DNA of 64,000 nucleotides. It comes from an uncultured Clostridia bacterium (GTDB lineage Bacteria > Bacillota > Clostridia > Christensenellales > UBA1242). Below the pieces are notes generated by a model. The model worked only from the letters and a program-made list of their open reading frames with translations. It searched no databases and was not told where the DNA came from. Positions within the stretch are counted from its first letter, which is position 1, and every line of letters begins with the position of its first letter. Location of the stretch: NCBI GenBank assembly GCA_944380265.1, contig CALWGY010000002.1, positions 3,556 through 67,555 of the forward strand, given 5' to 3'. The translations under genes were made by a program, and so were the position numbers. Below are positions 1 through 64,000 of this stretch, piece after piece.

Positions 1-189
1 AGTGCTGAGAGCAATTCTTTATTTTAAATATGTTTCTTGTAGGGAATTTGAAAAAAATAAGGAATGCAAAGGTTGATGAAAGAGGTGCTTTCAATAAGAA
101 AATTTTTCTTGAAAGTGTAAGTGAGAAGAATGATTAATAACAATATAGTTTTTTTTAAAAAAGAGATATAAAAGACAAATATGAAATTA

Positions 190-222
190 AAATACTTAAT
201 CAATTTGGTTAAGTATTTTTTT
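190..222 (+). terminator. putative intrinsic terminator of an upstream off-window gene
   Basis: Inverted repeat aaatacttaa / ttaagtattt with a 9-nt loop, followed by a T-run. Confidence 0.4.
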
Positions 223-286
223 GTAAAATTTTATTGTTTATAATACATTAATGAATTTTTTATGCTATACTGTATTTGAGGTTTAT

Positions 287-679
287 ATGAAAGAAATTAA
301 GGTAGTTGCAGGAATTATTGAAAATAATGGTAAAATTCTTTGTATGCAAAGAGATAAAGGAAAGTATGATTATGTCTCTTTTAAGTGGGAATTCCCCGGT
401 GGCAAAATTGAAGAGGGTGAAACTAATGAAGAAGCACTTAAAAGAGAATTGTTAGAAGAAATGGATTTAGACGTTATTGTTGGAATTCATTTTTGTGATG
501 TTGAATATACATACCCAGATTTTAAACTTACCATGTTTTGCTACAAATGCAATACAAAGGATCTTGATTTTAAATTAAATGTGCATAAAGATTACAAATG
601 GCTAGAAAAATCTGAATTAAATATTATTGACTGGGCTCCTGCGGACATGATAATTGTAAAGAAGCTAATGGAGGAGTAA
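287..679 (+). CDS. NUDIX hydrolase (MutT-like nucleoside triphosphate pyrophosphohydrolase)
   Basis: ORF 251..679 contains the Nudix box GGKIEEGETNEEALKRELLEEMDL. ATG 287 is preferred because an SD-like tgaggt lies 5 nt upstream. The stop is 2 nt before the next ORF. Confidence 0.8.
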   Translation: MKEIKVVAGIIENNGKILCMQRDKGKYDYVSFKWEFPGGKIEEGETNEEALKRELLEEMDLDVIVGIHFCDVEYTYPDFKLTMFCYKCNTKDLDFKLNVHKDYKWLEKSELNIIDWAPADMIIVKKLMEE

Positions 680-681
680 TA

Positions 682-3600
682 ATGAATTTTGGACTTTATG
701 AGCAAATTATTAATAAAGCTTTAAATGATATTGATGAAAATGATATTCAAGTTGAAAAAAGAAAAATAGATAAAGAAAATGTGCCTAGAATATTATCTAA
801 TTATTTGTCTGAAGTTTTAGAAAAAGGTTTAAAAGATTTATCTGAGAATAATTACACAATAGAAGAACAGTTAAATTTTTGCAATTATATTATTAATAAA
901 ATAAAAGATGAAACTAAAGATGAATACTATTCAAGTCAACTAATTTCGAAAGATGCCGAAATGTTATATTCTTTAATGAATAAAAAGAATAGTATAAGAG
1001 TATTAAAAACGGATTATCCAATAAGACCAAACTATTCTATTGCAGAGCCTTTTGTGTTTACTGGTGCAAACACTGAAATTCAATTGCTTAGTGAATTAAA
1101 AAAAGAAATTTCTAGTTGTGATGAAATAGATTTTATCGTTTCATTTATCAAATGGAGTGGAATAGTAAGGCTTTTAGATGAATTAAAAGAATTTACCGAC
1201 AATGGTGGTAAATTAAGAATTATAACAACGACTTATACTGGAGCAACTGAAGCAAAAGCCATTGAACGATTATGCGAACTAAACAATACTGAGATAAAAA
1301 TATCATATAATACAAAACAAACGCGACTGCATGCTAAAAGCTATATATTTAAAAGAAAAACTGGTTTTTCTACCGCTTATGTTGGTTCTTCTAATATTTC
1401 AAGTGCAGCTCTTACAAGCGGAACCGAATGGAATGTTAAAGTTACCGAAAAAGAGATGAAAGATGTTTATGATAAAATATGTGGAACCTTTGAAGTATAT
1501 TGGAACAGTGAAGAATTTGAAAAATATAATAAAGAAGATAATGAAAAATTAAGAAACAATTTATATCAAGAAAAGTCTCCAAAATCATTTAATTTAGAAG
1601 AATACAATTTTGATATTATTCCATATCCTTATCAAGAAAGAGTTCTTGAAAAACTTAGAGTAGAAAGAGAAAATCGCGACAATTTTAGAAACTTAGTAGT
1701 TGCAGCTACAGGAACAGGCAAAACGGTTATGTCTGCATTTGACTTTAAACGTTATCTACAATCACAACATGGAAGAAAAGTCAAATTTTTATTTGTAGCT
1801 CATAGAGAAGAAATTTTAAAACAAAGCTTAAAATGTTTCAGAGGGATTTTAAGAGATAATAATTTTGGAGAATTAATGGTTGGTGGAATTTTACCCAAAA
1901 GTATTGATAATTTGTTTGTATCAATTCAAACATTTAATTCTAAAAAGTTATATGAAAAATTAGCACCTGATTTTTATGATTATATTATTGTTGATGAATT
2001 TCATCACGCGGCAGCAGAAGGATATCAAAAGTTATTATCACATTTTAAACCAAAAATTTTACTCGGACTTACTGCAACACCAGAAAGAATGGACGGAAAA
2101 GATATTTTACAATATTTTGATGGTAAAATATCTGCTGAGATTAGACTTCCAGAGGCAATCGATAGAGGTTTACTTGTACCATTTACTTATTTTGGTATTT
2201 CAGATGAAATAGATTTAAGTTCTGTAAAATGGACTAGAGGTGGATATGATATACAAGAACTTAGCAATGTTTTATCATTTAATAAAGCAAGAGCAATGAC
2301 TGTTTTAAAATCATTAAATAAATACCTTAATGATATTGATACAATAAAAGGATTAGGGTTTTGTGTTAGTCAGCAGCATGCTCAATTTATGGCAAAAGTG
2401 TTTAATGACGCTGGAATACCATCTATCGAACTTGATAGCAACTCTTCAAAAGAATTAAGAGAAAATGTTAAAGATAAATTAGTAAAGGGCGAAATAAAGT
2501 TTATATTTGTTGTGGATTTATATAATGAAGGTGTTGATATTCCAGAAGTAAATACGGTTTTATTTTTAAGACCAACAGATAGTTTAACAGTATTTTTACA
2601 ACAATTAGGTAGAGGTTTAAGACTCTGTAAAGGAAAGGATTCTTTAACGGTTTTAGATTACGTTGGACAAGCTAATAAAAAGTATAGATATGCCGATAAA
2701 TATCAAGCTCTTCTAGGTGTTAATGCAATGTCTGTTTCTACCGAAATAAAAAATGGATTTCCAAATCTTCCAAAGGGCTGTTTTATAACATTGGAAAAGA
2801 AAGCCCAAGAATATGTATTAAGCAACATTAAGCAATCGTTTAATAATAAAGCAAACTTTATTGAAAAATTTAAAAATTTTGAAAGTGACAGTGGACTCGT
2901 CCTAAATTATAAAAACTTTTTTGAGTATTATAATATAAATCCGGCTAAATTATATAATATAGGATTATCTTTCACTTGGCTACAAAATTCAAATGTTATT
3001 GATGATGATAAATTTTTAACATTTTTATCTAGAAGTACACAAATAAATTCTTCTGCGTGGATAAAACGACTGTTAGATTTACTTCCAAAAATAAAAAATG
3101 CTAAACATATTGAATTAACAGAATATGATAAACGTTGTCTTTTAATGTTTCATTATACTTTTGAAACTCAAAAATCCCCAAAAGATTTAGGATATAATAA
3201 CGTCATTGAAAGTATAGAACAGATTGTAAATTCAGCATACTATGAAGAAATAATAGAACTATTAAATTATAACTTTTCAAAAATAGACATAGTTAATAGC
3301 CAGTTAATAAAATTTAGTAATTGTCCTTTGGAATTGTATTCTGCATATTCTAATGCGCAAATACTTGCTGGTTTTGGTGAATATACAGAAAGTAGATATT
3401 TTCCACTAACATCAGGTGTGTGGTATATAGAAAATGAAAAAACAGATATATTTTTTGTAACCTTAAACAAATCTGAAAAACATTATGCACCTGAAGTTAA
3501 ATATGAAGATTATTCCATTAACGATGAATTATTCCATTGGCAGTCACAAAATAAAACGGATATAAATTCGCCAACGGGACAGCGTTATATAAATCATAAA

Positions 3601-3798
3601 AAAACTAACAATAATATATTATTGTGTGTTAGAAATTATAGAGCGAATGAATATGGTAATACAGAAAATTATTCTATTTTAGGTTATTGTGATTATGTTT
3701 CACACGAAGGATCGAGACCTATTTCAATTATATGGAAAATGCATAACAAAATACCTGCAAAGTTTATTGAAAAAACTAGTAAATTGATGGTTAATTAA
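682..3798 (+). CDS. HKD (PLD-family) nuclease fused to an SF2 DEAD/DEAH-type helicase, with a DUF3427-like C-terminal region
   Basis: 1038 aa. Single HKD motif: LHAKSYIF...VGSSNIS. Helicase motifs: AATGTGKT (I), DEFHH (II), TATPER (III), QQLGRGLR (VI). The C-terminal ~350 aa (..HWQSQNKT..) resembles DUF3427 as I recall it. GGAGGAG SD lies just upstream, inside the NUDIX 3' end. Confidence 0.8.
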   Translation: MNFGLYEQIINKALNDIDENDIQVEKRKIDKENVPRILSNYLSEVLEKGLKDLSENNYTIEEQLNFCNYIINKIKDETKDEYYSSQLISKDAEMLYSLMNKKNSIRVLKTDYPIRPNYSIAEPFVFTGANTEIQLLSELKKEISSCDEIDFIVSFIKWSGIVRLLDELKEFTDNGGKLRIITTTYTGATEAKAIERLCELNNTEIKISYNTKQTRLHAKSYIFKRKTGFSTAYVGSSNISSAALTSGTEWNVKVTEKEMKDVYDKICGTFEVYWNSEEFEKYNKEDNEKLRNNLYQEKSPKSFNLEEYNFDIIPYPYQERVLEKLRVERENRDNFRNLVVAATGTGKTVMSAFDFKRYLQSQHGRKVKFLFVAHREEILKQSLKCFRGILRDNNFGELMVGGILPKSIDNLFVSIQTFNSKKLYEKLAPDFYDYIIVDEFHHAAAEGYQKLLSHFKPKILLGLTATPERMDGKDILQYFDGKISAEIRLPEAIDRGLLVPFTYFGISDEIDLSSVKWTRGGYDIQELSNVLSFNKARAMTVLKSLNKYLNDIDTIKGLGFCVSQQHAQFMAKVFNDAGIPSIELDSNSSKELRENVKDKLVKGEIKFIFVVDLYNEGVDIPEVNTVLFLRPTDSLTVFLQQLGRGLRLCKGKDSLTVLDYVGQANKKYRYADKYQALLGVNAMSVSTEIKNGFPNLPKGCFITLEKKAQEYVLSNIKQSFNNKANFIEKFKNFESDSGLVLNYKNFFEYYNINPAKLYNIGLSFTWLQNSNVIDDDKFLTFLSRSTQINSSAWIKRLLDLLPKIKNAKHIELTEYDKRCLLMFHYTFETQKSPKDLGYNNVIESIEQIVNSAYYEEIIELLNYNFSKIDIVNSQLIKFSNCPLELYSAYSNAQILAGFGEYTESRYFPLTSGVWYIENEKTDIFFVTLNKSEKHYAPEVKYEDYSINDELFHWQSQNKTDINSPTGQRYINHKKTNNNILLCVRNYRANEYGNTENYSILGYCDYVSHEGSRPISIIWKMHNKIPAKFIEKTSKLMVN

Positions 3799-3837
3799 AA
3801 TAAGTGATAATAAATTATTAAATAAAGCATAACATCT

Positions 3838-3871
3838 AAAAACCGTAATGAAATACTATTACGGTTTTTTT
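3838..3871 (+). terminator. intrinsic terminator after the nuclease-helicase gene
   Basis: 11-bp perfect stem aaaaccgtaat / attacggtttt, 8-nt loop, then a T-run. Confidence 0.65.
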
Positions 3872-4408
3872 GTACAAGAAAAGAATAGAGCAATAGACTC
3901 TATTCTAAATGCAATGGAAAAAGGAATAATAACATCGTCAACACAAGAAAGACTTATGAAACTTGAAAACGAAAAAGCAATACTTGAAGATAAAGTTGAG
4001 TATGAACAAAACCATCAAATAAAACCACTAGAAAAAGAACAAATTGTGGATTTTTTAAAAGTATATGCAAGAAAACAGTTTGATAACAAAACAGATAAAA
4101 ACGAGTTCTTTAACAATTTTATTTTGAAAGTGTTACTTTATGACGACAAAATTACAATAGTTTACAATACAAGTTTAAACCCAGCAGAAGAAAAATATAG
4201 CAGTCCAAATGATAATGATGATAACAATGACAATAGTAACAATGGAACGACAATTTATAAGAAAGAAATTGAGATTTCAGACGATGAAAATAAGGACGAA
4301 GCGTCCTTGCGTAAACTAAAAAAATTGCCGTTTGAGTTCAAACGACAATTGTTTGGCGGAGAGTTAGGGATTCGAAACATAACTAATATTAAAAAAACAA
4401 CGAAATAA
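3848..4408 (+). pseudogene. relic of a large serine recombinase gene (C-terminal tail only)
   Basis: EKNRAIDSILNAMEKGIITSSTQERLMKLENEKAILEDKV...NNFILKVLLYDDKITIVYN matches the conserved C-terminal coiled-coil tail of large serine recombinases. There is no catalytic N-terminal domain. The nominal start lies inside the preceding terminator hairpin, and the 3' end reads through the attL core. Confidence 0.5.
4352..4376. repeat. attL core: 25-bp copy of the tRNA-Ser 3' end
   Basis: tttggcggagagttagggattcgaa is identical to 23072..23096. Only the last 22 nt of the tRNA plus 3 nt downstream are present here. Confidence 0.85.
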
Positions 4409-4426
4409 AGGCAATTTCTAATTTTT

Positions 4427-4447
4427 ATTCTACTCACATTCTACTCA
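4427..4447 (+). promoter_or_regulatory. putative arm-type recombinase binding sites (P' arm): ATTCTACTCA x2 at 11-bp period
   Basis: attctactca c attctactca lies about 50 bp from the att core. The same doublet occurs at 12989..13009 and, as attctactca a attctactcg, at 22966..22986 in the opposite arm. Confidence 0.4.
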
Positions 4448-4455
4448 ATAAAATC

Positions 4456-4490
4456 AAAAAACAAGGGTAAATTTTAACCCTTGTTTTTTT
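4456..4490 (-). terminator. bidirectional intrinsic terminator ending the leftward prophage operon
   Basis: Stem aaaaaacaagggt / acccttgtttttt with an 8-nt loop, flanked by A/T runs on both sides. The duplicate is at 13018..13052. Confidence 0.6.
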
Positions 4491-4494
4491 AAAT

Positions 4495-4770
4495 TTACAA
4501 CCACAATTTAAAGCACGAAAAAACACTCCAAACGTTTAAACCAAGTAATAAAATTGAAAATGCTAAGTCTATATAATTAAAGTTTACACTGCTTTTTATT
4601 GTTAATGTAACACTTGATATAATGACCATAAAAGCAAGTATTAACGCAATTATTCCATAAATCAAAAAATTTGTCCAAACATCTATTTTATAACTTAACC
4701 ATAGAGAAACAATAGTTAAAACTAATAAAAAGATATATGTAAAAACTCTATTTAAAATATTATCATTCAT
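4495..4770 (-). CDS. small three-TM membrane protein (prophage)
   Basis: 91 aa with three hydrophobic segments. Last gene of the leftward operon. Confidence 0.6.
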   Translation of the reverse strand: MNDNILNRVFTYIFLLVLTIVSLWLSYKIDVWTNFLIYGIIALILAFMVIISSVTLTIKSSVNFNYIDLAFSILLLGLNVWSVFSCFKLWL

Positions 4771-4778
4771 AAAATCAC

Positions 4779-5852
4779 CTACGCAATATGTGAGTGTTTA
4801 TACATTTTTAATGAAACATTTCCGCCAACAAAAATACCGCCAAATGTATTTTCACCATCACCACTTAAATATTCCCAACGATAAGAACCAGAAATTAAAA
4901 ATTCAATATCATCATCATCGATAATTGTTCCATAATCTACCAAACGAGTTCCTAACAATGTTATGCCATCAACATCATAAAAACTAACTAAACATTTTTC
5001 AATTTCATAAACAGCATAAAAAGTTGTATCATCATTAATTTGAACATCTGACAAATTATCAATTATATCAACATTGTTTAAAGACCAGCCTTTAAATATA
5101 TAACCATCTTTTGTTGGTGGAATTACATTTTCATTTAAAGTTTTTCCTTTTAACAAATCAAAATGTTTAAACTCTTCATTATCAACAATAAATTTTACGC
5201 AATTAAAATTTTCTAACACATCATCTTCATTAATAGGAATATCTTTAACAGGCTTAATTTCAATTTTAAAACCATTGTTATTAAAGTAATCATTCCAATA
5301 ATTAACGGCTTTTGCTCCGCCAGTTGTTGTGATATTTAATCTTGTTGATTGTTTATAAAAAACTAATTTAATATTTAAAGTATCTTTAATTAATTCTGAA
5401 TAATTATCATCATAAAAAACATATGTATAATTAACATCAACAAAATCAATTGAAGAATTAATAATATTTGTTGGAGTATCATTAACTAAAATTATATAAC
5501 TTGTATTTTTGCTTAATTCCAATGCTTCATTTTTAACAATTGTTAAATCATATTTATTTTCTTCCGCAGTTGACTTTAAAACAAGATTATTTAATTTAAA
5601 AGTCATTTCGTTAACTTTAATATCTGGTTTAATAACAGAAGATATTACACCATAAACACCACCACTTGCACTATAATATTTATTAATTTCTATACCAGCA
5701 AGAAAAGTAACAAATATGTACAAAACACCTATACAAGTAAACAAAATATATCTAAAAGTTGTAGAGCGAATAAAAATAATTAATAATATTAAAATTATTA
5801 CAAGTAACAAAATATCATAAATTATTGAAAAATCAAATAACCATTTAAACAT
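4779..5852 (-). CDS. membrane-anchored protein with a C-terminal Listeria-Bacteroides (Flg_new-type) repeat; candidate adsorption protein
   Basis: ORF 4779..5885. Start at MFKWLF (5852) is preferred because an SD-like gggggtgg lies upstream and it removes the overlap with the upstream gene. N-terminal TM helices are present. PPTKDGYIFKGWSLNN...TTFYAVYE fits the GYxFxGW repeat. Confidence 0.6.
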   Translation of the reverse strand: MFKWLFDFSIIYDILLLVIILILLIIFIRSTTFRYILFTCIGVLYIFVTFLAGIEINKYYSASGGVYGVISSVIKPDIKVNEMTFKLNNLVLKSTAEENKYDLTIVKNEALELSKNTSYIILVNDTPTNIINSSIDFVDVNYTYVFYDDNYSELIKDTLNIKLVFYKQSTRLNITTTGGAKAVNYWNDYFNNNGFKIEIKPVKDIPINEDDVLENFNCVKFIVDNEEFKHFDLLKGKTLNENVIPPTKDGYIFKGWSLNNVDIIDNLSDVQINDDTTFYAVYEIEKCLVSFYDVDGITLLGTRLVDYGTIIDDDDIEFLISGSYRWEYLSGDGENTFGGIFVGGNVSLKMYKHSHIA

Positions 5853-7086
5853 TTTCGCCACCCCCAACATCAATTGAAAAACCATTTAAAATTTCATTAT
5901 AAAGTTGAAAACCACAATAAGTTTTTTCATTTGGTGCATTTACATTAATGTTATGTTTTAAAAACTCTTCATAATCTATATAAACATTCAATTTAATTAC
6001 ATCTTTATAATTAGAATATTTTGATAAAAAAGAGTCATCTAAAATTAAATCATATGTTCCATCAACATTGTCAATTAATTTAAAATTATTAGTGTTAACA
6101 TCAACTATTGAACGACCAATAAAATAATTATCTTCAACAGAATTTTCAACAAGATAATTAGGTGATGCATGCAACAAACCAAACAAACTATCGGAAGAAC
6201 TTTTTGCACCATCTTCACTAATTTTTATTGATATAGCATAATAATTCTTAACATGGTTAACCACTTTTGTACTATCTTCCATTGGCATTTCATCAAAAAC
6301 ACCATCGCCTTTATATTCGTAATAATCAAATAAATCGGCAAAATCAAAAACAATCATATTGTTAGTTCCATATTTTAGAGTTCCACAAGATTTTTTCAAC
6401 AAAAAACTTAAATAATGAACATCAAAATATGAATAATATGATGCATAATTTTGAACGCCCCATAACACGTTAAAATCGTAACCATCTTCAAAATCAGCGA
6501 CATGTGATAAATCATTCATAGGTGTGTTTAGACCCTTAAATTTCATACCATAAACTTCATTACCAATTTCAATTACAAAAAAATCATCTATTGTTATTTC
6601 ATTAGTTGAATAATATGAAATTCCAGAAATATTATCAACAGTATAACAATAACTAGTACCATTTACACCAGGACTAAAAGACCCCCAGTAAGAATAGTAA
6701 TCTTTTGCGTTATACCAACCACCAACATGTTTAATTTTTTCGCCCTTTACTGCATTGTTATAATGATAAGCATAATCAACAAAACCATTAACATCTTTTG
6801 AAATATATTGAAAACCTTTTGAAGAAATAGTTGTTTTGTTTTGGTCCGACAAACTATTTAATTTTATTTCAAACATTTCAAACCCATTTTTATTTTTGTT
6901 GGTATAATAATTAAATTCAATAATTGGTTTAACAACAGAACCATCTTCTGATGTTTGCAAATCTACATAAAAAGCATTATTAACGTTTTTTTCAGGTGCA
7001 AAAAATAAAATGTACAAATACCAAAAATTAACAATTAGTGTTAATGCAAAAGTGCAAATTCCAATTATAATTAATGTTTTTTTCAT
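5845..7086 (-). CDS. secreted or membrane-anchored prophage protein, function unknown
   Basis: 413 aa. N-terminal hydrophobic signal/anchor MKKTLIIIGICTFALTLIV. No recognisable motif. Confidence 0.6.
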   Translation of the reverse strand: MKKTLIIIGICTFALTLIVNFWYLYILFFAPEKNVNNAFYVDLQTSEDGSVVKPIIEFNYYTNKNKNGFEMFEIKLNSLSDQNKTTISSKGFQYISKDVNGFVDYAYHYNNAVKGEKIKHVGGWYNAKDYYSYWGSFSPGVNGTSYCYTVDNISGISYYSTNEITIDDFFVIEIGNEVYGMKFKGLNTPMNDLSHVADFEDGYDFNVLWGVQNYASYYSYFDVHYLSFLLKKSCGTLKYGTNNMIVFDFADLFDYYEYKGDGVFDEMPMEDSTKVVNHVKNYYAISIKISEDGAKSSSDSLFGLLHASPNYLVENSVEDNYFIGRSIVDVNTNNFKLIDNVDGTYDLILDDSFLSKYSNYKDVIKLNVYIDYEEFLKHNINVNAPNEKTYCGFQLYNEILNGFSIDVGGGENV

Positions 7087-7094
7087 ATAACCCC

Positions 7095-8069
7095 CTAAAA
7101 AATGTTATCAATTTCTTCTTTTAACATTTTTTCTTCTTCTTTATTTAATTTAATAAAATCAGAACGATACAAATCTTTATAATTTTCACGTTCAACATAA
7201 GTTCCAGTTTTATCAATTCGCAATATTGTTTTAATGCGTTCGTTAAACGCATTATAAATTATAGGTTTATTTCTTTGCTCATCTTTATAAATTTCATTTA
7301 ATGGCAAATTTGAAATTATATAAACTTTTGTATAACATGCAACTTTATTCGCATAACGTGCAGGTAACATAAAAGGGTAAACATCTAAAAGTCTATTCAT
7401 AAGTTCAATTTTAAATTGTCCACTAAATTCATCTAACACCAATATGTCTTCATTTTTGTAATTATCAAAAGTAGAATTGTTATAAACACTTGCATGATAA
7501 AATTTGCCAAAACCATATTTATCATAAACATAACGAGTTTTACCAGTTCGTGGTGGTCCATAAATAAAAGTAACATCAACATCACGATTTTTAATTAAAA
7601 ATTCAGAACTTAAATAATCTGTTCTAATCTTTTCAATTTTTGTTAAATTACTTAAATAAAGTTTAGGGAATAATCTAGCAAGTTCTAAATCAGTTGCACC
7701 ATTTTGAACTAGTTCAATAAAATTAGATATATCAGTCCTTGCTCGTTCTTCCGCAAAAGTTCCCAATTCATACGGACCACTTATTCTTGTTTCAGATTTT
7801 GTGCAATAATCACGTGCTTGTGCATTAGTTCCTTGAACTGGTTCAATATGTGCCGTTGGAAAGTAATTTTTTAATGTACTAAATCTTTTACCAACGTTAA
7901 ATATTAAAAATACTTGAAAATGTATTATTTCTTTTTCTTCACCTTTTTCACGTTGGAAAGCACAATATTTAAAGTGTTCTAATTTTTGAACATAATCAGA
8001 AAACTCATCATCACTTTCAGATGGATTATTTATTGTTAAAAACCATCTTCTTTTCATTGTATCAGTCAT
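7095..8069 (-). CDS. rep: rolling-circle replication initiator: HUH endonuclease + SF3 helicase (CRESS-DNA-virus-like Rep)
   Basis: Motif I WFLTINNP, motif II HFQVF, motif III YCTKSE, Walker A GPPRTGKT, Walker B ILVLDEF, motif C YIISN, all in the canonical order within 324 aa. Confidence 0.85.
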   Translation of the reverse strand: MTDTMKRRWFLTINNPSESDDEFSDYVQKLEHFKYCAFQREKGEEKEIIHFQVFLIFNVGKRFSTLKNYFPTAHIEPVQGTNAQARDYCTKSETRISGPYELGTFAEERARTDISNFIELVQNGATDLELARLFPKLYLSNLTKIEKIRTDYLSSEFLIKNRDVDVTFIYGPPRTGKTRYVYDKYGFGKFYHASVYNNSTFDNYKNEDILVLDEFSGQFKIELMNRLLDVYPFMLPARYANKVACYTKVYIISNLPLNEIYKDEQRNKPIIYNAFNERIKTILRIDKTGTYVERENYKDLYRSDFIKLNKEEEKMLKEEIDNIF

Positions 8070-8079
8070 AATTCACCCT

Positions 8080-8159
8080 ATGTTACACAGTAAAATAGCA
8101 TATGTTACAATTTTTTTTATTAAAAAATGGCTTAATATAGTGCTATGTTACGATGTTAC
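8080..8159 (-). repeat. four Rep-proximal iterons (GTAACAT on the rep-sense strand)
   Basis: ATGTTAC at 8080, 8102, 8145 and 8153 on the + strand. They lie between the origin hairpin and the rep start codon. The duplicate is at 16642..16721. Confidence 0.6.
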
Positions 8160-8199
8160 GCAGTTGGCTAAAAGGTAATACTATCTTTTAGCCAACTGC
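8160..8199 (-). promoter_or_regulatory. putative rolling-circle origin hairpin with a TAGTATTAC loop
   Basis: Perfect 15-bp stem gcagttggctaaaag / cttttagccaactgc. The 10-nt loop reads ATAGTATTAC on the - (rep-sense) strand. Predicted nick TAGTATT/AC between 8177 and 8176. Confidence 0.7.
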
Positions 8200-8227
8200 T
8201 AATTTTATAAAGTTTCAATTTGTAACC

Positions 8228-8260
8228 GCGGAACGGCACGCAGGCTTGTTGCCGTTCCGC
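8228..8260 (+). other. GC-rich hairpin (terminator-like, or a candidate complementary-strand origin or packaging element)
   Basis: 11-bp stem gcggaacggca / tgccgttccgc with an 11-nt loop, followed by ttgtttttt. It is strikingly GC-rich for this DNA. The duplicate is at 16790..16822. Confidence 0.4.
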
Positions 8261-8291
8261 TTGTTTTTTGCCTTGCAAGGTCAATGGTCAG

Positions 8292-24942: not shown

Positions 24943-25104
24943 TACAAAAATATTATATCACATATTAACAAAAACAAAACAAACTTTACATTGTTGTTTT
25001 ATTAATTTTTAGAATTACAACAAAGTTTTAAATTTAACATGAAACATTGCATCTTGATAAAGTTTTTAGTTGTGATATAATTAAAAAATAAAGGGGAGTT
25101 TAAA

Positions 25105-25680
25105 ATGGTAGATTTTTTAGATGTGATTAACACAATTAGTTCAATAACTCCAAATTTTGTTTACGACACATTTAAAGTTAAAGCATTAAACAAAGAACTT
25201 TTGTGTGTGTTTTTGCCGGGTTCAAGCAATTCAATTTTGTTGTATGATGAAAATTGTGGATTAAACAATGTTGGTGAAATTAGATATGTGATAAGAGATG
25301 GCAAATGTTTTGTTAGCACTTTTGAAACCGACAAAAATTTTCAGCAAATGGGAATTGGCAGGTTTATGTTTAATATGGCGCTTGCTCATGCCGATGCAGT
25401 TGGCGCAAAAACAGCATATGGATACCCAAACCCAACAAACGAAATTTTGGGTGTTTCAAATGGGGAAGAAGATATGTTTGAAAAGGAAAAACAAACATTA
25501 CTAAAAATATATGAAAAACTTGGTTGCAAAGTTGAAAACATTAGCATAAACGAAAATGCAGTTATGGAAAAGAAATTTGAAATTTGCTGGAATCATGGCG
25601 AGCGTTATGGTGCACTTTCAAAAAAACAACAACAATTTGTTAAACGTGTTGTAACACTAGAAAAGCAACAAAACAAGTAA
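25105..25680 (+). CDS. hypothetical protein, possibly GNAT-like acetyltransferase
   Basis: FQQMGIGRFMFNMALAHADAVG resembles GNAT motif A. This is weak evidence. Confidence 0.35.
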   Translation: MVDFLDVINTISSITPNFVYDTFKVKALNKELLCVFLPGSSNSILLYDENCGLNNVGEIRYVIRDGKCFVSTFETDKNFQQMGIGRFMFNMALAHADAVGAKTAYGYPNPTNEILGVSNGEEDMFEKEKQTLLKIYEKLGCKVENISINENAVMEKKFEICWNHGERYGALSKKQQQFVKRVVTLEKQQNK

Positions 25681-25832
25681 AACAAAAACAGGTTTAGTAC
25701 CTGTTTTTTTGTTTGGTGGCGGACTTAAAAATTTGTGTGGTTTAAACAATTAAACAGGAACAATTAGTTTGTGAAATTGTTAATATTTGCTATAATTTAA
25801 ATTAGTTAAATTAAAATTAAAAAGGAAAAAAT

Positions 25833-28010
25833 ATGGACATAACATTAACATTATCACAGGAATTTGGCACAACTTTAACACACACAACAAACATTATTAA
25901 TTTAATGGATGAAGGTTGCACAATTCCGTTCATTGCCAGATACAGAAAGGAACTTACTGGCAGTGCCGATGACCAAATGCTTAAAAACTTTGAAGATAGA
26001 TTAAAATATTTAAGAAGTTTAACAAAAAGAAAAGAAGAAGTTTTCAAACTTATTGATGAACAGGGCAACATGACCGAAGAAATTAAAAAATCTTTGGACG
26101 ATGCATTAACCTTAACCGAAGTTGAAGATATTTACAGACCATTCAAACCAAAACGTAAAACACGTGCAAGCGTTGCAATTGCAAAAGGTTTGCAACCACT
26201 TGCCGATTTCATTTTAAAGCAAGCAAACCCAAAACTTTTGGAAGAATCACAAAAATTTGTAAATCCTGAAAAAGAAGTTAATTCTGCCGAGGAAGCAATT
26301 CAAGGTGCAAAAGATATTATTGCAGAAATGATTTCCGACAACGCACAACTTAGAAAAATTTTGCGTGAAAAAATGACCAAATTTGGCGAAATTTCAACCA
26401 AACTTAACCCTAAAAAAGCGGAAGATGAAGGCGCATATGTTTATGAAATGTATGCAAATTACAAATCAAAAATTTCACAAACACCTTCATTTAGAATTTT
26501 GGCAATAAATCGTGGCGAAAAGGAAGATTTTTTAAAGGTATCATTAGAACTTAATGAAGAAGATGCATTAAATCAAATTTACAAAATGTTCATTTTAAAA
26601 AACAGTTGTTATGAAGACCTTTTAAAGGAAGTTTGCGTTGACAGTTACAAACGTTTAATTTTTGATAGTATTGAACGTGAAATTAGAAACGACCTAACAA
26701 ATGAAGCAAACGAACAAGCAATTAAAATGTTTGGCGTTAATTTAAGACCACTTTTAATGCAACCACCACTTAAAGGCAAAGTTATTTTAGGGTTAGACCC
26801 AGCATACAGAACAGGTTGCAAAATTGCGGTTATTAACGAACTTGGCACAGTGCTAGACACTGCTGTGGTTTATCCAACTCCACCACAAAACAAAATTGCG
26901 GAAGCGGAAGAAAGACTTACAATGTTAATTAACAAACATAATGTTGACGTTATTGCCATTGGAAACGGAACAGCAACAAAAGAAAGTGAAATTTTTGTTG
27001 CAAACCTAATTAAAAAATTAAACAGAAAAGTAAGTTATGCAGTTGTTAACGAAGCAGGAGCATCGGTTTATTCTGCAAGCAAGTTGGGTGCACAAGAATT
27101 TCCTGATTTTGATGTTGCACTTAGAAGTGCAGTTTCAATTGCTCGCCGTTTGCAAGACCCACTTGCTGAACTTATTAAAATTGACGTTAAAAGCATTGGT
27201 GTTGGGCAATATCAACACGACATGCCACAAGCAAGGCTAAGCGAAGTGCTTGATGGTGTGGTTGAAAGTTGTGTTAACTCGGTTGGTGTTGATGTTAACA
27301 CTGCAAGTGCAAGTTTGCTATCACATGTTGCAGGACTAAACAGTGCAATTGCTAAAAACATTGAAAACTATCGCCACGAAAAAGGCGTGTTTAAAAGCCG
27401 TGAAGAACTTAAAAAGGTTCCAAAACTTGGCGAAAAAGCGTTTGAACAATGTGCAGGTTTCTTGCGTGTTCCAGATGGTAAAAACATTTTAGATAACACC
27501 GGTGTTCACCCAGAAACATATGGTGCAACCGAAAAATTGCTTAGTCATTTTGGGCTTAGTGATGAAGATGTTAAAAACGGAAAATTGGAACTTCTTCCAA
27601 AACTTGTTGAACATGAAGGTGCAGAAAAAGTTGCTCAAATTATTGGTGTTGGTGTTCCAACATTAAACGACATTGTTGCAGAACTTTTAAAACCTGGCAG
27701 AGATGTTAGGGATGAACTTCCAAAACCAATTTTAAAAAGCGAACTGCTTAGCATTGAAGATTTAAAACCAGGCATGGTTTTAACTGGTGTGGTTAGAAAT
27801 GTTATTGACTTTGGTGTGTTTGTTGACATTTCTGTTCATCAAGATGGTTTGGTTCACATAAGTGAAATAAGCAAAGATTACATCAAACACCCAAGTGAAG
27901 TTTTAAAGGTTGGCGATGTTGTTAATGTTAAGGTTTTAAGTGTTGACCCACAAAAGAAACGCATAAGCTTAACAATTAAGGGATGCGATAAAGCACCTGA
28001 TGAAAATTAA
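25833..28010 (+). CDS. tex: Tex transcription accessory protein (YqgF/HhH/S1 domains)
   Basis: 725 aa. N-terminal TIPFIARYRKE motif, HhH region, C-terminal S1 domain GMVLTGVVRNVIDFGVFVDI...GLVHISE. Confidence 0.9.
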   Translation: MDITLTLSQEFGTTLTHTTNIINLMDEGCTIPFIARYRKELTGSADDQMLKNFEDRLKYLRSLTKRKEEVFKLIDEQGNMTEEIKKSLDDALTLTEVEDIYRPFKPKRKTRASVAIAKGLQPLADFILKQANPKLLEESQKFVNPEKEVNSAEEAIQGAKDIIAEMISDNAQLRKILREKMTKFGEISTKLNPKKAEDEGAYVYEMYANYKSKISQTPSFRILAINRGEKEDFLKVSLELNEEDALNQIYKMFILKNSCYEDLLKEVCVDSYKRLIFDSIEREIRNDLTNEANEQAIKMFGVNLRPLLMQPPLKGKVILGLDPAYRTGCKIAVINELGTVLDTAVVYPTPPQNKIAEAEERLTMLINKHNVDVIAIGNGTATKESEIFVANLIKKLNRKVSYAVVNEAGASVYSASKLGAQEFPDFDVALRSAVSIARRLQDPLAELIKIDVKSIGVGQYQHDMPQARLSEVLDGVVESCVNSVGVDVNTASASLLSHVAGLNSAIAKNIENYRHEKGVFKSREELKKVPKLGEKAFEQCAGFLRVPDGKNILDNTGVHPETYGATEKLLSHFGLSDEDVKNGKLELLPKLVEHEGAEKVAQIIGVGVPTLNDIVAELLKPGRDVRDELPKPILKSELLSIEDLKPGMVLTGVVRNVIDFGVFVDISVHQDGLVHISEISKDYIKHPSEVLKVGDVVNVKVLSVDPQKKRISLTIKGCDKAPDEN

Positions 28011-28067
28011 ATTTCAAAAATATAAATACAATAATGATATTAAACAAAAGGTTATAAATAAGGAGAT

Positions 28068-28403
28068 TTGATTATGTGGATAGAAATTGTTGGAATTGTT
28101 GCAACACTGTGCATTTTGTTTTCAATGTGTTTTAAAACATTAACATTTAAAGGCAGTGTTATAATGCGTGTAACAAACTTAATTGGCTCAGTTATTTTTG
28201 TTGTTTATGGTTGCTTGTTGCCTGCAATTAGCACAGCAATTTTAAATGGAATATTAATTTTTGTTAACAGCTATCATTTGTTTGTTTTAATTAAGGAACA
28301 TAAAATGGAAGAAATAAAAATGGAAGATGTTAAAAACTTAAATCAAGAACAAAACACCATTAAAGCCAAAACAGAAAACAATGAAAGTAACGAAAACAAG
28401 TAA
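28068..28403 (+). CDS. small membrane protein (three TM)
   Basis: Hydrophobic N-terminal 75 aa and a polar tail. The start is uncertain (TTG 28068 or ATG 28074). Confidence 0.5.
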   Translation: MIMWIEIVGIVATLCILFSMCFKTLTFKGSVIMRVTNLIGSVIFVVYGCLLPAISTAILNGILIFVNSYHLFVLIKEHKMEEIKMEDVKNLNQEQNTIKAKTENNESNENK

Positions 28404-28496
28404 TTAAAAATTGCTTAACAACAAATAAAAAAACAAATTGCGTTAAATCAAAAATAAAAATTGTAATAACAAAATTAAAACTATTAAAAATAGTAA

Positions 28497-28526
28497 AAAA
28501 AAGATGTGGAAACCACATCTTTTTTA
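28497..28526. terminator. bidirectional terminator between convergent genes
   Basis: aaaagatgtgg aaa ccacatctttt, flanked by A and T runs. Confidence 0.6.
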
Positions 28527-28558
28527 ATTGTTTAATTTATCTTTAATTATGGTGTTAA

Positions 28559-29029
28559 TTAAATTTTACTTCTTCCAATGCTTGCTAAATATGTTTTTCT
28601 AGCTTCAATTGGAGTTTCAATGCATGTGTCAATTTCGTAACCAAATTCTTGTTGTTTTTGTTTGCATTGTGAGTGTAAATCCCTAACATATTCCAATTCT
28701 TCGCTTTCAATTGGTTGTTCAGTAACACTTTCAAACATTTTTTGTTCCGAGTAAAATTCGCCTTCAATTTGGCAAGCACACATATGAATAACATCAATTT
28801 GAGACTTAAAATATGGGTCACTCCATTTTCTATTGTCTTCAATTGTTAAAGTTAAATTGTTTGAAGTGTCATGCATTTTTTTGCGTGCTGAGTTAATAGT
28901 TTCATTTTTGTTTGCCAAAATATCTTCGGCAAACAAAACATATTCATCAGTGCTAATTTCTGTTTGTGTTAATTGTTCATCATCTTTTTTAACATCTAAC
29001 CACATTTCTTCTGTTAATTTTTTTGACAT
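28559..29029 (-). CDS. acidic hypothetical protein
   Basis: 156-aa ORF. No motif recognised. Confidence 0.45.
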   Translation of the reverse strand: MSKKLTEEMWLDVKKDDEQLTQTEISTDEYVLFAEDILANKNETINSARKKMHDTSNNLTLTIEDNRKWSDPYFKSQIDVIHMCACQIEGEFYSEQKMFESVTEQPIESEELEYVRDLHSQCKQKQQEFGYEIDTCIETPIEARKTYLASIGRSKI

Positions 29030-29231
29030 AATTTATCACCCTTTAATTTTATCTTAAATATTTTATCACAAAAGTTTATCAATTTCAATATGTGTTTTTT
29101 AAATATTAATAAATTAAATTTTAGTTTTAAAACATGTTTGAGTTATTGTTAATAAAAAAATAAATTTAATTTTGATAAATGACTTTGTTTGTGTTAAACT
29201 TTTTTATAATATAAAAAAAAAGGAAAGTGTT

Positions 29232-29765
29232 ATGAAGTATTTAATTGCAACCGACATTCATGGAAATAAAAAATCTGCACAAACAATAAAAGAAAAGTTT
29301 GAACAACTTGGTGCAGACAAAATAATTTTGCTTGGCGATTTGTTATATAACGGCCCACGCAACCCAGTTGAAGAAGATTACAGCCCAAAAGATGTTATAG
29401 AAATTTTAAATTCTTTATCAGACAAAATTATTGCTGTGAAGGGGAATTGTGATGGGGAAGTTGACCAAATGGTTCTAAACTTTATGCTTAACGATTGTGC
29501 GGTTATTGAACTTAATGGTAAAACATATTTTTGCACTCATGGGCATCATATCAACCAGGCAAGTCCAGCCAAAATAGCAAAAGGTGCGGTTGTGTTGTAT
29601 GGACATTTTCATAAAACAGAAGTTACAAATGTTGATGATGTAATATACTTAAACATTGCAAGCATAACTTTTCCAAAAAACAACAATGTTAAATGTTATG
29701 GCGTGCTAGATGAAAATGGTGTTTGTGTTTACAGTTTAAGTGATGAACTAATTTTAAAAGTGTAA
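29232..29765 (+). CDS. YfcE-type metallophosphoesterase
   Basis: Motifs DIHGN, LGDLLYNGPRN, GNCD, THGH and GHFH. ATG 29232 with aaggaaag upstream is preferred over the ORF-track start at 29172. Confidence 0.8.
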   Translation: MKYLIATDIHGNKKSAQTIKEKFEQLGADKIILLGDLLYNGPRNPVEEDYSPKDVIEILNSLSDKIIAVKGNCDGEVDQMVLNFMLNDCAVIELNGKTYFCTHGHHINQASPAKIAKGAVVLYGHFHKTEVTNVDDVIYLNIASITFPKNNNVKCYGVLDENGVCVYSLSDELILKV

Positions 29766-29918
29766 TAAAAGAGTTAAATAACAATAAAAACATTAATTAA
29801 ATTAATAAAATTTTTGTTTGTAAATGCAATTAAAAAAATCAAAATAAATTTTGAAAAATATTTATATCAAAAGTAAATTTTAATTTAATAAACAAACATA
29901 AAAAACAGGCAGAATTGG

Positions 29919-30410
29919 TTAATCAATTCTACCTGTTAATTCTCCAAATTCTTTTAAGTTGAAAAAGTTGTTTTGTCTTAATGCTTCATAAACAATAATT
30001 GCAACCGAGTTCGACAAATTCAAACTTCTTGCTTTTTCTATCATAGGAATCCTTATGCAATTATCATAATGTTGCTTTAACAAACTTTCCCTAATTCCAA
30101 AACTTTCTTTCCCAAAAACAATAAAACAATCTTTTTGGTAACTAACTTCTGCATAAGTGTGTTTACTTTTTGTGCTTGCAAAATAAAAAACTTTATCCTT
30201 GTTGTTATTATACAGTTCATCAAAACTATCAATAATTTCAACATTTGCAAGGTCAAAATAATCAAGCCCCGCACGTTTAAAATGCTTGTCGGAAACTTCA
30301 AACCCAAGTGGTTTAACCATGTAAAGTTTTGCGCCAGTTGCTGCGCATGTTCTAATAATGTTTCCTGCGTTTTGAGGAATTTCTGGTTCAATTAATACTA
30401 CTGAAATCAT
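29919..30410 (-). CDS. trmL: tRNA (cytidine/uridine-2'-O)-methyltransferase TrmL (SpoU family)
   Basis: 163 aa. LIEPEIPQNAGNIIRTCAATG and the C-terminal SLNLSNSVAIIVYEALRQ knot motifs. Confidence 0.85.
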   Translation of the reverse strand: MISVVLIEPEIPQNAGNIIRTCAATGAKLYMVKPLGFEVSDKHFKRAGLDYFDLANVEIIDSFDELYNNNKDKVFYFASTKSKHTYAEVSYQKDCFIVFGKESFGIRESLLKQHYDNCIRIPMIEKARSLNLSNSVAIIVYEALRQNNFFNLKEFGELTGRID

Positions 30411-30656
30411 GTTGCTTTTGTTGTCCTTTTGTTTTTTCTTTTACCAATCATATGGTCCGTTGTTGTGTGTTTTAACATCATCATAAAATTCAAAATATTT
30501 TTGCTTAAACTTGTTGTTTTGTTGTTTTATTTTAGCATTCAGTTTTTGTTTGGTTTTGTTGTTTTGGTTTTGTTGTTTAGTGTTTATATTATTGTTTTGT
30601 GTGTTTTTATTGTTTGTTTCTGTCATGTTTGCGTCACTTTTTGTCATAAACTTATG

Positions 30657-31241
30657 TTAATTTAATTTACTTAACAAATCTTGTATTGCTCTGCCACGGT
30701 GTGAAACACTGTTTTTTTCTTTGTCAGTGCACAATCCAAAACATTTTTTAAGTTCATTAGAATAAAACAAACAATCATAACCAAAACTTGTGTTGCCAGT
30801 TTCTTTTTCTAGTATTATTCCATCAACTTTGCCTTTTCCAACAATTTTTGTTTCATCTGGTTTTTTAAGTGTTATAACACACATAAAATATGCTGAACGG
30901 TCTTTTGCATTTTTTAAGTTTTCTAAAAGTTTATTTCTGTTTGCTTGGTCGTTGTGAGCGTTTGCGTATCTAGCACTATAAACACCCGGAGCACCATTTA
31001 ATGCATTAACACAAAGTCCGCTATCATCTGCCATAACCATGTAGTTTAAATTTTTTGATTTCAAAAACTTTAAAATTGCATCTGCTTTAATTTCCGAGTT
31101 TTCTTCAAAAGTTGTTCCATCTTCAACAATGTCATCATAAAAGCCAACTTCTTTCATTGTTATAATTTCAAAGTTTTTTAAAATTTCTTTAAACTCTTTA
31201 ATTTTGTGTTCATTGTTTGATGCAAGCACAATTTTTTCCAT
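30657..31241 (-). CDS. rdgB: non-canonical purine NTP pyrophosphatase (RdgB/HAM1)
   Basis: MEKIVLASNNEHKIKEF..., ADDSGLCVNALNGAPGVYSARY, FGYDCLF and SHRGRA motifs. Start at ATG 31241, because the longer ORF overlaps the upstream gene. Confidence 0.85.
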   Translation of the reverse strand: MEKIVLASNNEHKIKEFKEILKNFEIITMKEVGFYDDIVEDGTTFEENSEIKADAILKFLKSKNLNYMVMADDSGLCVNALNGAPGVYSARYANAHNDQANRNKLLENLKNAKDRSAYFMCVITLKKPDETKIVGKGKVDGIILEKETGNTSFGYDCLFYSNELKKCFGLCTDKEKNSVSHRGRAIQDLLSKLN

Positions 31242-31305
31242 ATTAAAATTCCTTTTTTTATTATGTTTTTTATGTGTTAACTTAAAAATAAAAGGGAGCT
31301 CCCTT

Positions 31306-31962
31306 TTATTTTTTTGTTTTATTTTTATCTTTAACTTTGCTTGCACGTTTATTTAGTTCTTCAAAATATGAAGTGTATGCTTTAAACTGAATTGGTGTGT
31401 AGCTAACAAGCAAAACTTGTTCAACATTTTTAAATTCGTTAAGCGCTTTTGAAATTTCATCAAAAACAATTGGCAAAGCAAGTCTGGTTGGAAAACCGAA
31501 AATTCCAGTTGAAATTGCAGGGAAGCAAATTGTTTTAATGTTGTTTTCTTGTGCAAGTTTTAAACTGTTGTAATAACAATTTCTAAGTTCTTCCGATTGT
31601 GTTTCTCTTTGGTCACGGCTGTAAATTGGTCCAACAGTGTGAATAACATATTTGCAAGGAAGTTTGTATGCTTTTGTTATTTTTGCTTCGCCAGTTTCAC
31701 AACCGCCAAGTTTTGCACATTCTTGCCTTAGTTTTGGACCAGCCGCAGCATGAATTGCTCCATCAACGCCACCACCACCCAAAAGAGTGTTGTTTGCCGA
31801 GTTAACAACAGCATCACATGCAATGGTTGTTATGTCGCCATACACAAGTTTTATTTTTTTCAAGTTTTTAATTTGTTCCAAACTAAGTGCAGGAAAATCC
31901 TTTTTCTCATAATTGTAAACCACTTTTTTAATTGGTTCCTTGGTTTTAATAATTTTATTCAT
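31306..31962 (-). CDS. macro-domain protein (O-acetyl-ADP-ribose deacetylase-like)
   Basis: VNSANNTLLGGGGVDGAIHAAAGP and ISTGIFGFP motifs. Confidence 0.85.
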   Translation of the reverse strand: MNKIIKTKEPIKKVVYNYEKKDFPALSLEQIKNLKKIKLVYGDITTIACDAVVNSANNTLLGGGGVDGAIHAAAGPKLRQECAKLGGCETGEAKITKAYKLPCKYVIHTVGPIYSRDQRETQSEELRNCYYNSLKLAQENNIKTICFPAISTGIFGFPTRLALPIVFDEISKALNEFKNVEQVLLVSYTPIQFKAYTSYFEELNKRASKVKDKNKTKK

Positions 31963-32049
31963 ATTATATGTTACCTTTTTTATGGTACTTAACTTACAAA
32001 AAGTATAACAAATTTTAATTTTTTAGTAAATTTATTTAATCAAACAACT

Positions 32050-32901
32050 TTAATCTGTTAAATTATTTTGATTTTTAAATGCTTTTATTGTGTTTTTAAG
32101 TAACATTGCAATGGTTAGTGGACCCACGCCACCAGGAACTGGTGTTATAAATTCTGCTTTTTTTGTGAGGTTTTTAAAATCTGCATCACCACAAATTCCG
32201 TTTTCATCTCTAACAATTGCAACATCAATTATTATTGCGTTTTTCTTAACCATACTTTTTGTTAAAAAGTTCTTTTTACCCACTGCCGTAACAATAATGT
32301 CGGCATTTTTTGTTAAACTTGCAATGTTTTTTGTGTGGCTGTGACAAATGGTTACGGTTGCATTTTTTTTAAGTAGCATTTGTTCAAGTGGTTTTCCAAC
32401 AAGCAAACTTCTGTTTATTACAACCACATGTTTTCCATCAAGGTTTATGTTATATTCATTAAACAGTTCCATAATTCCAGTTGGGGTGCATGGAGTTAAG
32501 CCTTGTTCGTTTGTTAAAAGTTTCCCCATGTTAACAGTTGTTAAGCCATCAACATCTTTTTGTGGATCAATGCAGTTTAAGGCTTGCCTTTCATTTAATC
32601 CATTTGGAAGTGGCAATTGCAACAAAATTCCGTTAACAGTTTTGTCGGAATTTAATGTGCTTAGCACGCTTTCAAGTTCGGTTTGTGTGGTGCTTTTATC
32701 TAGCACTTTAACTTCGCTTGTAATTCCAACAAACTTGCAAGCATTCTTTTTGTTTTTAACATAAATTGCACTTGCAGGGTCGTCGCCAACAAGAACAACC
32801 GCTAGTTTTGGGGTTTTGCCTGTTTTATTTTTAAAAGTTTCAACTTCCAACTTTAATTGGGCCTTAATTTTTTTTGATAATTCTTTGCCATCTAAAATCA
32901 T
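32050..32901 (-). CDS. folD: bifunctional methylenetetrahydrofolate dehydrogenase/cyclohydrolase
   Basis: ILDGK..., YVKNKKNAC, GILLQLPLP and PVPGGVGPLTIAML motifs. Confidence 0.9.
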   Translation of the reverse strand: MILDGKELSKKIKAQLKLEVETFKNKTGKTPKLAVVLVGDDPASAIYVKNKKNACKFVGITSEVKVLDKSTTQTELESVLSTLNSDKTVNGILLQLPLPNGLNERQALNCIDPQKDVDGLTTVNMGKLLTNEQGLTPCTPTGIMELFNEYNINLDGKHVVVINRSLLVGKPLEQMLLKKNATVTICHSHTKNIASLTKNADIIVTAVGKKNFLTKSMVKKNAIIIDVAIVRDENGICGDADFKNLTKKAEFITPVPGGVGPLTIAMLLKNTIKAFKNQNNLTD

Positions 32902-33169
32902 AATAAAACTAACTCACTTTCATTTTGGGTGTAAATATTTTATCAAACAAAATGTGTTTTGTACATAAAAAAACAGAAGAAATGGGTGAGTCTTCTGTTT
33001 TTTATGTAATAAAACACAAAAGTGGTTGCAAACTTTGCAAGCGCAAAACGCAGAATGCATTGTGCTCGCGGGTTTGGTGCACGTAAGACAAATTTGTTAC
33101 ATGCAAACAACTTTTGTTGTTAATTTTTTATTGTTTCACAATTAAAACAATGAATGCATAATTAAAACA

Positions 33170-33967
33170 TTAAAGTCTGCCAGCAAAAAGGCTTCCTGAA
33201 GTATAGCGTTTAAGTCCGAATTTAAAGCAAACAAACGCAAGGGACACAACTAAAATTGCAAAGCCCAAAAACATTAGCATATACCAAATGTTGAAACCTA
33301 AAAACAAATATTGTGCAGGAATGAAAATCATAAAACCAACAGGAATAATTGTGTAAAGCAAAAATTTTGCTACTCCGCTAAAAATTGCAGGTGGGTATGT
33401 TCCAAACATTGTAATAGCAGACTCAATCATGTTAGCCAAAGCGCTTCCGTTTTTAATATAAAAGCATAAGGATTGAAAAATTATAACCATGCCAACATAA
33501 ATTAGGGCACCAATAATTAATATTGGAATAATTGCTAAATACCACCACCAAGGGGCACCAGTAATAATCAAAACAACAAAAGCATAAATAATGTCCCCAA
33601 TTGCAGAAACTGAACACGAAGAGCAACAAATGTTAATTAACAAGTTTTTGGGTTGAGTTAAATAAACATCAAGTTTGCCTTCATAAATTAAGTATCCAAT
33701 GGAAAATGCGTTGTTAAAAAACAAATGTGCAACGCCATAACTTCCGGCGCTAAGAGCCCATAAAAGCAAAAGTTCGTTAAGTCCATAACCACCAATGTTT
33801 TCAACAATTGAAAAAATTATTAGCCATTGCAAAATGAAAAACGCATTATTTAACACCATCATCACAATTTTTAAGATAAAGGAAGTTTTGTATTGTGCTT
33901 CTTTTTTTAGGTTTAGTTTTAAATAACTAAAAATTAACTTTAAATTGTTTTTAACCGCCATTAACAT
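33170..33967 (-). CDS. ABC-2 type transporter permease
   Basis: 265 aa, six hydrophobic segments. Overlaps the upstream permease gene. Confidence 0.7.
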   Translation of the reverse strand: MLMAVKNNLKLIFSYLKLNLKKEAQYKTSFILKIVMMVLNNAFFILQWLIIFSIVENIGGYGLNELLLLWALSAGSYGVAHLFFNNAFSIGYLIYEGKLDVYLTQPKNLLINICCSSCSVSAIGDIIYAFVVLIITGAPWWWYLAIIPILIIGALIYVGMVIIFQSLCFYIKNGSALANMIESAITMFGTYPPAIFSGVAKFLLYTIIPVGFMIFIPAQYLFLGFNIWYMLMFLGFAILVVSLAFVCFKFGLKRYTSGSLFAGRL

Positions 33968-34748
33968 TAACCCTCCTTTTTCCCAAATTGTAAATTAAAA
34001 CACCTAGCGCAAGCAAAACTATAATCCACACAACTTGCGAAGCAAAAACTTGTAAAAATAGCTCCCAAGAAAAGTTTGCAACAAGTTTTGCGGGACCAGA
34101 ATAAATTGAATAAATTGGACTGTATGCCACAAATGGTTGCAACCATTTTGGGAAAAATTCTAACGGAAAAAACAACCCAAACAACATTAAAAACTTTTGC
34201 AATATCCAAGCAAAAGGTGTTGCATCTTCAATCCAAAAACACAAAAGCCCCAAAATGGAATGTAAAACCAAAATAAGTAAAATTGATAACAGTATGCTAA
34301 CAATGTTAGGCAAAATTTGATAGAAGTTAAAAGTGCTAACACTTCCAACAAAACAAAATCCCATAACAAGTGCGCAAGGCAACATAAACATTAGTAAAAA
34401 GCAACTTTTTCCCATAAAAGTTGTTATATTGTAAAAATAGAAATTATATGGTCGGTTTAACTTGTAGGCAATACTTCCGCTTTTAATTTCATCACTAATT
34501 GAACGTAAAATCATGTTTGGTCTTGGGGTTATAAAGACCAGTTCCGTTATTATTAAATACCAAATCATTTGTTTTAAGTTATAGCCATTAATAACGCTTT
34601 GCGTTCCGCCTTCGCCATAAATAAAACTCCACAACTGAACAAAAATGAAAATGATAATAAAAAAGGAAACTGCACGCATAAGTGCATCAAGCACAGTGTC
34701 TTTTTCTTGTTTTATTGATGTTTTAAAAATGTTTAAATATTTAGTCAT
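33951..34748 (-). CDS. ABC-2 type transporter permease
   Basis: 265 aa, multi-TM. In an operon with the ATPase gene (8-nt overlap). Confidence 0.7.
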   Translation of the reverse strand: MTKYLNIFKTSIKQEKDTVLDALMRAVSFFIIIFIFVQLWSFIYGEGGTQSVINGYNLKQMIWYLIITELVFITPRPNMILRSISDEIKSGSIAYKLNRPYNFYFYNITTFMGKSCFLLMFMLPCALVMGFCFVGSVSTFNFYQILPNIVSILLSILLILVLHSILGLLCFWIEDATPFAWILQKFLMLFGLFFPLEFFPKWLQPFVAYSPIYSIYSGPAKLVANFSWELFLQVFASQVVWIIVLLALGVLIYNLGKRRVNVNGG

Positions 34749-35730
34749 GTGTTTGTGTGTTTCCTCGATAAATATCTTTAATAATATCTTCTAGTGGGGT
34801 GGAAGAAATTGTTATGTCTTGTAAGTCATCGGCATTAAAAAGTTTCATTAGTTCGTCCATTGATGTAATGTTCATGTCAACTTCAATTTTGTACATTGTG
34901 TCTTTTTGTTTTAAAACTTTAATTCCAACTTTTTTATCTAGTTTAACTTTTGTTTTCAAGTTTGCTTGAACAATTTTTTTGTTTAAATAATGATACTTTA
35001 AGTTCTTCATGGAATCATCTAAAACAATTTGACCATCGTTAATAATAATAACACGTTTGCAAAGTTCTTCAATGTCGCCAACATCGTGTGAAGTAAATAA
35101 AATGGTTGTTCCAAACTCTTTGTTAATTTTTTTAATAAGATTTCTAAGAGTTTCTTTTGCAATTGGGTCAAGCCCAATGGTTGGCTCATCAAAAAACAAC
35201 ATTTTTGGGTTGTGTATTAAACTGGCAACCATTTCGCATTTCATACGCTGACCAAGCGACAAACTTTTAACCGGCTGATTAATAAATTCTGTAATTTCAA
35301 AAACTTTTGCTAGTTCGTTAATTCTTTCGGTTAATTCCTTTTTTGGAATGTCATAAATCGAACCAAAAAACATAAAGTTATCATAAGCAGAAAGGTGCAC
35401 CCAAAGTTGCTCTTTTTGTCCAAAAACTGTTCCAATTTGATAAGAAAGTTTAACACGCTGTTTTGAAGGGTTAAACCCCAAAACATTAATTTCGCCACTG
35501 GTCGGATACAAAATGCCCGTAAGCATTTTTATTGTTGTGCTTTTGCCTGCGCCGTTCGGACCAATAAATGCCAAAATTTCGCCTTCTTCCACATCAAAAG
35601 AAATATTGTTAACAGCATGTTTTGTGTTAACTTCTTTTTTCTTAAACAAGTGCTTCCAAAATTCAGCACCCGAATATTTAACTTTTGTTTTAAAATCTTT
35701 GCACAAATTTTTAACTTCAATTGCTTTCAT
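34741..35730 (-). CDS. ABC transporter ATP-binding protein
   Basis: Walker A GPNGAGKST, signature LSLGQRM, Walker B MLFFDEPT. Confidence 0.9.
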   Translation of the reverse strand: MKAIEVKNLCKDFKTKVKYSGAEFWKHLFKKKEVNTKHAVNNISFDVEEGEILAFIGPNGAGKSTTIKMLTGILYPTSGEINVLGFNPSKQRVKLSYQIGTVFGQKEQLWVHLSAYDNFMFFGSIYDIPKKELTERINELAKVFEITEFINQPVKSLSLGQRMKCEMVASLIHNPKMLFFDEPTIGLDPIAKETLRNLIKKINKEFGTTILFTSHDVGDIEELCKRVIIINDGQIVLDDSMKNLKYHYLNKKIVQANLKTKVKLDKKVGIKVLKQKDTMYKIEVDMNITSMDELMKLFNADDLQDITISSTPLEDIIKDIYRGNTQTHD

Positions 35731-35966
35731 TATTTTTCCTTTGTAAAAAATTTTAAAAATTATAACACAACAAAAGCAAATTACAATAGTAAAATATAAA
35801 TAAAAAATTGATAAAACTAATAAAAAAAAGTTTAAAATTTAAAACAAAAAAGGTGTAAAAAATAAAAACCCATTTAAGTGGGTTTTTAAACTTTGTAATT
35901 TAAGGGGATTAAAATAAAAATTTTTGTTGATTAATTAAAATTTAAGTTAATTAAATTTTGTTTTTA

Positions 35967-36674
35967 TTAATTAAATTCAACTCTAACTTTTGCATTAATT
36001 GTAACGTTGTCAACAAGAGTGTCGGCAAATTGTGTGTCAACATAATCTTTGTAAAGTGTTCCACAACAATATGTGTTTTCTTCCATAATTTTAACAATTG
36101 TTAAATCGGTTTTGTTTAACAAATTTTGTGCTTTTTGTTTTGCGTTTTCAACTGCGGAGTTTAAAACTTTTTGATAACTTTCATTCTGTGAAGTAACTTC
36201 AAAAGTGATGTTGCAAATTTGAGCATTTTCGTTTTGTTCAATTAGTGTTATTAGTTTGTTTAAATTTTCGGTGTTGTTAAGTGTTACTTTAAAATTTAAA
36301 ACTGCACTTTCAAAAACTTGTCCAAAACGTGCGCAATTTGAATTTGTGTAAAAATTTGTAAGTTTAATGTTGTTTTTGTTTAGCCCAGCAGTTACCAAAC
36401 TTTGAACCACATTGTTATAGTTTTCAAAAGTTTGTTTTTTAACTGCATCGATAGAATTGCCAACATTTTCAATTTTAACATTAACATGTGCAGTGTCTGG
36501 TTTAACTTCAAGTTTTGCTTCGCCAAAAACGCAAACAGTTGTTTCATTTGTGTTCACTGCAACTTGCGCATAAACAGGAGTGCTAACCGTTATGGCACAA
36601 GATAGGCAGATTATCGCTAGTAACAACATAATGATTTTTGAATGTTTTTTCATGGCTTTCTCCTTTTTTAACAA
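35967..36674 (-). CDS. secreted SIMPL/DUF541-like protein
   Basis: Signal peptide, then LEVKPDTAHVNVKIENVG...AVKKQ, a pattern typical of DUF541. Confidence 0.5.
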   Translation of the reverse strand: MLKKEKAMKKHSKIIMLLLAIICLSCAITVSTPVYAQVAVNTNETTVCVFGEAKLEVKPDTAHVNVKIENVGNSIDAVKKQTFENYNNVVQSLVTAGLNKNNIKLTNFYTNSNCARFGQVFESAVLNFKVTLNNTENLNKLITLIEQNENAQICNITFEVTSQNESYQKVLNSAVENAKQKAQNLLNKTDLTIVKIMEENTYCCGTLYKDYVDTQFADTLVDNVTINAKVRVEFN

Positions 36675-36926
36675 TTTTACTATGTGCAGTTTTTTGGAAA
36701 ATATTTACAATTTTACATTTTTTTTAATATTTACAATTTTTAAATTTATTAGTTACTTATCAAATTGTGTGGAAAAACAAATTAACATAGTTTAATTTTG
36801 ATAGCGTTTTTATTTTCAAAATTAATTAATTGTGCTAAAATATTTTGTTGTGATATGGAAGTGAAAAATTTTTTGTATAAACAATTTTAATTCAAACACT
36901 TCTTAAAAAGGGAAAAAGGAAATTAG

Positions 36927-38381
36927 ATGGAAGAAAATAAAAAGTATGATGCAGTAATTGTTGGAATGGGACCTGCTGGAATTTTTTGTGCTTATGAACT
37001 TATTAAACTAAACAAACACAAAAACATTTTGTTAATTGATCAAGGCCGTTCAATTTATGAACGCAGTTGCCCAATGGCAAAAGCCGGCAAGTGCTTAAAA
37101 TGCAACCCATGTGCAATAACCAGTGGATTTTCAGGTGCGGGCGCATTTTCTGATGGAAAACTACTTTGCTATCATTTGTCCGATTATGACAACAACGGAC
37201 ATATGTATTTAAGCGGAAGTGGCGGAGATTACATAATGCAATTTTTATCGGAAGATGAAATGAAAGAGTTGCTAGATTACACCGACAAAATTTACTTAGA
37301 ATTTGGTGCCGATGAAAAACTTGAAGGCACAAAGTTTAAAAAAGAAATTAAAAGCATGCAACAAAAAGCGGTTAAGGAAAATTTGAAATTAATCGACATT
37401 CCAATTAGACATTTAGGAACAGAAAAAGCACATGCACTTTATGCAAAAGTTCAAGACTATTTAAAACAGCACAACGTTCAAATGATGTTTTTAACTTCGT
37501 GTGAAGACATTATTGTTGAAAACGATGAAGTTAAGGGTGTGGTTGTTAAGGACCAAATTTCTAACAAAACAACAACACTTTATTCAAACAATGTTGTTAT
37601 GGCAACAGGACGCAAAGGTGCTGGTTGGCTTAGCGACATTTGCAACAAACACGACATCAAAAAAGAAGTTGGCCCAGTTGACATTGGCATTAGATATGAA
37701 CTTCCAAACAGTGTTATGGAAAAGGTTAACAAATATATGTATGAAGGCAGATTTGTTGGCGAACCTGCACCATATTGCGACACAGTTAGAACTTTTTGTC
37801 AAAATCCTGGGGGTTTTGTGTCAGCAGAAGTGTATGATAACAACTTAACACTTTGCAACGGACACAGCTATAAAGACAAAAAAAGTGAAAACACAAACCT
37901 TGCAATTTTGGTTACACACCATTTCATTGAGCCATTTAACAAACCAATTGAATATGGCGTTAATGTTGCAGAAAACATGAACACATTAAGCAATGGAAAC
38001 ATTTTGGTTCAAAGATTGGGCGATATTTACAGGGGTAAAAGAACTTGGCCAGATGAACTAAAAAACAACAAAGTTAAACCAACCCTTTCAACTGCTGTTG
38101 CAGGAGATATAACATTTGCTTTGGGATATAGAACAATGACAAACATTTTGCAATTCATTAGAAGTGTTGACAAGGTGGTTGAAGGTTTTGCAAATCCTGA
38201 AAACTTGTTGTATGCACCAGAAATAAAATTTTATTCTAACCGCATTAAAGTTAACAACAACTTTGAATCTAGCATTAAAAATTTATATTCCATTGGTGAA
38301 TGTGGTGGGTTAACAACTGGGCTTTCAAAATCTAGTGCATCAGGTGTTAAAATGGCACGAATATTAAACAAAAAATTTTAA
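36927..38381 (+). CDS. FAD-dependent oxidoreductase (COG2509-like)
   Basis: N-terminal dinucleotide fold YDAVIVGMGPAGIFCAYEL. 484 aa. Confidence 0.7.
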   Translation: MEENKKYDAVIVGMGPAGIFCAYELIKLNKHKNILLIDQGRSIYERSCPMAKAGKCLKCNPCAITSGFSGAGAFSDGKLLCYHLSDYDNNGHMYLSGSGGDYIMQFLSEDEMKELLDYTDKIYLEFGADEKLEGTKFKKEIKSMQQKAVKENLKLIDIPIRHLGTEKAHALYAKVQDYLKQHNVQMMFLTSCEDIIVENDEVKGVVVKDQISNKTTTLYSNNVVMATGRKGAGWLSDICNKHDIKKEVGPVDIGIRYELPNSVMEKVNKYMYEGRFVGEPAPYCDTVRTFCQNPGGFVSAEVYDNNLTLCNGHSYKDKKSENTNLAILVTHHFIEPFNKPIEYGVNVAENMNTLSNGNILVQRLGDIYRGKRTWPDELKNNKVKPTLSTAVAGDITFALGYRTMTNILQFIRSVDKVVEGFANPENLLYAPEIKFYSNRIKVNNNFESSIKNLYSIGECGGLTTGLSKSSASGVKMARILNKKF

Positions 38382-38742
38382 AATGGGGCACTGCTCCATT
38401 TTTTTGTTTTAAATAAATTTTTATATTGTTATCATTCAAAATTTAATTTTTTGTTTCAAGTGATGTTTAATTTTTGCTATCATTTATAATATTGTTTTTT
38501 TTAAATTATAAATTTTCATTCAAAACCAAATATATTAAGTAAACTTTAAAACTTTCGACTTTTTCATAACACCCTTATTAAAAAATTAATTCAAAAAAGT
38601 AAAAAAAATTTAATTTTTAAATTATCAATCGTTTTGTTATTGGTTAGTTTAACCAACACAAATTTTAAGTGCCCATATTGAATTTGGGGTTAAATAGTGA
38701 TACAATTATATTAACAATAATTAATTTATTAAGGGGTTTTGT

Positions 38743-41175
38743 ATGGATCCAAAAAAACTAAGAAAAATAATAATTGAAACAATTGCACTTAGGAATTTGG
38801 CTGGCAACAGCATTGAATACATTGCTTTGCAAATTGAAAATGAATTAAAAAACCCTCAAATTCGCAGAAAACGAATTGAAAAAGAAATTAACAGCATGAT
38901 TGTTTCGGGGCAATTATCAAGAACAAAAAATGGTAAAAATTATGTTGTAACATTCAGTTCCGGCACGCAAATGGGAACACTTTTTGTTGTGGGCAAAAGC
39001 GAAGGAGGATACATAATTCCGTTTGGAACAAACAAACGTGTTCATGTTGACTATTCCATTTGTGGTGGATTTAATAATGGCGATGTTGTTAGTTTTGTGG
39101 AAAACAAAGCGGGCGATATTGTTATTAACGGTTTTGAAAAAGGCACTGGTTTAACAAATGCTGGTGTTCCAATTGAAGTTAACAAAGCCATAACTGGTGT
39201 TGTGCTAAAAAACGAAACTGGGCACTACGAGTTTTATCCGCACGATAAACAACGCTTTCCAAACCCAATTGTTGTTATTGGAAATTCAACAGGAAACAAC
39301 AATTTGGAAGGTTGTTTGGTTACAGGCGAACTTGGAAACTTCCCTGGTGGAGAAAGCGTAATTAAAATAACTGAAGTTTTGGGTAGGGTTGGCGACCCAC
39401 TTCCAGAAACAAATGCAATTGCGTTGTCGTGTGGCATAAGTTTAAAACCAAACGCAAAAATTGATGAAGAACTAAAATATATTCCAACAAAGGTTGACAC
39501 TGCAAACTATAATTTAATAGATGAAAACGGCAAAGTTGTTGTGGGTAAATACGACCCAACAAAAGAAGATTATGTTGATTTAAGAAACAAAATGTTCACC
39601 ACCATTGACCCCTTTGATTGTCGTGACATGGACGACTCGGTTTACACCGAACTTGATGAAGATGGAAATTTTGTTACATATTCCGCAATTGCCGATGTAA
39701 CTGAATACATAAAGCCGGGCAGTGAACTTTGGAACACAGCGCTAAAACAAGGTTTCACTTTGTACACTCCATACGATGCTTATCCAATGCTTCCAAAAGT
39801 TTTGTCACACGGAATTTTATCGTTAAACCCAAATGAAGATAGGTTAACACTTTGTTGCAAAACTGTAATTGATAAAAACACAGGAAAAAGAATTCCTGAA
39901 AAAACAAAAATTATGCATGCAGTAATAAATTCAAAACGCAAGTTCAGTTACAACGAAGTGCAAAAAATTTGTGATGAAAACAATATTAGTGATGTTATGG
40001 CAAGCATTAGTGCCAAAATTAAGGCAGGTGAAAATGTTGAACCACAAAATTTGCTTGAATGTGTTGTTTTAAACAAACTTTGTTCCGATGCGGTTTGGAA
40101 ACACTTTAAAAGCAGAGATGTGTTGCATATTAACAGAAACGATGAAAAACAGTTTGTGTTAAGTGAAGATGGAAAACGTGTTTTGGACATCACTCCAAAA
40201 GAACACTTAAAAAGCATGGAACTAATTGAAGCATTAATGATTAACACCAACGAAGCAATTGCAGAATTTACGCGTGATAACAAACTAAATTCTGTATATC
40301 GTGTGCATGACCAACCAAACACAGAAAAAGTTGAAAGATTGGCGGAAATGATGAAAATTTTGGGTGTTGAGTTTGCTGGCAACGGAAGTAACTCCAACTT
40401 GCAAGCATTAATTGATAAAATCGAAGGCACCCCAATTTCCGATGCTGTTAAGGAATTTGTTTTAAGAACACAATCAAAAGCAAAATATTCCAACAAACCA
40501 TATCCAACCGACAAATTTGGAAATGATAAAACTGAATGTGAATGCCACAGTGCATTAAAAAGTGAATGCTACACACATTTCACATCTGGAATTAGAAGAA
40601 TGTCCGATTTAATTGTTCAATATGCAATTAAGGAACAATTAAGACATCACAAACAACCATTCAGCGAAGAATATGTTGCACAGGTTGCTGCATTAATAAG
40701 CAGTTTGGAAATTAAAATTGAAGAAGCTGAAAGAAAAGTTAATGACATGTATGTTGCAATTTGGGCAGAAGAACACATAAATGAAGTTTTAAAAGGCAAA
40801 GTTGTTGGATTTAATGGAACAAATGTTGTTCTAGAAAATGAAGAAAAAGGCATTAGAGTTTTTGTTCCAATAACAGATTTTTGTAAAAATGGAAGAACCG
40901 ATGATTTTGGTTTGGCACTATATGATGAAAAAGGCGAAATTGTTACAAATTTGTATGACAAACGCGATTTCAAAATTTCAGGAGCCGACAGGGTTGGCAG
41001 AGCAGTTTATGCTAGCCTTGACCTAACTAAAACTTACAAAAACGAATATGCACAAGATGAACAACAAGGCAAAAATGGCAATGCAAACAGCTTAGTTGAG
41101 CAAATTAGAGCAAACAAACATGGTCAAAAATCACAAGCAACAGCACAAAATCATGGACAAGGAAGGTCCAAATAA
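38743..41175 (+). CDS. rnr: RNB-family 3'-5' exoribonuclease (RNase R-like)
   Basis: RNB motif FTIDPFDCRDMDDSV and SGIRRMSDLIVQ. S1-like C-terminus and a basic tail. Confidence 0.8.
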   Translation: MDPKKLRKIIIETIALRNLAGNSIEYIALQIENELKNPQIRRKRIEKEINSMIVSGQLSRTKNGKNYVVTFSSGTQMGTLFVVGKSEGGYIIPFGTNKRVHVDYSICGGFNNGDVVSFVENKAGDIVINGFEKGTGLTNAGVPIEVNKAITGVVLKNETGHYEFYPHDKQRFPNPIVVIGNSTGNNNLEGCLVTGELGNFPGGESVIKITEVLGRVGDPLPETNAIALSCGISLKPNAKIDEELKYIPTKVDTANYNLIDENGKVVVGKYDPTKEDYVDLRNKMFTTIDPFDCRDMDDSVYTELDEDGNFVTYSAIADVTEYIKPGSELWNTALKQGFTLYTPYDAYPMLPKVLSHGILSLNPNEDRLTLCCKTVIDKNTGKRIPEKTKIMHAVINSKRKFSYNEVQKICDENNISDVMASISAKIKAGENVEPQNLLECVVLNKLCSDAVWKHFKSRDVLHINRNDEKQFVLSEDGKRVLDITPKEHLKSMELIEALMINTNEAIAEFTRDNKLNSVYRVHDQPNTEKVERLAEMMKILGVEFAGNGSNSNLQALIDKIEGTPISDAVKEFVLRTQSKAKYSNKPYPTDKFGNDKTECECHSALKSECYTHFTSGIRRMSDLIVQYAIKEQLRHHKQPFSEEYVAQVAALISSLEIKIEEAERKVNDMYVAIWAEEHINEVLKGKVVGFNGTNVVLENEEKGIRVFVPITDFCKNGRTDDFGLALYDEKGEIVTNLYDKRDFKISGADRVGRAVYASLDLTKTYKNEYAQDEQQGKNGNANSLVEQIRANKHGQKSQATAQNHGQGRSK

Positions 41176-41429
41176 AGTTATAAAAGTTTTAAGTAGTCGT
41201 TAAAAAACTAAAACACTTCTTAATATGATAAAAATTAACTAAAACACTTCTAAACATAAAAATAAATAAAATGATATACAAAAATACATTTACTATATAT
41301 AAAATATAACTACTCCAAAAATTCCCAAACATAACCAGTTTGGGAATTTTTGTTAAATAAAAATTGTAAATTAATAGTCTAAATTCCGCCTTTTTACAAA
41401 AACTAATTTAAAACAAAAAGGAGGAAAGT

Positions 41430-42164
41430 ATGAAAAAAGGTTTAAGTTTTTCGCTTTTAGGAGTGTTAACAACTTGTGTTATGGCACTTGCAGGCTGTGG
41501 TGGCGGAGAAAAAACAATTTACGAAAATAATTTTGAAAATGGCAACAATGGTGCATTCACAAGCCTTTATGGCTCATTTACAGAAAATGATAACACAATA
41601 ACACTGCTTAAAGATGACAGCAATGTTGGACCAAACACATATTTTGGAAGTGAAACCAAAAACATCGATTGGCAAGGCAAAAACATGCTTGTTTCCATAA
41701 AAATTAACATTGAAAACGAAAAGTTTGCAACAAACGAAGGTTTTAACTGGGCAGTTGCATTAAATGGCGAAGATGGAAATTTTATTAACGAGCGGTATTT
41801 GTATTTTAGAAAATATGACGATGGCGTTAAAGTTGGCTACACTGAAAATGGTTCAAGTGATGAAATTAACCAGGAAGCAACTTCAAACGATAAAGCAAAA
41901 CTTTTAAACGATGGTTGGTATGAAATTATTTTCGATTTTCACGAAAACGATGAAAATTTGGCAAAAGTAACCATAAAAGTTATGCAAAACGGAAGCGAAG
42001 TGTTTAAGGAAACTGATGCAATTTTAGTAAATTACAATAGTGAAACTGAAAGTTATGAAGACTTAAAAATGGAAGATGTTAAGGGCATAAGATATGGCTG
42101 GTTCCCATTTATGAGTGTTCCAAGTTTGGAAGTTGATGACTTAAAAGTTACTTATGTTGAATAA
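41430..42164 (+). CDS. lipoprotein, function unknown
   Basis: Signal peptide with the lipobox LAGC. Confidence 0.7.
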   Translation: MKKGLSFSLLGVLTTCVMALAGCGGGEKTIYENNFENGNNGAFTSLYGSFTENDNTITLLKDDSNVGPNTYFGSETKNIDWQGKNMLVSIKINIENEKFATNEGFNWAVALNGEDGNFINERYLYFRKYDDGVKVGYTENGSSDEINQEATSNDKAKLLNDGWYEIIFDFHENDENLAKVTIKVMQNGSEVFKETDAILVNYNSETESYEDLKMEDVKGIRYGWFPFMSVPSLEVDDLKVTYVE

Positions 42165-42360
42165 ACAAAAAACCACCAAAAGGTGGTTTTTTGTTTGATT
42201 TATTGTTTAACGAATTTTTTTACTTTTGATTAAACTCATTTTTTCAACTTTTTTATTAAACATAATTTGCATTTTTTTTAGCACAACTGTTTAATTTAGT
42301 TTAAAAATTTTTTCTTTTTTATTAATGTTTTTATTATTAATACCTTTGCTTTATTTAAAC

Positions 42361-43209
42361 TTATTCAACATTGTTAAAATACAAAATTCCCAAAGTGTTT
42401 TCTCCACAATGGCTAGTAACTGTTGCACCAGCAGTGGTAATGTAAACATTTTCAAAATTAGCAAATTCTTTTAGGGTTGATTTTGCTGCTTCAACCATGT
42501 CTTCGGTTGCACTGGAATAGGTTATAAAACAAATGGACTTATCATATGTGTTAAATTCGTTTAAAGTGTCTTTAATATAGTCTTTAACAACATCTTTCAT
42601 TTTTCCACGATATTTTTTATGAACGTCCATTTTTCCATCTTTAACAATTATTGATGGTCTAATTTTTAAAAGGTTCGCTCCCAACAATTGAAGGGCAGAG
42701 CATCTGCCACCTTTATATAAATAATCCAATCTTTCAACAACAAAACTTGCTTGAACAAATTGTTTTCTTGCTTCAACTTTTTTAACAATGTTTTCGGGTT
42801 TTTCGCCTTTATCTCTTAATTTGCAAGCATACAAAACTTGAAGCCCAACACCTGTTGAAAGGTTTCTTGAATCAATAACATAAACATTTTTTAATGTGCT
42901 TGCTGCTTTTTTTGCATTGTTAAAGCATGAACTCATGTCGCTTGAAATGGTGAAATGAATTAATGCATCAACACCATCCAAATGCTCTTTAAAAAATTCA
43001 GCATACTGAAATTCGTTTATGGCGCTTGTTTTTGGAAGTTGTTTGTTTTTTGCAACATAATCAAAAATTTTTTGTGAATTAATGTTAACACCATCTGAAA
43101 ATGTTTCATCGCCCAAAATGATGGAAATTGGTAAAATGCTAATGTTGTTTTGTTTAATTAGTTCTTGTGACAAATCACAAACGCTGTCACATGTAATTGC
43201 AATTTTCAT
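42361..43209 (-). CDS. DegV family fatty-acid-binding protein
   Basis: MKIAITCDSVCDL.., TSAINEFQY, and full-length family resemblance. Confidence 0.85.
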   Translation of the reverse strand: MKIAITCDSVCDLSQELIKQNNISILPISIILGDETFSDGVNINSQKIFDYVAKNKQLPKTSAINEFQYAEFFKEHLDGVDALIHFTISSDMSSCFNNAKKAASTLKNVYVIDSRNLSTGVGLQVLYACKLRDKGEKPENIVKKVEARKQFVQASFVVERLDYLYKGGRCSALQLLGANLLKIRPSIIVKDGKMDVHKKYRGKMKDVVKDYIKDTLNEFNTYDKSICFITYSSATEDMVEAAKSTLKEFANFENVYITTAGATVTSHCGENTLGILYFNNVE

Positions 43210-43394
43210 AAATATTTTCCTTATTTATTAATTTTTTTTAAATTGTTTAGTTATTTTAAGTTTATTCAAAAATTATGTGTTTTAATAACTATTTTAACCT
43301 AATTTGAGTATATAAATTATGTTTAGTTTAGTCAAATGTTTTTAAAAACACTTTTTGTTTGATTAATTTAAACTTATTTAGTAAAATATGGGTT

Positions 43395-44147
43395 ATGGAA
43401 GAAAATTTGCACAAAGGTCACCGAGAACGACTTAGAGAAATGGCATACAACACAAATTTTAAAAATTTGGAGCAACATCAGTTGCTAGAATTGTTGCTTT
43501 CCTATGTTATTCCCAGAAAAGACACAAATCCTATTGCACACAGATTAATAAAAACATTTGGAAGTTTTAGTGGTGTTTTAGATGCTAAACGTGAAGACCT
43601 TGAAAAGGTTGATGGCATTGGAGCAAAAACAGCAAACTTTTTGGTTAGCATAAAACACTTTTTCTATGCATACAACAGCACAAAAGAAAACAAAAATGCA
43701 GTTATTTTAAACACGGCGGATGCAGTTAATTTTTTAAAACCATATGTTCAGTTTAAAAGTGTTGAAGAATTTTATGTTGTTTGCATTGATAATTCAAACA
43801 AAGTTAAACTTTGCGAATTTGTTAGCAGTGGTGTGGTTAACAAAACAAATGTGGATATTAGAAAAATTATGGAAATTGTGTTTAAAAGTAACACATCAAA
43901 TGTTATTATTTGCCACAACCACCCAAGCGGAAATGCAACTCCAAGTTATTCCGATAACAAACTTACAAAAGCAGTTTTAACCACTTTAACATTAAACGGC
44001 ATAACAATGCTTGACCACATAATAATTAGCGATAACGATTATTACAGTTTTAACAAATCTGGATTAATTTCAAAATACTTATCAGAAGTTAAGGCTCTTT
44101 TAAGTTCCCCAATTGCAATGCAAAAACCTTGCAAATATAATAATTAA
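43395..44147 (+). CDS. radC: RadC-like JAB/MPN domain protein
   Basis: HRERLRE N-terminus, HhH (GIGAKTA), JAMM motif HNHPSG. Confidence 0.85.
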   Translation: MEENLHKGHRERLREMAYNTNFKNLEQHQLLELLLSYVIPRKDTNPIAHRLIKTFGSFSGVLDAKREDLEKVDGIGAKTANFLVSIKHFFYAYNSTKENKNAVILNTADAVNFLKPYVQFKSVEEFYVVCIDNSNKVKLCEFVSSGVVNKTNVDIRKIMEIVFKSNTSNVIICHNHPSGNATPSYSDNKLTKAVLTTLTLNGITMLDHIIISDNDYYSFNKSGLISKYLSEVKALLSSPIAMQKPCKYNN

Positions 44148-44411
44148 TTGTGTTTTAAATTTGAAAAACGAAACATTAAAAAGAACAAAAAATTCTAAAA
44201 GTTAAAACATTAAATACACAAAACATTAAAAAACTAAACTTTAAAGAAATAAAAAGTTTAAGGAATTAACCTTAAACTTTTGTTTTTTTTTAATTTTATG
44301 ATTTTTAATGTTTTTTTTAACTGCTTAACTTGTATTAATTTTCAAGTTTTAATTTATTAAAATGTTTTAAACCGTTAAAGACTAATAATGTTAATAAAAG
44401 TTTAATAAAAC

Positions 44412-45059
44412 TTATCCAACTTGTTCAAAAAATGTTGCGTCGTGGCCACACCATGGGCAAACAAAATCGGCTGGTAAATTTTCGCCTTCATAAACATATC
44501 CGCAAATTGTGCAAACAAATTTCTTTTTTGCTGCTGGAACTGCTTTTGGTTTAACATTTTGTTGATAGTAGTTGTATGAAATTGTGGTTTCGGTGTTAAG
44601 TGAAACAGCCTCGGTAACTTTGCAAACAAACAAAATGTGTGTTCCAAGGTCGTTTGTTTCGGTTACTTCCAAACTTATGTAACTGTTTGCATAACTGTTT
44701 AAAACTGCCAAACCATTTTCCGATATTGATGCATTTTTGCCATCAAATGTAATGTTTTCAAACTTGTTTGTGTCTTTGCCACTTTTAAAACCAAATTGTT
44801 GAAAAACTGAAAATGGAGTTTTTTCGGTTAGTGGGCAAATGTTAAGTTTTTTTGTTTTTAAAATTGTTTGGCAACCATAACCATTTTTGTTAAGTATAAC
44901 AACAAGTTGTTGTGGGTCGCTTGTGGCTTGCATAACGCTGTTGCAAATTGTTCCGTTGTGTTTGTTGCCATCAAAACAAGTTGCCAAATATAATCCATAA
45001 CCCAAATTAAACATAACTTTGTTGTTAATTTTGTTTTCGTTTCCCATTGTTTTTTCCAC
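44412..45059 (-). CDS. flavin reductase domain fused to rubredoxin (high-molecular-weight rubredoxin)
   Basis: The C-terminal CTICGYVYEG...FVCPWCG gives two rubredoxin CxxC pairs. The N-terminal part is flavin-reductase-like. Confidence 0.75.
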   Translation of the reverse strand: MEKTMGNENKINNKVMFNLGYGLYLATCFDGNKHNGTICNSVMQATSDPQQLVVILNKNGYGCQTILKTKKLNICPLTEKTPFSVFQQFGFKSGKDTNKFENITFDGKNASISENGLAVLNSYANSYISLEVTETNDLGTHILFVCKVTEAVSLNTETTISYNYYQQNVKPKAVPAAKKKFVCTICGYVYEGENLPADFVCPWCGHDATFFEQVG

Positions 45060-45185
45060 CTTTTATTTTGTAATTTTGTTTTATCAAATAACAAAAAAAT
45101 AGTCAAATGTTAATAATATTTAACGACCCAATTTAATTATTATTTAAAAATTAAAACATCATGTTACTAAAAAACAAAAAAAATA

Positions 45186-45222
45186 CAAAAAAAACAGACA
45201 GAGCATTAATTAATGCTCTGTC
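45186..45222 (-). terminator. intrinsic terminator of aspS
   Basis: Stem gacagagcatt / aatgctctgtc, followed on the - strand by a T-run. Confidence 0.7.
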
Positions 45223-45228
45223 CAAACT

Positions 45229-46977
45229 TTATCTAATTTTTATGTGAACTTCACGCAACTGTTTTTCTGTTACAACGTTAGGAGCGTTCATCATAAGGTC
45301 TTGTGCCTTTTTGTTCATAGGGAAGGCAACAACTTCTCTAATTGATGGTTCATCTTTAAGTAACATAATCATTCTGTCAACACCAGGAGCAATTCCAGCA
45401 TGTGGTGGTGCGCCATATTGGAAAGCAGAATAAAGTGCAGCAAATTTTGTTTTCAAGTCTTCTTCGGTGTAGCCTGCAATTTCAAACGCTTTTTTCATAA
45501 TGCTAATGTCGTGGTTTCTAACAGCGCCAGAACTTAGTTCAATTCCGTTAACAACAATGTCATATTGATATGCTAACACTTCAAGTGGGTCGCACTCGTT
45601 TAGTGCTTTAAGTCCGCCTTGTGGCATTGAAAATGGGTTGTGACTAAAATCAATTTGACCTGTTTCTTCGTTTAATTCAAACATAGGGAAGTCAACAATC
45701 CAGCAAAATTTGTAAACATCTTTTTCAATTAAATCAAGTTTTGTTGCAATTTCGGTGCGTAATTGACCCATCATTTTGTGAGTTGCCCTGTAAGAATCTG
45801 CAATAATAAAAATGGTATCATCTGGTTTTGCATCGCAGGTTGAAAGCATTTCTTTCTTTTCTTCATCGGTCATAAATTTCAAAATTGGGCCGTTCATTTC
45901 ACCATCTTCCAAAACCTTAACCCAAGCCAAACCTTTTGCACCAAGTTCTAGGGCAAAGTTTGTTAAGTCATCATAAAAACGGCGTGATGCGTTTTTGCAG
46001 TTTACGCAAATTGCCTTAACGGTTTTTTGCTTAAAAGCACCAAAAGTTGTGTTTTTAAACACTGGTGTTAGGTCAACAAGTTTAAGTGGGTTTCTAAGGT
46101 CGGGTTTGTCTGTTCCATAGGTTTCAATTGCGGTTTTGTAAGGGATTTTAACAAAAGGAACTTGGTCAATTTTGTATTTTCCATATTTTTCAAAAATTTT
46201 AGGTAAAACGGTTTCCATAACAGCAAAAACTTGTTCTTGTGTTGCAAAACTCATTTCCATATCCAACTGATAAAATTCGCCAGGGCAACGGTCGGCACGA
46301 GCATCTTCATCTCTAAAACAAGGGGCAATTTGAAAATATTTGTCAAAGCCAGCAACCATCAAAAGTTGTTTGAATTGCTGTGGGGCTTGTGGCAATGCAT
46401 AAAATTTGCCCGGATGTAATCTGCTTGGCACAATGTAATCTCTTGCACCTTCTGGTGAAGAAACTGTTAAAATTGGGGTTTGAATTTCGTTAAAACCAAG
46501 TTTTATCATTTCTAGTCGCAAGTCCTGAATAACTTTGCTTCTAAACACAATGTTTTCTTGCATTTGTGGGTTTCTTAGGTCTAGGTAACGATATTTTAAT
46601 CTAACATCTTCCGAAACTTGTTTTGATTCGTCAATTTCAAAAGGTAAGTTTTTAAGCGTTGCACCCAAAAGTTTTATTTCAGTTGTTTCAACTTCCACAA
46701 AACCAGTTTCAAGTTTTGGGTTGATTGTGTCTTCGCTTCGCAAAATAACTGTTCCAAAAACAGAAACAACACTTTCTTTTGAAAGTTTAAAATCAGGTTC
46801 GCATCTTAAAACCAATTGAACTGTGCCATAATGGTCACGTAAGTCAATAAAAGTTATTCCGCCGTGGTCGCGTATGGTTGAAATCCAACCAGCAAGCCTA
46901 ACCTTTGTGCCAACATCACTAGGTCTAAGTTCTCCACAAGTTTTTGTTCTAAATTCGTTTTGAAAAATTTTGTCCAT
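45229..46977 (-). CDS. aspS: aspartate--tRNA ligase
   Basis: 582 aa. Class II motifs FRDEDARADR, GGLKAL.. and APPHAGIAPGVDR. Confidence 0.95.
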   Translation of the reverse strand: MDKIFQNEFRTKTCGELRPSDVGTKVRLAGWISTIRDHGGITFIDLRDHYGTVQLVLRCEPDFKLSKESVVSVFGTVILRSEDTINPKLETGFVEVETTEIKLLGATLKNLPFEIDESKQVSEDVRLKYRYLDLRNPQMQENIVFRSKVIQDLRLEMIKLGFNEIQTPILTVSSPEGARDYIVPSRLHPGKFYALPQAPQQFKQLLMVAGFDKYFQIAPCFRDEDARADRCPGEFYQLDMEMSFATQEQVFAVMETVLPKIFEKYGKYKIDQVPFVKIPYKTAIETYGTDKPDLRNPLKLVDLTPVFKNTTFGAFKQKTVKAICVNCKNASRRFYDDLTNFALELGAKGLAWVKVLEDGEMNGPILKFMTDEEKKEMLSTCDAKPDDTIFIIADSYRATHKMMGQLRTEIATKLDLIEKDVYKFCWIVDFPMFELNEETGQIDFSHNPFSMPQGGLKALNECDPLEVLAYQYDIVVNGIELSSGAVRNHDISIMKKAFEIAGYTEEDLKTKFAALYSAFQYGAPPHAGIAPGVDRMIMLLKDEPSIREVVAFPMNKKAQDLMMNAPNVVTEKQLREVHIKIR

Positions 46978-47008
46978 TTTTTTCTCCTAAAATTTTGATT
47001 TTTTACAT

Positions 47009-47039
47009 TTAAAAAACGCTTAGGTTTTCCCTAAGCGTT
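47009..47039 (-). terminator. leader terminator (attenuator) upstream of aspS
   Basis: 10-bp stem aacgcttagg / cctaagcgtt plus a U-run on the - strand, about 30 nt before the aspS SD. The upstream GGGUUUUC (47068..47061) can pair with the loop and 3' half of the stem. Confidence 0.5.
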
Positions 47040-47373
47040 CAAATTTTTGCCATGATAAAAGAAAACCCAAATTTATTGTGTTAGTTCAAAGTTATTGTTA
47101 TTATTGTTGTTTAAAACAATTATAACCATCTTTTTAGGTCCTTTTTAAATTTACGTTTAAAGATTAGCACTTTTATTTTTATATGTCAACATCTAATGTT
47201 TAAAAATGTTTTTTTATTTTTATAATTTTTTTTAAATTTTATGCACAAAAAGCAATATTTGTTAAAAATAAACCAAATTTTCAAATAAAAATTAATTGTT
47301 GTGTTTTTACTTTTTAAGTTTTTTTAATAATATGATATAATCATATTGCAAAAAATTATTAATTGGAGAGAAA

Positions 47374-48870
47374 ATGGTTACATTAGTTATTTTAGATGGT
47401 TTTGGATTAAACGAAAAAACAGAAGGCAATGCAATTAAGTTGCAAGGAACGCCAAATTTAAAAAAACTATCCCAGTTTCCTTACACAACACTTGTTGCCA
47501 GTGGCGAAGGTGTTGGGCTTAATGCAGGTCAAATGGGAAACAGTGAAGTGGGTCACTTAAATTTGGGTGCAGGCAGAATTGTTTATCAGGACTTGCCACG
47601 CATTAATAACGACATCAGCACTGGCGAATTTTTTAAAAATTCAGCATTTTTAAAAGTTTTTAATCATGTTAAAAATAACGGTTCAAGTTTGCACCTTATG
47701 GGGCTTTTGTCAAATGGTGGGGTTCACTCACACATAAACCATTTAAAAGCACTTGTTGATTTTGCTAACAATCAGGGCATTAAAAATGTTTACATTCATG
47801 CAATTTTAGATGGTCGTGACACACTTAGAGATAGTGGCATAAATTTTGTTCAGGAAATTGAAAAACACATTGCAGGCAAGGCAAAACTTGTATCAATCTG
47901 TGGTAGAGTTTACGCCATGGACAGAGAAAACCGCTGGGAAAGGGTTAAAAAAGCATATGACATGTTGGTTTATGGAAAAGCAGAATTTAAGTATAATTCC
48001 GCAACCGAAGCCCTAAAACAAAGTTACAACAACAAAGTTTTTGATGAATTTGTTGAACCAACAATAATTGGCGGTGGAAAATGTGTGGAAGATAAAGATG
48101 GTTTAATATTTTTTAACTATCGAACCGACAGAGCAAGAGAAATAACAAAAAGTTTCACACAAAGCGAATTTAATGAATTTGAAGTTAAAAAGTTTAAAAA
48201 CTTGTGCTATTGTTGCATGACAGAATATGATGCAACATTTAAAAACGTGCTGGTTGCATATCCACCAGAAAAAATTGAAATGAATTTGTCGCACATAATT
48301 TCACTTAACAACTTAAAACAATTTCACATAAGCGAAACCACAAAATATGCACACGTAACATTCTTTTTTAATGGAGGCATTGAAAAAGCAAATGTGGGGG
48401 AAGACAGAAAGTTAATTGATTCCATTGATGTTCAAGACTTTTCACAAGTACCACAGATGCGTGCAAGGGAAATAACACAAGAAGTTTTAAAGGCAATGGA
48501 AAGCGGAGTTTACGATTTTGTTTTGGTAAATCTTTCAAACCCAGACATGATTGGTCACACTGGCAACTTAAATGCTGCAATTGAAGCAATCAAAATTTGT
48601 GATGAATGTGCCTATGAAATTGCACAAACTGCACTAAAATTGGGTGGTGATTGCATTATTACTGCCGACCATGGCAATGCAGAAGAAATGATTGATGAAA
48701 ACGGAAATGTTTTAACACAACACACAACAAACCCAGTTCCGCTTTGGCTTGTTTCAAACAAATATAAAAACGTAAAACTAAAATCAGGTAAACTTTGCAA
48801 TGTTGCACCAACAGTGTTAAAACTTTTAAACATTAAAGTGCCAAATTTTATGGAAGAACCATTATTTTAA
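47374..48870 (+). CDS. gpmI: 2,3-bisphosphoglycerate-independent phosphoglycerate mutase
   Basis: LVILDGFG, MGNSEVGHLNLGAGR and ADHGNAE motifs. Confidence 0.95.
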   Translation: MVTLVILDGFGLNEKTEGNAIKLQGTPNLKKLSQFPYTTLVASGEGVGLNAGQMGNSEVGHLNLGAGRIVYQDLPRINNDISTGEFFKNSAFLKVFNHVKNNGSSLHLMGLLSNGGVHSHINHLKALVDFANNQGIKNVYIHAILDGRDTLRDSGINFVQEIEKHIAGKAKLVSICGRVYAMDRENRWERVKKAYDMLVYGKAEFKYNSATEALKQSYNNKVFDEFVEPTIIGGGKCVEDKDGLIFFNYRTDRAREITKSFTQSEFNEFEVKKFKNLCYCCMTEYDATFKNVLVAYPPEKIEMNLSHIISLNNLKQFHISETTKYAHVTFFFNGGIEKANVGEDRKLIDSIDVQDFSQVPQMRAREITQEVLKAMESGVYDFVLVNLSNPDMIGHTGNLNAAIEAIKICDECAYEIAQTALKLGGDCIITADHGNAEEMIDENGNVLTQHTTNPVPLWLVSNKYKNVKLKSGKLCNVAPTVLKLLNIKVPNFMEEPLF

Positions 48871-48887
48871 TAAAAGGGCAGTTAAAC

Positions 48888-49172
48888 ATGAAAAAAGAAA
48901 AAGAAATTGTTAAAATTGATGAAGAAAACTTAACAAAAAAAGCAAAAACCTTGTCTGTTTCAGCAGCCGTTATTTGCATTTTGGCAGGAGTAATTTTAAT
49001 TGTAACTTCCATAATTCAATTGTTGTTTGATTTAAAAGTTATTTTAGCATCAAACAAATTTTCCAGTTTGTTCGACATAATTTCAATTGTGGTTGTGGTT
49101 GTGCTTTTGATTGTTGCATTTGTGTTATATAAACTTTTTAAAAAGGAAATTGGAAAACAAAAAAACGGTTAA
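48888..49172 (+). CDS. small two-TM membrane protein
   Basis: 94 aa with two hydrophobic helices. Confidence 0.5.
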   Translation: MKKEKEIVKIDEENLTKKAKTLSVSAAVICILAGVILIVTSIIQLLFDLKVILASNKFSSLFDIISIVVVVVLLIVAFVLYKLFKKEIGKQKNG

Positions 49173-49193
49173 AAAACCGTTTTTTTTAATATT

Positions 49194-50441
49194 TTATTTT
49201 AAAATAACTTTCATAAAGTTCTTTTTGCCTTTTTTAAGCATGCAAACTCCGTTTTCAAAGTTTTCTTTTGAAACTTTAAAATTAAAATCTTTTTGAGTTT
49301 CGCCATTAACAAGCACTCCGCCTTGTTCACACATTCTTCTGCCTTCGCTTTTTGAACTAACAAGTTTTGTGTTTGCAAGCAAGTCAACAAGTGAAATTGG
49401 AAGTTCGTTTAAACTAATTTTGTATGTTGGAACATTTTCCAAATTGCCTTGTCCGTTAAATAATGCCTTGGTTGCTTCTTCGGCAATTTTGGCATCTTCT
49501 TCGCCTCTAACAAATTTTGTTACTTCAAAACTTAAAACCTTTTTGGCATTAACAATGTCGGTTTCAACAAGTTTTTTAACTTCGTTCATTGGAATGTCGG
49601 TAAACAATGCAAACATCATTTCAACACAAGCATCGGGGGTTTGGTAAACACCCTGATAAAAGTCGTATGCCGAAATTTTGTTTTTATCAATCCAAATTGC
49701 ACCTTTTTCGGTTTTGCCCATCTTTTTGCCTTCTGGTGTTAAAAGCAGTGGGTTTGTTGCACCAATCAGTTGAACATCGGTGCCGTTTAAAAAGTTAAGT
49801 TTTCTTTGAAGTTCAACGCCGGCAACAATGTTTCCCCACTGGTCGCCACCGCCATATTGAAGTGTGCAACCATATTCGCGGTTTAAATGAACAAAGTCAT
49901 ATGCCTGCATCAAAATGTATCCAAGTTCAAAAAAGGTTAGTCCACCTTCTTCCAATCTTTTTGCGTAAATTTCGTTTGTAAGCATTCTGTTAACATTAAA
50001 ATGGACACCAATGTCACGCATAAAATCAATATAGTCATAGCCCTTAAACCAGTCGGCGTTGTTAACAATAATTGCAGGGTTGTCGCCATCAAAATCCAAA
50101 AAGATTTTTAAAGTTTCCTTAATTTTTTCAATGTTGTGGTTAATTGTTTCTTTTGTCATTAGTGGTCGCATTTCGCTTCTGCCGCTTGGGTCGCCAATGC
50201 CAGCAGTTGCACCACCCATAAGCAAAATAACTTTGTGCCCGGCTTTTTGAAATCTTCTTAAAATGCAATATGGAACACAGTGCCCAATGTGCAAACTATC
50301 CATTGTTGGGTCGCTTCCTTCATATAAAGTTATTGGTTTGCCACTTTCAAGTTGTTTTTTCAAACCTTCTTCATCTGTGCATTGATATAATAGTCCACGT
50401 TCCTTCAATATTTCATAAAGTTTTGTGTCGGTTTGCTTCAT
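49194..50441 (-). CDS. tyrS: tyrosine--tRNA ligase
   Basis: HIGH motif (SLHIGH), KMGKT (KMSKS-type), C-terminal S4-like domain. Confidence 0.95.
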   Translation of the reverse strand: MKQTDTKLYEILKERGLLYQCTDEEGLKKQLESGKPITLYEGSDPTMDSLHIGHCVPYCILRRFQKAGHKVILLMGGATAGIGDPSGRSEMRPLMTKETINHNIEKIKETLKIFLDFDGDNPAIIVNNADWFKGYDYIDFMRDIGVHFNVNRMLTNEIYAKRLEEGGLTFFELGYILMQAYDFVHLNREYGCTLQYGGGDQWGNIVAGVELQRKLNFLNGTDVQLIGATNPLLLTPEGKKMGKTEKGAIWIDKNKISAYDFYQGVYQTPDACVEMMFALFTDIPMNEVKKLVETDIVNAKKVLSFEVTKFVRGEEDAKIAEEATKALFNGQGNLENVPTYKISLNELPISLVDLLANTKLVSSKSEGRRMCEQGGVLVNGETQKDFNFKVSKENFENGVCMLKKGKKNFMKVILK

Positions 50442-50469
50442 AATTTTTCTCCTTTTAATTTTTTAAAAT

Positions 50470-50665
50470 TTAAAACAAAAAACGCACACGTCCATAAATT
50501 TTTAAGGACGAAGTGTGCGTTCGTGGTACCACCTTAATTTGTTTAAAAAATTAAACCTTCATTAAACTTTTTAACGTAAAAGCCAAACGTTTTGCTCCCA
50601 AAGTGTAATTCAAAACAAGTTATGGAAGTTTTTCAGCAACCAACTTCTCTCTAAATTTCATAATT
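50470..50665 (-). promoter_or_regulatory. T-box leader (Tyr specifier UAC) controlling tyrS
   Basis: Seen on the - strand: an AGAGAGA box, specifier loop GAAUUACAC, T-box sequence AAGGUGGUACCACGAA, and the terminator aacgcacac...gtgtgcgtt plus a U-run. Confidence 0.8.
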
Positions 50666-50818
50666 ATTGTTTCTACTGGTTTTTTGTTCATCGCAAAATA
50701 AAATTAACATCATACTACTAAACAAATTGCATTTTGTCAATAAAAAGTTAAAAAATAAATAATTTTGTGTTTAATTGACTATTTTATGTTTGTTTAGTAC
50801 AATATAATTACAAACTAT

Positions 50819-51292
50819 GTGAAGGTATTAAAAATTATGGAAAACAAAGTTGAAAACAACACAGTAAACGAGCAAGAAAAAGCTCCAAAAAGAAAATTGA
50901 ATGTTTATCAAATTGTGTCAATTGTGTGTGCGGCATTGCTTGTTGCAATTGCACTTGGTGTTGGCATTTATTTTATTGTTAAAGCTGTTCAAAAAAACAG
51001 GCCTGCAACACCTGGAACACAAATTGAACAAGTGTTAACCGAAGAAAATTATAATAAAATTAATGTTGGAATGCCATATTCGGAGGTGTTCAAAATTTTA
51101 GGTGCGGGCAAACAACAACCAAGCGAAATTGAAAACACAATTAACATTGTTTGGGAAGCAAATTCTAATAGATATATAATAATAACATTCACAACTTCCA
51201 AAAATGATAAAGATGAACTTGTTTTTGGTAATGTTGTTGAAAAAATGCAACTAGGTGTTGTTGCAGAAGAACAAACACAAATTGCTGAATAA
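50819..51292 (+). CDS. membrane-anchored protein, function unknown
   Basis: Single TM IVSIVCAALLVAIALGVGIYFIV. The start is uncertain (GTG 50819 or ATG 50837). Confidence 0.5.
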   Translation: MKVLKIMENKVENNTVNEQEKAPKRKLNVYQIVSIVCAALLVAIALGVGIYFIVKAVQKNRPATPGTQIEQVLTEENYNKINVGMPYSEVFKILGAGKQQPSEIENTINIVWEANSNRYIIITFTTSKNDKDELVFGNVVEKMQLGVVAEEQTQIAE

Positions 51293-51320
51293 AACATTTC
51301 AAATTAAAACATTAAAACAA

Positions 51321-51347
51321 AAAAGATGTGAAACCACATCTTTTTTT
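51321..51347. terminator. bidirectional terminator between convergent genes
   Basis: aaaagatgtg aaac cacatctttt plus a T-run. It is nearly identical to the hairpin at 28497. Confidence 0.6.
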
Positions 51348-51398
51348 GTTTGTATTTTTTGTTTTAACTTTGTTTTTAAATTTTTGCTTAAATTGTTT

Positions 51399-53273
51399 TT
51401 AACTGAATTGGCTGTTATAAAGGTTGTAATAAAATCCTTTTTGAGCCATTAACTGGTTATGGTTGCCTTGTTCAACAATGTTTCCGTTGTTAACAACCAA
51501 AATTTTATCAGCATTAACAATTGTTGAAAGCCTGTGTGCAATAACAAAACTTGTTCGGTTTTCCATTGCAACTTTCATGGCTTTTTGAATTAACACTTCG
51601 GTTCTGGTGTCGATGTTGGAAGTTGCTTCGTCCAAAATCATAATGTCTGGGTGTGCCAAAATTGCACGTGCAATTGTTAACAACTGCTTTTGACCTTGTG
51701 AAATGTTTGTTGCAGTTTCGTTAATAACTGTGTCGTAACCGTTTTCAAGAGTGGTTATGAAGTGATGTGCATGAACCGCTTTGCAAACTTCAACCATCTC
51801 TTCATCGCTAACACCTAAATTGCCATATTTCAAATTTTCTTTAATTGTTCCATTAAACAACCATGTGTCTTGTAAAACCATACCAATTTTTTCACGCAAG
51901 TTTTCACGCGACACAGTTTTAATGTCTATTCCATCAATTGTAATTTTGCCATCGTTAAGTTCATAAAAACGCATAATTAAGTTAACAATGGTTGTTTTTC
52001 CAGCCCCAGTTGGGCCAACAATTGCAACCATTTTTCCTTTTGGAATGTCGCAGTTAACATTTTTAAGCAAAATTTTGTTTGGTGTGTAACCAAAGGTTAA
52101 GTTTTCAAATGTAACATGACCTTCAAGTTTTTCAAGTTTGTTTGTTACTTCAAACACAGGTTCTTCTTCGGCGTCCAAAATTTCAAAAACACGTTCGCTG
52201 GAAGCAAGTGTGGTTTGGAAAACATTAAAGATTTGGGCAAGTTGTGTTATTGGCTGAGTAAATTGTTGGCTGTAATTTAAAAATGTCACAACATATCCAA
52301 TTTCTAACGCAAAATCAAAAACGCCAAATCCTTTTCCACCAAGTTCAAAACCCTTTAACACAAATATGCAGCTAACCAAGCTTAAAACAACATATCCAAA
52401 GTTGTTTGCAAAGTTAATAAGTGGCATTAAAAGTCCGGAATAAAAGTTACTTTTTTGGCTGCTTTCATAAAGTTTTTGGTTTTTATCTTCAAATTCGGCA
52501 ATTGCTTTTGGTTCGTTGGTGTAGGCTTTAACGGTTTTTTGGTTTGTGTAGGTTTCTTCAATGTGTCCGTTAACAGCACCCAAGTCGTTTGCTTGCCTTA
52601 CGAAATATTTTTGGCTGTGTTTCATAACAAAACTTGTTAAAAACAAAGCAAGTGGTAACAAGCAAATAACAATTAATGTTAACCAAAAGTTTATGGAAAG
52701 CATCATAACAAGCACGCCAATAACTGTTATAACACAGTTAATTAGCTGGTTCAAACTTTGTTGCAAACTCATTTGAATGTTGTCAACATCATTAACAAAC
52801 ACACTTAAAATATCGCCAGTTTCACGAGTGTCGTAGTAGTTTAGTGGTAGTTTTGTTAATTTGTGTTTTAATTTTTCACGTAAGGAAAATGCAACTTTAA
52901 CAGAAGCTTTTCCCATTAGTACTTGGCTAATTAAGTTAAAAATAAAGTTTAAAACATACAAACAAGCCATAACAATTAAGCAAGTTATAACGGTGTTAAA
53001 TGAAGCGTTTTCTTTTCCTAAAACTAATAATCCAATTTCAGTTAAAGCATTACCCATAATCCTTGGAGCAACAATTGATGCTGTTATTGCTATAATTGAA
53101 AATATAAATGTTAAAATTAAAGGGACTATAATAACTTTAAGTTCTTTAACAAACTTTTTAAATGTTTTCTTAAATTCTTTTGGTTTTTCACCAGTACTCA
53201 TTTTAGGACCTGGTCCGCCACTCATTGGCCCGCGTTTTATTGGAGGTGTTTTTGCATTGTTATTGTTCGACAT
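51399..53273 (-). CDS. ABC exporter, fused permease/ATPase (heterodimer subunit)
   Basis: Six TM segments plus an NBD: Walker A GPTGAGKTT, ISQGQKQ, ILDEATS. Confidence 0.9.
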   Translation of the reverse strand: MSNNNNAKTPPIKRGPMSGGPGPKMSTGEKPKEFKKTFKKFVKELKVIIVPLILTFIFSIIAITASIVAPRIMGNALTEIGLLVLGKENASFNTVITCLIVMACLYVLNFIFNLISQVLMGKASVKVAFSLREKLKHKLTKLPLNYYDTRETGDILSVFVNDVDNIQMSLQQSLNQLINCVITVIGVLVMMLSINFWLTLIVICLLPLALFLTSFVMKHSQKYFVRQANDLGAVNGHIEETYTNQKTVKAYTNEPKAIAEFEDKNQKLYESSQKSNFYSGLLMPLINFANNFGYVVLSLVSCIFVLKGFELGGKGFGVFDFALEIGYVVTFLNYSQQFTQPITQLAQIFNVFQTTLASSERVFEILDAEEEPVFEVTNKLEKLEGHVTFENLTFGYTPNKILLKNVNCDIPKGKMVAIVGPTGAGKTTIVNLIMRFYELNDGKITIDGIDIKTVSRENLREKIGMVLQDTWLFNGTIKENLKYGNLGVSDEEMVEVCKAVHAHHFITTLENGYDTVINETATNISQGQKQLLTIARAILAHPDIMILDEATSNIDTRTEVLIQKAMKVAMENRTSFVIAHRLSTIVNADKILVVNNGNIVEQGNHNQLMAQKGFYYNLYNSQFS

Positions 53274-53274
53274 A

Positions 53275-55041
53275 TTATTTTTCCTCCTTTACTTTTTTAA
53301 CTCGGTTTTGTTTTGTTTGACTTTCCACAATTTCAACATATTCAGGGCATTTTTCCATAAGTTGTTCGTGTGTTCCAATTCCAACTGCCTTTCCATCGTT
53401 TAAAACAATAATTTTATCGGCATTTTGAATTGTGTTAACACGTTGCGCAACAATAATTATGGTTGCATCTTTAACATTTTCTCTAATGTTTTTTCTAATT
53501 TGTGCATCAGTTTTAAAATCTAATGCACTAAAACTATCATCAAATATGTAAACACAAGGTTTTTTAATTAATGCTCTTGCAATGTTTAAACGCTGTTTTT
53601 GTCCGCCACTTAAATTGCCTGCACCCTTTTGAATAACATAATCATAACCTTCAGATTTTTCCATAATAAAATCGTGAGCACATGCAAGTTTTGCAGCATT
53701 AACAATTTCTTCGTCGGTTGCGTTTTCGTTGCCATATTTCAAGTTTTCTTTAATTGTTCCACCAAACAATTCAACACTTTGGCTGGCAAGGGCAATGTGT
53801 TTTCTTAAATCGGTTGGATTGTAATCTCTAAGGTCAACACCATCAAGCAAAATTTCGCCTTCCGTTACATCATAAAATCTTGGCAACAAATTAATAATTG
53901 TGCTTTTTCCACTTCCAGTTCCACCAATTATTGCCAGCGTTTCGTTTGGCTTAACCTTAAAACTTAAATCCTTAATTGTGGGCTCTTCTGCTCCTGGAAA
54001 TTTGAATGTTACGTGTTTAAATTCAATTTCGCCTTTGTACTTACCAGTTTTGTAAGTGTTAACTTTGTCGTTACTTAAAATTGTTTCTGGCAAATCCAAA
54101 ATTTCGTTAATACGTTTTGCACTGGCACTTGCTCTTGGAATTAAGATGAAAATCATAACCATCATAATGCACGCCATCATAATTCTCATGCCATATTGTG
54201 TTAGGGCAGAAATGTCGGCAACGTCAGTGCCCTTTATGGCACCAAAGTAAAGAATTAAAATCATGCAAATGCTAAAAATAAGTTCAACACTTGGCATGTT
54301 AATGCCCATAATAACATTTGCTTTTCTGTTAACATCGGCAACTTTTTGGTTAACCTTTTTAAATCTTTCGTTTTCTTGTTCGCCTGTGTTAAACGCTCTA
54401 ATAACTCTAACACCAGTTAAATTTTCACGTGTTACGGTTGTTAAAGCATCCACATTTTTTTGCATCATTTTAAAAAGTGGAATAATTTGTTTTCCAACAA
54501 TAACAAACAAAATAATAAGCACAGGAATAACACCAATAATAACAAATGGCAATGTTAGGTCTAGGCTAAATGCCATAACGCAACCACCAATTAAAATTAT
54601 TGGGGCATTAAGCATAACTCTAAAAGCCATCAAAATTACTTGTTGAACTTGGGTTATGTCGTTTGTTGTGCGGTTTATTAAGCTAGAAGTTGAAATGCTG
54701 TAAAATTCGTTAAGTGCCACACGTTGTGTTTTTTTGAACACTGCCGACCTAACATCTCTACCAAATCCCATTGCAATTTTGCTGGAAAAATAGCTTGTTA
54801 AAATTTGACACACAATAACGCCTAAAACAGCAGCCAAAGCAATTCCGCCTTTCTTCAAAATTTCAATTATGGCAGAGTCGCCAAGGGTGGGGTTTATGCA
54901 TTTAATCATTTGACTAAGCAAATTTGGCACAAGCAAGTTTACTACAACCTGAATTAGTAAAATAATTGTTGTAACCAAAATCATTTTCCAATATGGCTTT
55001 AAAAATTTAAAAAGTTTAATCAATGTTTGCCTCTCTTTCAA
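53275..55041 (-). CDS. ABC exporter, fused permease/ATPase (heterodimer subunit)
   Basis: Walker A GGTGSGKST, LSGGQKQR, IFDDSFS. It ends 1 nt before the partner gene. Confidence 0.9.
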   Translation of the reverse strand: MKERQTLIKLFKFLKPYWKMILVTTIILLIQVVVNLLVPNLLSQMIKCINPTLGDSAIIEILKKGGIALAAVLGVIVCQILTSYFSSKIAMGFGRDVRSAVFKKTQRVALNEFYSISTSSLINRTTNDITQVQQVILMAFRVMLNAPIILIGGCVMAFSLDLTLPFVIIGVIPVLIILFVIVGKQIIPLFKMMQKNVDALTTVTRENLTGVRVIRAFNTGEQENERFKKVNQKVADVNRKANVIMGINMPSVELIFSICMILILYFGAIKGTDVADISALTQYGMRIMMACIMMVMIFILIPRASASAKRINEILDLPETILSNDKVNTYKTGKYKGEIEFKHVTFKFPGAEEPTIKDLSFKVKPNETLAIIGGTGSGKSTIINLLPRFYDVTEGEILLDGVDLRDYNPTDLRKHIALASQSVELFGGTIKENLKYGNENATDEEIVNAAKLACAHDFIMEKSEGYDYVIQKGAGNLSGGQKQRLNIARALIKKPCVYIFDDSFSALDFKTDAQIRKNIRENVKDATIIIVAQRVNTIQNADKIIVLNDGKAVGIGTHEQLMEKCPEYVEIVESQTKQNRVKKVKEEK

Positions 55042-55538
55042 ATTTTAACTTAAAACAAATTTAAACATAAACAAATTTGCATATTGCCAATATATTTAAT
55101 ATGCTTTAATTTTATTAAAAGTTTAAATTTTTTAGTATTTTTTTAAAATTGTTTTGGTTAATCTAGTTAATAAAGATTATTTTAAATAATTTATTATTTA
55201 TATAAACAAAAACTAAGTAATTTAAGTATAACCATTTTTAATTTTTAAGCAAATTGTTTTTTTAGTTTTAGTTTTGTTGTTTAAAATGTTTTTAAAATTT
55301 TGTTTTAATAAGCAACAAAAATCAACTTTTATTTTAAGTTAAAAACCAAATTAAATTTTTTTGTTTAATTAAAAAAAATCAAAAACAAATGCGTGTTGTA
55401 ACAAATTTAAGTTAATTAAAATAACAAAAACAAAATTTGATTTATTTGAAAAAATTTTTATATTGTTTATGCGAACAAATGTTTTACAAAGTTGCAAATT
55501 TAATTGTTAAAAGTTTTTAGTTAAGTTAAAATATAACT

Positions 55539-57827
55539 ATGACACTTAAAGGTATTGTTGAAGAAATAATTTTTAGAAACACAGACAACGGTTACACTGT
55601 TGCTGTAATAGATTGCAATGGCGAAAATATTACTGCTGTTGGAAAGTTTCCACAAATTTCACAAGGAGAATGTGTGGAACTTGATGGCAGTTTTATTAAG
55701 CATAACAGATATGGCGAACAGTTTAATGTTAAAACTGCAAAAATTGCAAAACCAAACACAAAAGAAGGAATAATTAAGTATTTAAGCAGTGGATTAATTA
55801 AGGGCATTGGCCCAGTTACTGCTTTGTCAATTGTTAACAAATTTGGTGAAGCAACATTAGATGTTATTGAGTTTAATCCGCAAAGACTAACGGAAGTTAG
55901 GGGTATATCAGAAAGAAAAGCAAACGAAATTTATGAAACATTTAATGAAATTAGAAAAATGCAAAATGCCGTTATGCTTATGCAGGAATATAACATTTCC
56001 ACAAATTTGGCAGTTAAAATTTACAACACCTATTTTGATAAAACCGAAACAATATTAAAAGAAAACCCATACAAACTTTGTGAAGATGTTGATGGCATTG
56101 GTTTTCAAACTGCCGACAAAATTGCAAACAAAATGGGAATTAGCCCTTTAAGCGAATTTAGGTTTAGGGCTGGGGTTTTGCACGTTTTAAAAACTGCATG
56201 CGACAAAACTGGAAACACATATGTTTTAAAAACTAATTTGGAAAGTGATGTGTGTGAACTTTTAAAAATTAGTGTTGACGATATTAATTCAAACAATGTG
56301 CTAAACAACTTGGTTATGGATAGTTTAATTAAAATTTTTGAACTAGATGGGCAAGAAGTTGTTGTTTTAACAAAATACTATAACACCGAAAAAATTGTGG
56401 GTTACACACTAAATTTGTTTAACACCGTGCACAGAAACAAAAATTTAGATGTAACCGATTCCATTAATTTGTTTGAACAAGTTAACCACATAACAATGCA
56501 CAAAAACCAACGCGACGCTGTAACACTTGCCATAAACGAAGGTGTTAGTGTTATAACTGGTGGGCCAGGAACTGGCAAAACAACAATTGTTAAGTGCATG
56601 CTTCAAATTTTTAAAAGCATGGGAAAAATTGTTAAACTTATGGCTCCAACAGGTAGGGCTGCAAAACGACTTAGCGAAAGCACTGGCGAAGATGCAAGCA
56701 CAATTCACAGAGCACTTGTTGTTGATTTTTTGGGAAGTGACACTTTTGTTTACAACCAAAACAACAAACTTCCATTCGATGTTGTAATTGTTGATGAAGT
56801 TAGCATGGTTGATGTGCAACTTATGTACTATTTGGTTAGAGCATTAAAACGCGGAACACAACTTGTGCTGGTTGGTGATAAGGACCAACTTCCATCAGTT
56901 GGGGCAGGCAATGTTTTGGCAGATATTATTGCAAGTGGTGTTATTTCTGTTTGTGAATTAACCTATGTTTACAGGCAAGATAAAGATAGTTTAATAATTT
57001 CAAATGCACACTTAATTAACGATTGCAAAATGCCAGTTATAAACAACAAAAGCACCGACTTTTTCTTTGAAGAAAAATCTGAACCAGAAGCCATGCTTAA
57101 AAGTGTGGTTGACCTAACCTATTTACGATTGCCAAAATTTTTAAATGTGGATTCAGCAAAAATTCAGGTGTTAGCACCAATGAAGTCGGGTCTTTGTGGT
57201 GTTGATAACCTTAACAAACAACTTCAAGAAAAAATTAATCCACCAAGCCTTAAAAAACCAGAACTTGAAACTGAACACGCAATTTATCGTTTGGGCGATA
57301 GGGTTATGCAAATAACAAACAACTATGAGCGTGAATGGATTAAGGATAATCGTGAGCAAGGTGCAGGTGTGTTTAATGGTGACATTGGTGTTATTAACCA
57401 TGTTGAGCCAAACACTTTTGAAACCACTGTTTTGTTTGAAGATGGCAGATATGTTAAATACAACAAAAAGGATTTGGGGGAACTTGTGCTTAGTTATGCA
57501 ATAACAATTCATAAAAGCCAAGGAAGCGAATTTGATGTTGTAATTATACCTGTTGTGGCAGGAGCACCCATGCTTTTGACAAAAAACCTACTTTACACAG
57601 CAGTAACACGGGCAAAACGTATGGTTGTGTTGGTGGGTAGCAAACAAAACATTTTTAGAATGGTTAAAAACAAATCAACCATAACCCGCAACACATTACT
57701 TAAAAACTTTTTAATTGAAAGTGCCGATGAAGAAAGTTTAAAACAAAACAATAAACTTTTTGATGAGGTTAACAAAAGTTCTAATAGCCCAGAAAACTAT
57801 GTTGAGGTGGATAAAATTGGAGAGTAA
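55539..57827 (+). CDS. recD2: RecD2-type ATP-dependent DNA helicase
   Basis: N-terminal OB/HhH region. Walker A GGPGTGKTT, VIVDEVSMVD, VGDKDQLPSVGAGN, TIHKSQGSEF. Confidence 0.9.
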   Translation: MTLKGIVEEIIFRNTDNGYTVAVIDCNGENITAVGKFPQISQGECVELDGSFIKHNRYGEQFNVKTAKIAKPNTKEGIIKYLSSGLIKGIGPVTALSIVNKFGEATLDVIEFNPQRLTEVRGISERKANEIYETFNEIRKMQNAVMLMQEYNISTNLAVKIYNTYFDKTETILKENPYKLCEDVDGIGFQTADKIANKMGISPLSEFRFRAGVLHVLKTACDKTGNTYVLKTNLESDVCELLKISVDDINSNNVLNNLVMDSLIKIFELDGQEVVVLTKYYNTEKIVGYTLNLFNTVHRNKNLDVTDSINLFEQVNHITMHKNQRDAVTLAINEGVSVITGGPGTGKTTIVKCMLQIFKSMGKIVKLMAPTGRAAKRLSESTGEDASTIHRALVVDFLGSDTFVYNQNNKLPFDVVIVDEVSMVDVQLMYYLVRALKRGTQLVLVGDKDQLPSVGAGNVLADIIASGVISVCELTYVYRQDKDSLIISNAHLINDCKMPVINNKSTDFFFEEKSEPEAMLKSVVDLTYLRLPKFLNVDSAKIQVLAPMKSGLCGVDNLNKQLQEKINPPSLKKPELETEHAIYRLGDRVMQITNNYEREWIKDNREQGAGVFNGDIGVINHVEPNTFETTVLFEDGRYVKYNKKDLGELVLSYAITIHKSQGSEFDVVIIPVVAGAPMLLTKNLLYTAVTRAKRMVVLVGSKQNIFRMVKNKSTITRNTLLKNFLIESADEESLKQNNKLFDEVNKSSNSPENYVEVDKIGE

Positions 57828-58536
57828 GTTAACAAGTGTGTTTTATCCAAGCGGATACAAATGTTTAATTTGTGGCTGTGAAATTGATGGTGGCAATTTT
57901 GAGTTTTGCAACAAGTGTTTTAAAACTTTGCCACAAATTGTTGGCAAAACTTGTGTTAAGTGTGGTGAGCCAATTTGTTCCGATTCAGAACTATGTTTGT
58001 TTTGTAAAAAGGAAATGCCAAGTTTTACAAAGTGTTTTGCACCATTCACATTTTCACCACCAATAACAAATTTAATTTACAGGCTAAAATATAATGGCGA
58101 AAAGTTTGTTGCAAAAACACTTAGCAATTTGCTACTTAAATTTTTTATGGAACAAAATGTTGATGTTGACATTGTTATTCCTGTGCCACTTCATTTAAAG
58201 CGGGAAGCGGAACGAAAATTTAATCAGTCGGAATTGCTTGCACAAAGTTTTAAGGAACATGGTTTTAATGTTGATGTTACTTGTGTGGTTAGAACCAAAA
58301 ACACAACCACTCAAACAGCACTTTCCAAACAACTTAGAAAGCAAAACATGGAAGAAGCTTTTAAGGTGTTAGTAAAAAGCAAAGTTAAAAACAAAAATGT
58401 TTTGTTAATTGATGATGTTTACACAACTGGTGCAACTTTCAATTCTTTAAGTAACACGCTTAAAAAGTGTGGGGCAAAAAATGTTTATGGTTTAAGTTTG
58501 GCACACACCAAAATGGAAGATATTGTAAAAAGTTAA
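57817..58536 (+). CDS. comFC: ComF family protein (ComFC-like phosphoribosyltransferase fold)
   Basis: N-terminal CxxC x4 zinc-finger pattern and the PRT motif VLLIDDVYTTGAT. ORF track start is 57760. TTG 57817 is preferred because of the gaggtgg SD upstream. Confidence 0.8.
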   Translation: MESKLTSVFYPSGYKCLICGCEIDGGNFEFCNKCFKTLPQIVGKTCVKCGEPICSDSELCLFCKKEMPSFTKCFAPFTFSPPITNLIYRLKYNGEKFVAKTLSNLLLKFFMEQNVDVDIVIPVPLHLKREAERKFNQSELLAQSFKEHGFNVDVTCVVRTKNTTTQTALSKQLRKQNMEEAFKVLVKSKVKNKNVLLIDDVYTTGATFNSLSNTLKKCGAKNVYGLSLAHTKMEDIVKS

Positions 58537-58759
58537 GGTAACCACCTTGGCTTTTTTGTTGCAAAGTTTTATTAAATTCGGCAAAACAATTTTAATTTTG
58601 CAATTTAATTTATTGTTAAATTTAACATTTTAGTGTAAAATGATTAAGGCAAATATTTATTAATATAACTTTGTTTATTTATATATTTAGCACGCGTGAA
58701 TTTAAAACAATAAAAAAACCACGTTAAAATTACGTAATAAACAAAAATTAGGAGATTAA

Positions 58760-61432
58760 ATGTTTAAATTATTTAAAAGCGAAAACGATAGAAACATAAA
58801 AAAACTAGAAAAAATTGCAAACGTTATTGAAGGTAAAGCTGACTATTACAAAAGCTTAACAGATGAAGAGTTAAAAGCAACAACTCCAAAACTAAAACAA
58901 CGTTTAAAAGATGGCGAAAAACTTATGGACATTTTGCCAGATGCCTATGCTCTTGTTAGGGAAGCAAGTGAAAGGGTGCTTGGCATGCGCCATTTCCATG
59001 TTCAACTTTTGGGTGGTATTGCACTTTTCCAAGGCAGAATTGCCGAAATGAGAACTGGTGAAGGTAAAACTTTGGTGGAAACACTGCCTGCATATTTAAT
59101 TGCGTTAGAGGGAAAGGGTGTTCACATTGTAACCGTTAACGAATACTTGTCAAAACGTGATGCCGAGTGGATGGGAAAACTGTTCACATTTTTGGGTTTA
59201 ACTGTTGGTGTTTCAGCTGCAAACATGAGCCCAAATGATAAGCGTGAAGCGTATAATTGCGACATAACATATTCCACAAACAACGAACTTGGTTTCGACT
59301 ATTTGCGTGATAACATGGTAACCAGAATTGAAGATAGGGTTTGCCGTGGATATCATTTTGCAATTGTGGATGAGGTTGATAGCATTTTAATTGATGAAGC
59401 AAGAACCCCACTTATAATTTCCGGCATGGGCTTTAAAAGTTCGGAAACATACAAAACCGCTGCCAGATTTGCAAAAAGTTTGAAAGAAAACGAATATGAA
59501 ATTGATGAAAAAGAAAAAGCAATAAGGCTAACGGAAGAAGGCGTTGCAAAGGCAGAAAGATTTTTTAAAGTTGAAAATTTAAGTGACATTAACAACATTG
59601 AACTAAACCATCACATCAACAATGCGTTGCGTGCTGAGTACATTATGAAACGTGACAACAACTACATTGTTAAAGATGATGAAATCATAATTGTTGATGA
59701 ATTCACTGGAAGACTTATGGAAGGCAGAAAATATTCCAATGGTTTGCATCAAGCAATTGAGGCAAAAGAAGGTGTGCCAATTAAAGATGAAAACAAAACT
59801 TTGGCAACAATAACCTTCCAAAACTTTTTTAGGATTTATCACAAAATTAGTGGTATGACAGGTACTGCAAAAACCGAAGAAATTGAGTTTAACAAAATTT
59901 ATGGGCTAGACGTTGTAACAATTCCAACAAACAAACCAATTAAGCGTGTTGACTACCCAGACATAATTTATCCAACCGAACAAGCAAAGTTTAGAAACAT
60001 TGTGGAAGAAATTAAGGCAGTGCATGCAGAAGGCAGACCAATTTTGATTGGAACAATAACCATTGAAAAATCGGAACACTTGTCAAAACTTTTAAAACAA
60101 GAAAAAATTAGACACAATGTGTTAAACGCAAAAAATCACCAACAAGAAAGTGAAATTATTGCACAAGCAGGCAGAATGGGAGCGGTAACCATTGCAACCA
60201 ACATGGCAGGCCGTGGAACCGACATTTTGCTTGGTGGAAACCCAGAATTTTTGGCAAAACAAAAAATGCGTGAAATTGGGTTTAATGATGCTCAACTTGA
60301 ATTTTGCACATCATTTGTTGAAACCGACAACGCCGAACTTAATGCAATGAGAGAACGTTACAGAAAAGCATACAACGAATTTAAGGTTGTAACCGACAAC
60401 GAAAAACGCAAAGTTGTTGCACTTGGCGGTCTTCACATAATTGGCACCGAAAGGCACGAAAGCCGCAGAATTGACAACCAGTTGCGTGGTCGTGCAGGAC
60501 GTCAAGGCGACCCAGGTTCAAGTGTGTTTTATGTTAGCATGGAAGATGAGTTAATTCGCCGTTTTGGTGGCGACCAAATGAAGCGACTTGTTGAAATTTT
60601 TAAACTTGATGAAAACACTCCGTTCCAATTTAAAATGTTATCTCGCCGTATTGAAGCTGCACAAAAACGAATTGAAGGCTTTAACTTTTCTGCAAGAAGC
60701 AATGTGCTTAGATATGATGATGTATTAAACGCACAAAGACAAATTATTTATGACCAACGTAACCGAGTGCTTGAAGGCGTTAACCTTCATGATGAAATTA
60801 TTGACATGATTGAAGAACTAACAAAAGATTGCGTTTACGACAATGTTAGTGATGAAAAAAGTTTTGATGAATGGGATTTGGATGCCTTAAACGATGCACT
60901 AAATGTTAAGGTTTTTGGAACGGACTATAATTATGTTACAGAAGACCTTGTTGAAGGATTAGATGTTGACAACTTGGCTGAAATGGTTGCTGAACATGCT
61001 GTTGTAAAATATAACGACAAATGCAATCAACACAAAGCAGAAGGTTTTGATTTTGGCATTTTGGAACGTGCAATTTTGTTAAAAGTTGTTGACACTTTGT
61101 GGATGGACCACATTGACTACATGAACATGTTACGTAACGAAATTGGTCTTCGTGCATATGGTAACCACGACCCAGTTATTGCATATAAGCAAGAAGGTTT
61201 TGAACTGTTTGATAAAATGGTTGAACAAATAAGGCAAGAAGTTGCAACATTCCTATTACATGCAAAAGTAAGCATTGAGCCAGTTGTTCAAAACAAACCA
61301 ACTCAAATGTTCACAAATTCTGGCGAAGGCAAAGGCCAGCAAAAAAGCAACAAGCCATTAGTTGGCAGAAACGAACCTTGCCCATGTGGAAGTGGCAAAA
61401 AATATAAAAACTGTTGTGGAAGAAACGTTTAG
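58760..61432 (+). CDS. secA: preprotein translocase ATPase SecA
   Basis: 890 aa. MRTGEGKT, DEVDSILIDEARTPLIISG, C-terminal zinc motif CPCGSGKKYKNCCG. Confidence 0.97.
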   Translation: MFKLFKSENDRNIKKLEKIANVIEGKADYYKSLTDEELKATTPKLKQRLKDGEKLMDILPDAYALVREASERVLGMRHFHVQLLGGIALFQGRIAEMRTGEGKTLVETLPAYLIALEGKGVHIVTVNEYLSKRDAEWMGKLFTFLGLTVGVSAANMSPNDKREAYNCDITYSTNNELGFDYLRDNMVTRIEDRVCRGYHFAIVDEVDSILIDEARTPLIISGMGFKSSETYKTAARFAKSLKENEYEIDEKEKAIRLTEEGVAKAERFFKVENLSDINNIELNHHINNALRAEYIMKRDNNYIVKDDEIIIVDEFTGRLMEGRKYSNGLHQAIEAKEGVPIKDENKTLATITFQNFFRIYHKISGMTGTAKTEEIEFNKIYGLDVVTIPTNKPIKRVDYPDIIYPTEQAKFRNIVEEIKAVHAEGRPILIGTITIEKSEHLSKLLKQEKIRHNVLNAKNHQQESEIIAQAGRMGAVTIATNMAGRGTDILLGGNPEFLAKQKMREIGFNDAQLEFCTSFVETDNAELNAMRERYRKAYNEFKVVTDNEKRKVVALGGLHIIGTERHESRRIDNQLRGRAGRQGDPGSSVFYVSMEDELIRRFGGDQMKRLVEIFKLDENTPFQFKMLSRRIEAAQKRIEGFNFSARSNVLRYDDVLNAQRQIIYDQRNRVLEGVNLHDEIIDMIEELTKDCVYDNVSDEKSFDEWDLDALNDALNVKVFGTDYNYVTEDLVEGLDVDNLAEMVAEHAVVKYNDKCNQHKAEGFDFGILERAILLKVVDTLWMDHIDYMNMLRNEIGLRAYGNHDPVIAYKQEGFELFDKMVEQIRQEVATFLLHAKVSIEPVVQNKPTQMFTNSGEGKGQQKSNKPLVGRNEPCPCGSGKKYKNCCGRNV

Positions 61433-61444
61433 GAGAAAGTTTTT

Positions 61445-62110
61445 TTGATTGACGAATTAAGGTTTTTAGTTTTAGACTACTCAAAAAAAGATTTACCTTA
61501 CATTAATGAATTATGTGCATATTTAGAAAAAAATTGTGCTTCAATTGTGCAATTTTTTGATATTAAAAATTTTGGCGAAAAAGTTAATGTTAAGTTGTGG
61601 GATAGTTTAACAGATTTTAGAAAGTATTATGAAAAATTGTTTTCAAAACCAAACGCACCATATGTTGTTCCAAAATGGGTGTGTGGTTTTGCAAACAACA
61701 ACGATGTTCACACATTAACATTTTCTGAATTTGTTAAAACTAAGTCTAATGAAGACTCAACCTTTGATGACCTAAAAAAAACAGTTATGCACGAGTTTGT
61801 TCATGCTTGTCAAAAAAAGATTGACAAGTTTGGTGCATATGCTTGGATAACCGAAGGGTTGGCAGTAACCCTTTCGGGGCAGTATGAAAATGTTGATGTT
61901 AACAAATTAAAGTTTGATGCAACACTAAACGAAATGCAGTTTGGTTGCAGCAACTATACCAACTACTTTTTAATGTTTAACTATGTTTACAAAACATATG
62001 GTAAAAACCACATTTTTAAACTAATTAAAAACATTAATTTGCAAAAAACTAAAACAGAAAAATTATTTAATGAAACAAAAAATTACTATGCACAAGGCAA
62101 ATCAAAATAA
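61445..62110 (+). CDS. putative zinc metallopeptidase-like protein (HExxH)
   Basis: MHEFVHACQ ... ITEGLAV suggests an HExxH + E arrangement. TTG start. Confidence 0.4.
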   Translation: MIDELRFLVLDYSKKDLPYINELCAYLEKNCASIVQFFDIKNFGEKVNVKLWDSLTDFRKYYEKLFSKPNAPYVVPKWVCGFANNNDVHTLTFSEFVKTKSNEDSTFDDLKKTVMHEFVHACQKKIDKFGAYAWITEGLAVTLSGQYENVDVNKLKFDATLNEMQFGCSNYTNYFLMFNYVYKTYGKNHIFKLIKNINLQKTKTEKLFNETKNYYAQGKSK

Positions 62111-62154
62111 AACAATAACAAAAATTAATGTTAAAAATTTTAATTGGAGAAGCA

Positions 62155-63259
62155 ATGTTATTTGATTTTGAAAAGGAAAAAGAAATATTAAAAAAAATAA
62201 CTGACAGCCTAAATTTGTGCTGTCAGTGCCTTTGACTTAAAAAAGTTAAAAACCCGAATTGCAGAAATTGAAGCGGAACAAAACAAACCAGAAGTGTTTT
62301 CTAACATTAAATTAAGTTCAAGTTTAAACAAGGAACTAGCAAATTTAAAGTTTGAACTTGATGAAGTAACAAGGTTAAGTGATGATGTTCAGTTTTTAAA
62401 TTTTGCAATGGAAAATGTTGAAAGCACCGACCAAAAGGCAATAAGTTTTGTAAATGATAAACTAGCCGAACTTGAAAAAAACGTTGATGCTTTGTATGTT
62501 AGCACACTGCTAAGTGGCAAGTATGATAAAAACAATGCAATATTAAAAATTCACAGTGGTGCTGGTGGAACTGAAAGTTGTGATTGGGTGCAAATGCTTT
62601 ACAGAATGTATGTTATGTGGGCAAAAAACAACAATTACAAAGTTGAGTTAATAGACAGCCTTGATGGCGATGGTGCAGGACTAAAAAGTGTTACATTTTT
62701 GGTTGTAGGGTTTAATGCTTATGGCTATTTAAAAGGCGAAAATGGTGTGCACAGGCTGGTTAGAATTAGCCCATTTGATGCAAACAAACGCAGGCACACC
62801 AGTTTTGCAAGTGTTGAAGTTATGCCAGAAGTTGAAGATGACAACTCGGTGGAAATTAAAGATGATGAAATTAGGGTTGACACATTTAGAAGTTCTGGTG
62901 CTGGCGGACAGCATGTTAACAAAACTGATAGTGCCATAAGGATAACTCACATTCCAACAGGCATTGTTGTAACTTGTCAAAACGAACGTAGCCAAATTCA
63001 AAACCGCGAAACAGCAATGAAAATTTTGGTTAGCAAATTGGTTGCGTTAAAAGAAGAAGAAAACCGAAAAAATGCACAAAAATTAAAAGGTGAAAGCAAA
63101 AAAATTGAGTGGGGAAGCCAAATTAGAAGTTATGTGTTTTGCCCATACACAATGGTTAGTGACCACCGCACAGGCTTAAAACTTTCAAATGTTGAAGCGG
63201 TTATGAACGGCGAAATTCAACCACTTATTTTAGAATATTTAAAATGGGAGAAAAACTAA
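62155..63259 (+). CDS. prfB: peptide chain release factor 2, with a programmed +1 frameshift
   Basis: ORF0 runs from ATG 62155 for 26 codons and ends CTT TGA (62230..62235). Shifting +1 at 62233 continues LDLKKLKTRIAEIEAEQ... into ORF 62294..63259, which carries SPF (RISPFD) and GGQ (SGAGGQHVN). Confidence 0.9.
62230..62236 (+). promoter_or_regulatory. prfB autoregulatory +1 frameshift site CTT TGA C
   Basis: Exact canonical heptamer. No obvious internal SD-like GGGGG/AGGAGG in the preceding 15 nt. Confidence 0.85.
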
Positions 63260-64000
63260 TGTTTAATTGGTTCAAAAAGGGCGAAGAAAAAAAACTTAAT
63301 TTGCCACTAAAAAACAAAGTTGCAATTGTAACAGGTGGTGGCAGGGGTATTGGAAAAGCCACATGCTTAAAACTTGCTCACCTTGGGTGCTCGGTGGGTT
63401 TTGTGTATGCTAACAACGATAAAACTGCAACACAAACTTTAAACGAGTTAACCGAAATTGGCAAAAACACTGGTGCAAAGTTTGCATGCATTAAAGCCGA
63501 CATTGGAACAGAAGAAGGCATTAATGCCGTAACCGACTTTGTTAAAAACGAATTTAAGGAAATAAATTTTTTGGTTAACAATGCAGGAATTGTTGAAGAT
63601 AAAAATTTTGAAGAACGCACAATTTCCGATTTTGAAAGAACTTTCAGTGTTAATTTGTTTGCCATGTTTGCATTGTCAAAAAACTTATCAAAAATCATGG
63701 CAAAAGCGGGTTCTGCCATTGTTAATGTTTCATCAACTAACGGCATTAACACTTGTTTTCCAACATCAATAGATTACGATGCAAGCAAGGCAGGTGTTAT
63801 CAGTTTAACCAAAAACCTAAGCATTCAATTTGCCCCAAACATAAGGGTTAATGCAGTTGCTCCGGGTTGGGTTAACACCGACATGAACAAGGACCTACCA
63901 CAAGATTTGGTGGAAGAAGAAACTCAAAAAATTAGGCTTAACAGATTTGCTGAACCAAAAGAAATTGCAAATGTTATTTGCTTTTTGCTAAGTGATGAGG
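63259..64000 (+). CDS. short-chain dehydrogenase/reductase (FabG-like), truncated by the window end
   Basis: Hand translation from ATG 63259 (which overlaps the prfB stop as TAATG): ..VAIVTGGGRGIGKAT.. NNAGI .. YDASKAG. No stop before 64000. Confidence 0.8.
   Translation, partial: MFNWFKKGEEKKLNLPLKNKVAIVTGGGRGIGKATCLKLAHLGCSVGFVYANNDKTATQTLNELTEIGKNTGAKFACIKADIGTEEGINAVTDFVKNEFKEINFLVNNAGIVEDKNFEERTISDFERTFSVNLFAMFALSKNLSKIMAKAGSAIVNVSSTNGINTCFPTSIDYDASKAGVISLTKNLSIQFAPNIRVNAVAPGWVNTDMNKDLPQDLVEEETQKIRLNRFAEPKEIANVICFLLSDE

What the first reader, a model, noticed from the sequence alone, without database searches (positions are those of the whole stretch)
287..3798. Translationally coupled NUDIX hydrolase plus HKD-nuclease/SF2-helicase/DUF3427-like giant protein beside an integration hotspot
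The NUDIX stop and the 1038-aa ORF start are 2 nt apart, and the latter's SD (ggaggag) lies inside the NUDIX gene. This suggests a two-gene operon.

The large protein combines a single-HKD PLD-family nuclease domain, a full set of SF2 helicase motifs and a large C-terminal domain of unknown function. Nuclease-helicase fusions of this style recur in anti-phage systems.

The pair sits directly next to a tRNA site that has captured at least two mobile elements. A NUDIX partner could act on nucleotides or a signalling molecule.

I am not aware of a characterised defence system with exactly this pairing, but that statement is from memory only.
Basis: inference. Interest (0 to 1): 0.6.

Follow-up and report, generated by a model that had tools for sequence, protein, structure and literature searches.

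The report
SauUSI-type restriction enzyme with NUDIX partner
This gene pair is a new example of a known bacterial defence unit: a SauUSI-type enzyme that cuts foreign DNA carrying methylated cytosine, plus its known NUDIX neighbour, whose role is untested and probably is to destroy methylated-cytosine nucleotides.

Summary
A 130-aa NUDIX gene (287-679) ends 2 nt before a 1038-aa gene (682-3798), and GGAGGAG (670-676) lies inside the NUDIX gene.

The large protein is a SauUSI-family Type IV (modification-dependent, ATP-dependent) restriction endonuclease. Evidence: PADLOC mREase_IV 3.9e-220; PDB 7CLG 1e-79 by sequence and 2.6e-46 by fold. All four SauUSI catalytic residues, the SF2 motifs and most of the 5mC pocket are conserved.

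The pairing is not new. Xu et al. 2011 reported a MutT/NUDIX gene linked to sauUSI and to at least 60 homologues. Monk et al. 2012 deleted it without losing restriction. I confirmed the S. aureus arrangement (1-nt gap).

Across 94 homologous loci, a NUDIX of this family lies within 1.2 kb in 58 loci (21 of 43 clusters), in three gene orders. None was found in 323 kb of more distant flank.

The closest characterised NUDIX (B. fragilis Q5LBB1, 46.5% identity) hydrolyses 5-methyl- and 5-hydroxymethyl-dCTP, the bases SauUSI recognises in DNA. In two NUDIX-less clusters a DCTPP1-like MazG protein takes its place. I infer that the partner sanitises the modified-dCTP pool.

Verdict: a new member of a known kind. 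The partner's function remains a small open question.

The parts
186..286 (+). Conserved leader upstream of the NUDIX gene. It includes an inverted repeat at 189-219 that marks the left edge of the block shared with relatives. The promoter is presumed to lie here but was not identified.
   Evidence: Nucleotide homology to L001-L004/L029 (93-95%) and L024 (79%) starts at 186-258. The palindrome was seen as a reverse self-match, L004 5509-5539 against window 219-189. The promoter scan was no better than shuffles.
287..679 (+). NUDIX hydrolase, 130 aa, of the '(deoxy)nucleoside triphosphate pyrophosphohydrolase' family (PADLOC PDC-S07). Predicted to be a 5-substituted (d)CTP pyrophosphohydrolase.
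   Evidence: Pfam NUDIX 2e-15. PADLOC PDC-S07 4.5e-48. PDB 3GWY 3.4e-35, 46.5% identity over 129 aa without gaps. S. aureus SauUSI-linked NUDIX (PDB 5X1X) 1.5e-25, 41.9% identity. Scores fall below the NCBIfam cut-offs for MutT and NudG.
670..676 (+). Shine-Dalgarno sequence GGAGGAG for the large gene, inside the NUDIX coding sequence. The NUDIX stop is at 677-679 and the next ATG at 682.
   Evidence: Read directly from the sequence. The same junction type is seen in L004 (TAATG overlap) and S. aureus (TAA-T-ATG).
682..3798 (+). SauUSI-family Type IV ATP-dependent, modification-dependent restriction endonuclease, 1038 aa.
   Evidence: PADLOC mREase_IV 3.9e-220. PDB 7CLG (SauUSI) 1.2e-79 over aa 131-982. 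AlphaFold model pLDDT 87.8; Foldseek top hit 7CLG 2.6e-46, next RadD 1.9e-17.
682..1050 (+). N-terminal, mostly helical extension (aa 1-~123). It is absent from SauUSI and has no family match. Function unknown.
   Evidence: SauUSI aligns from aa ~131. There is no Pfam hit here. Helices 31-55, 60-78 and 81-86 have pLDDT about 80-90. The extension is conserved in the ~1040-aa subfamily and absent in 945-aa forms such as P0389.
1051..1566 (+). PLD-family (single HKD) nuclease domain, aa ~124-295. Catalytic residues are H217, K219, N238 and E249.
   Evidence: Pfam PLDc_2 and RE_NgoFVII. The four residues align with SauUSI H119, K121, N139 and E150 and are invariant in 13 and 62 homologues. Those SauUSI residues were mutated by Xu et al..
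1618..2688 (+). SF2 DExH helicase-like ATPase/translocase, aa 313-669. Motifs: GTGKT 344, DEFH 438, TATP 464, QQLGRGLR 640.
   Evidence: Pfam ResIII 2.9e-38 and Helicase_C 3.4e-13. Motif positions. The motifs are invariant in A3.
2689..3321 (+). Alpha-helical coupler region between the ATPase and the recognition domain, aa ~670-880.
   Evidence: Aligned with the SauUSI coupler (residues 618-805). All-helical in the model. Domain definition from PMC7913695.
3322..3795 (+). C-terminal SRA-like target-recognition domain (DUF3427), aa ~881-1038. Pocket residues: F925, V926, D943, W953, Y915/W914.
   Evidence: Pfam DUF3427 5e-21. These align with the modelled SauUSI 5mC-pocket residues F841, I842, D858, W868 and Y831. 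M829 is replaced by S911 in a variable column.
3839..3872 (+). Hairpin followed by a T-run (AAAAACCGTAAT-8 nt-ATTACGGTTTTT). Probable terminator of the two-gene operon and the right edge of the conserved block.
   Evidence: Read from the sequence. The homology block ends at 3851-3873. The terminator scanner did not call it, because the T-run is part of the stem. This is an inference.
4319..4376 (-). Displaced tRNA-Ser terminator (4323-4350) plus the last 23 nt of tRNA-Ser (4354-4376). This is the left junction of the 18.7-kb insertion and marks the original tRNA site next to the pair.
   Evidence: Exact 23-nt duplicate of 23074-23096, with 0 expected by chance. 58 nt are 97% identical to L004 9339-9396, beside its tRNA-Ser. 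Terminator-like hairpin reported.
23074..23161 (-). tRNA-Ser(tga), the integration target. A tyrosine integrase gene (21671-22993) lies next to it. This is context and not part of the system.
   Evidence: ARAGORN. Pfam Phage_integrase 8e-17.

Best explanation
The region is a nudix-sauUSI-type operon.

The 1038-aa protein is a solitary (methylase-less) Type IV restriction enzyme of the SauUSI family. By homology with SauUSI, it would work as follows (all inferred, not tested here):
- The C-terminal SRA-like domain flips out and recognises 5-methyl- or 5-hydroxymethyl-cytosine in incoming DNA.
- Recognition switches on the SF2 motor, which translocates along the DNA using ATP.
- The N-terminal PLD domains of a dimer cut the DNA repeatedly.
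- Methylated phage or plasmid DNA is thus shredded, while the unmethylated host chromosome is spared.

The co-transcribed 130-aa NUDIX enzyme is not needed for cutting; this was shown in S. aureus. I infer that it hydrolyses 5-methyl-dCTP and 5-hydroxymethyl-dCTP to the monophosphates.
- This would stop modified cytosine nucleotides, salvaged from degraded foreign DNA or made by a phage, from being built into the host chromosome and turning it into a target of its own nuclease.
- As a side effect, it would starve phages that need such nucleotides.
For: Identity of the nuclease (shown):
- PADLOC mREase_IV 3.9e-220.
- 7CLG 1.2e-79 by sequence across nuclease, ATPase, coupler and TRD.
- Foldseek 7CLG 2.6e-46, with the next hit 29 orders of magnitude weaker.
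- H217/K219/N238/E249 equal the four catalytic SauUSI residues. The SF2 motifs are intact. Pocket residues F925/V926/D943/W953 are conserved (residue roles).
- No methyltransferase motif occurs in any ORF of 150 aa or more in the 64-kb window.

Operon (shown):
- 2-nt gap with an internal SD.
- Both genes form one conserved nucleotide block, 186-3870, whose flanks are not alignable in the relatives sampled.
- Same order and a 1-nt gap in S. aureus.

Linkage (shown):
- NUDIX at 100 bits or more lies within 1.2 kb in 58 of 94 loci and 21 of 43 clusters at 85% identity.
- It occurs in three arrangements: upstream, downstream same strand, and convergent.
- There are 0 hits in 323 kb of more distant flank against 58 in 199 kb of near flank.
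- NUDIX/PDC-S07 is the most frequent neighbour family, 15 of 150 neighbour ORFs.
- Published linkage: at least 60 cases.

NUDIX role (inferred):
- The closest characterised relative, Q5LBB1/3GWY (46.5% identity, gapless), hydrolyses 5-Me-dCTP and 5-hydroxymethyl-dCTP at 4-5 x 10^6 M-1 s-1. Its activity on canonical NTPs is low (PMC5158307). These are the two bases SauUSI recognises.
- Deleting nudix in S. aureus Newman did not abolish restriction. This fits a protective rather than a catalytic role.
- A MazG-like protein lies 21-154 nt downstream of the nuclease gene in two NUDIX-less clusters, L055 and L096. Its best solved relatives include dCTP pyrophosphatase 1 (1.4e-17). It is also present in L084 and L106. 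DCTPP1 is linked to 5-methyl-dCTP metabolism (PMC4491611).
Against: - No activity of either window protein was measured.
- At 46.5% identity, NUDIX substrate preference may differ. NCBIfam scores do not separate MutT from NudG, and both are below cut-off.
- The characterised Q5LBB1 orthologues are stand-alone genes, not next to a SauUSI-like gene.
- Stand-alone NUDIX genes 65-73% identical to the window's are common in Clostridia. The family therefore has a role independent of the nuclease.
- About half of SauUSI-like clusters have neither NUDIX nor MazG within 4 kb. One is L030, 73% identical to the window enzyme.
- Partner phylogenies agree only weakly (Mantel r 0.30).
- One homologue, ScoA3I, is listed in PMC6765204 under a heading stating no modification-dependent activity in vitro. 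Specificity within the family is therefore not guaranteed.
- TRD residue M829 is not conserved (S911).
Confidence: 0.62

Rival explanations
1. The NUDIX is an ordinary housekeeping MutT/NudG-type pool sanitiser with no functional tie to the nuclease. The nuclease gene has simply landed next to it, or shares its transcript for convenience.
For: - Close homologues (65-73% identity) and the characterised B. fragilis orthologues stand alone among housekeeping genes.
- The window NUDIX is closer to those than to other nuclease-linked NUDIX genes (33-55% identity).
- Half of the nuclease clusters lack it.
- Delta-nudix had no restriction phenotype.
Against: - Adjacency recurs in Bacillota and Bacteroidota, in three different gene orders and in 21 of 43 clusters. 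There are 58 near hits against 0 distant hits.
- The two genes travel as one nucleotide block between different contexts.
- An unrelated pyrophosphatase fold with a related published preference (MazG/DCTPP1-like) occupies the same position in other loci.
Confidence: 0.2
2. The NUDIX is itself an anti-phage effector (PADLOC candidate PDC-S07). It destroys the 5-hydroxymethyl- or 5-methyl-dCTP that cytosine-modifying phages must make. The pair would then attack such phages twice, at the nucleotide pool and at the DNA.
For: - The PDC-S07 model matches at 4.5e-48, and it matches all 15 linked NUDIX neighbours.
- Q5LBB1 hydrolyses 5-hydroxymethyl-dCTP as well as 5-methyl-dCTP.
- The neighbourhoods hold other defence genes: Mokosh, GajB, AbiO, Nhi, DpdF-like and HsdR.
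Against: - In the papers I read, PDC-S07 appeared only in PADLOC output listings, with no phage test of it (8 papers hold the term).
- The family is frequent in non-defence contexts.
- Removing the phage's modification would also remove the nuclease's target, so the two activities would partly cancel each other.
Confidence: 0.13
3. The NUDIX supports the nuclease's ATPase chemistry or regulation. It might remove pyrophosphate or by-products of ATP/dATP hydrolysis (as suggested in 2011), or hydrolyse a signalling nucleotide that controls the enzyme.
For: The pyrophosphate idea was suggested by Xu et al.. Translational coupling implies co-expression.
Against: - SauUSI works in vitro without the NUDIX, and restriction in vivo survives its deletion.
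- No sensor or cyclase is present.
- From general knowledge rather than a tool result: SF2 ATPases release phosphate, not pyrophosphate, and NUDIX enzymes do not hydrolyse free pyrophosphate.
- The closest relatives are NTP pool sanitisers.
Confidence: 0.03

Closest known systems
SauUSI of Staphylococcus aureus (Type IV restriction enzyme; PDB 7CLG) with its upstream nudix gene (SAUSA300_2432/2431)
   Same: - Same gene order, with a near-identical junction: NUDIX stop 1 nt before the start in S. aureus, 2 nt here.
- Same four-domain architecture: PLD nuclease, SF2 ATPase, helical coupler, SRA/DUF3427 TRD.
- Identical catalytic H/K/N/E residues and intact helicase motifs.
- Most 5mC-pocket residues are conserved.
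- No adjacent methyltransferase.

   Different: - Only 27% identity overall (244 of 894 aligned positions).
- The window protein has a ~110-aa helical N-terminal extension that SauUSI lacks.
- TRD residue M829 is replaced by S911.
- It matches the second PADLOC mREase_IV model far better (PDLC03659, 731 bits) than the SauUSI-length model (PDLC03658, 280 bits).
- The host is an uncultured, AT-rich Clostridia bacterium (best match Candidatus Caccovivens faecavium MAG).
- Recognition sequence and modification preference are untested.
Bacteroides fragilis Q5LBB1 (PDB 3GWY), a 5-methyl-/5-hydroxymethyl-(d)CTP pyrophosphohydrolase, and E. coli NudG (Orf135)
   Same: - Same single-domain, ~130-aa NUDIX fold.
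- 46.5% identity to Q5LBB1 over the full length without gaps.
- Same Nudix-box variant ending in D instead of G.
(activities)
   Different: - Q5LBB1 orthologues are stand-alone genes beside a DprA-like gene, not linked to a nuclease.
- The window protein scores below the NCBIfam cut-offs for NudG (81 against 156) and MutT (86.6 against 97.9).
- Its activity is untested.
PADLOC candidate PDC-S07
   Same: The window NUDIX matches the model end to end (4.5e-48, 160 bits). So do all 15 NUDIX neighbours of SauUSI-like genes that were sampled.
   Different: PDC-S07 is listed as a single-gene candidate with no described function. Here, and in S. aureus, the gene is the partner of a Type IV enzyme. 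That linkage may be why the family looked defence-associated (inference).
ScoA3I (Sco2863) of Streptomyces coelicolor, a SauUSI homologue of 945 aa
   Same: Described as strongly homologous to SauUSI and predicted from genetic evidence to restrict modified plasmids. Forms of 945 aa without the N-terminal extension are close relatives of the window protein (P0389).
   Different: - It lacks the N-terminal extension.
- It is listed in PMC6765204 under a heading stating no modification-dependent activity in vitro.
- I did not align it directly with the window protein.

Membership tests
SauUSI-family Type IV restriction endonuclease | N-terminal PLD-family nuclease with a single HxK motif and the catalytic residues H119, K121, N139, E150 (SauUSI numbering) | tested here: met
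   PLDc_2 1.2e-11. H217, K219, N238 and E249 align with the four residues and are invariant in 13 and 62 homologues.
SauUSI-family Type IV restriction endonuclease | Central SF2 DExH helicase-like ATPase with intact Walker A, DExH, motif III and motif VI | tested here: met
   ResIII 2.9e-38 and Helicase_C 3.4e-13. GTGKT 344, DEFH 438, TATP 464, QQLGRGLR 640.
SauUSI-family Type IV restriction endonuclease | Alpha-helical coupler followed by a C-terminal SRA-like TRD (DUF3427) with a 5mC-flipping pocket (Y831, F841, I842, D858, W868; finger M829) | tested here: met
   DUF3427 5e-21. F925, V926, D943, W953 and Y915/W914 are conserved. M829 corresponds to S911, in a variable column. The whole-chain fold match to 7CLG spans 933-946 columns. 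The pocket residues come from a model in PMC7913695, not from a DNA complex.
SauUSI-family Type IV restriction endonuclease | Whole-protein homology to the solved enzyme, stronger than to other helicase-nucleases | tested here: met
   phmmer 7CLG 1.2e-79 against HsdR 3H1T 3.7e-27. Foldseek 2.6e-46 against RadD 1.9e-17. PADLOC mREase_IV 3.9e-220 against PbeA 5.8e-38 and Type I REase 3.2e-20.
SauUSI-family Type IV restriction endonuclease | Solitary: no cognate DNA methyltransferase | tested here: met
   No PCQxFS-type or (D/N/S)PP(Y/F/W) motif in any ORF of 150 aa or more in the 64-kb window. No methylase appears among the recurrent neighbour families of 43 homologous loci. Only 286 nt are available upstream in the window itself.
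SauUSI-family Type IV restriction endonuclease | ATP-dependent cleavage of 5mC/5hmC-containing DNA and not of unmodified DNA | not testable with these tools
   This needs purified protein and modified substrates.
nudix-sauUSI operon (Xu 2011; Monk 2012) | A MutT/NUDIX gene of the '(deoxy)nucleoside triphosphate pyrophosphohydrolase' family immediately beside the nuclease gene on the same strand | tested here: met
   Window: 2-nt gap. S. aureus L112: 1-nt gap. The window NUDIX is 41.9% identical to the S. aureus partner. Both match the same PADLOC/Pfam models.
5-substituted (d)CTP pyrophosphohydrolase (Q5LBB1/3GWY type) | Nudix box plus close full-length homology to the characterised enzyme | tested here: met
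   The Nudix box GGKIEEGETNEEALKRELLEEMD is read from the translation. 3GWY 3.4e-35, 46.5% identity, no gaps.
5-substituted (d)CTP pyrophosphohydrolase (Q5LBB1/3GWY type) | kcat/Km above 10^6 M-1 s-1 for 5-Me-dCTP or 5-hm-dCTP and much lower for canonical NTPs | not testable with these tools
   Measured only for Q5LBB1 (PMC5158307).
MutT 8-oxo-dGTP diphosphatase (NCBIfam TIGR00586) / NudG (NF007834) | Score at or above the curated equivalog cut-off | tested here: not met
   TIGR00586: 86.6 bits against a cut-off of 97.9. NF007834: 81 against 156. NF008044: 79 against 148.
Type I / Type III restriction-modification enzyme | HsdR/Res subunit working with HsdM/S or Mod subunits encoded nearby | tested here: not met
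   Similarity is confined to the helicase core: EcoAI family 121 bits against a cut-off of 550. No methyltransferase or specificity gene was found. The nuclease is of the PLD type, not PD-(D/E)XK.

The most novel reading that the evidence does not exclude
Type IV enzymes that cut 5mC/5hmC DNA may carry a dedicated 'pool guard'. This would be a pyrophosphatase for 5-methyl- and 5-hydroxymethyl-dCTP, either a NUDIX of the PDC-S07/Q5LBB1 type or, interchangeably, a DCTPP1-like MazG protein.

The guard would keep salvaged or phage-made modified cytosine nucleotides out of the host chromosome and so prevent autoimmunity. It would play the protective role that a methyltransferase plays for a classical restriction enzyme, but by denying the mark rather than adding it.

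I did not find this proposal in the searchable literature.
Probability: 0.4. Interest if true: 0.55.

Novelty: new member of a known kind. Interest (0 to 1): 0.27.

Why it matters
As a sequence feature it is ordinary. The enzyme family is large: at least 150 clusters at 50% identity score above 598 bits. It has been characterised in S. aureus and is already modelled in PADLOC. RefSeq still labels the homologues I looked at as 'DEAD/DEAH box helicase' or 'DUF3427 domain-containing protein', so flagging them as Type IV restriction enzymes has practical value. Such enzymes are the main barrier to transforming bacteria with E. coli-grown (Dcm-methylated) DNA, which matters for anyone trying to engineer these gut Clostridia.

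The one open question is what the conserved NUDIX partner does. It was noted in 2011 and has not been explained since. Three observations assembled here make the question directly testable:
- The nearest characterised homologue has 5-methyl-/5-hydroxymethyl-dCTPase activity.
- The linkage persists in several gene orders.
- A DCTPP1-like enzyme takes the NUDIX position in some loci.

Tried and rejected
1. Is the biochemically characterised NUDIX (B. fragilis Q5LBB1/3GWY) itself next to a SauUSI-like gene? No. Its orthologues P0121 and P0122 stand alone beside a DprA-like gene. The activity link therefore rests on homology only.

2. Do the NUDIX and the nuclease co-evolve as a strict cassette? 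Only weakly (Mantel r 0.30, 1 of 2000 permutations). The window NUDIX is closer to stand-alone Clostridia copies than to other linked copies. I dropped the idea of a single ancient two-gene module.

3. I found no solved complex or signalling component that would make the NUDIX part of the nuclease machinery. Published genetics also argue against this.

4. The promoter scan of 1-4600 gave no more hits than shuffled sequence. No promoter is claimed.

5. I looked at three plasmid or chromid homologues (Pseudoalteromonas, Peptoclostridium, Hymenobacter). No NUDIX is annotated beside them. They add nothing beyond the ~50% linkage figure.

6. A literature search for PDB 5X1X gave only irrelevant papers. 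The Lutz 2019 paper, the 2025 EcoSal review and the 2025 SauUSI single-molecule preprint do not mention the NUDIX.

7. Pfam, PADLOC, NCBIfam and PHROGs gave no hit for the 3848-4408 ORF. Calling it a recombinase fragment is an impression only.

8. There is no compositional anomaly. The pair has 27.7% GC against 29.7% for the window.

Full report
**1. Observation**

The window holds a 130-aa ORF from ATG 287 to TAA 677-679 and a 1038-aa ORF from ATG 682 to 3798 on the same strand. Two nucleotides separate the stop from the start. GGAGGAG occupies 670-676, inside the first gene and 7 nt before the second ATG.

The first ORF could open at ATG 251. However, homologues are 130-131 aa and a GAGG precedes 287, so 287 is the likely start.

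Pfam finds NUDIX in the small protein. In the large protein it finds PLDc_2, ResIII, Helicase_C and DUF3427.

**2. What the large protein is**

It is a member of the SauUSI family of Type IV restriction enzymes, which are ATP-dependent and cut only modified DNA.
- The PADLOC model mREase_IV matches at 3.9e-220.
- The only solved structure with comparable similarity is 7CLG, the SauUSI crystal structure. It matches at 1.2e-79 over residues 131-982, against 3.7e-27 for the next hit, a Type I HsdR fragment.
- An AlphaFold model built on 62 homologues is confident (mean pLDDT 87.8, pTM 0.77). Its best fold match is again 7CLG (2.6e-46, 933-946 aligned columns). The next match, RadD, is 29 orders of magnitude weaker.

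In a multiple alignment that includes the S. aureus protein taken from L112:
- The four residues Xu et al. mutated in their SauUSI catalytic mutants (H119, K121, N139, E150) correspond to H217, K219, N238 and E249. These are invariant in 62 homologues.
- The helicase motifs are intact: GTGKT 344, DEFH 438, TATP 464, QQLGRGLR 640.
- Of the residues modelled to form the 5-methylcytosine pocket of SauUSI, F841, I842, D858 and W868 correspond to F925, V926, D943 and W953.
- Y831 corresponds to Y915 or W914, depending on the alignment. The inserting residue M829 is S911, in a variable column.

No methyltransferase signature occurs in any ORF of 150 aa or more in the 64-kb window, as expected for a solitary Type IV enzyme.

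Differences from SauUSI:
- Overall identity is only 27%.
- There is a helical N-terminal extension of about 110 residues with no family match.
- The second PADLOC mREase_IV model fits much better than the SauUSI-length one (731 against 280 bits).

The family is large. At least 150 clusters at 50% identity score above 598 bits, and most of them are about 1030-1060 aa.

**3. What the small protein is**

It belongs to the family that NCBI names '(deoxy)nucleoside triphosphate pyrophosphohydrolase' and matches PADLOC candidate PDC-S07 at 4.5e-48. It scores below the curated cut-offs for MutT and NudG.
- Its best solved relative is 3GWY (3.4e-35; 46.5% identity over 129 residues without a gap).
- The second best is 5X1X (1.5e-25). 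I showed that 5X1X is 99% identical to the S. aureus protein encoded immediately upstream of sauUSI.
- 3GWY is B. fragilis Q5LBB1. Nguyen et al. measured its kcat/Km as 4.8 x 10^6 M-1 s-1 for 5-methyl-dCTP, 4.4 x 10^6 for 5-hydroxymethyl-dCTP and 6.7 x 10^6 for 5-methyl-CTP. Activity on 5-OH-dCTP was about 50-fold lower, and activity on canonical NTPs was low (PMC5158307).

**4. The pairing is already known**

Xu et al. 2011 wrote that a conserved MutT/NUDIX gene (SAUSA300_2432) is linked to sauUSI. They also reported that at least 60 SauUSI-like enzymes are linked to such pyrophosphohydrolases, and that the function remained to be examined.

Monk et al. 2012 deleted the gene in strain Newman. 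The strain did not become transformable, so the NUDIX is not required for restriction.

I confirmed the S. aureus arrangement from sequence. The NUDIX gene occupies 5001-5393 and the 953-aa SauUSI gene occupies 5395-8256 in L112, with the junction TAA-T-ATG.

Later SauUSI papers and reviews that I checked do not mention the NUDIX. Full-text searches combining Nudix with Type IV or modification-dependent restriction return only the 2011 and 2012 papers and one unrelated paper.

**5. How conserved is the linkage?**

From the nuclease side, I collected 14 genome loci and 80 metagenome loci and searched their flanks with a NUDIX profile.
- A NUDIX scoring at least 100 bits lies within 1.2 kb of the nuclease gene in 58 loci.
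- After clustering the nucleases at 85% identity, 21 of 43 clusters have at least one linked member.
- The position varies. It is upstream on the same strand, as here, in about 8 clusters (gaps from -4 to +40 nt, one of 357). It is downstream on the same strand in about 10 clusters. It is downstream and convergent in 3.
- As an internal control, the 323 kb of flank lying more than 1.2 kb away contains no such NUDIX, against 58 in 199 kb of near flank.
- In a census of 150 neighbouring ORFs from the 43 cluster representatives, NUDIX/PDC-S07 is the commonest family, with 15 members.
- The next most common families are helicases and nucleases typical of defence islands: SLFN-g3 helicase, NERD, UvrD and DUF2726. 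PADLOC reports AbiO, Nhi, DpdF, PbeA, Mokosh and GajB.

From the NUDIX side the picture is mixed.
- Homologues at least 76% identical to the window's are followed directly by the nuclease gene. P0005/L023 is cut by the contig end. P0008/L024-25 has a frameshifted copy next to a Type I HsdR gene.
- Homologues at 65-73% identity, and the B. fragilis orthologues, stand alone among housekeeping genes.
- The window NUDIX is only 33-55% identical to the other linked NUDIX genes. Partner divergences correlate weakly (Mantel r 0.30, 1 of 2000 permutations).

Within the window's own lineage the two genes move together. Nucleotide similarity to L001-L004, L029 and L024 covers 186-3870 and stops on both sides.

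So the NUDIX family has a life of its own. Its association with SauUSI-type genes is nonetheless recurrent, rearranged and far above chance, which is the signature of a functional tie rather than shared descent.

**6. An independent pointer to the partner's role**

Among the NUDIX-less loci, two clusters (L055, L096) have a 107-109-aa gene 154 and 21 nt downstream of the nuclease gene on the same strand.
- It is a MazG-like protein (PF12643, 7.5e-23).
- Its best solved relatives include mouse and human dCTP pyrophosphatase 1, RS21-C6/DCTPP1 (1.4e-17).
- The same family is also present near the nuclease in L084 and L106, which have a NUDIX as well.
- DCTPP1 is linked to 5-methyl-dCTP metabolism (title and abstract of PMC4491611).

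Two unrelated folds with a related published preference, found in the same genomic position, argue that the selected activity is hydrolysis of modified dCTP.

**7. Most likely mechanism**

Shown: the identity and completeness of the nuclease, the operon structure and the statistical linkage.

Inferred from SauUSI work: the TRD recognises 5mC or 5hmC, the motor translocates on ATP, and the dimeric PLD site cuts repeatedly.

Inferred from homology and context: the NUDIX converts 5-methyl- and 5-hydroxymethyl-dCTP to monophosphates.

The reading I favour (about 0.6 for the whole package, and about 0.4 for the specific self-protection role) is as follows. A cell that shreds methylated DNA, or is infected by a cytosine-modifying phage, is exposed to modified deoxycytidine nucleotides. 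If these were re-phosphorylated and incorporated, they would create targets for its own enzyme. The partner removes them. This fits the lack of a restriction phenotype in delta-nudix.

Rivals:
- An unrelated housekeeping sanitiser (0.2).
- A direct anti-phage pool-depleting effector (0.13).
- A helper of the ATPase or a regulator (0.03).

**8. Context**

The organism is an AT-rich (29.7% GC) uncultured Clostridia bacterium. The best match is a Candidatus Caccovivens faecavium MAG, with 97% protein identity.

Evidence that the pair originally adjoined a tRNA-Ser gene:
- The 23-nt 3' end of tRNA-Ser is duplicated exactly at 4354-4376 and 23074-23096.
- The sequence 4319-4376 matches the terminator and tRNA end found 257 nt after the homologous nuclease gene in L004.

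An 18.7-kb insertion carrying a tyrosine integrase (21671-22993) has since separated the pair from the tRNA gene.

In L004, a 51-nt direct repeat of that same tRNA-flank sequence (2131-2181 and 9334-9384) brackets a 7.2-kb block. The block consists of a metallophosphoesterase-STAND NTPase gene plus the NUDIX-nuclease pair. In that relative the pair is therefore itself cargo of a tRNA-Ser island.

**9. Verdict**

This is a real, intact system and a new member of a known kind. Both the enzyme family and the NUDIX linkage have been in the literature since 2011 and are covered by PADLOC models.

Interest is low to moderate. The remaining value is a sharpened, testable hypothesis for the long-unexplained NUDIX partner, together with the observation that a DCTPP1-like MazG protein can take its place.

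Noticed in passing
window 4377-23073 (copies at 4367-12412 and 12929-20974): An 18.7-kb insertion in tRNA-Ser holds two copies (99.96% identical) of an 8.56-kb element. The element encodes a CRESS-virus-type Rep (7095-8069, minus strand: Pfam Viral_Rep 5.5e-11 plus an S3-helicase-type RNA_helicase domain). It also encodes a Zot-like NTPase (8862-9707; phrog_197 1.2e-6), a Listeria-Bacteroides-repeat protein and several large proteins with no family match. Only the right copy is followed by a complete XRE gene and a tyrosine integrase. The middle junction (about 12925-12940) lies inside a truncated XRE gene. It looks like an integrated filamentous or ssDNA phage-like element with an unusual Rep.
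   Followed up: partly
window 3848-4408 (+): A 186-aa ORF starts inside the operon's terminator hairpin and runs through the displaced tRNA terminator and tRNA remnant. It has no hit in Pfam, PADLOC, NCBIfam or PHROGs. The stretch 3871-4318 is absent from the relatives, so it is probably a remnant of another mobile element.
   Followed up: partly
window 23447-23923 (+): A second, unrelated NUDIX gene (158 aa; Pfam NUDIX 8.3e-13; only 29.7 bits against the profile of the SauUSI-linked family) lies just beyond the tRNA-Ser gene.
   Followed up: no
L004 2131-9384: A 51-nt direct repeat (the tRNA-Ser terminator plus the first bases of the tRNA 3' end, 90% identical) brackets a 7.2-kb block. The block contains a 989-aa metallophosphoesterase + STAND-NTPase protein (2332-5301) and the NUDIX-nuclease pair. 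No integrase lies inside. It appears to be a small tRNA-Ser defence island.
   Followed up: partly
L055 7304-7630, L096 5182-5502, L084 3565-3882, L106 123-461: MazG-like (PF12643) genes, related to dCTP pyrophosphatase 1, lie beside SauUSI-like genes. In L055 and L096 they occupy the place of the NUDIX.
   Followed up: yes
L024 5396-8513 and L025 3059-6176: A relative of the nuclease gene (81% protein identity) is split into three called ORFs (543, 99 and 378 aa). This is either a pseudogene or an assembly error. It keeps its NUDIX gene upstream, and a Type I HsdR gene follows.
   Followed up: no
plasmid and chromid records NZ_CP032091.1, NZ_CP007453.1, NZ_CP007144.1 (L115-L117): RefSeq names full-length homologues of this Type IV enzyme 'DEAD/DEAH box helicase' or 'DUF3427 domain-containing protein'. 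The restriction function is therefore not visible in standard annotation.
   Followed up: no

Follow-up and report, generated by a model that had tools for sequence, protein, structure and literature searches.

The segment at 4495-7086 of the window (the whole 64-kb stretch of DNA that was analysed) carries, on the minus strand, the genes for three membrane proteins of 413, 357 and 91 amino acids, here p413, p357 and p91tm. The three are the signature of a family of small, putative prophages of gut bacteria that centre on an assembly ATPase of the filamentous-phage type. These are only three genes of a larger module, the features of which are collected in Table 1. All of the ORFs of the first-pass annotation are present on the minus strand where it placed them. 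The whole unit is present in two copies, 4367-12399 being identical to 12929-20961, and the element is a tandem pair integrated at tRNA-Ser. The 100% identity of the pair indicates recent activity. The contents include a pCRESS2-type Rep, a hairpin origin with TAGTATTAC and a stand-alone Zot-like ATPase; the repressor and integrase genes are found in the right-hand copy only. The att repeat is exact over 22 nt (25 nt with its flanks), occurs in two copies only and was not found in shuffled sequences.

One relative's contig has a 77-nt terminal overlap and is therefore circular or tandem. Contigs of about 8 kb with an identical 413-aa gene were considered as episomal circles and rejected. These have no terminal overlap and their length equals that of the 8033-bp repeat, therefore they are assembly collapses. 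At the DNA level, a search of the unit against phage records returned only a 48-nt chance match.

Table 1. Positions of the features of the element in the window
Feature	Position	Strand	Second copy	Remarks
attR	4355-4376	+		Copy of the tRNA-Ser 3' end
Terminator-like hairpin after the p91tm gene	4456-4489	-	13018-13051	Pattern scan; 13-pair stem, T tail
p91tm, 91 aa	4495-4770	-	13057-13332	Three hydrophobic windows
p357, 357 aa	4779-5852	-	13341-14414	Two N-terminal TM segments, beta-rich ectodomain, one Listeria-Bacteroides (InlB B-repeat) domain
p413, 413 aa	5845-7086	-	14407-15648	Signal-anchored, all-beta; signature gene of the family
Rep, 324 aa	7095-8069	-		HUH endonuclease and SF3 helicase, pCRESS2-like; PF02407, PF00910
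Origin stem-loop	8160-8199	-		TAGTATTAC nonanucleotide in loop, then GTAACAT iterons; read in sequence
138-aa basic protein	8442-8858	-		+14; probably coiled-coil; directly after the ATPase gene
Zot-like P-loop ATPase, 275-281 aa	8862-9707	-		Stand-alone, without TM segment
Internal terminator and non-coding stretch	9700-9871	-		Hairpin 9841-9871 and about 140 nt non-coding with two more hairpins
70-aa basic protein	9873-10085	-		+13; 66 aa from second ATG
117-aa soluble protein	10094-10447	-		Near-neutral (+1); upstream of the ATPase region
304-aa protein	10560-11474	-		N-terminal anchor, probable coiled coil, C-terminal beta domain
p91b, 91 aa	11474-11749	-		Very basic (+14), beta-rich, clade-specific
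cI-like HTH repressor	21311-21634	+		Pfam label on identical gene in L025
Tyrosine integrase, 440 aa	21671-22993	+		Pfam label on identical gene in L025
attL	23075-23096			Partner of attR, inside the tRNA-Ser gene (23074-23161)

Membrane proteins of the module

The p413 protein is signal-anchored, as the first-pass annotation had it, with one N-terminal transmembrane (TM) helix. Its AlphaFold2 model, built from 16 sequences and of moderate confidence (pLDDT 76.7), has a helix at residues 2-29 followed by beta strands, and in Foldseek it matched no solved or predicted viral fold (best E 0.5 against PDB and 0.32 against BFVD). There was no tblastn match among 50,697 phage records and 72,556 plasmids, and none of 40 diverse family members (0/40) matched Pfam or PHROGs. 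In IMG/VR, scans with the ATPase or p413 as a single query likewise gave no match, and that collection contains one relative only. At least 438 clusters of the family, formed at 50% identity, are present among 1.84 billion representative proteins. The earlier label of ORFan is therefore apt in the sense that these proteins are unannotated, but not in the sense of unique, since the p413 family has hundreds of metagenome members. In all 22 loci analysed the p413 homologue adjoins a 357-aa homologue, and a Zot gene is usually near. The dN/dS of p413 is 0.24 against the relative L033.

The start of the p357 gene overlaps the end of the p413 gene by 8 nt. The protein is 357 aa long from the ATG at 5852, within an enclosing ORF of 368 aa (4779-5885). 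Its description as a membrane protein with an adhesin-type GYxFxGW repeat is borne out by two TM segments and by residues 246-292, which match PF09479 Flg_new with a score of 28.1 bits, the Pfam gathering threshold being 27 (E 2.3e-6), and also match the B-repeat of internalin B among PDB sequences (E 0.0046). Homologues of p357 range from 210 to 680 aa and the Listeria-Bacteroides repeat is also recorded on them. A word-indexed homology search found only 3 relatives, too few for a good model. Against L033, the dN/dS is 0.53.

For the 304-aa protein, the N-terminal TM segment of the first annotation is present, while the coiled coil is suggested by weak family matches. This protein is fast-evolving (dN/dS 0.73, 49% identity to L033) and its counterparts in relatives are 303-880 aa long, with GYxFxGW-type repeats seen by eye in at least two (L009 and L007).

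The last gene of the rep-413-357-91 operon, p91tm, has the three hydrophobic segments previously described and does not match Pfam or PHROGs. Among the membrane proteins of the unit it is under the strongest constraint, with 90% identity to the L033 homologue, a dS of about 1.1 and a dN/dS of 0.084. Similar 3-TM proteins of about 100 aa follow the 357-aa homologue in L003, L007 and L016, and 3-TM proteins of like size are encoded elsewhere in L014, L015 and L021. The possibility that p91tm is a fused or triplicated small TM protein was rejected, there being no significant similarity and both genes being present in L007.

All of the large module proteins are membrane-anchored and all of their anchors are N-terminal. 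The virion proteins of Ff are membrane-anchored before assembly. All genes of the element are under purifying selection (dS 0.4-1.4). The two genes that evolve fastest are among those for the anchored 304-, 357- and 413-aa proteins, and evolution is slowest in the small proteins, both membrane and basic; dN/dS is 0.08-0.17 for p91tm, p91b, Rep and Zot.

Replication, ATPase and small soluble proteins

The Rep domains match PF02407 (E 5.5e-11) and PF00910 (E 4.6e-7). By eye, the motifs FLTINNP, HFQVF, YCTK and LPARYxNKVACYTKVYIISN resemble those of the pCRESS2 rows in the supplement of PMC6668415. The origin stem-loop was also found by a hairpin scan, with 18 pairs, and is invariant in four clade members. 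No FtsK or SSB family was found by Pfam and PHROGs among the ten element proteins scanned, nor was a relaxase other than Rep, a MOB protein or a T4SS gene found in the element.

The ATPase has a Walker A motif of GNPGFGKT and a Walker B motif of FLMEGQ, in which the aspartate is replaced. It matches phrog_197 'Zot-like toxin' (E 1.2e-6). Against the phage collection, tblastn returned three Zot matches only, including the annotated Zot of bajarodino virus 12 (31% identity, E 1e-24). PF05707 is carried by the L007 homologue; it was not found on the element's own ATPase at E <= 0.1 in Pfam.

The three small, very basic soluble proteins noted in the first pass are the 70-aa, the second 91-aa (p91b) and the 138-aa proteins. 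In most relatives the gene after Zot encodes a protein of 123-162 aa. The 117-aa protein has 85% identity to that of L033, with a dN/dS of 0.15, and is linked by jackhmmer to a 101-aa L009 protein that is likewise located before Zot. Only two homologues of p91b were found among 5.8 billion clusters, too few for a good model, and its dN/dS is 0.105. It was considered as a gpV-like OB-fold SSB; the AlphaFold pLDDT of 57 makes the fold search uninformative, the best fold match having E 0.066 and a TM score below 0.5.

The internal terminator is confirmed: the hairpin at 9841-9871 has a stem of 12 bp and is kept in relatives. The stretch in which it lies folds with z = -4.05 as ssDNA, shows higher conservation in L033 and L026 than the genes on either side, and belongs to no Rfam family. 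Two CTGATGAG motifs and a CGAAAC had raised the suspicion of a hammerhead ribozyme here, which was dropped as Rfam has no match at E <= 10. The 70-aa gene has a premature stop (TAA) in the L033 homologue, and in L026, L027 and L037 two unrelated genes, of 120 and 82 aa, take its place, yet the terminator and adjoining non-coding stretch are kept in these relatives. Judging by their sequences, the 70-aa gene is dispensable. The proposed analogy to the Ff coat gene and its terminator therefore fails.

The search for a coat gene and the gene order of relatives

Beyond Rep and the ATPase, nothing in the unit resembles a known virion protein in Pfam, PHROGs, PDB sequence or p413 fold searches, in agreement with the first annotation. 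In the module membrane and small proteins, Pfam and PHROGs matched nothing except Flg_new. The absence of a pVIII-like small single-TM coat gene also holds for this element. Roux et al. 2019 defined coat candidates as alpha-helical proteins of 30-90 aa with 1-2 TM segments (PMC6813254), against which p91tm has three. The earlier claim that no gap is large enough for such a gene is not strictly correct, as there is a 373-bp gap (8070-8441), but this holds the replication origin and not a gene. The only intergenic ORF of at least 25 codons with a hydrophobic segment is a TTG ORF of 25 codons in this gap (8387-8464), and it was rejected as a hidden coat gene since its frame is broken in L033. A hydrophobic ORF of 122 aa at 12631-12999 was also rejected, being antisense to a 68-aa HTH gene in AT-rich DNA.

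Relatives differ from the element at this point. A gene for a 52-83-aa single-TM protein is directly before the p413 homologue in 16 of the 17 relatives that are outside the element's clade and have readable upstream sequence. In the four variants of the element's clade the small TM gene is absent and rep abuts the p413 gene, ending 8 nt before it, at the site of the small TM gene in the relatives. When profiled, the small TM proteins of the relatives gave only a weak match, to p91tm (E 0.0057), which is probably compositional. The small TM genes are located before the p413 homologue as gVIII is before gIII in Ff. They have no basic C-terminus and no coat family match, therefore the case for them as coat genes is positional only.

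The order in relatives is small TM, 413, 357, (3-TM), anchored coiled-coil, basic protein and Zot. This order mirrors gVIII-gIII-gVI-gI of Ff, and the comparison leans towards a filament-like logic for the wider family. In relatives the location and anchoring of these proteins would suit adsorption or minor coat proteins, and no homology to the pIII or pVI families was found. As this clade does not have the small TM gene, the argument cannot be transferred to it. The likeness is seen in relatives such as L007, with a small TM protein, large adsorption protein(s), a 3-TM protein and the ATPase, and p91tm is at the gVI-equivalent position. There is no sequence or fold similarity to Ff, the membrane topology is opposite and the element has no gVIII equivalent. 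There is also no secretin, as expected for a monoderm host.

Known systems and the nature of the element

What is known of the filamentous phages in Gram-positive gut bacteria comes almost entirely from their Zot gene. The monoderm filamentous phages (Tubulavirales; families of Roux et al. 2019 and 'Clade-1' of PMC8530359) resemble the element in having genomes of 8.6-10 kb, a stand-alone Zot-like ATPase, an exchangeable RCR Rep, a tyrosine integrase at a tRNA and a block of membrane-protein genes upstream of the ATPase. In the element's relatives, as in these phages, a small TM gene also precedes the longest of the membrane-protein genes. In contrast, the element's clade has no 30-90-aa protein of 1-2 TM segments, and the element has structural proteins unrelated to annotated coat and minor-coat families, anchors that are all N-terminal, extra very basic soluble proteins and a replaced Walker B aspartate. 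Firmicutes inoviruses typically have a stand-alone Zot domain (PMC8530359), and one RCR family with an S3H domain is present among the inovirus protein families of Roux et al. (PMC6813254).

Circular genomes with Zot and a CRESS-like Rep are classed as Inoviridae in GenBank. Among these, bajarodino viruses 12, 13 and 30, from rodent faeces, are circular at 7.8-9.8 kb and have the closest annotated Zot, described above, and the closest annotated Reps (35-37% identity). Unlike the element, bajarodino viruses 13 and 30 have ordinary pVIII-like genes, for proteins of 68 aa and of 92 aa (the latter including a signal peptide), and their pIII-like proteins are anchored at the C-terminus. No p413 homologue was found in the three genomes by tblastn at E <= 0.01, and the p413 family profile was negative on bajarodino virus 12 and Dulem 59. 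Since other Zot and CRESS-like-Rep genomes have pVIII-like genes and not the 413/357 pair, this module is not simply 'the Gram-positive version'.

The pCRESS2 elements (Kazlauskas et al. 2019) share with the element an HUH and SF3 Rep with near-identical motifs and integration into Clostridia genomes through a tyrosine recombinase, with a tRNA gene as a frequent target. One of these, HugHat-E1 of Hungatella hathewayi, also has a Zot homologue. Typical pCRESS1-3 have an FtsK-like ATPase and SSB and are read as plasmids; in place of these genes, the element has Zot and the 413/357 module. The structural side of the pCRESS2 elements was not analysed by Kazlauskas et al. 2019 (PMC6668415).

It is somewhat likely that this is a temperate ssDNA element of gut Firmicutes, inovirus-like and dependent on Zot, and that the genes of 4495-7086, with the 304-aa gene, are the membrane-inserted portion of its morphogenesis module, with adsorption and terminal roles. 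The HUH Rep and the nonanucleotide hairpin predict an ssDNA intermediate. Replication by rolling circle, starting at the hairpin, would generate circular ssDNA, and the Zot-like ATPase would drive assembly or export at the membrane. The anchored p413, p357 with its internalin-type repeat and the 304-aa protein would be exposed on the particle and attach to the surface of the host in the manner of pIII, with p91tm in a pVI-like anchoring role. In this reading the small TM gene was lost in the clade when rep came to adjoin the p413 gene, and the coat must be p91tm, a soluble basic protein or something unrecognised. Several observations go against this reading. There is no pVIII-like gene in the four clade variants, no module protein matches known inovirus structural families, and the ATPase has no PF05707 match and a replaced Walker B aspartate. 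The N-terminal anchors are opposite to those of pIII and pVIII, IMG/VR has only one relative and no particle has ever been observed.

The element could instead be a non-virion integrative plasmid, with anchored proteins for adhesion or exclusion and an ATPase for DNA transfer or partitioning in contact-dependent spread, although this is unlikely. The pCRESS1-9 are described as integrated plasmids without viral structural homologues and some pCRESS1-3 carry surface-exclusion proteins (PMC6668415), which would fit an element that has no coat gene, has Listeria-Bacteroides repeats typical of cell-surface proteins and belongs to a family nearly absent from IMG/VR. However, it has no FtsK-like ATPase, relaxase beyond Rep, MOB protein or T4SS, its ATPase is Zot-like and the gene order of its relatives parallels that of Ff. 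Zot/pI ATPases are not known from any process other than filamentous-phage assembly. The Zot match of HugHat-E1 has 100% HHpred probability in the supplementary table of PMC6668415, so the 'plasmid' label is untested against Zot in that study's own data. A membrane-wrapped particle is distinctly improbable. It would contain ssDNA or dsDNA condensed by basic proteins, with 413/357/304 spikes and p91tm as an internal membrane protein. It would in principle resemble Plasmaviridae or Pleolipoviridae, with the Zot-like ATPase as the pleolipovirus NTPase. In its favour, no helical TM coat gene is present, the large proteins have type-II anchors and big ectodomains, several very basic, histone-like small proteins (up to +35) are found near the ATPase in every lineage, and bajarodino virus 12 encodes a protein of 541 aa that is like an envelope spike, its TM segment being C-terminal and its tail highly basic. 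Yet the basic proteins are poorly conserved, one being dispensable, relatives keep an Ff-like gene order, and tblastn of p413 and the ATPase against the phage collection returned no plasmavirus or pleolipovirus record. The titles of the host MAGs are Clostridia, Christensenella, Bacilli and Lachnospiraceae, for which a cell wall is expected, and budding is hard to picture in cell-walled hosts.

It is very unlikely that this is a dependent element with its coat supplied by a co-resident related prophage, like satellite filamentous phages with helpers. That the small TM gene found in 16 of the 17 other lineages is missing only here would be explained, and the integrase-less copy must rely on functions in trans. 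Against this, the clade keeps its own ATPase, adhesins, Rep and regulators under purifying selection (over the dS range given above), four variants from different samples share the gene set, no second Zot element is present in the 64-kb window, and no helper was identified.

There is a small chance that the clade makes infectious particles without a pVIII-type helical TM coat. Such particles could use soluble basic proteins or p91tm as the coat with Zot export, or a membrane bearing 413/357/304. If so, the assembly motor of filamentous phages would serve a virion of new architecture, and at least some pCRESS2 'plasmids', near the root of the CRESS-DNA virus Reps, would be viruses. [quoted passage not shown] As a natural 'coat-less' lineage with its genes under purifying selection, the clade makes it testable whether a pVIII-like coat is dispensable for Zot-driven export. 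The p413 family, with its at least 438 clusters and its constant pairing with a repeat-bearing partner in the loci analysed, marks one such lineage and can be used as a search handle.

Membrane proteins of the structural module

Three tightly packed minus-strand genes occupy 4495-7086, the start of the 357-aa gene overlapping the stop of the 413-aa gene by 8 nt. A word-indexed search with the 413-aa protein returned 16 clusters. When 1.84 billion representative proteins were searched exhaustively with a profile, the family grew to 438 clusters (E <= 1e-3), with 347 at E <= 1e-10, and almost all members are full-length (400-470 aa). No Pfam or PHROG match was found in any of 40 diverse members, and the family profile matched no PDB sequence. 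In the AlphaFold2 model (16 sequences, pLDDT 76.7, pTM 0.60) an all-beta ectodomain comes after a helix at the N-terminus, and Foldseek gave no match for the model in PDB (best E 0.5) or BFVD (best E 0.32). The recognition of ordinary coat or adsorption proteins, which the first-pass annotation had named as the outcome contrary to its description, did not occur for the 413-aa protein because sensitive searches gave none. The membrane proteins of 4495-7086 are not without relatives; these relatives are unannotated.

The sole database signal among the three proteins is the Listeria-Bacteroides repeat at residues 246-292 of the 357-aa protein (PF09479, 28.1 bits, cut-off 27), which aligns with the internalin B B-repeat in PDB (E 0.0046). 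The other annotated items of the module are present, including an anchored protein of 304 aa that probably has a coiled coil and a terminator hairpin with a 12 bp stem. The description of the small proteins as very basic holds for those of 70, 91 and 138 aa and fails for that of 117 aa, which is about neutral. The observation that the module is without a recognisable coat protein is confirmed and extended.

Features of the window, with TM segments by simple hydropathy and dN/dS against L033, a related locus of the same clade
Feature	Position	Strand	Remark	dN/dS
413-aa gene	5845-7086	-	one N-terminal TM segment	0.24 (intermediate)
357-aa gene	4779-5852 (ORF to 5885)	-	two TM segments	0.53
91-aa 3-TM gene	4495-4770	-	three TM segments	0.084
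Terminator-like hairpin	4456-4489		strong; 3' of 91-aa 3-TM gene	
97-aa gene				0.08
Basic 91-aa gene	11474-11749			0.105
Rep gene				0.12
117-aa gene				0.15
Zot-like ATPase gene (predicted)	8862-9707			0.17
138-aa gene				0.29
304-aa gene				0.73
Terminator hairpin	9841-9871			
Conserved non-coding stretch	9700-9840			
Origin region	8060-8440			
Second hairpin of origin region	about 8228-8259			
Two origins	8160-8199; 16722-16761		direct orientation	
Integrase-bearing prophage	12929 to about 23070		~10.1 kb	
Integrase-less derivative	4367-12928		8,562 bp	
68-aa HTH gene	12738-12944		replaces integrase-repressor block in 8,562-bp derivative	
tRNA-Ser	23074-23161			
Repeat of tRNA-Ser 3' end	4355-4376		exact	
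attP-like junction	about 12925		core GGGATTCGAA	
Flank beside attR	251-4408			
T-box leader	50501-50700		105 bits	
Tyrosyl-tRNA synthetase gene	49194-50441	-		

Gene order in relatives and the candidate coat gene

Metagenomes and GTDB genomes gave 22 loci, window included, whose host titles name uncultured Clostridia, Christensenella, Bacilli and Lachnospiraceae. In all 22 the homologues of the 413-aa and 357-aa proteins are adjacent. The Zot-like ATPase was found in 15 of these. Most of the Zot-negative loci have short sequence downstream of the pair (L003, L010, L018 and L022); in L011, L012 and L013 about 10 kb is available and Zot was not detected. The window-type Rep is present in the window's clade and in L009, L014, L023 and L024, its place being taken in several other loci by a ~350-aa protein with a weak HTH_36 match. 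This variation fits the promiscuity of inovirus replication modules (PMC6668415; PMC6813254).

Locus L007, a typical relative, starts with integrase and repressor genes and then encodes proteins of 136 aa, 350 aa (a Rep candidate, with a weak HTH_36 match) and 62 aa. Next come a single-TM protein of 65 aa and the homologues of the 413-aa protein (411 aa) and of the 357-aa protein (673 aa). After these the locus has a 3-TM protein of 106 aa, an anchored coiled-coil protein of 303 aa, a lysine-rich protein of 63 aa and then Zot. The gene order of Ff filamentous phages is gVIII-gIII-gVI-gI, which the run of small TM protein, large anchored proteins, 3-TM protein and ATPase in L007 parallels. Upstream sequence is available for 17 loci that do not belong to the window's clade, and 16 of them have a small single-TM gene (52-83 aa) immediately 5' of the 413-aa homologue; in the exception, L039, small TM genes come after the 357-aa homologue. 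The encoded proteins have in common a TM segment at the N-terminus and an amphipathic tail rich in tryptophan, and fall within the limits of size and TM content that Roux et al. use for structural candidates. Their coat role is only positional, since they matched no known family and have no basic C-terminus.

In the window, L026/L027, L033 and L037/L038, which form the window's clade, rep ends 8-15 nt 5' of the 413-aa homologue, and the unit has a small single-TM gene at no position. A profile of the relatives' small TM proteins gave only a weak match in six frames, to the 3-TM protein (E 0.0057), which is probably compositional. A hydrophobic mini-ORF in the 373-bp origin gap was considered as a hidden gene and rejected, as it is not conserved. 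The clade is not decaying: between the window and L033, dS is 0.4-1.4 and dN/dS is below 1 in every gene. The genes of the 357-aa protein, which bears the repeat, and of the anchored 304-aa protein evolve fastest, as is expected of surface proteins that bind a host.

It is moderately probable that the genes at 4495-7086 belong to the morphogenesis module of a temperate, inovirus-like element that depends on Zot, and form the adsorption and terminal part of that module, in a clade that has lost the family's candidate coat gene. An integrative plasmid that forms no particle is an unlikely reading, an enveloped or otherwise atypical particle is rather improbable, and a coat supplied by a helper is very doubtful.

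The combination of Zot with a CRESS-like Rep is already known. One RCR family with an S3H domain is among the inovirus protein families of Roux et al. (PMC6813254), circular 'bajarodino' inovirus genomes in GenBank have Reps 35-37% identical to that of the window, and Kazlauskas et al. (PMC6668415), although they regard pCRESS elements as plasmids that have no viral structural genes, include in a supplementary table a Hungatella hathewayi pCRESS2 element with a Zot match. In bajarodino viruses 13 and 30, unlike the window element, the pVIII-like genes are ordinary, the pIII-like proteins are anchored at the C-terminus and the 413/357 pair is absent; the window module is therefore distinct and undescribed. 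IMG/VR holds only one relative, and standard pipelines appear not to class these elements as viral. Bajarodino virus 12 (L001), which has the closest annotated Zot, is also without a small coat-like ORF. Its 541-aa protein (L001 8035-9660) has a C-terminal TM region and a very lysine-/arginine-rich tail, an arrangement that recalls an envelope spike whose tail binds DNA.

The ATPase, the 70-aa gene and the adjoining non-coding stretch

The 281-aa protein is a predicted stand-alone Zot-like ATPase (phrog_197, E 1.2e-6), which the annotated Zot of bajarodino virus 12 matches at E 1e-24. The window protein itself is below PF05707 detection in a Pfam scan; a relative's homologue carries this domain. 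At the Walker B position the window's clade has FLMEGQ (Asp -> Met) and relatives have FDEAQ, with HLSEVQ in bajarodino virus 12, the closest annotated relative.

The 70-aa gene and the terminator that follows it had been likened to the Ff coat gene and its terminator. The hairpin is conserved in relatives. The analogy fails for the gene, which is replaced by 120-aa and 82-aa genes in L026, L027 and L037 and has in L033 (7055-7300) an in-frame TAA at codon 26, with later codons still alignable. This TAA may mark a recent pseudogene or stem from an error in assembly. By these comparisons, the gene before the terminator is dispensable. The ~140 nt of non-coding sequence that separate the hairpin from the ATPase gene show, in L033 and L026, stronger conservation than the genes on either side. 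This stretch contains two extra hairpins (z = -4.05 folded as ssDNA) and two CTGATGAG motifs, has no Rfam match, and may be a candidate complementary-strand origin or packaging signal.

Replication origin and tandem integration

The gene immediately 5' of the 413-aa gene encodes a 324-aa Rep that has HUH nuclease and SF3 helicase domains (PF02407, PF00910). Compared by eye, the Rep motifs agree with those of the group that Kazlauskas et al. (PMC6668415) call pCRESS2. A perfect hairpin with a 15-bp stem and TAGTATTAC in its loop lies ~100 nt upstream of the rep start, with four GTAACAT iterons on its downstream side and AATGTGGTAA repeats on the other, and the region is an origin of circovirus style. 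The hairpin, its loop sequence and the iterons are invariant in four clade members. The pairing of the second hairpin is kept in L033 by compensatory changes.

The sequence at 4367-12399 recurs unchanged at 12929-20961 (100% identity across 8,033 bp; period 8562 bp). An att-type repeat duplicates the 3' end of tRNA-Ser, with two copies only in the window and none in shuffles, and a tyrosine integrase and cI-like repressor adjoin the tRNA. There are therefore two elements in tandem, an integrase-bearing prophage and an integrase-less derivative, with an attP-like junction between them. An independent metagenome contig (L025) carries the same tandem pair, and the element is present as a single copy in L026 and L027. 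Rolling-circle replication from origin to origin would free exactly the 8,562-nt circle without excision, as happens with CTXphi prophages in tandem. A 14,852 bp contig from a Bacilli MAG (L021) has the 413/357/Zot genes and a 77-nt terminal overlap, which points to a molecule that is circular or tandemly repeated.

The flank beside attR looks like another island. One of its genes is NUDIX-like and another encodes a restriction or helicase protein of 1038 aa, the L026 counterpart of which carries RE_NgoFVII, PLD and SNF2-type domains. A 186-aa ORF in this flank gave no match in a family search; it runs into the att repeat and, judged by eye, is similar to the C-terminal region of large serine recombinases. 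The T-box leader 5' of the tyrosyl-tRNA synthetase gene is ordinary host regulation.

Follow-up and report, generated by a model that had tools for sequence, protein, structure and literature searches.

A probable circovirus-type rolling-circle origin upstream of rep in an integrated inovirus-like element of Clostridia

In a 64,000-nucleotide stretch of Clostridia DNA (hereafter, the window), a perfect hairpin stands immediately upstream of a rep gene, which raises the question of whether it is the site where the encoded Rep starts replication. The first-pass annotation had read this arrangement as a circovirus-style origin, composed of a 15-bp stem, a 10-nt loop containing a nonanucleotide, four GTAACAT repeats, and a rep start codon at 8069. 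All of these coordinates were exact on the - strand (Table 1), and the reading was supported by the Rep domains, the hairpin, the loop nonamer, and conservation in relatives. We propose, with a probability of roughly 0.85, that the site is the double-strand (plus-strand) rolling-circle origin of an integrated Zot-encoding inovirus-like element, whose initiator would be a circovirus-type Rep of the p4M-like (pCRESS) group.

Table 1. Positions of the origin, its second copy, and the surrounding element in the window
Feature	Position	Strand	Basis or remark
attL, 25-bp exact copy of tRNA-Ser 3' end	4352..4376		Repeat match
Element body, copy 1, 8,033 bp	4367..12399		100% identical to 12929..20961
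rep, 324 aa, ATG at 8069	7095..8069	-	HUH-type endonuclease and SF3 helicase
Distal iterons GTAACAT	8108-8102 and 8086-8080 (8080..8108)	-	Directly upstream of rep ribosome-binding site
Proximal tandem iterons GTAACAT-C-GTAACAT, period 8	8145..8159 (8159-8153, 8151-8145)	-	Putative Rep binding site
Origin hairpin, copy 1, perfect 15-bp stem and 10-nt loop	8160..8199	-	Sequence, fold, RF03070 match
3' arm CTTTTAGCCAACTGC	8174..8160	-	Read from sequence
Loop ATAGTATTAC	8184..8175	-	Read from sequence
Nonanucleotide TAGTATTAC	8175..8183 (8183..8175 read 5'->3')	-	In 10-nt loop; predicted Rep nick site
5' arm GCAGTTGGCTAAAAG	8199..8185	-	Read from sequence
Second GC-rich hairpin, 11-bp stem GCGGAACGGCA/TGCCGTTCCGC	8228..8260	-	28 nt upstream of origin hairpin
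Zot-type (inovirus pI-like) P-loop ATPase, 281 aa, copy 1	8862..9707	-	Family-level profiles
Single-copy 529-bp spacer, 87-aa ORF and truncated XRE repressor gene (68 aa)	12400..12928		Repeat comparison
Element body, copy 2	12929..20961		100% identical to copy 1
rep, copy 2, identical	15657..16631	-	Repeat comparison
Copy 2 iterons	16715-16721, 16707-16713, 16664-16670, 16642-16648	-	Identical repeat
Copy 2 nonanucleotide	16737..16745	-	Identical repeat
Origin hairpin, copy 2, identical to copy 1	16722..16761	-	Within repeat; whole origin 16642..16761
XRE gene before integrase	21311..21634		Annotation
Tyrosine integrase, 440 aa	21671..22993	+	Pfam Phage_integrase in collection's annotation
attR core, within tRNA-Ser(tga)	23072..23096		tRNA-Ser(tga) at 23074..23161, - strand

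The anatomy of the site was read directly from the DNA. The proximal iterons begin at the first base past the 3' arm of the hairpin. The distal iterons may overlap the rep promoter; they coincide with TTGTAA and TGTGTAACAT, which resembled -35 and extended -10 elements on inspection, although the program scan did not flag them. Folded as single-stranded DNA, the 201-nt origin region reached -40.9 kcal/mol compared to -19.4 +/- 3.0 in shuffles (z = -7.1), and none of 200 shuffles folded equally well. The nonanucleotide occurs twice in 64 kb, each time inside a copy of the origin hairpin. GTAACAT was found 25 times in the window against 13.4 expected, a count reached by none of 100 shuffles, and eight of these occurrences form the two origin clusters. 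First-order Markov simulations gave an expectation of ~0.7 perfect hairpins of at least 12 bp per 64 kb. Therefore, the fold z-score, the restriction of the nonamer to the hairpin, the GTAACAT excess, and the rarity of such hairpins make a chance origin unlikely.

The layout was then compared with that of eukaryotic viruses. Origins of circoviruses and nanoviruses consist of a stem-loop, the nonanucleotide (T/A)AGTATTAC, adjacent hexamer repeats, and rep downstream; the window nonanucleotide matches this consensus and lies in the loop, and it also fits the general CRESS-type consensus NANTATTAC. As in porcine circovirus, tandem short repeats start at the 3' base of the stem, on the side facing rep. 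The iterons of the window are, however, 7-mers with a period of 8 next to a 15-bp stem, in contrast to the CGGCAG hexamers of circoviruses. The replicon size also differs, being 8.5-10 kb in the bacterium and 1.7-2 kb in circo- and nanoviruses. Furthermore, the window element sits in a tRNA gene, brings its own integrase, and encodes a Zot-type ATPase, whereas circoviruses encode a jelly-roll capsid.

Analysis of the Rep protein revealed motifs I (FLTINN), II (HFQ), and III (YCTK, with Tyr88), as well as the Walker A sequence GPPRTGKT in the SF3 helicase. It matched Pfam Viral_Rep (PF02407) at 5.5e-11 and RNA_helicase (PF00910) at 4.6e-7, and residues H50, Q52, Y88, K91, G176, K177, E214, and N254 were invariant in 25 homologues. 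The Rep family profile aligned to full-length PCV2 Rep (7lar_A) over residues 7-292 with E = 1.8e-34, with motifs I-III and Walker A in register. On these profiles, the Rep architecture is of the circovirus type, comprising an HUH(Q) endonuclease domain and an SF3 helicase domain; circoviruses likewise combine motifs I, II (HUQ form), and III with an SF3 helicase. Its sole plasmid match was RepA of p4M (32% identity, 3e-35), and its motifs resemble the pCRESS2 sequences in the supplementary alignments of Kazlauskas 2019 (PMC6668415). More than 1,000 homologues were found, constituting a gut Clostridia prophage family, and none bore a source-given name among the 120 matches listed. A scan of IMG/VR yielded distant Reps alone (about 30%, at most 34% identity), mostly on CRESS-like viral contigs of 2-3 kb, and no free circular copy of the window's element.

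Next, we analyzed conservation in related loci, which comprised gut Clostridia MAGs and two "bajarodino" inoviruses. A hairpin, loop, and tandem iterons upstream of rep were observed in 40 of the 41 loci with a full rep match (39 by script, plus L013, which has the variant loop TAAGTGTTAC) and in plasmid p4M. Thus, the hairpin and nonanucleotide described by the first-pass annotation are retained in related elements. The loops share the ending (T/A)A(G/C/T)T(A/G)TTAC. Meanwhile, the 27 perfect inner stems included 23 distinct ones, and all four Watson-Crick pair types occurred at stem positions 2-7. Alignment of 31 origins with MAFFT and RNAalifold recovered only the conserved outer CAGTT/AACTG helix, in which compensatory changes were seen, because length differences among the inner stems and loops led to misalignment; a per-sequence stem search was used instead. 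As a background control, 548 TATTAC sites in the loci were examined: 508 were flanked by perfect stems no longer than 5 bp, and the 25 with stems of at least 10 bp (10-19 bp) were all rep-upstream hairpins. The iterons are lineage-specific in sequence and constant in position, with two tandem copies at the same place in relatives, and distal copies are also present in four of these loci (L003, L005, L012, and L020). The two bajarodino genomes examined, which are high-GC and whose Reps share just 35-37% identity with that of the window, showed the layout of the window origin, with loops CCTAGTATTAC followed by GTCGCA or TGTCGA iterons. Plasmid p4M similarly showed this layout, CATAGTGTTAC being followed by GTACCAGTACCA. 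In addition, eight contigs of other samples, with differing immunity and structural modules, carried the 372-nt origin region at 99.5-100% identity. A fixed loop on drifting stems, combined with tandem direct repeats, is characteristic of HUH nick sites rather than of terminators.

The origin also resembled a motif already deposited in Rfam, RF03070 (ssNA-helicase). The full model aligned end to end over 8146..8194 with 40.1 bits and E = 3e-6, just below the gathering score of 41.5 bits. This near miss arose because the iteron and stem letters differ, GTAACA in the window corresponding to GTAGCA in the model, although the architecture is the same: the RF03070 consensus has a ~11-bp hairpin with the loop UAGUAUUA(C), followed by the tandem repeat UGUAGCAUGUAGCA. 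At the gathering threshold, 15 related loci gave no RF03070 match, so the origin family is broader than what the Rfam model captures. Rfam lists the motif as an sRNA without function, whereas we read the window motif as a DNA origin. Weinberg et al. in 2017 reportedly regarded the ssNA-helicase motif as a candidate that possibly acts as ssDNA upstream of helicase genes. The comparison gives this orphan motif a function, as it appears to represent the plus-strand origin in replicons with p4M-like Reps.

Based on these features, replication would proceed as follows. Rep would bind the GTAACAT iterons at the foot of the hairpin 3' arm, and extrusion of the inverted repeat would expose the nonanucleotide as single-stranded loop DNA. 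By analogy to circo-, nano-, and geminiviruses, Tyr88 of motif III is predicted to cut TAGTATT/AC between 8177 and 8176 on the - strand, with Rep staying on the 5' end. The 3'-OH would prime the host polymerase, with unwinding by the SF3 helicase domain, and once synthesis arrives at the regenerated nonanucleotide, strand transfer by Rep would release a circular single strand. The released strand would be the window's - strand, which, as in filamentous phages, has the coding sense of the genes; nearly all element genes are coded in this sense. Since the distal iterons cover the likely rep promoter, Rep probably represses its own gene as well.

The element that carries the origin appears to be a tRNA-Ser-integrated, integrase-bearing, inovirus-like prophage with a Zot-type ATPase. 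Its integration borders were observed directly, and its GC content is 26% within a window of 25-35%. The window ATPase alone had no Pfam Zot match, its only match being PHROG 197 (Zot-like) at 1.2e-6, and BLASTP against the bajarodino Zot (E = 0.001) was too weak to use, so profile methods were needed. As a family, 16 of 20 members matched Pfam Zot, and the family profile matched PDB 2r2a at 2.4e-14. Furthermore, hhalign gave a probability of 97.5% against an annotated inovirus Zot and of 3.5% against p4M FtsK. A scan of hydrophobic ORFs, dominated by AT-rich noise, gave no convincing candidate for a small hydrophobic major coat protein gene; its single standout was a 91-aa multi-pass membrane protein (4495..4770). 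The assignment to filamentous virions is therefore drawn from one hallmark gene and annotated relatives. PHROG and Pfam scans of the other ORFs of the element gave only a Zot-like match, an XRE HTH, and a Listeria-Bacteroides repeat.

These data bear on the best surviving alternative, namely that the loop is nicked by Rep but serves an integrated plasmid in its replication or transfer, the strand not being packaged in filaments. Kazlauskas 2019 (PMC6668415) classed p4M-like Rep elements as integrated plasmids without homologues of known virion proteins, and these pCRESS1-3 elements of Bacillota and Actinomycetota share tRNA integration, a tyrosine integrase, and direct repeats with the window element. 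The true plasmid p4M, with the same origin layout, has an FtsK/SpoIIIE gene where Zot sits here, and the missing clear coat-protein gene in the ORF scan would also suit a plasmid. However, pCRESS elements carry FtsK-like ATPases (PMC6668415), whereas the family in the window is of the Zot type by the profile comparisons above, and the element showed no genes for relaxase coupling or type IV secretion. Related complete circular genomes of 5.7-10 kb from faecal samples were deposited as Inoviridae, and inovirus coat-like genes have been reported in CRESS-Rep genomes (Tisza 2020, PMC7000223). As in the window, ctbe30 and ctbc27 (PMC7000223) and the bajarodino genomes (GenBank PQ006121-PQ006184) combine a Zot ATPase with a Viral_Rep/SF3 Rep in 6-10 kb, and they share its gut or faecal source. 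Their Reps are 33-37% identical to that of the window, and they are GC-rich free circles, whereas the window element is an integrase-bearing prophage in an apparent tandem. We thus consider the plasmid explanation unlikely.

Alternatively, the hairpin and repeats could be only a Rep operator or autoregulatory site, the real nick site lying elsewhere in the element. In favour of this, the iterons separate the hairpin from the rep start codon, and the distal ones overlap the promoter-like sequences mentioned above. Nevertheless, TAGTATTAC is absent elsewhere in the element, and the exact circovirus nonamer is kept in the loop across Reps that are 35-60% identical while the stem drifts. Moreover, origin and operator functions are not exclusive, and in geminiviruses they coincide. 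An operator alone is therefore very unlikely.

Slightly less probable again is a structured RNA, which could control rep translation as a 5' leader or end transcription of the Zot operon upstream. The motif is listed in Rfam as an RNA gene (sRNA, ssNA-helicase RNA), it is located between the upstream operon and rep, and on the + strand TAATTTTATA comes after the hairpin and was scored terminator-like. However, no real + strand gene runs into the hairpin, and the rep-sense strand has iterons and no T-run after the stem. Unlike the origin hairpin, the remaining long hairpins of the window all take the A-run/T-run form of terminators, and the conserved loop, drifting stems, and tandem repeats fit an HUH nick site. 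Finally, although AT-rich DNA such as this window abounds in short repeats, a chance palindrome was ruled out by the comparative data, the layout being kept in 40/41 loci, high-GC genomes included, besides the fold z-score and hairpin expectation given above.

The first-pass annotation had reported the origin as duplicated at 16642..16761; the identical copy is real, but it belongs to an 8.56-kb tandem or circle junction and is not an independent second origin. The repeat period is 8,562 bp, the two origins are in direct orientation, and the entire 16738..8177 interval falls inside the repeat. The spacer between the bodies joins copy 2 at 12929 (GGGGGATT/CGAA) and is 100% identical to positions 1611..2139 of L050, a single-copy prophage from another sample. 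Such prophages were also found in three further loci (L045, L046, and L049), so the element does not need tandem copies to be maintained. As part of a metagenome scaffold, the array could be an assembler path that combines a single prophage with a free 8,562-bp circle. A terminal-repeat test of 8-10 kb contigs with the same Rep found none demonstrably circular, and those of 8.05-8.07 kb are just the repeated body.

Direct-orientation origins 8,562 bp apart could release an integrase-less circle of 8,562 nt without excision. CTXphi/RS1 tandem arrays of Vibrio cholerae are said to produce phage by rolling-circle replication from the integrated form (Davis and Waldor in 2000; Moyer, Kimsey and Waldor in 2001). 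The window resembles them in having two directly repeated origins one genome length apart in a chromosomal array of a Zot-encoding filamentous-type phage, and in that the repressor (immunity) region differs between adjacent units. On the other hand, the CTXphi Rep family is unrelated to the window Rep, and CTXphi integrates through XerCD at dif, whereas the window element has its own tyrosine integrase at a tRNA gene. Origin-to-origin production has been described for CTXphi; in the window it is deduced from a tandem that may be an assembly path. As in CTXphi arrays, a nick at 16745 in the upstream origin would start replication, which would pass the truncated-repressor junction and end at the downstream origin (8183). 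We tentatively suggest, while regarding it as rather doubtful, that the array is a CTXphi-type production platform in a Gram-positive host that releases an integrase-less 8,562-nt hybrid genome, the circovirus-type Rep-ori module driving satellite-like filamentous phage propagation. The hybrid would be a deletion derivative of a heteroimmune sibling phage, dependent on the neighbouring integrase-positive prophage. If this is true, filamentous phages in gut Clostridia would undergo satellite-like propagation by a Rep-ori module, and the Rep-ori pair, not Rep alone, would be the unit common to bacterial elements and eukaryotic CRESS-DNA viruses.

The first-pass annotation had also called the origin the most striking observation in the window. 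The feature is real, but its novelty was overstated, since kindred Reps, genomes, and the motif are already on record: Kazlauskas 2019 (PMC6668415) described integrated elements of bacteria whose Reps resemble those of circoviruses, Tisza 2020 (PMC7000223) reported CRESS Reps in inovirus-like genomes, and Rfam lists the DNA motif as RF03070. Term searches of the main text and available supplementary files of PMC6668415 gave no passage on origin hairpins or nonanucleotides. Bacterial elements share with circo- and nanoviruses the whole cognate origin (nonanucleotide, hairpin, and iteron placement) and not just Rep, which strengthens the plasmid-to-virus scenario for CRESS-DNA viruses. They also offer a bacterial system for the genetic dissection of CRESS Rep-origin recognition. 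In practice the gain is modest, a help in annotating origins and strand polarity across this large prophage family of gut Clostridia.

The second, GC-rich hairpin (Table 1) is a candidate packaging signal, complementary-strand origin, or terminator. Comparable hairpins were also observed just upstream of the origin in three related loci (L013, L007, and L009).

Re-reading of the minus strand upstream of rep confirmed, to the nucleotide, the hairpin, loop, four GTAACAT repeats and rep ATG that the first-pass annotation had described as a circovirus-style origin. Based on sequence, we consider with a probability of roughly 85% that this hairpin is a plus-strand origin nicked by Rep.

Features of the origin and of the island that carries it (window coordinates)
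Feature	Position	Strand	Remark
Origin hairpin, 5' arm GCAGTTGGCTAAAAG	8199..8185	-	sequence read directly
Origin hairpin, loop ATAGTATTAC	8184..8175	-	holds TAGTATTAC at 8183..8175
Origin hairpin, 3' arm CTTTTAGCCAACTGC	8174..8160	-	sequence read directly
GTAACAT repeats, four	8159-8153, 8151-8145, 8108-8102, 8086-8080	-	sequence read directly
ATG of the 324-aa ORF (rep)	8069	-	ORF call
Island	4352..23096		bounded by a 25-bp exact direct repeat, 4352..4376 and 23072..23096
Tyrosine integrase	21671..22993		with XRE repressor, adjoins tRNA-Ser

A chance origin of the hairpin was disfavored by its folding, by the rarity of the nonamer, by the excess of GTAACAT and by the number of hairpins expected. 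Folded as ssDNA, the 201-nt origin region reached -40.9 kcal/mol, compared with -19.4 +/- 3.0 for shuffles (z = -7.1). TAGTATTAC occurred only twice in the 64 kb, each time inside an origin hairpin (copies 1 and 2), and GTAACAT was found 25 times against 13.4 expected, a count reached by no shuffle. The number of perfect hairpins with 12 bp or more expected from Markov simulations was ~0.7 per window; every long hairpin in the window apart from the origin hairpin had the A-run/T-run terminator form.

The adjoining ORF, 7095..8069 (-), matched Pfam Viral_Rep (PF02407, 5.5e-11) and RNA_helicase (PF00910, 4.6e-7), the domain pair also present in circovirus-type Reps. Alignment of 25 homologues showed invariant H50 and Q52 in motif II (HUQ form), Y88 and K91 in motif III (YCxK), G176 and K177 in Walker A, E214 in Walker B and N254 in motif C. 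The profile of these homologues matched the full-length Rep of porcine circovirus 2 (PDB 7lar; E = 1.8e-34, residues 7-292) with every motif in register. Judging from the Pfam domains, the invariant catalytic residues and this match, the window Rep is predicted to be an intact initiator of the right kind for a circovirus-type origin. Its family comprised 1,052 proteins at E <= 1e-10, and none of the 120 listed carried a source-given name.

Next, the origin was compared among relatives, namely 40 loci from a scan of one genome per species and bajarodino viruses from a phage collection. The 40 loci were all in gut Clostridia MAGs (Christensenellales, Lachnospiraceae, Acutalibacteraceae and unclassified Clostridia) from rabbit, deer, mouse and human hosts. 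The first-pass annotation had staked the origin on the hairpin being conserved in homologous elements, and they did keep it: a hairpin whose loop ended in TATTAC, directly followed by two tandem iterons, lay upstream of rep on the rep-sense strand in 39 of 41 loci. The same layout with a variant loop, TAAGTGTTAC, was observed at locus L013, and the remaining locus, L042, was a 33-residue fragment match only. The bajarodino viruses, deposited as Inoviridae, have circular genomes of 5.7-10 kb; the two that were read were GC-rich, with Reps only 35-37% identical and loops CCTAGTATTAC followed by GTCGCA or TGTCGA repeats. The sole plasmid match of Rep, p4M from Bifidobacterium, carried GTGGGCGG-CATAGTGTTAC-CCGCCCAC and then GTACCAGTACCA, ~50 nt before repA.

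As a background control, the best flanking stem was determined at every TATTAC site (n=548) in the 40 genome loci. A stem of at most 5 bp was found at 508 sites, and the 25 sites with stems of at least 10 bp (10-19 bp) were all rep-upstream hairpins. Perfect stems of at least 7 bp were present in 27 of the 31 non-redundant origins, among which the loop nonamer was essentially fixed, 23 different inner-stem sequences occurred and stem positions 2-7 showed all four Watson-Crick pair types. From a MAFFT alignment, RNAalifold recovered only the conserved outer helix (CAGTT/AACTG), with compensatory changes in 4 of 5 pairs. The iterons differed by lineage (GTAACA, GTCGCA, GACGCA, GGAACA, GATACA or GTACCA), and remained constant in number, arranged in tandem and placed at the foot of the 3' arm. 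Such lineage-varying, position-fixed iterons are the pattern expected of a specificity determinant that would co-evolve with its Rep.

The rolling-circle scheme of circo-, nano- and geminiviruses is well established. By analogy, Rep would bind the proximal iterons, the palindrome would then be extruded, and Tyr88 would cut TAGTATT/AC between 8177 and 8176 on the minus strand. The 3'-OH would prime leading-strand synthesis while the SF3 helicase domain unwinds the duplex, and once the origin is regenerated Rep would close the displaced strand. The sequence-level prerequisites of this scheme are present. The predicted displaced strand (-) is the coding sense for almost all element genes, as it is in filamentous phages. 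Autoregulation by Rep through the distal iterons is plausible because these overlap stretches that look like -35 and extended -10 elements, which the promoter/terminator scan did not flag.

A second, GC-rich hairpin (8228..8260, and 16790..16822; 11-bp stem, 11-nt loop) was observed in very AT-rich DNA 28 nt upstream of the origin hairpin, and comparable ones stood a short way upstream of the origin in L013 (9328..9364) and two other related loci, L007 and L009. Possible roles of this hairpin are in packaging, in initiation of the complementary strand or in termination of the Zot operon. The remaining intergenic DNA (8289..8440) was densely packed on the rep strand with short TGTGGTAA-like and TTTCCAC/TTTCCAG-like repeats forming several imperfect inverted pairs, a possible operator or region of complementary-strand initiation.

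The class of element and the DNA motif are already on record. The likeness of p4M RepA to circovirus Reps has long been known (PMC2702318). Kazlauskas et al. 2019 (PMC6668415) defined a p4M-like cluster, pCRESS1-3, and showed that tyrosine integrases have inserted most of its members at tRNA genes; they read these elements as plasmids without virion genes and included a Zot in one pCRESS2 neighbourhood, and a term search of that paper found no discussion of origins. Tisza et al. 2020 (PMC7000223) described two circular genomes with CRESS Reps and inovirus genes, and mentioned similar prophages. The Rfam consensus RF03070 (ssNA-helicase) places the loop UAGUAUUA(C) on a hairpin, with UGUAGCAUGUAGCA after it. 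The window origin aligned to it end to end at 40.1 bits, just below the gathering score of 41.5, at which the origins of more distant relatives were missed. The literature searched did not explicitly identify this motif as the nick-site origin of p4M-like Reps; the identification is a small annotation gain and no new kind of system.

The island runs, from left to right, through attL, an 8,033-bp body, a 529-bp spacer, an identical body, an 88-aa ORF, XRE107, the integrase and tRNA-Ser, and its 25-bp repeat corresponds to the 3' terminus of tRNA-Ser(tga). A gene for a 281-aa P-loop ATPase lies ~0.8 kb upstream of the origin, with homologues at the equal position in most related loci. Pfam Zot matched 16 of 20 family members, and the family profile matched PDB 2r2a (2.4e-14), which serves as an inovirus Zot template (Tisza 2020; PMC7000223). 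By hhalign, the family reached 97.5% probability against an annotated bajarodino Zot; the value against the p4M FtsK/SpoIIIE protein was a mere 3.5%, and kinship with the latter was not detectable. This p4M gene (1897..2673) is directly upstream of ori-rep, the slot of the Zot-type ATPase in Clostridia elements. Given the island borders, integrase, Zot-type ATPase and Rep-origin, the element is best described as a putative integrative, inovirus-like prophage whose replication module is of the circovirus type. Zot and the annotated relatives are the basis of the virion assignment, as a search for a coat ORF identified no coat protein gene in the window element.

The two genes after rep (4779..7086) code for proteins of 413 and 368 aa; the latter has membrane helices at its N-terminus and a Listeria-Bacteroides repeat domain. 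A single 656-aa gene replaces both in loci L045/L046 (10984..12954) from other samples, where Rep and origin are identical, and in more distant relatives their homologues are upstream of Zot, not downstream of rep. These genes look like a swappable adsorption or host-range module.

The duplicated origin reported by the first-pass annotation (16642..16761) is a real second copy, but as part of a larger repeat and not of the origin alone: 4367..12399 and 12929..20961 were 100% identical, with a period of 8,562 bp. The spacer (12400..12928) shared only ~74% identity with the corresponding stretch to the right of body copy 2 and was 100% identical to 1611..2139 of L050, a single-copy prophage of a different sample in which this stretch is the immunity region. 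Its XRE gene (68 aa) ends prematurely at GGGGGATT, fused to the last att-core bases CGAA. This junction looks like the product expected of a microhomology deletion that would have taken the integrase and repressor C-terminus from a heteroimmune sibling phage. In other samples, single-copy prophages had origin regions 99.5-100% identical and different immunity and structural modules.

The tandem geometry of CTXphi reportedly yields phage DNA from the chromosome without excision, and the origin geometry of CTXphi arrays matches that of the two directly repeated bodies. Replication that starts at origin 16745 and stops at 8183 would yield a circle of 8,562 nt without integrase; we regard functional origin-to-origin production of this integrase-less hybrid genome from the array as rather unlikely. 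Equally, since the window comes from a metagenome scaffold (ENA ERZ28614714 scaffold_64), the apparent tandem may be an assembler path that joins a single prophage to a free 8,562-bp circle. Under either the array or the assembler path, the junction at 12929 requires a tandem or circular form. Two contigs from short-read assemblies of two other samples, L051 and L052 (8,070 and 8,048 bp), consisted of exactly the 8,033-bp body and a few flanking bases, which suggests that the body is repeated, or in two different contexts, there too.

Samples sharing the prophage differed in the chromosomal flank past attL (251..4408) when the window was set against the region downstream of the prophage in L045..L048. 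In the window, this flank carries a NUDIX gene, a 186-aa fragment and a 1,038-aa gene with RE_NgoFVII/PLD nuclease, helicase and DUF3427 domains; the corresponding flank in other samples holds HATPase_c_3, DNA methylase, AIPR, DUF4420 and Z1 genes. This flank looks like a variable defence-gene hotspot beside the tRNA-Ser att site.
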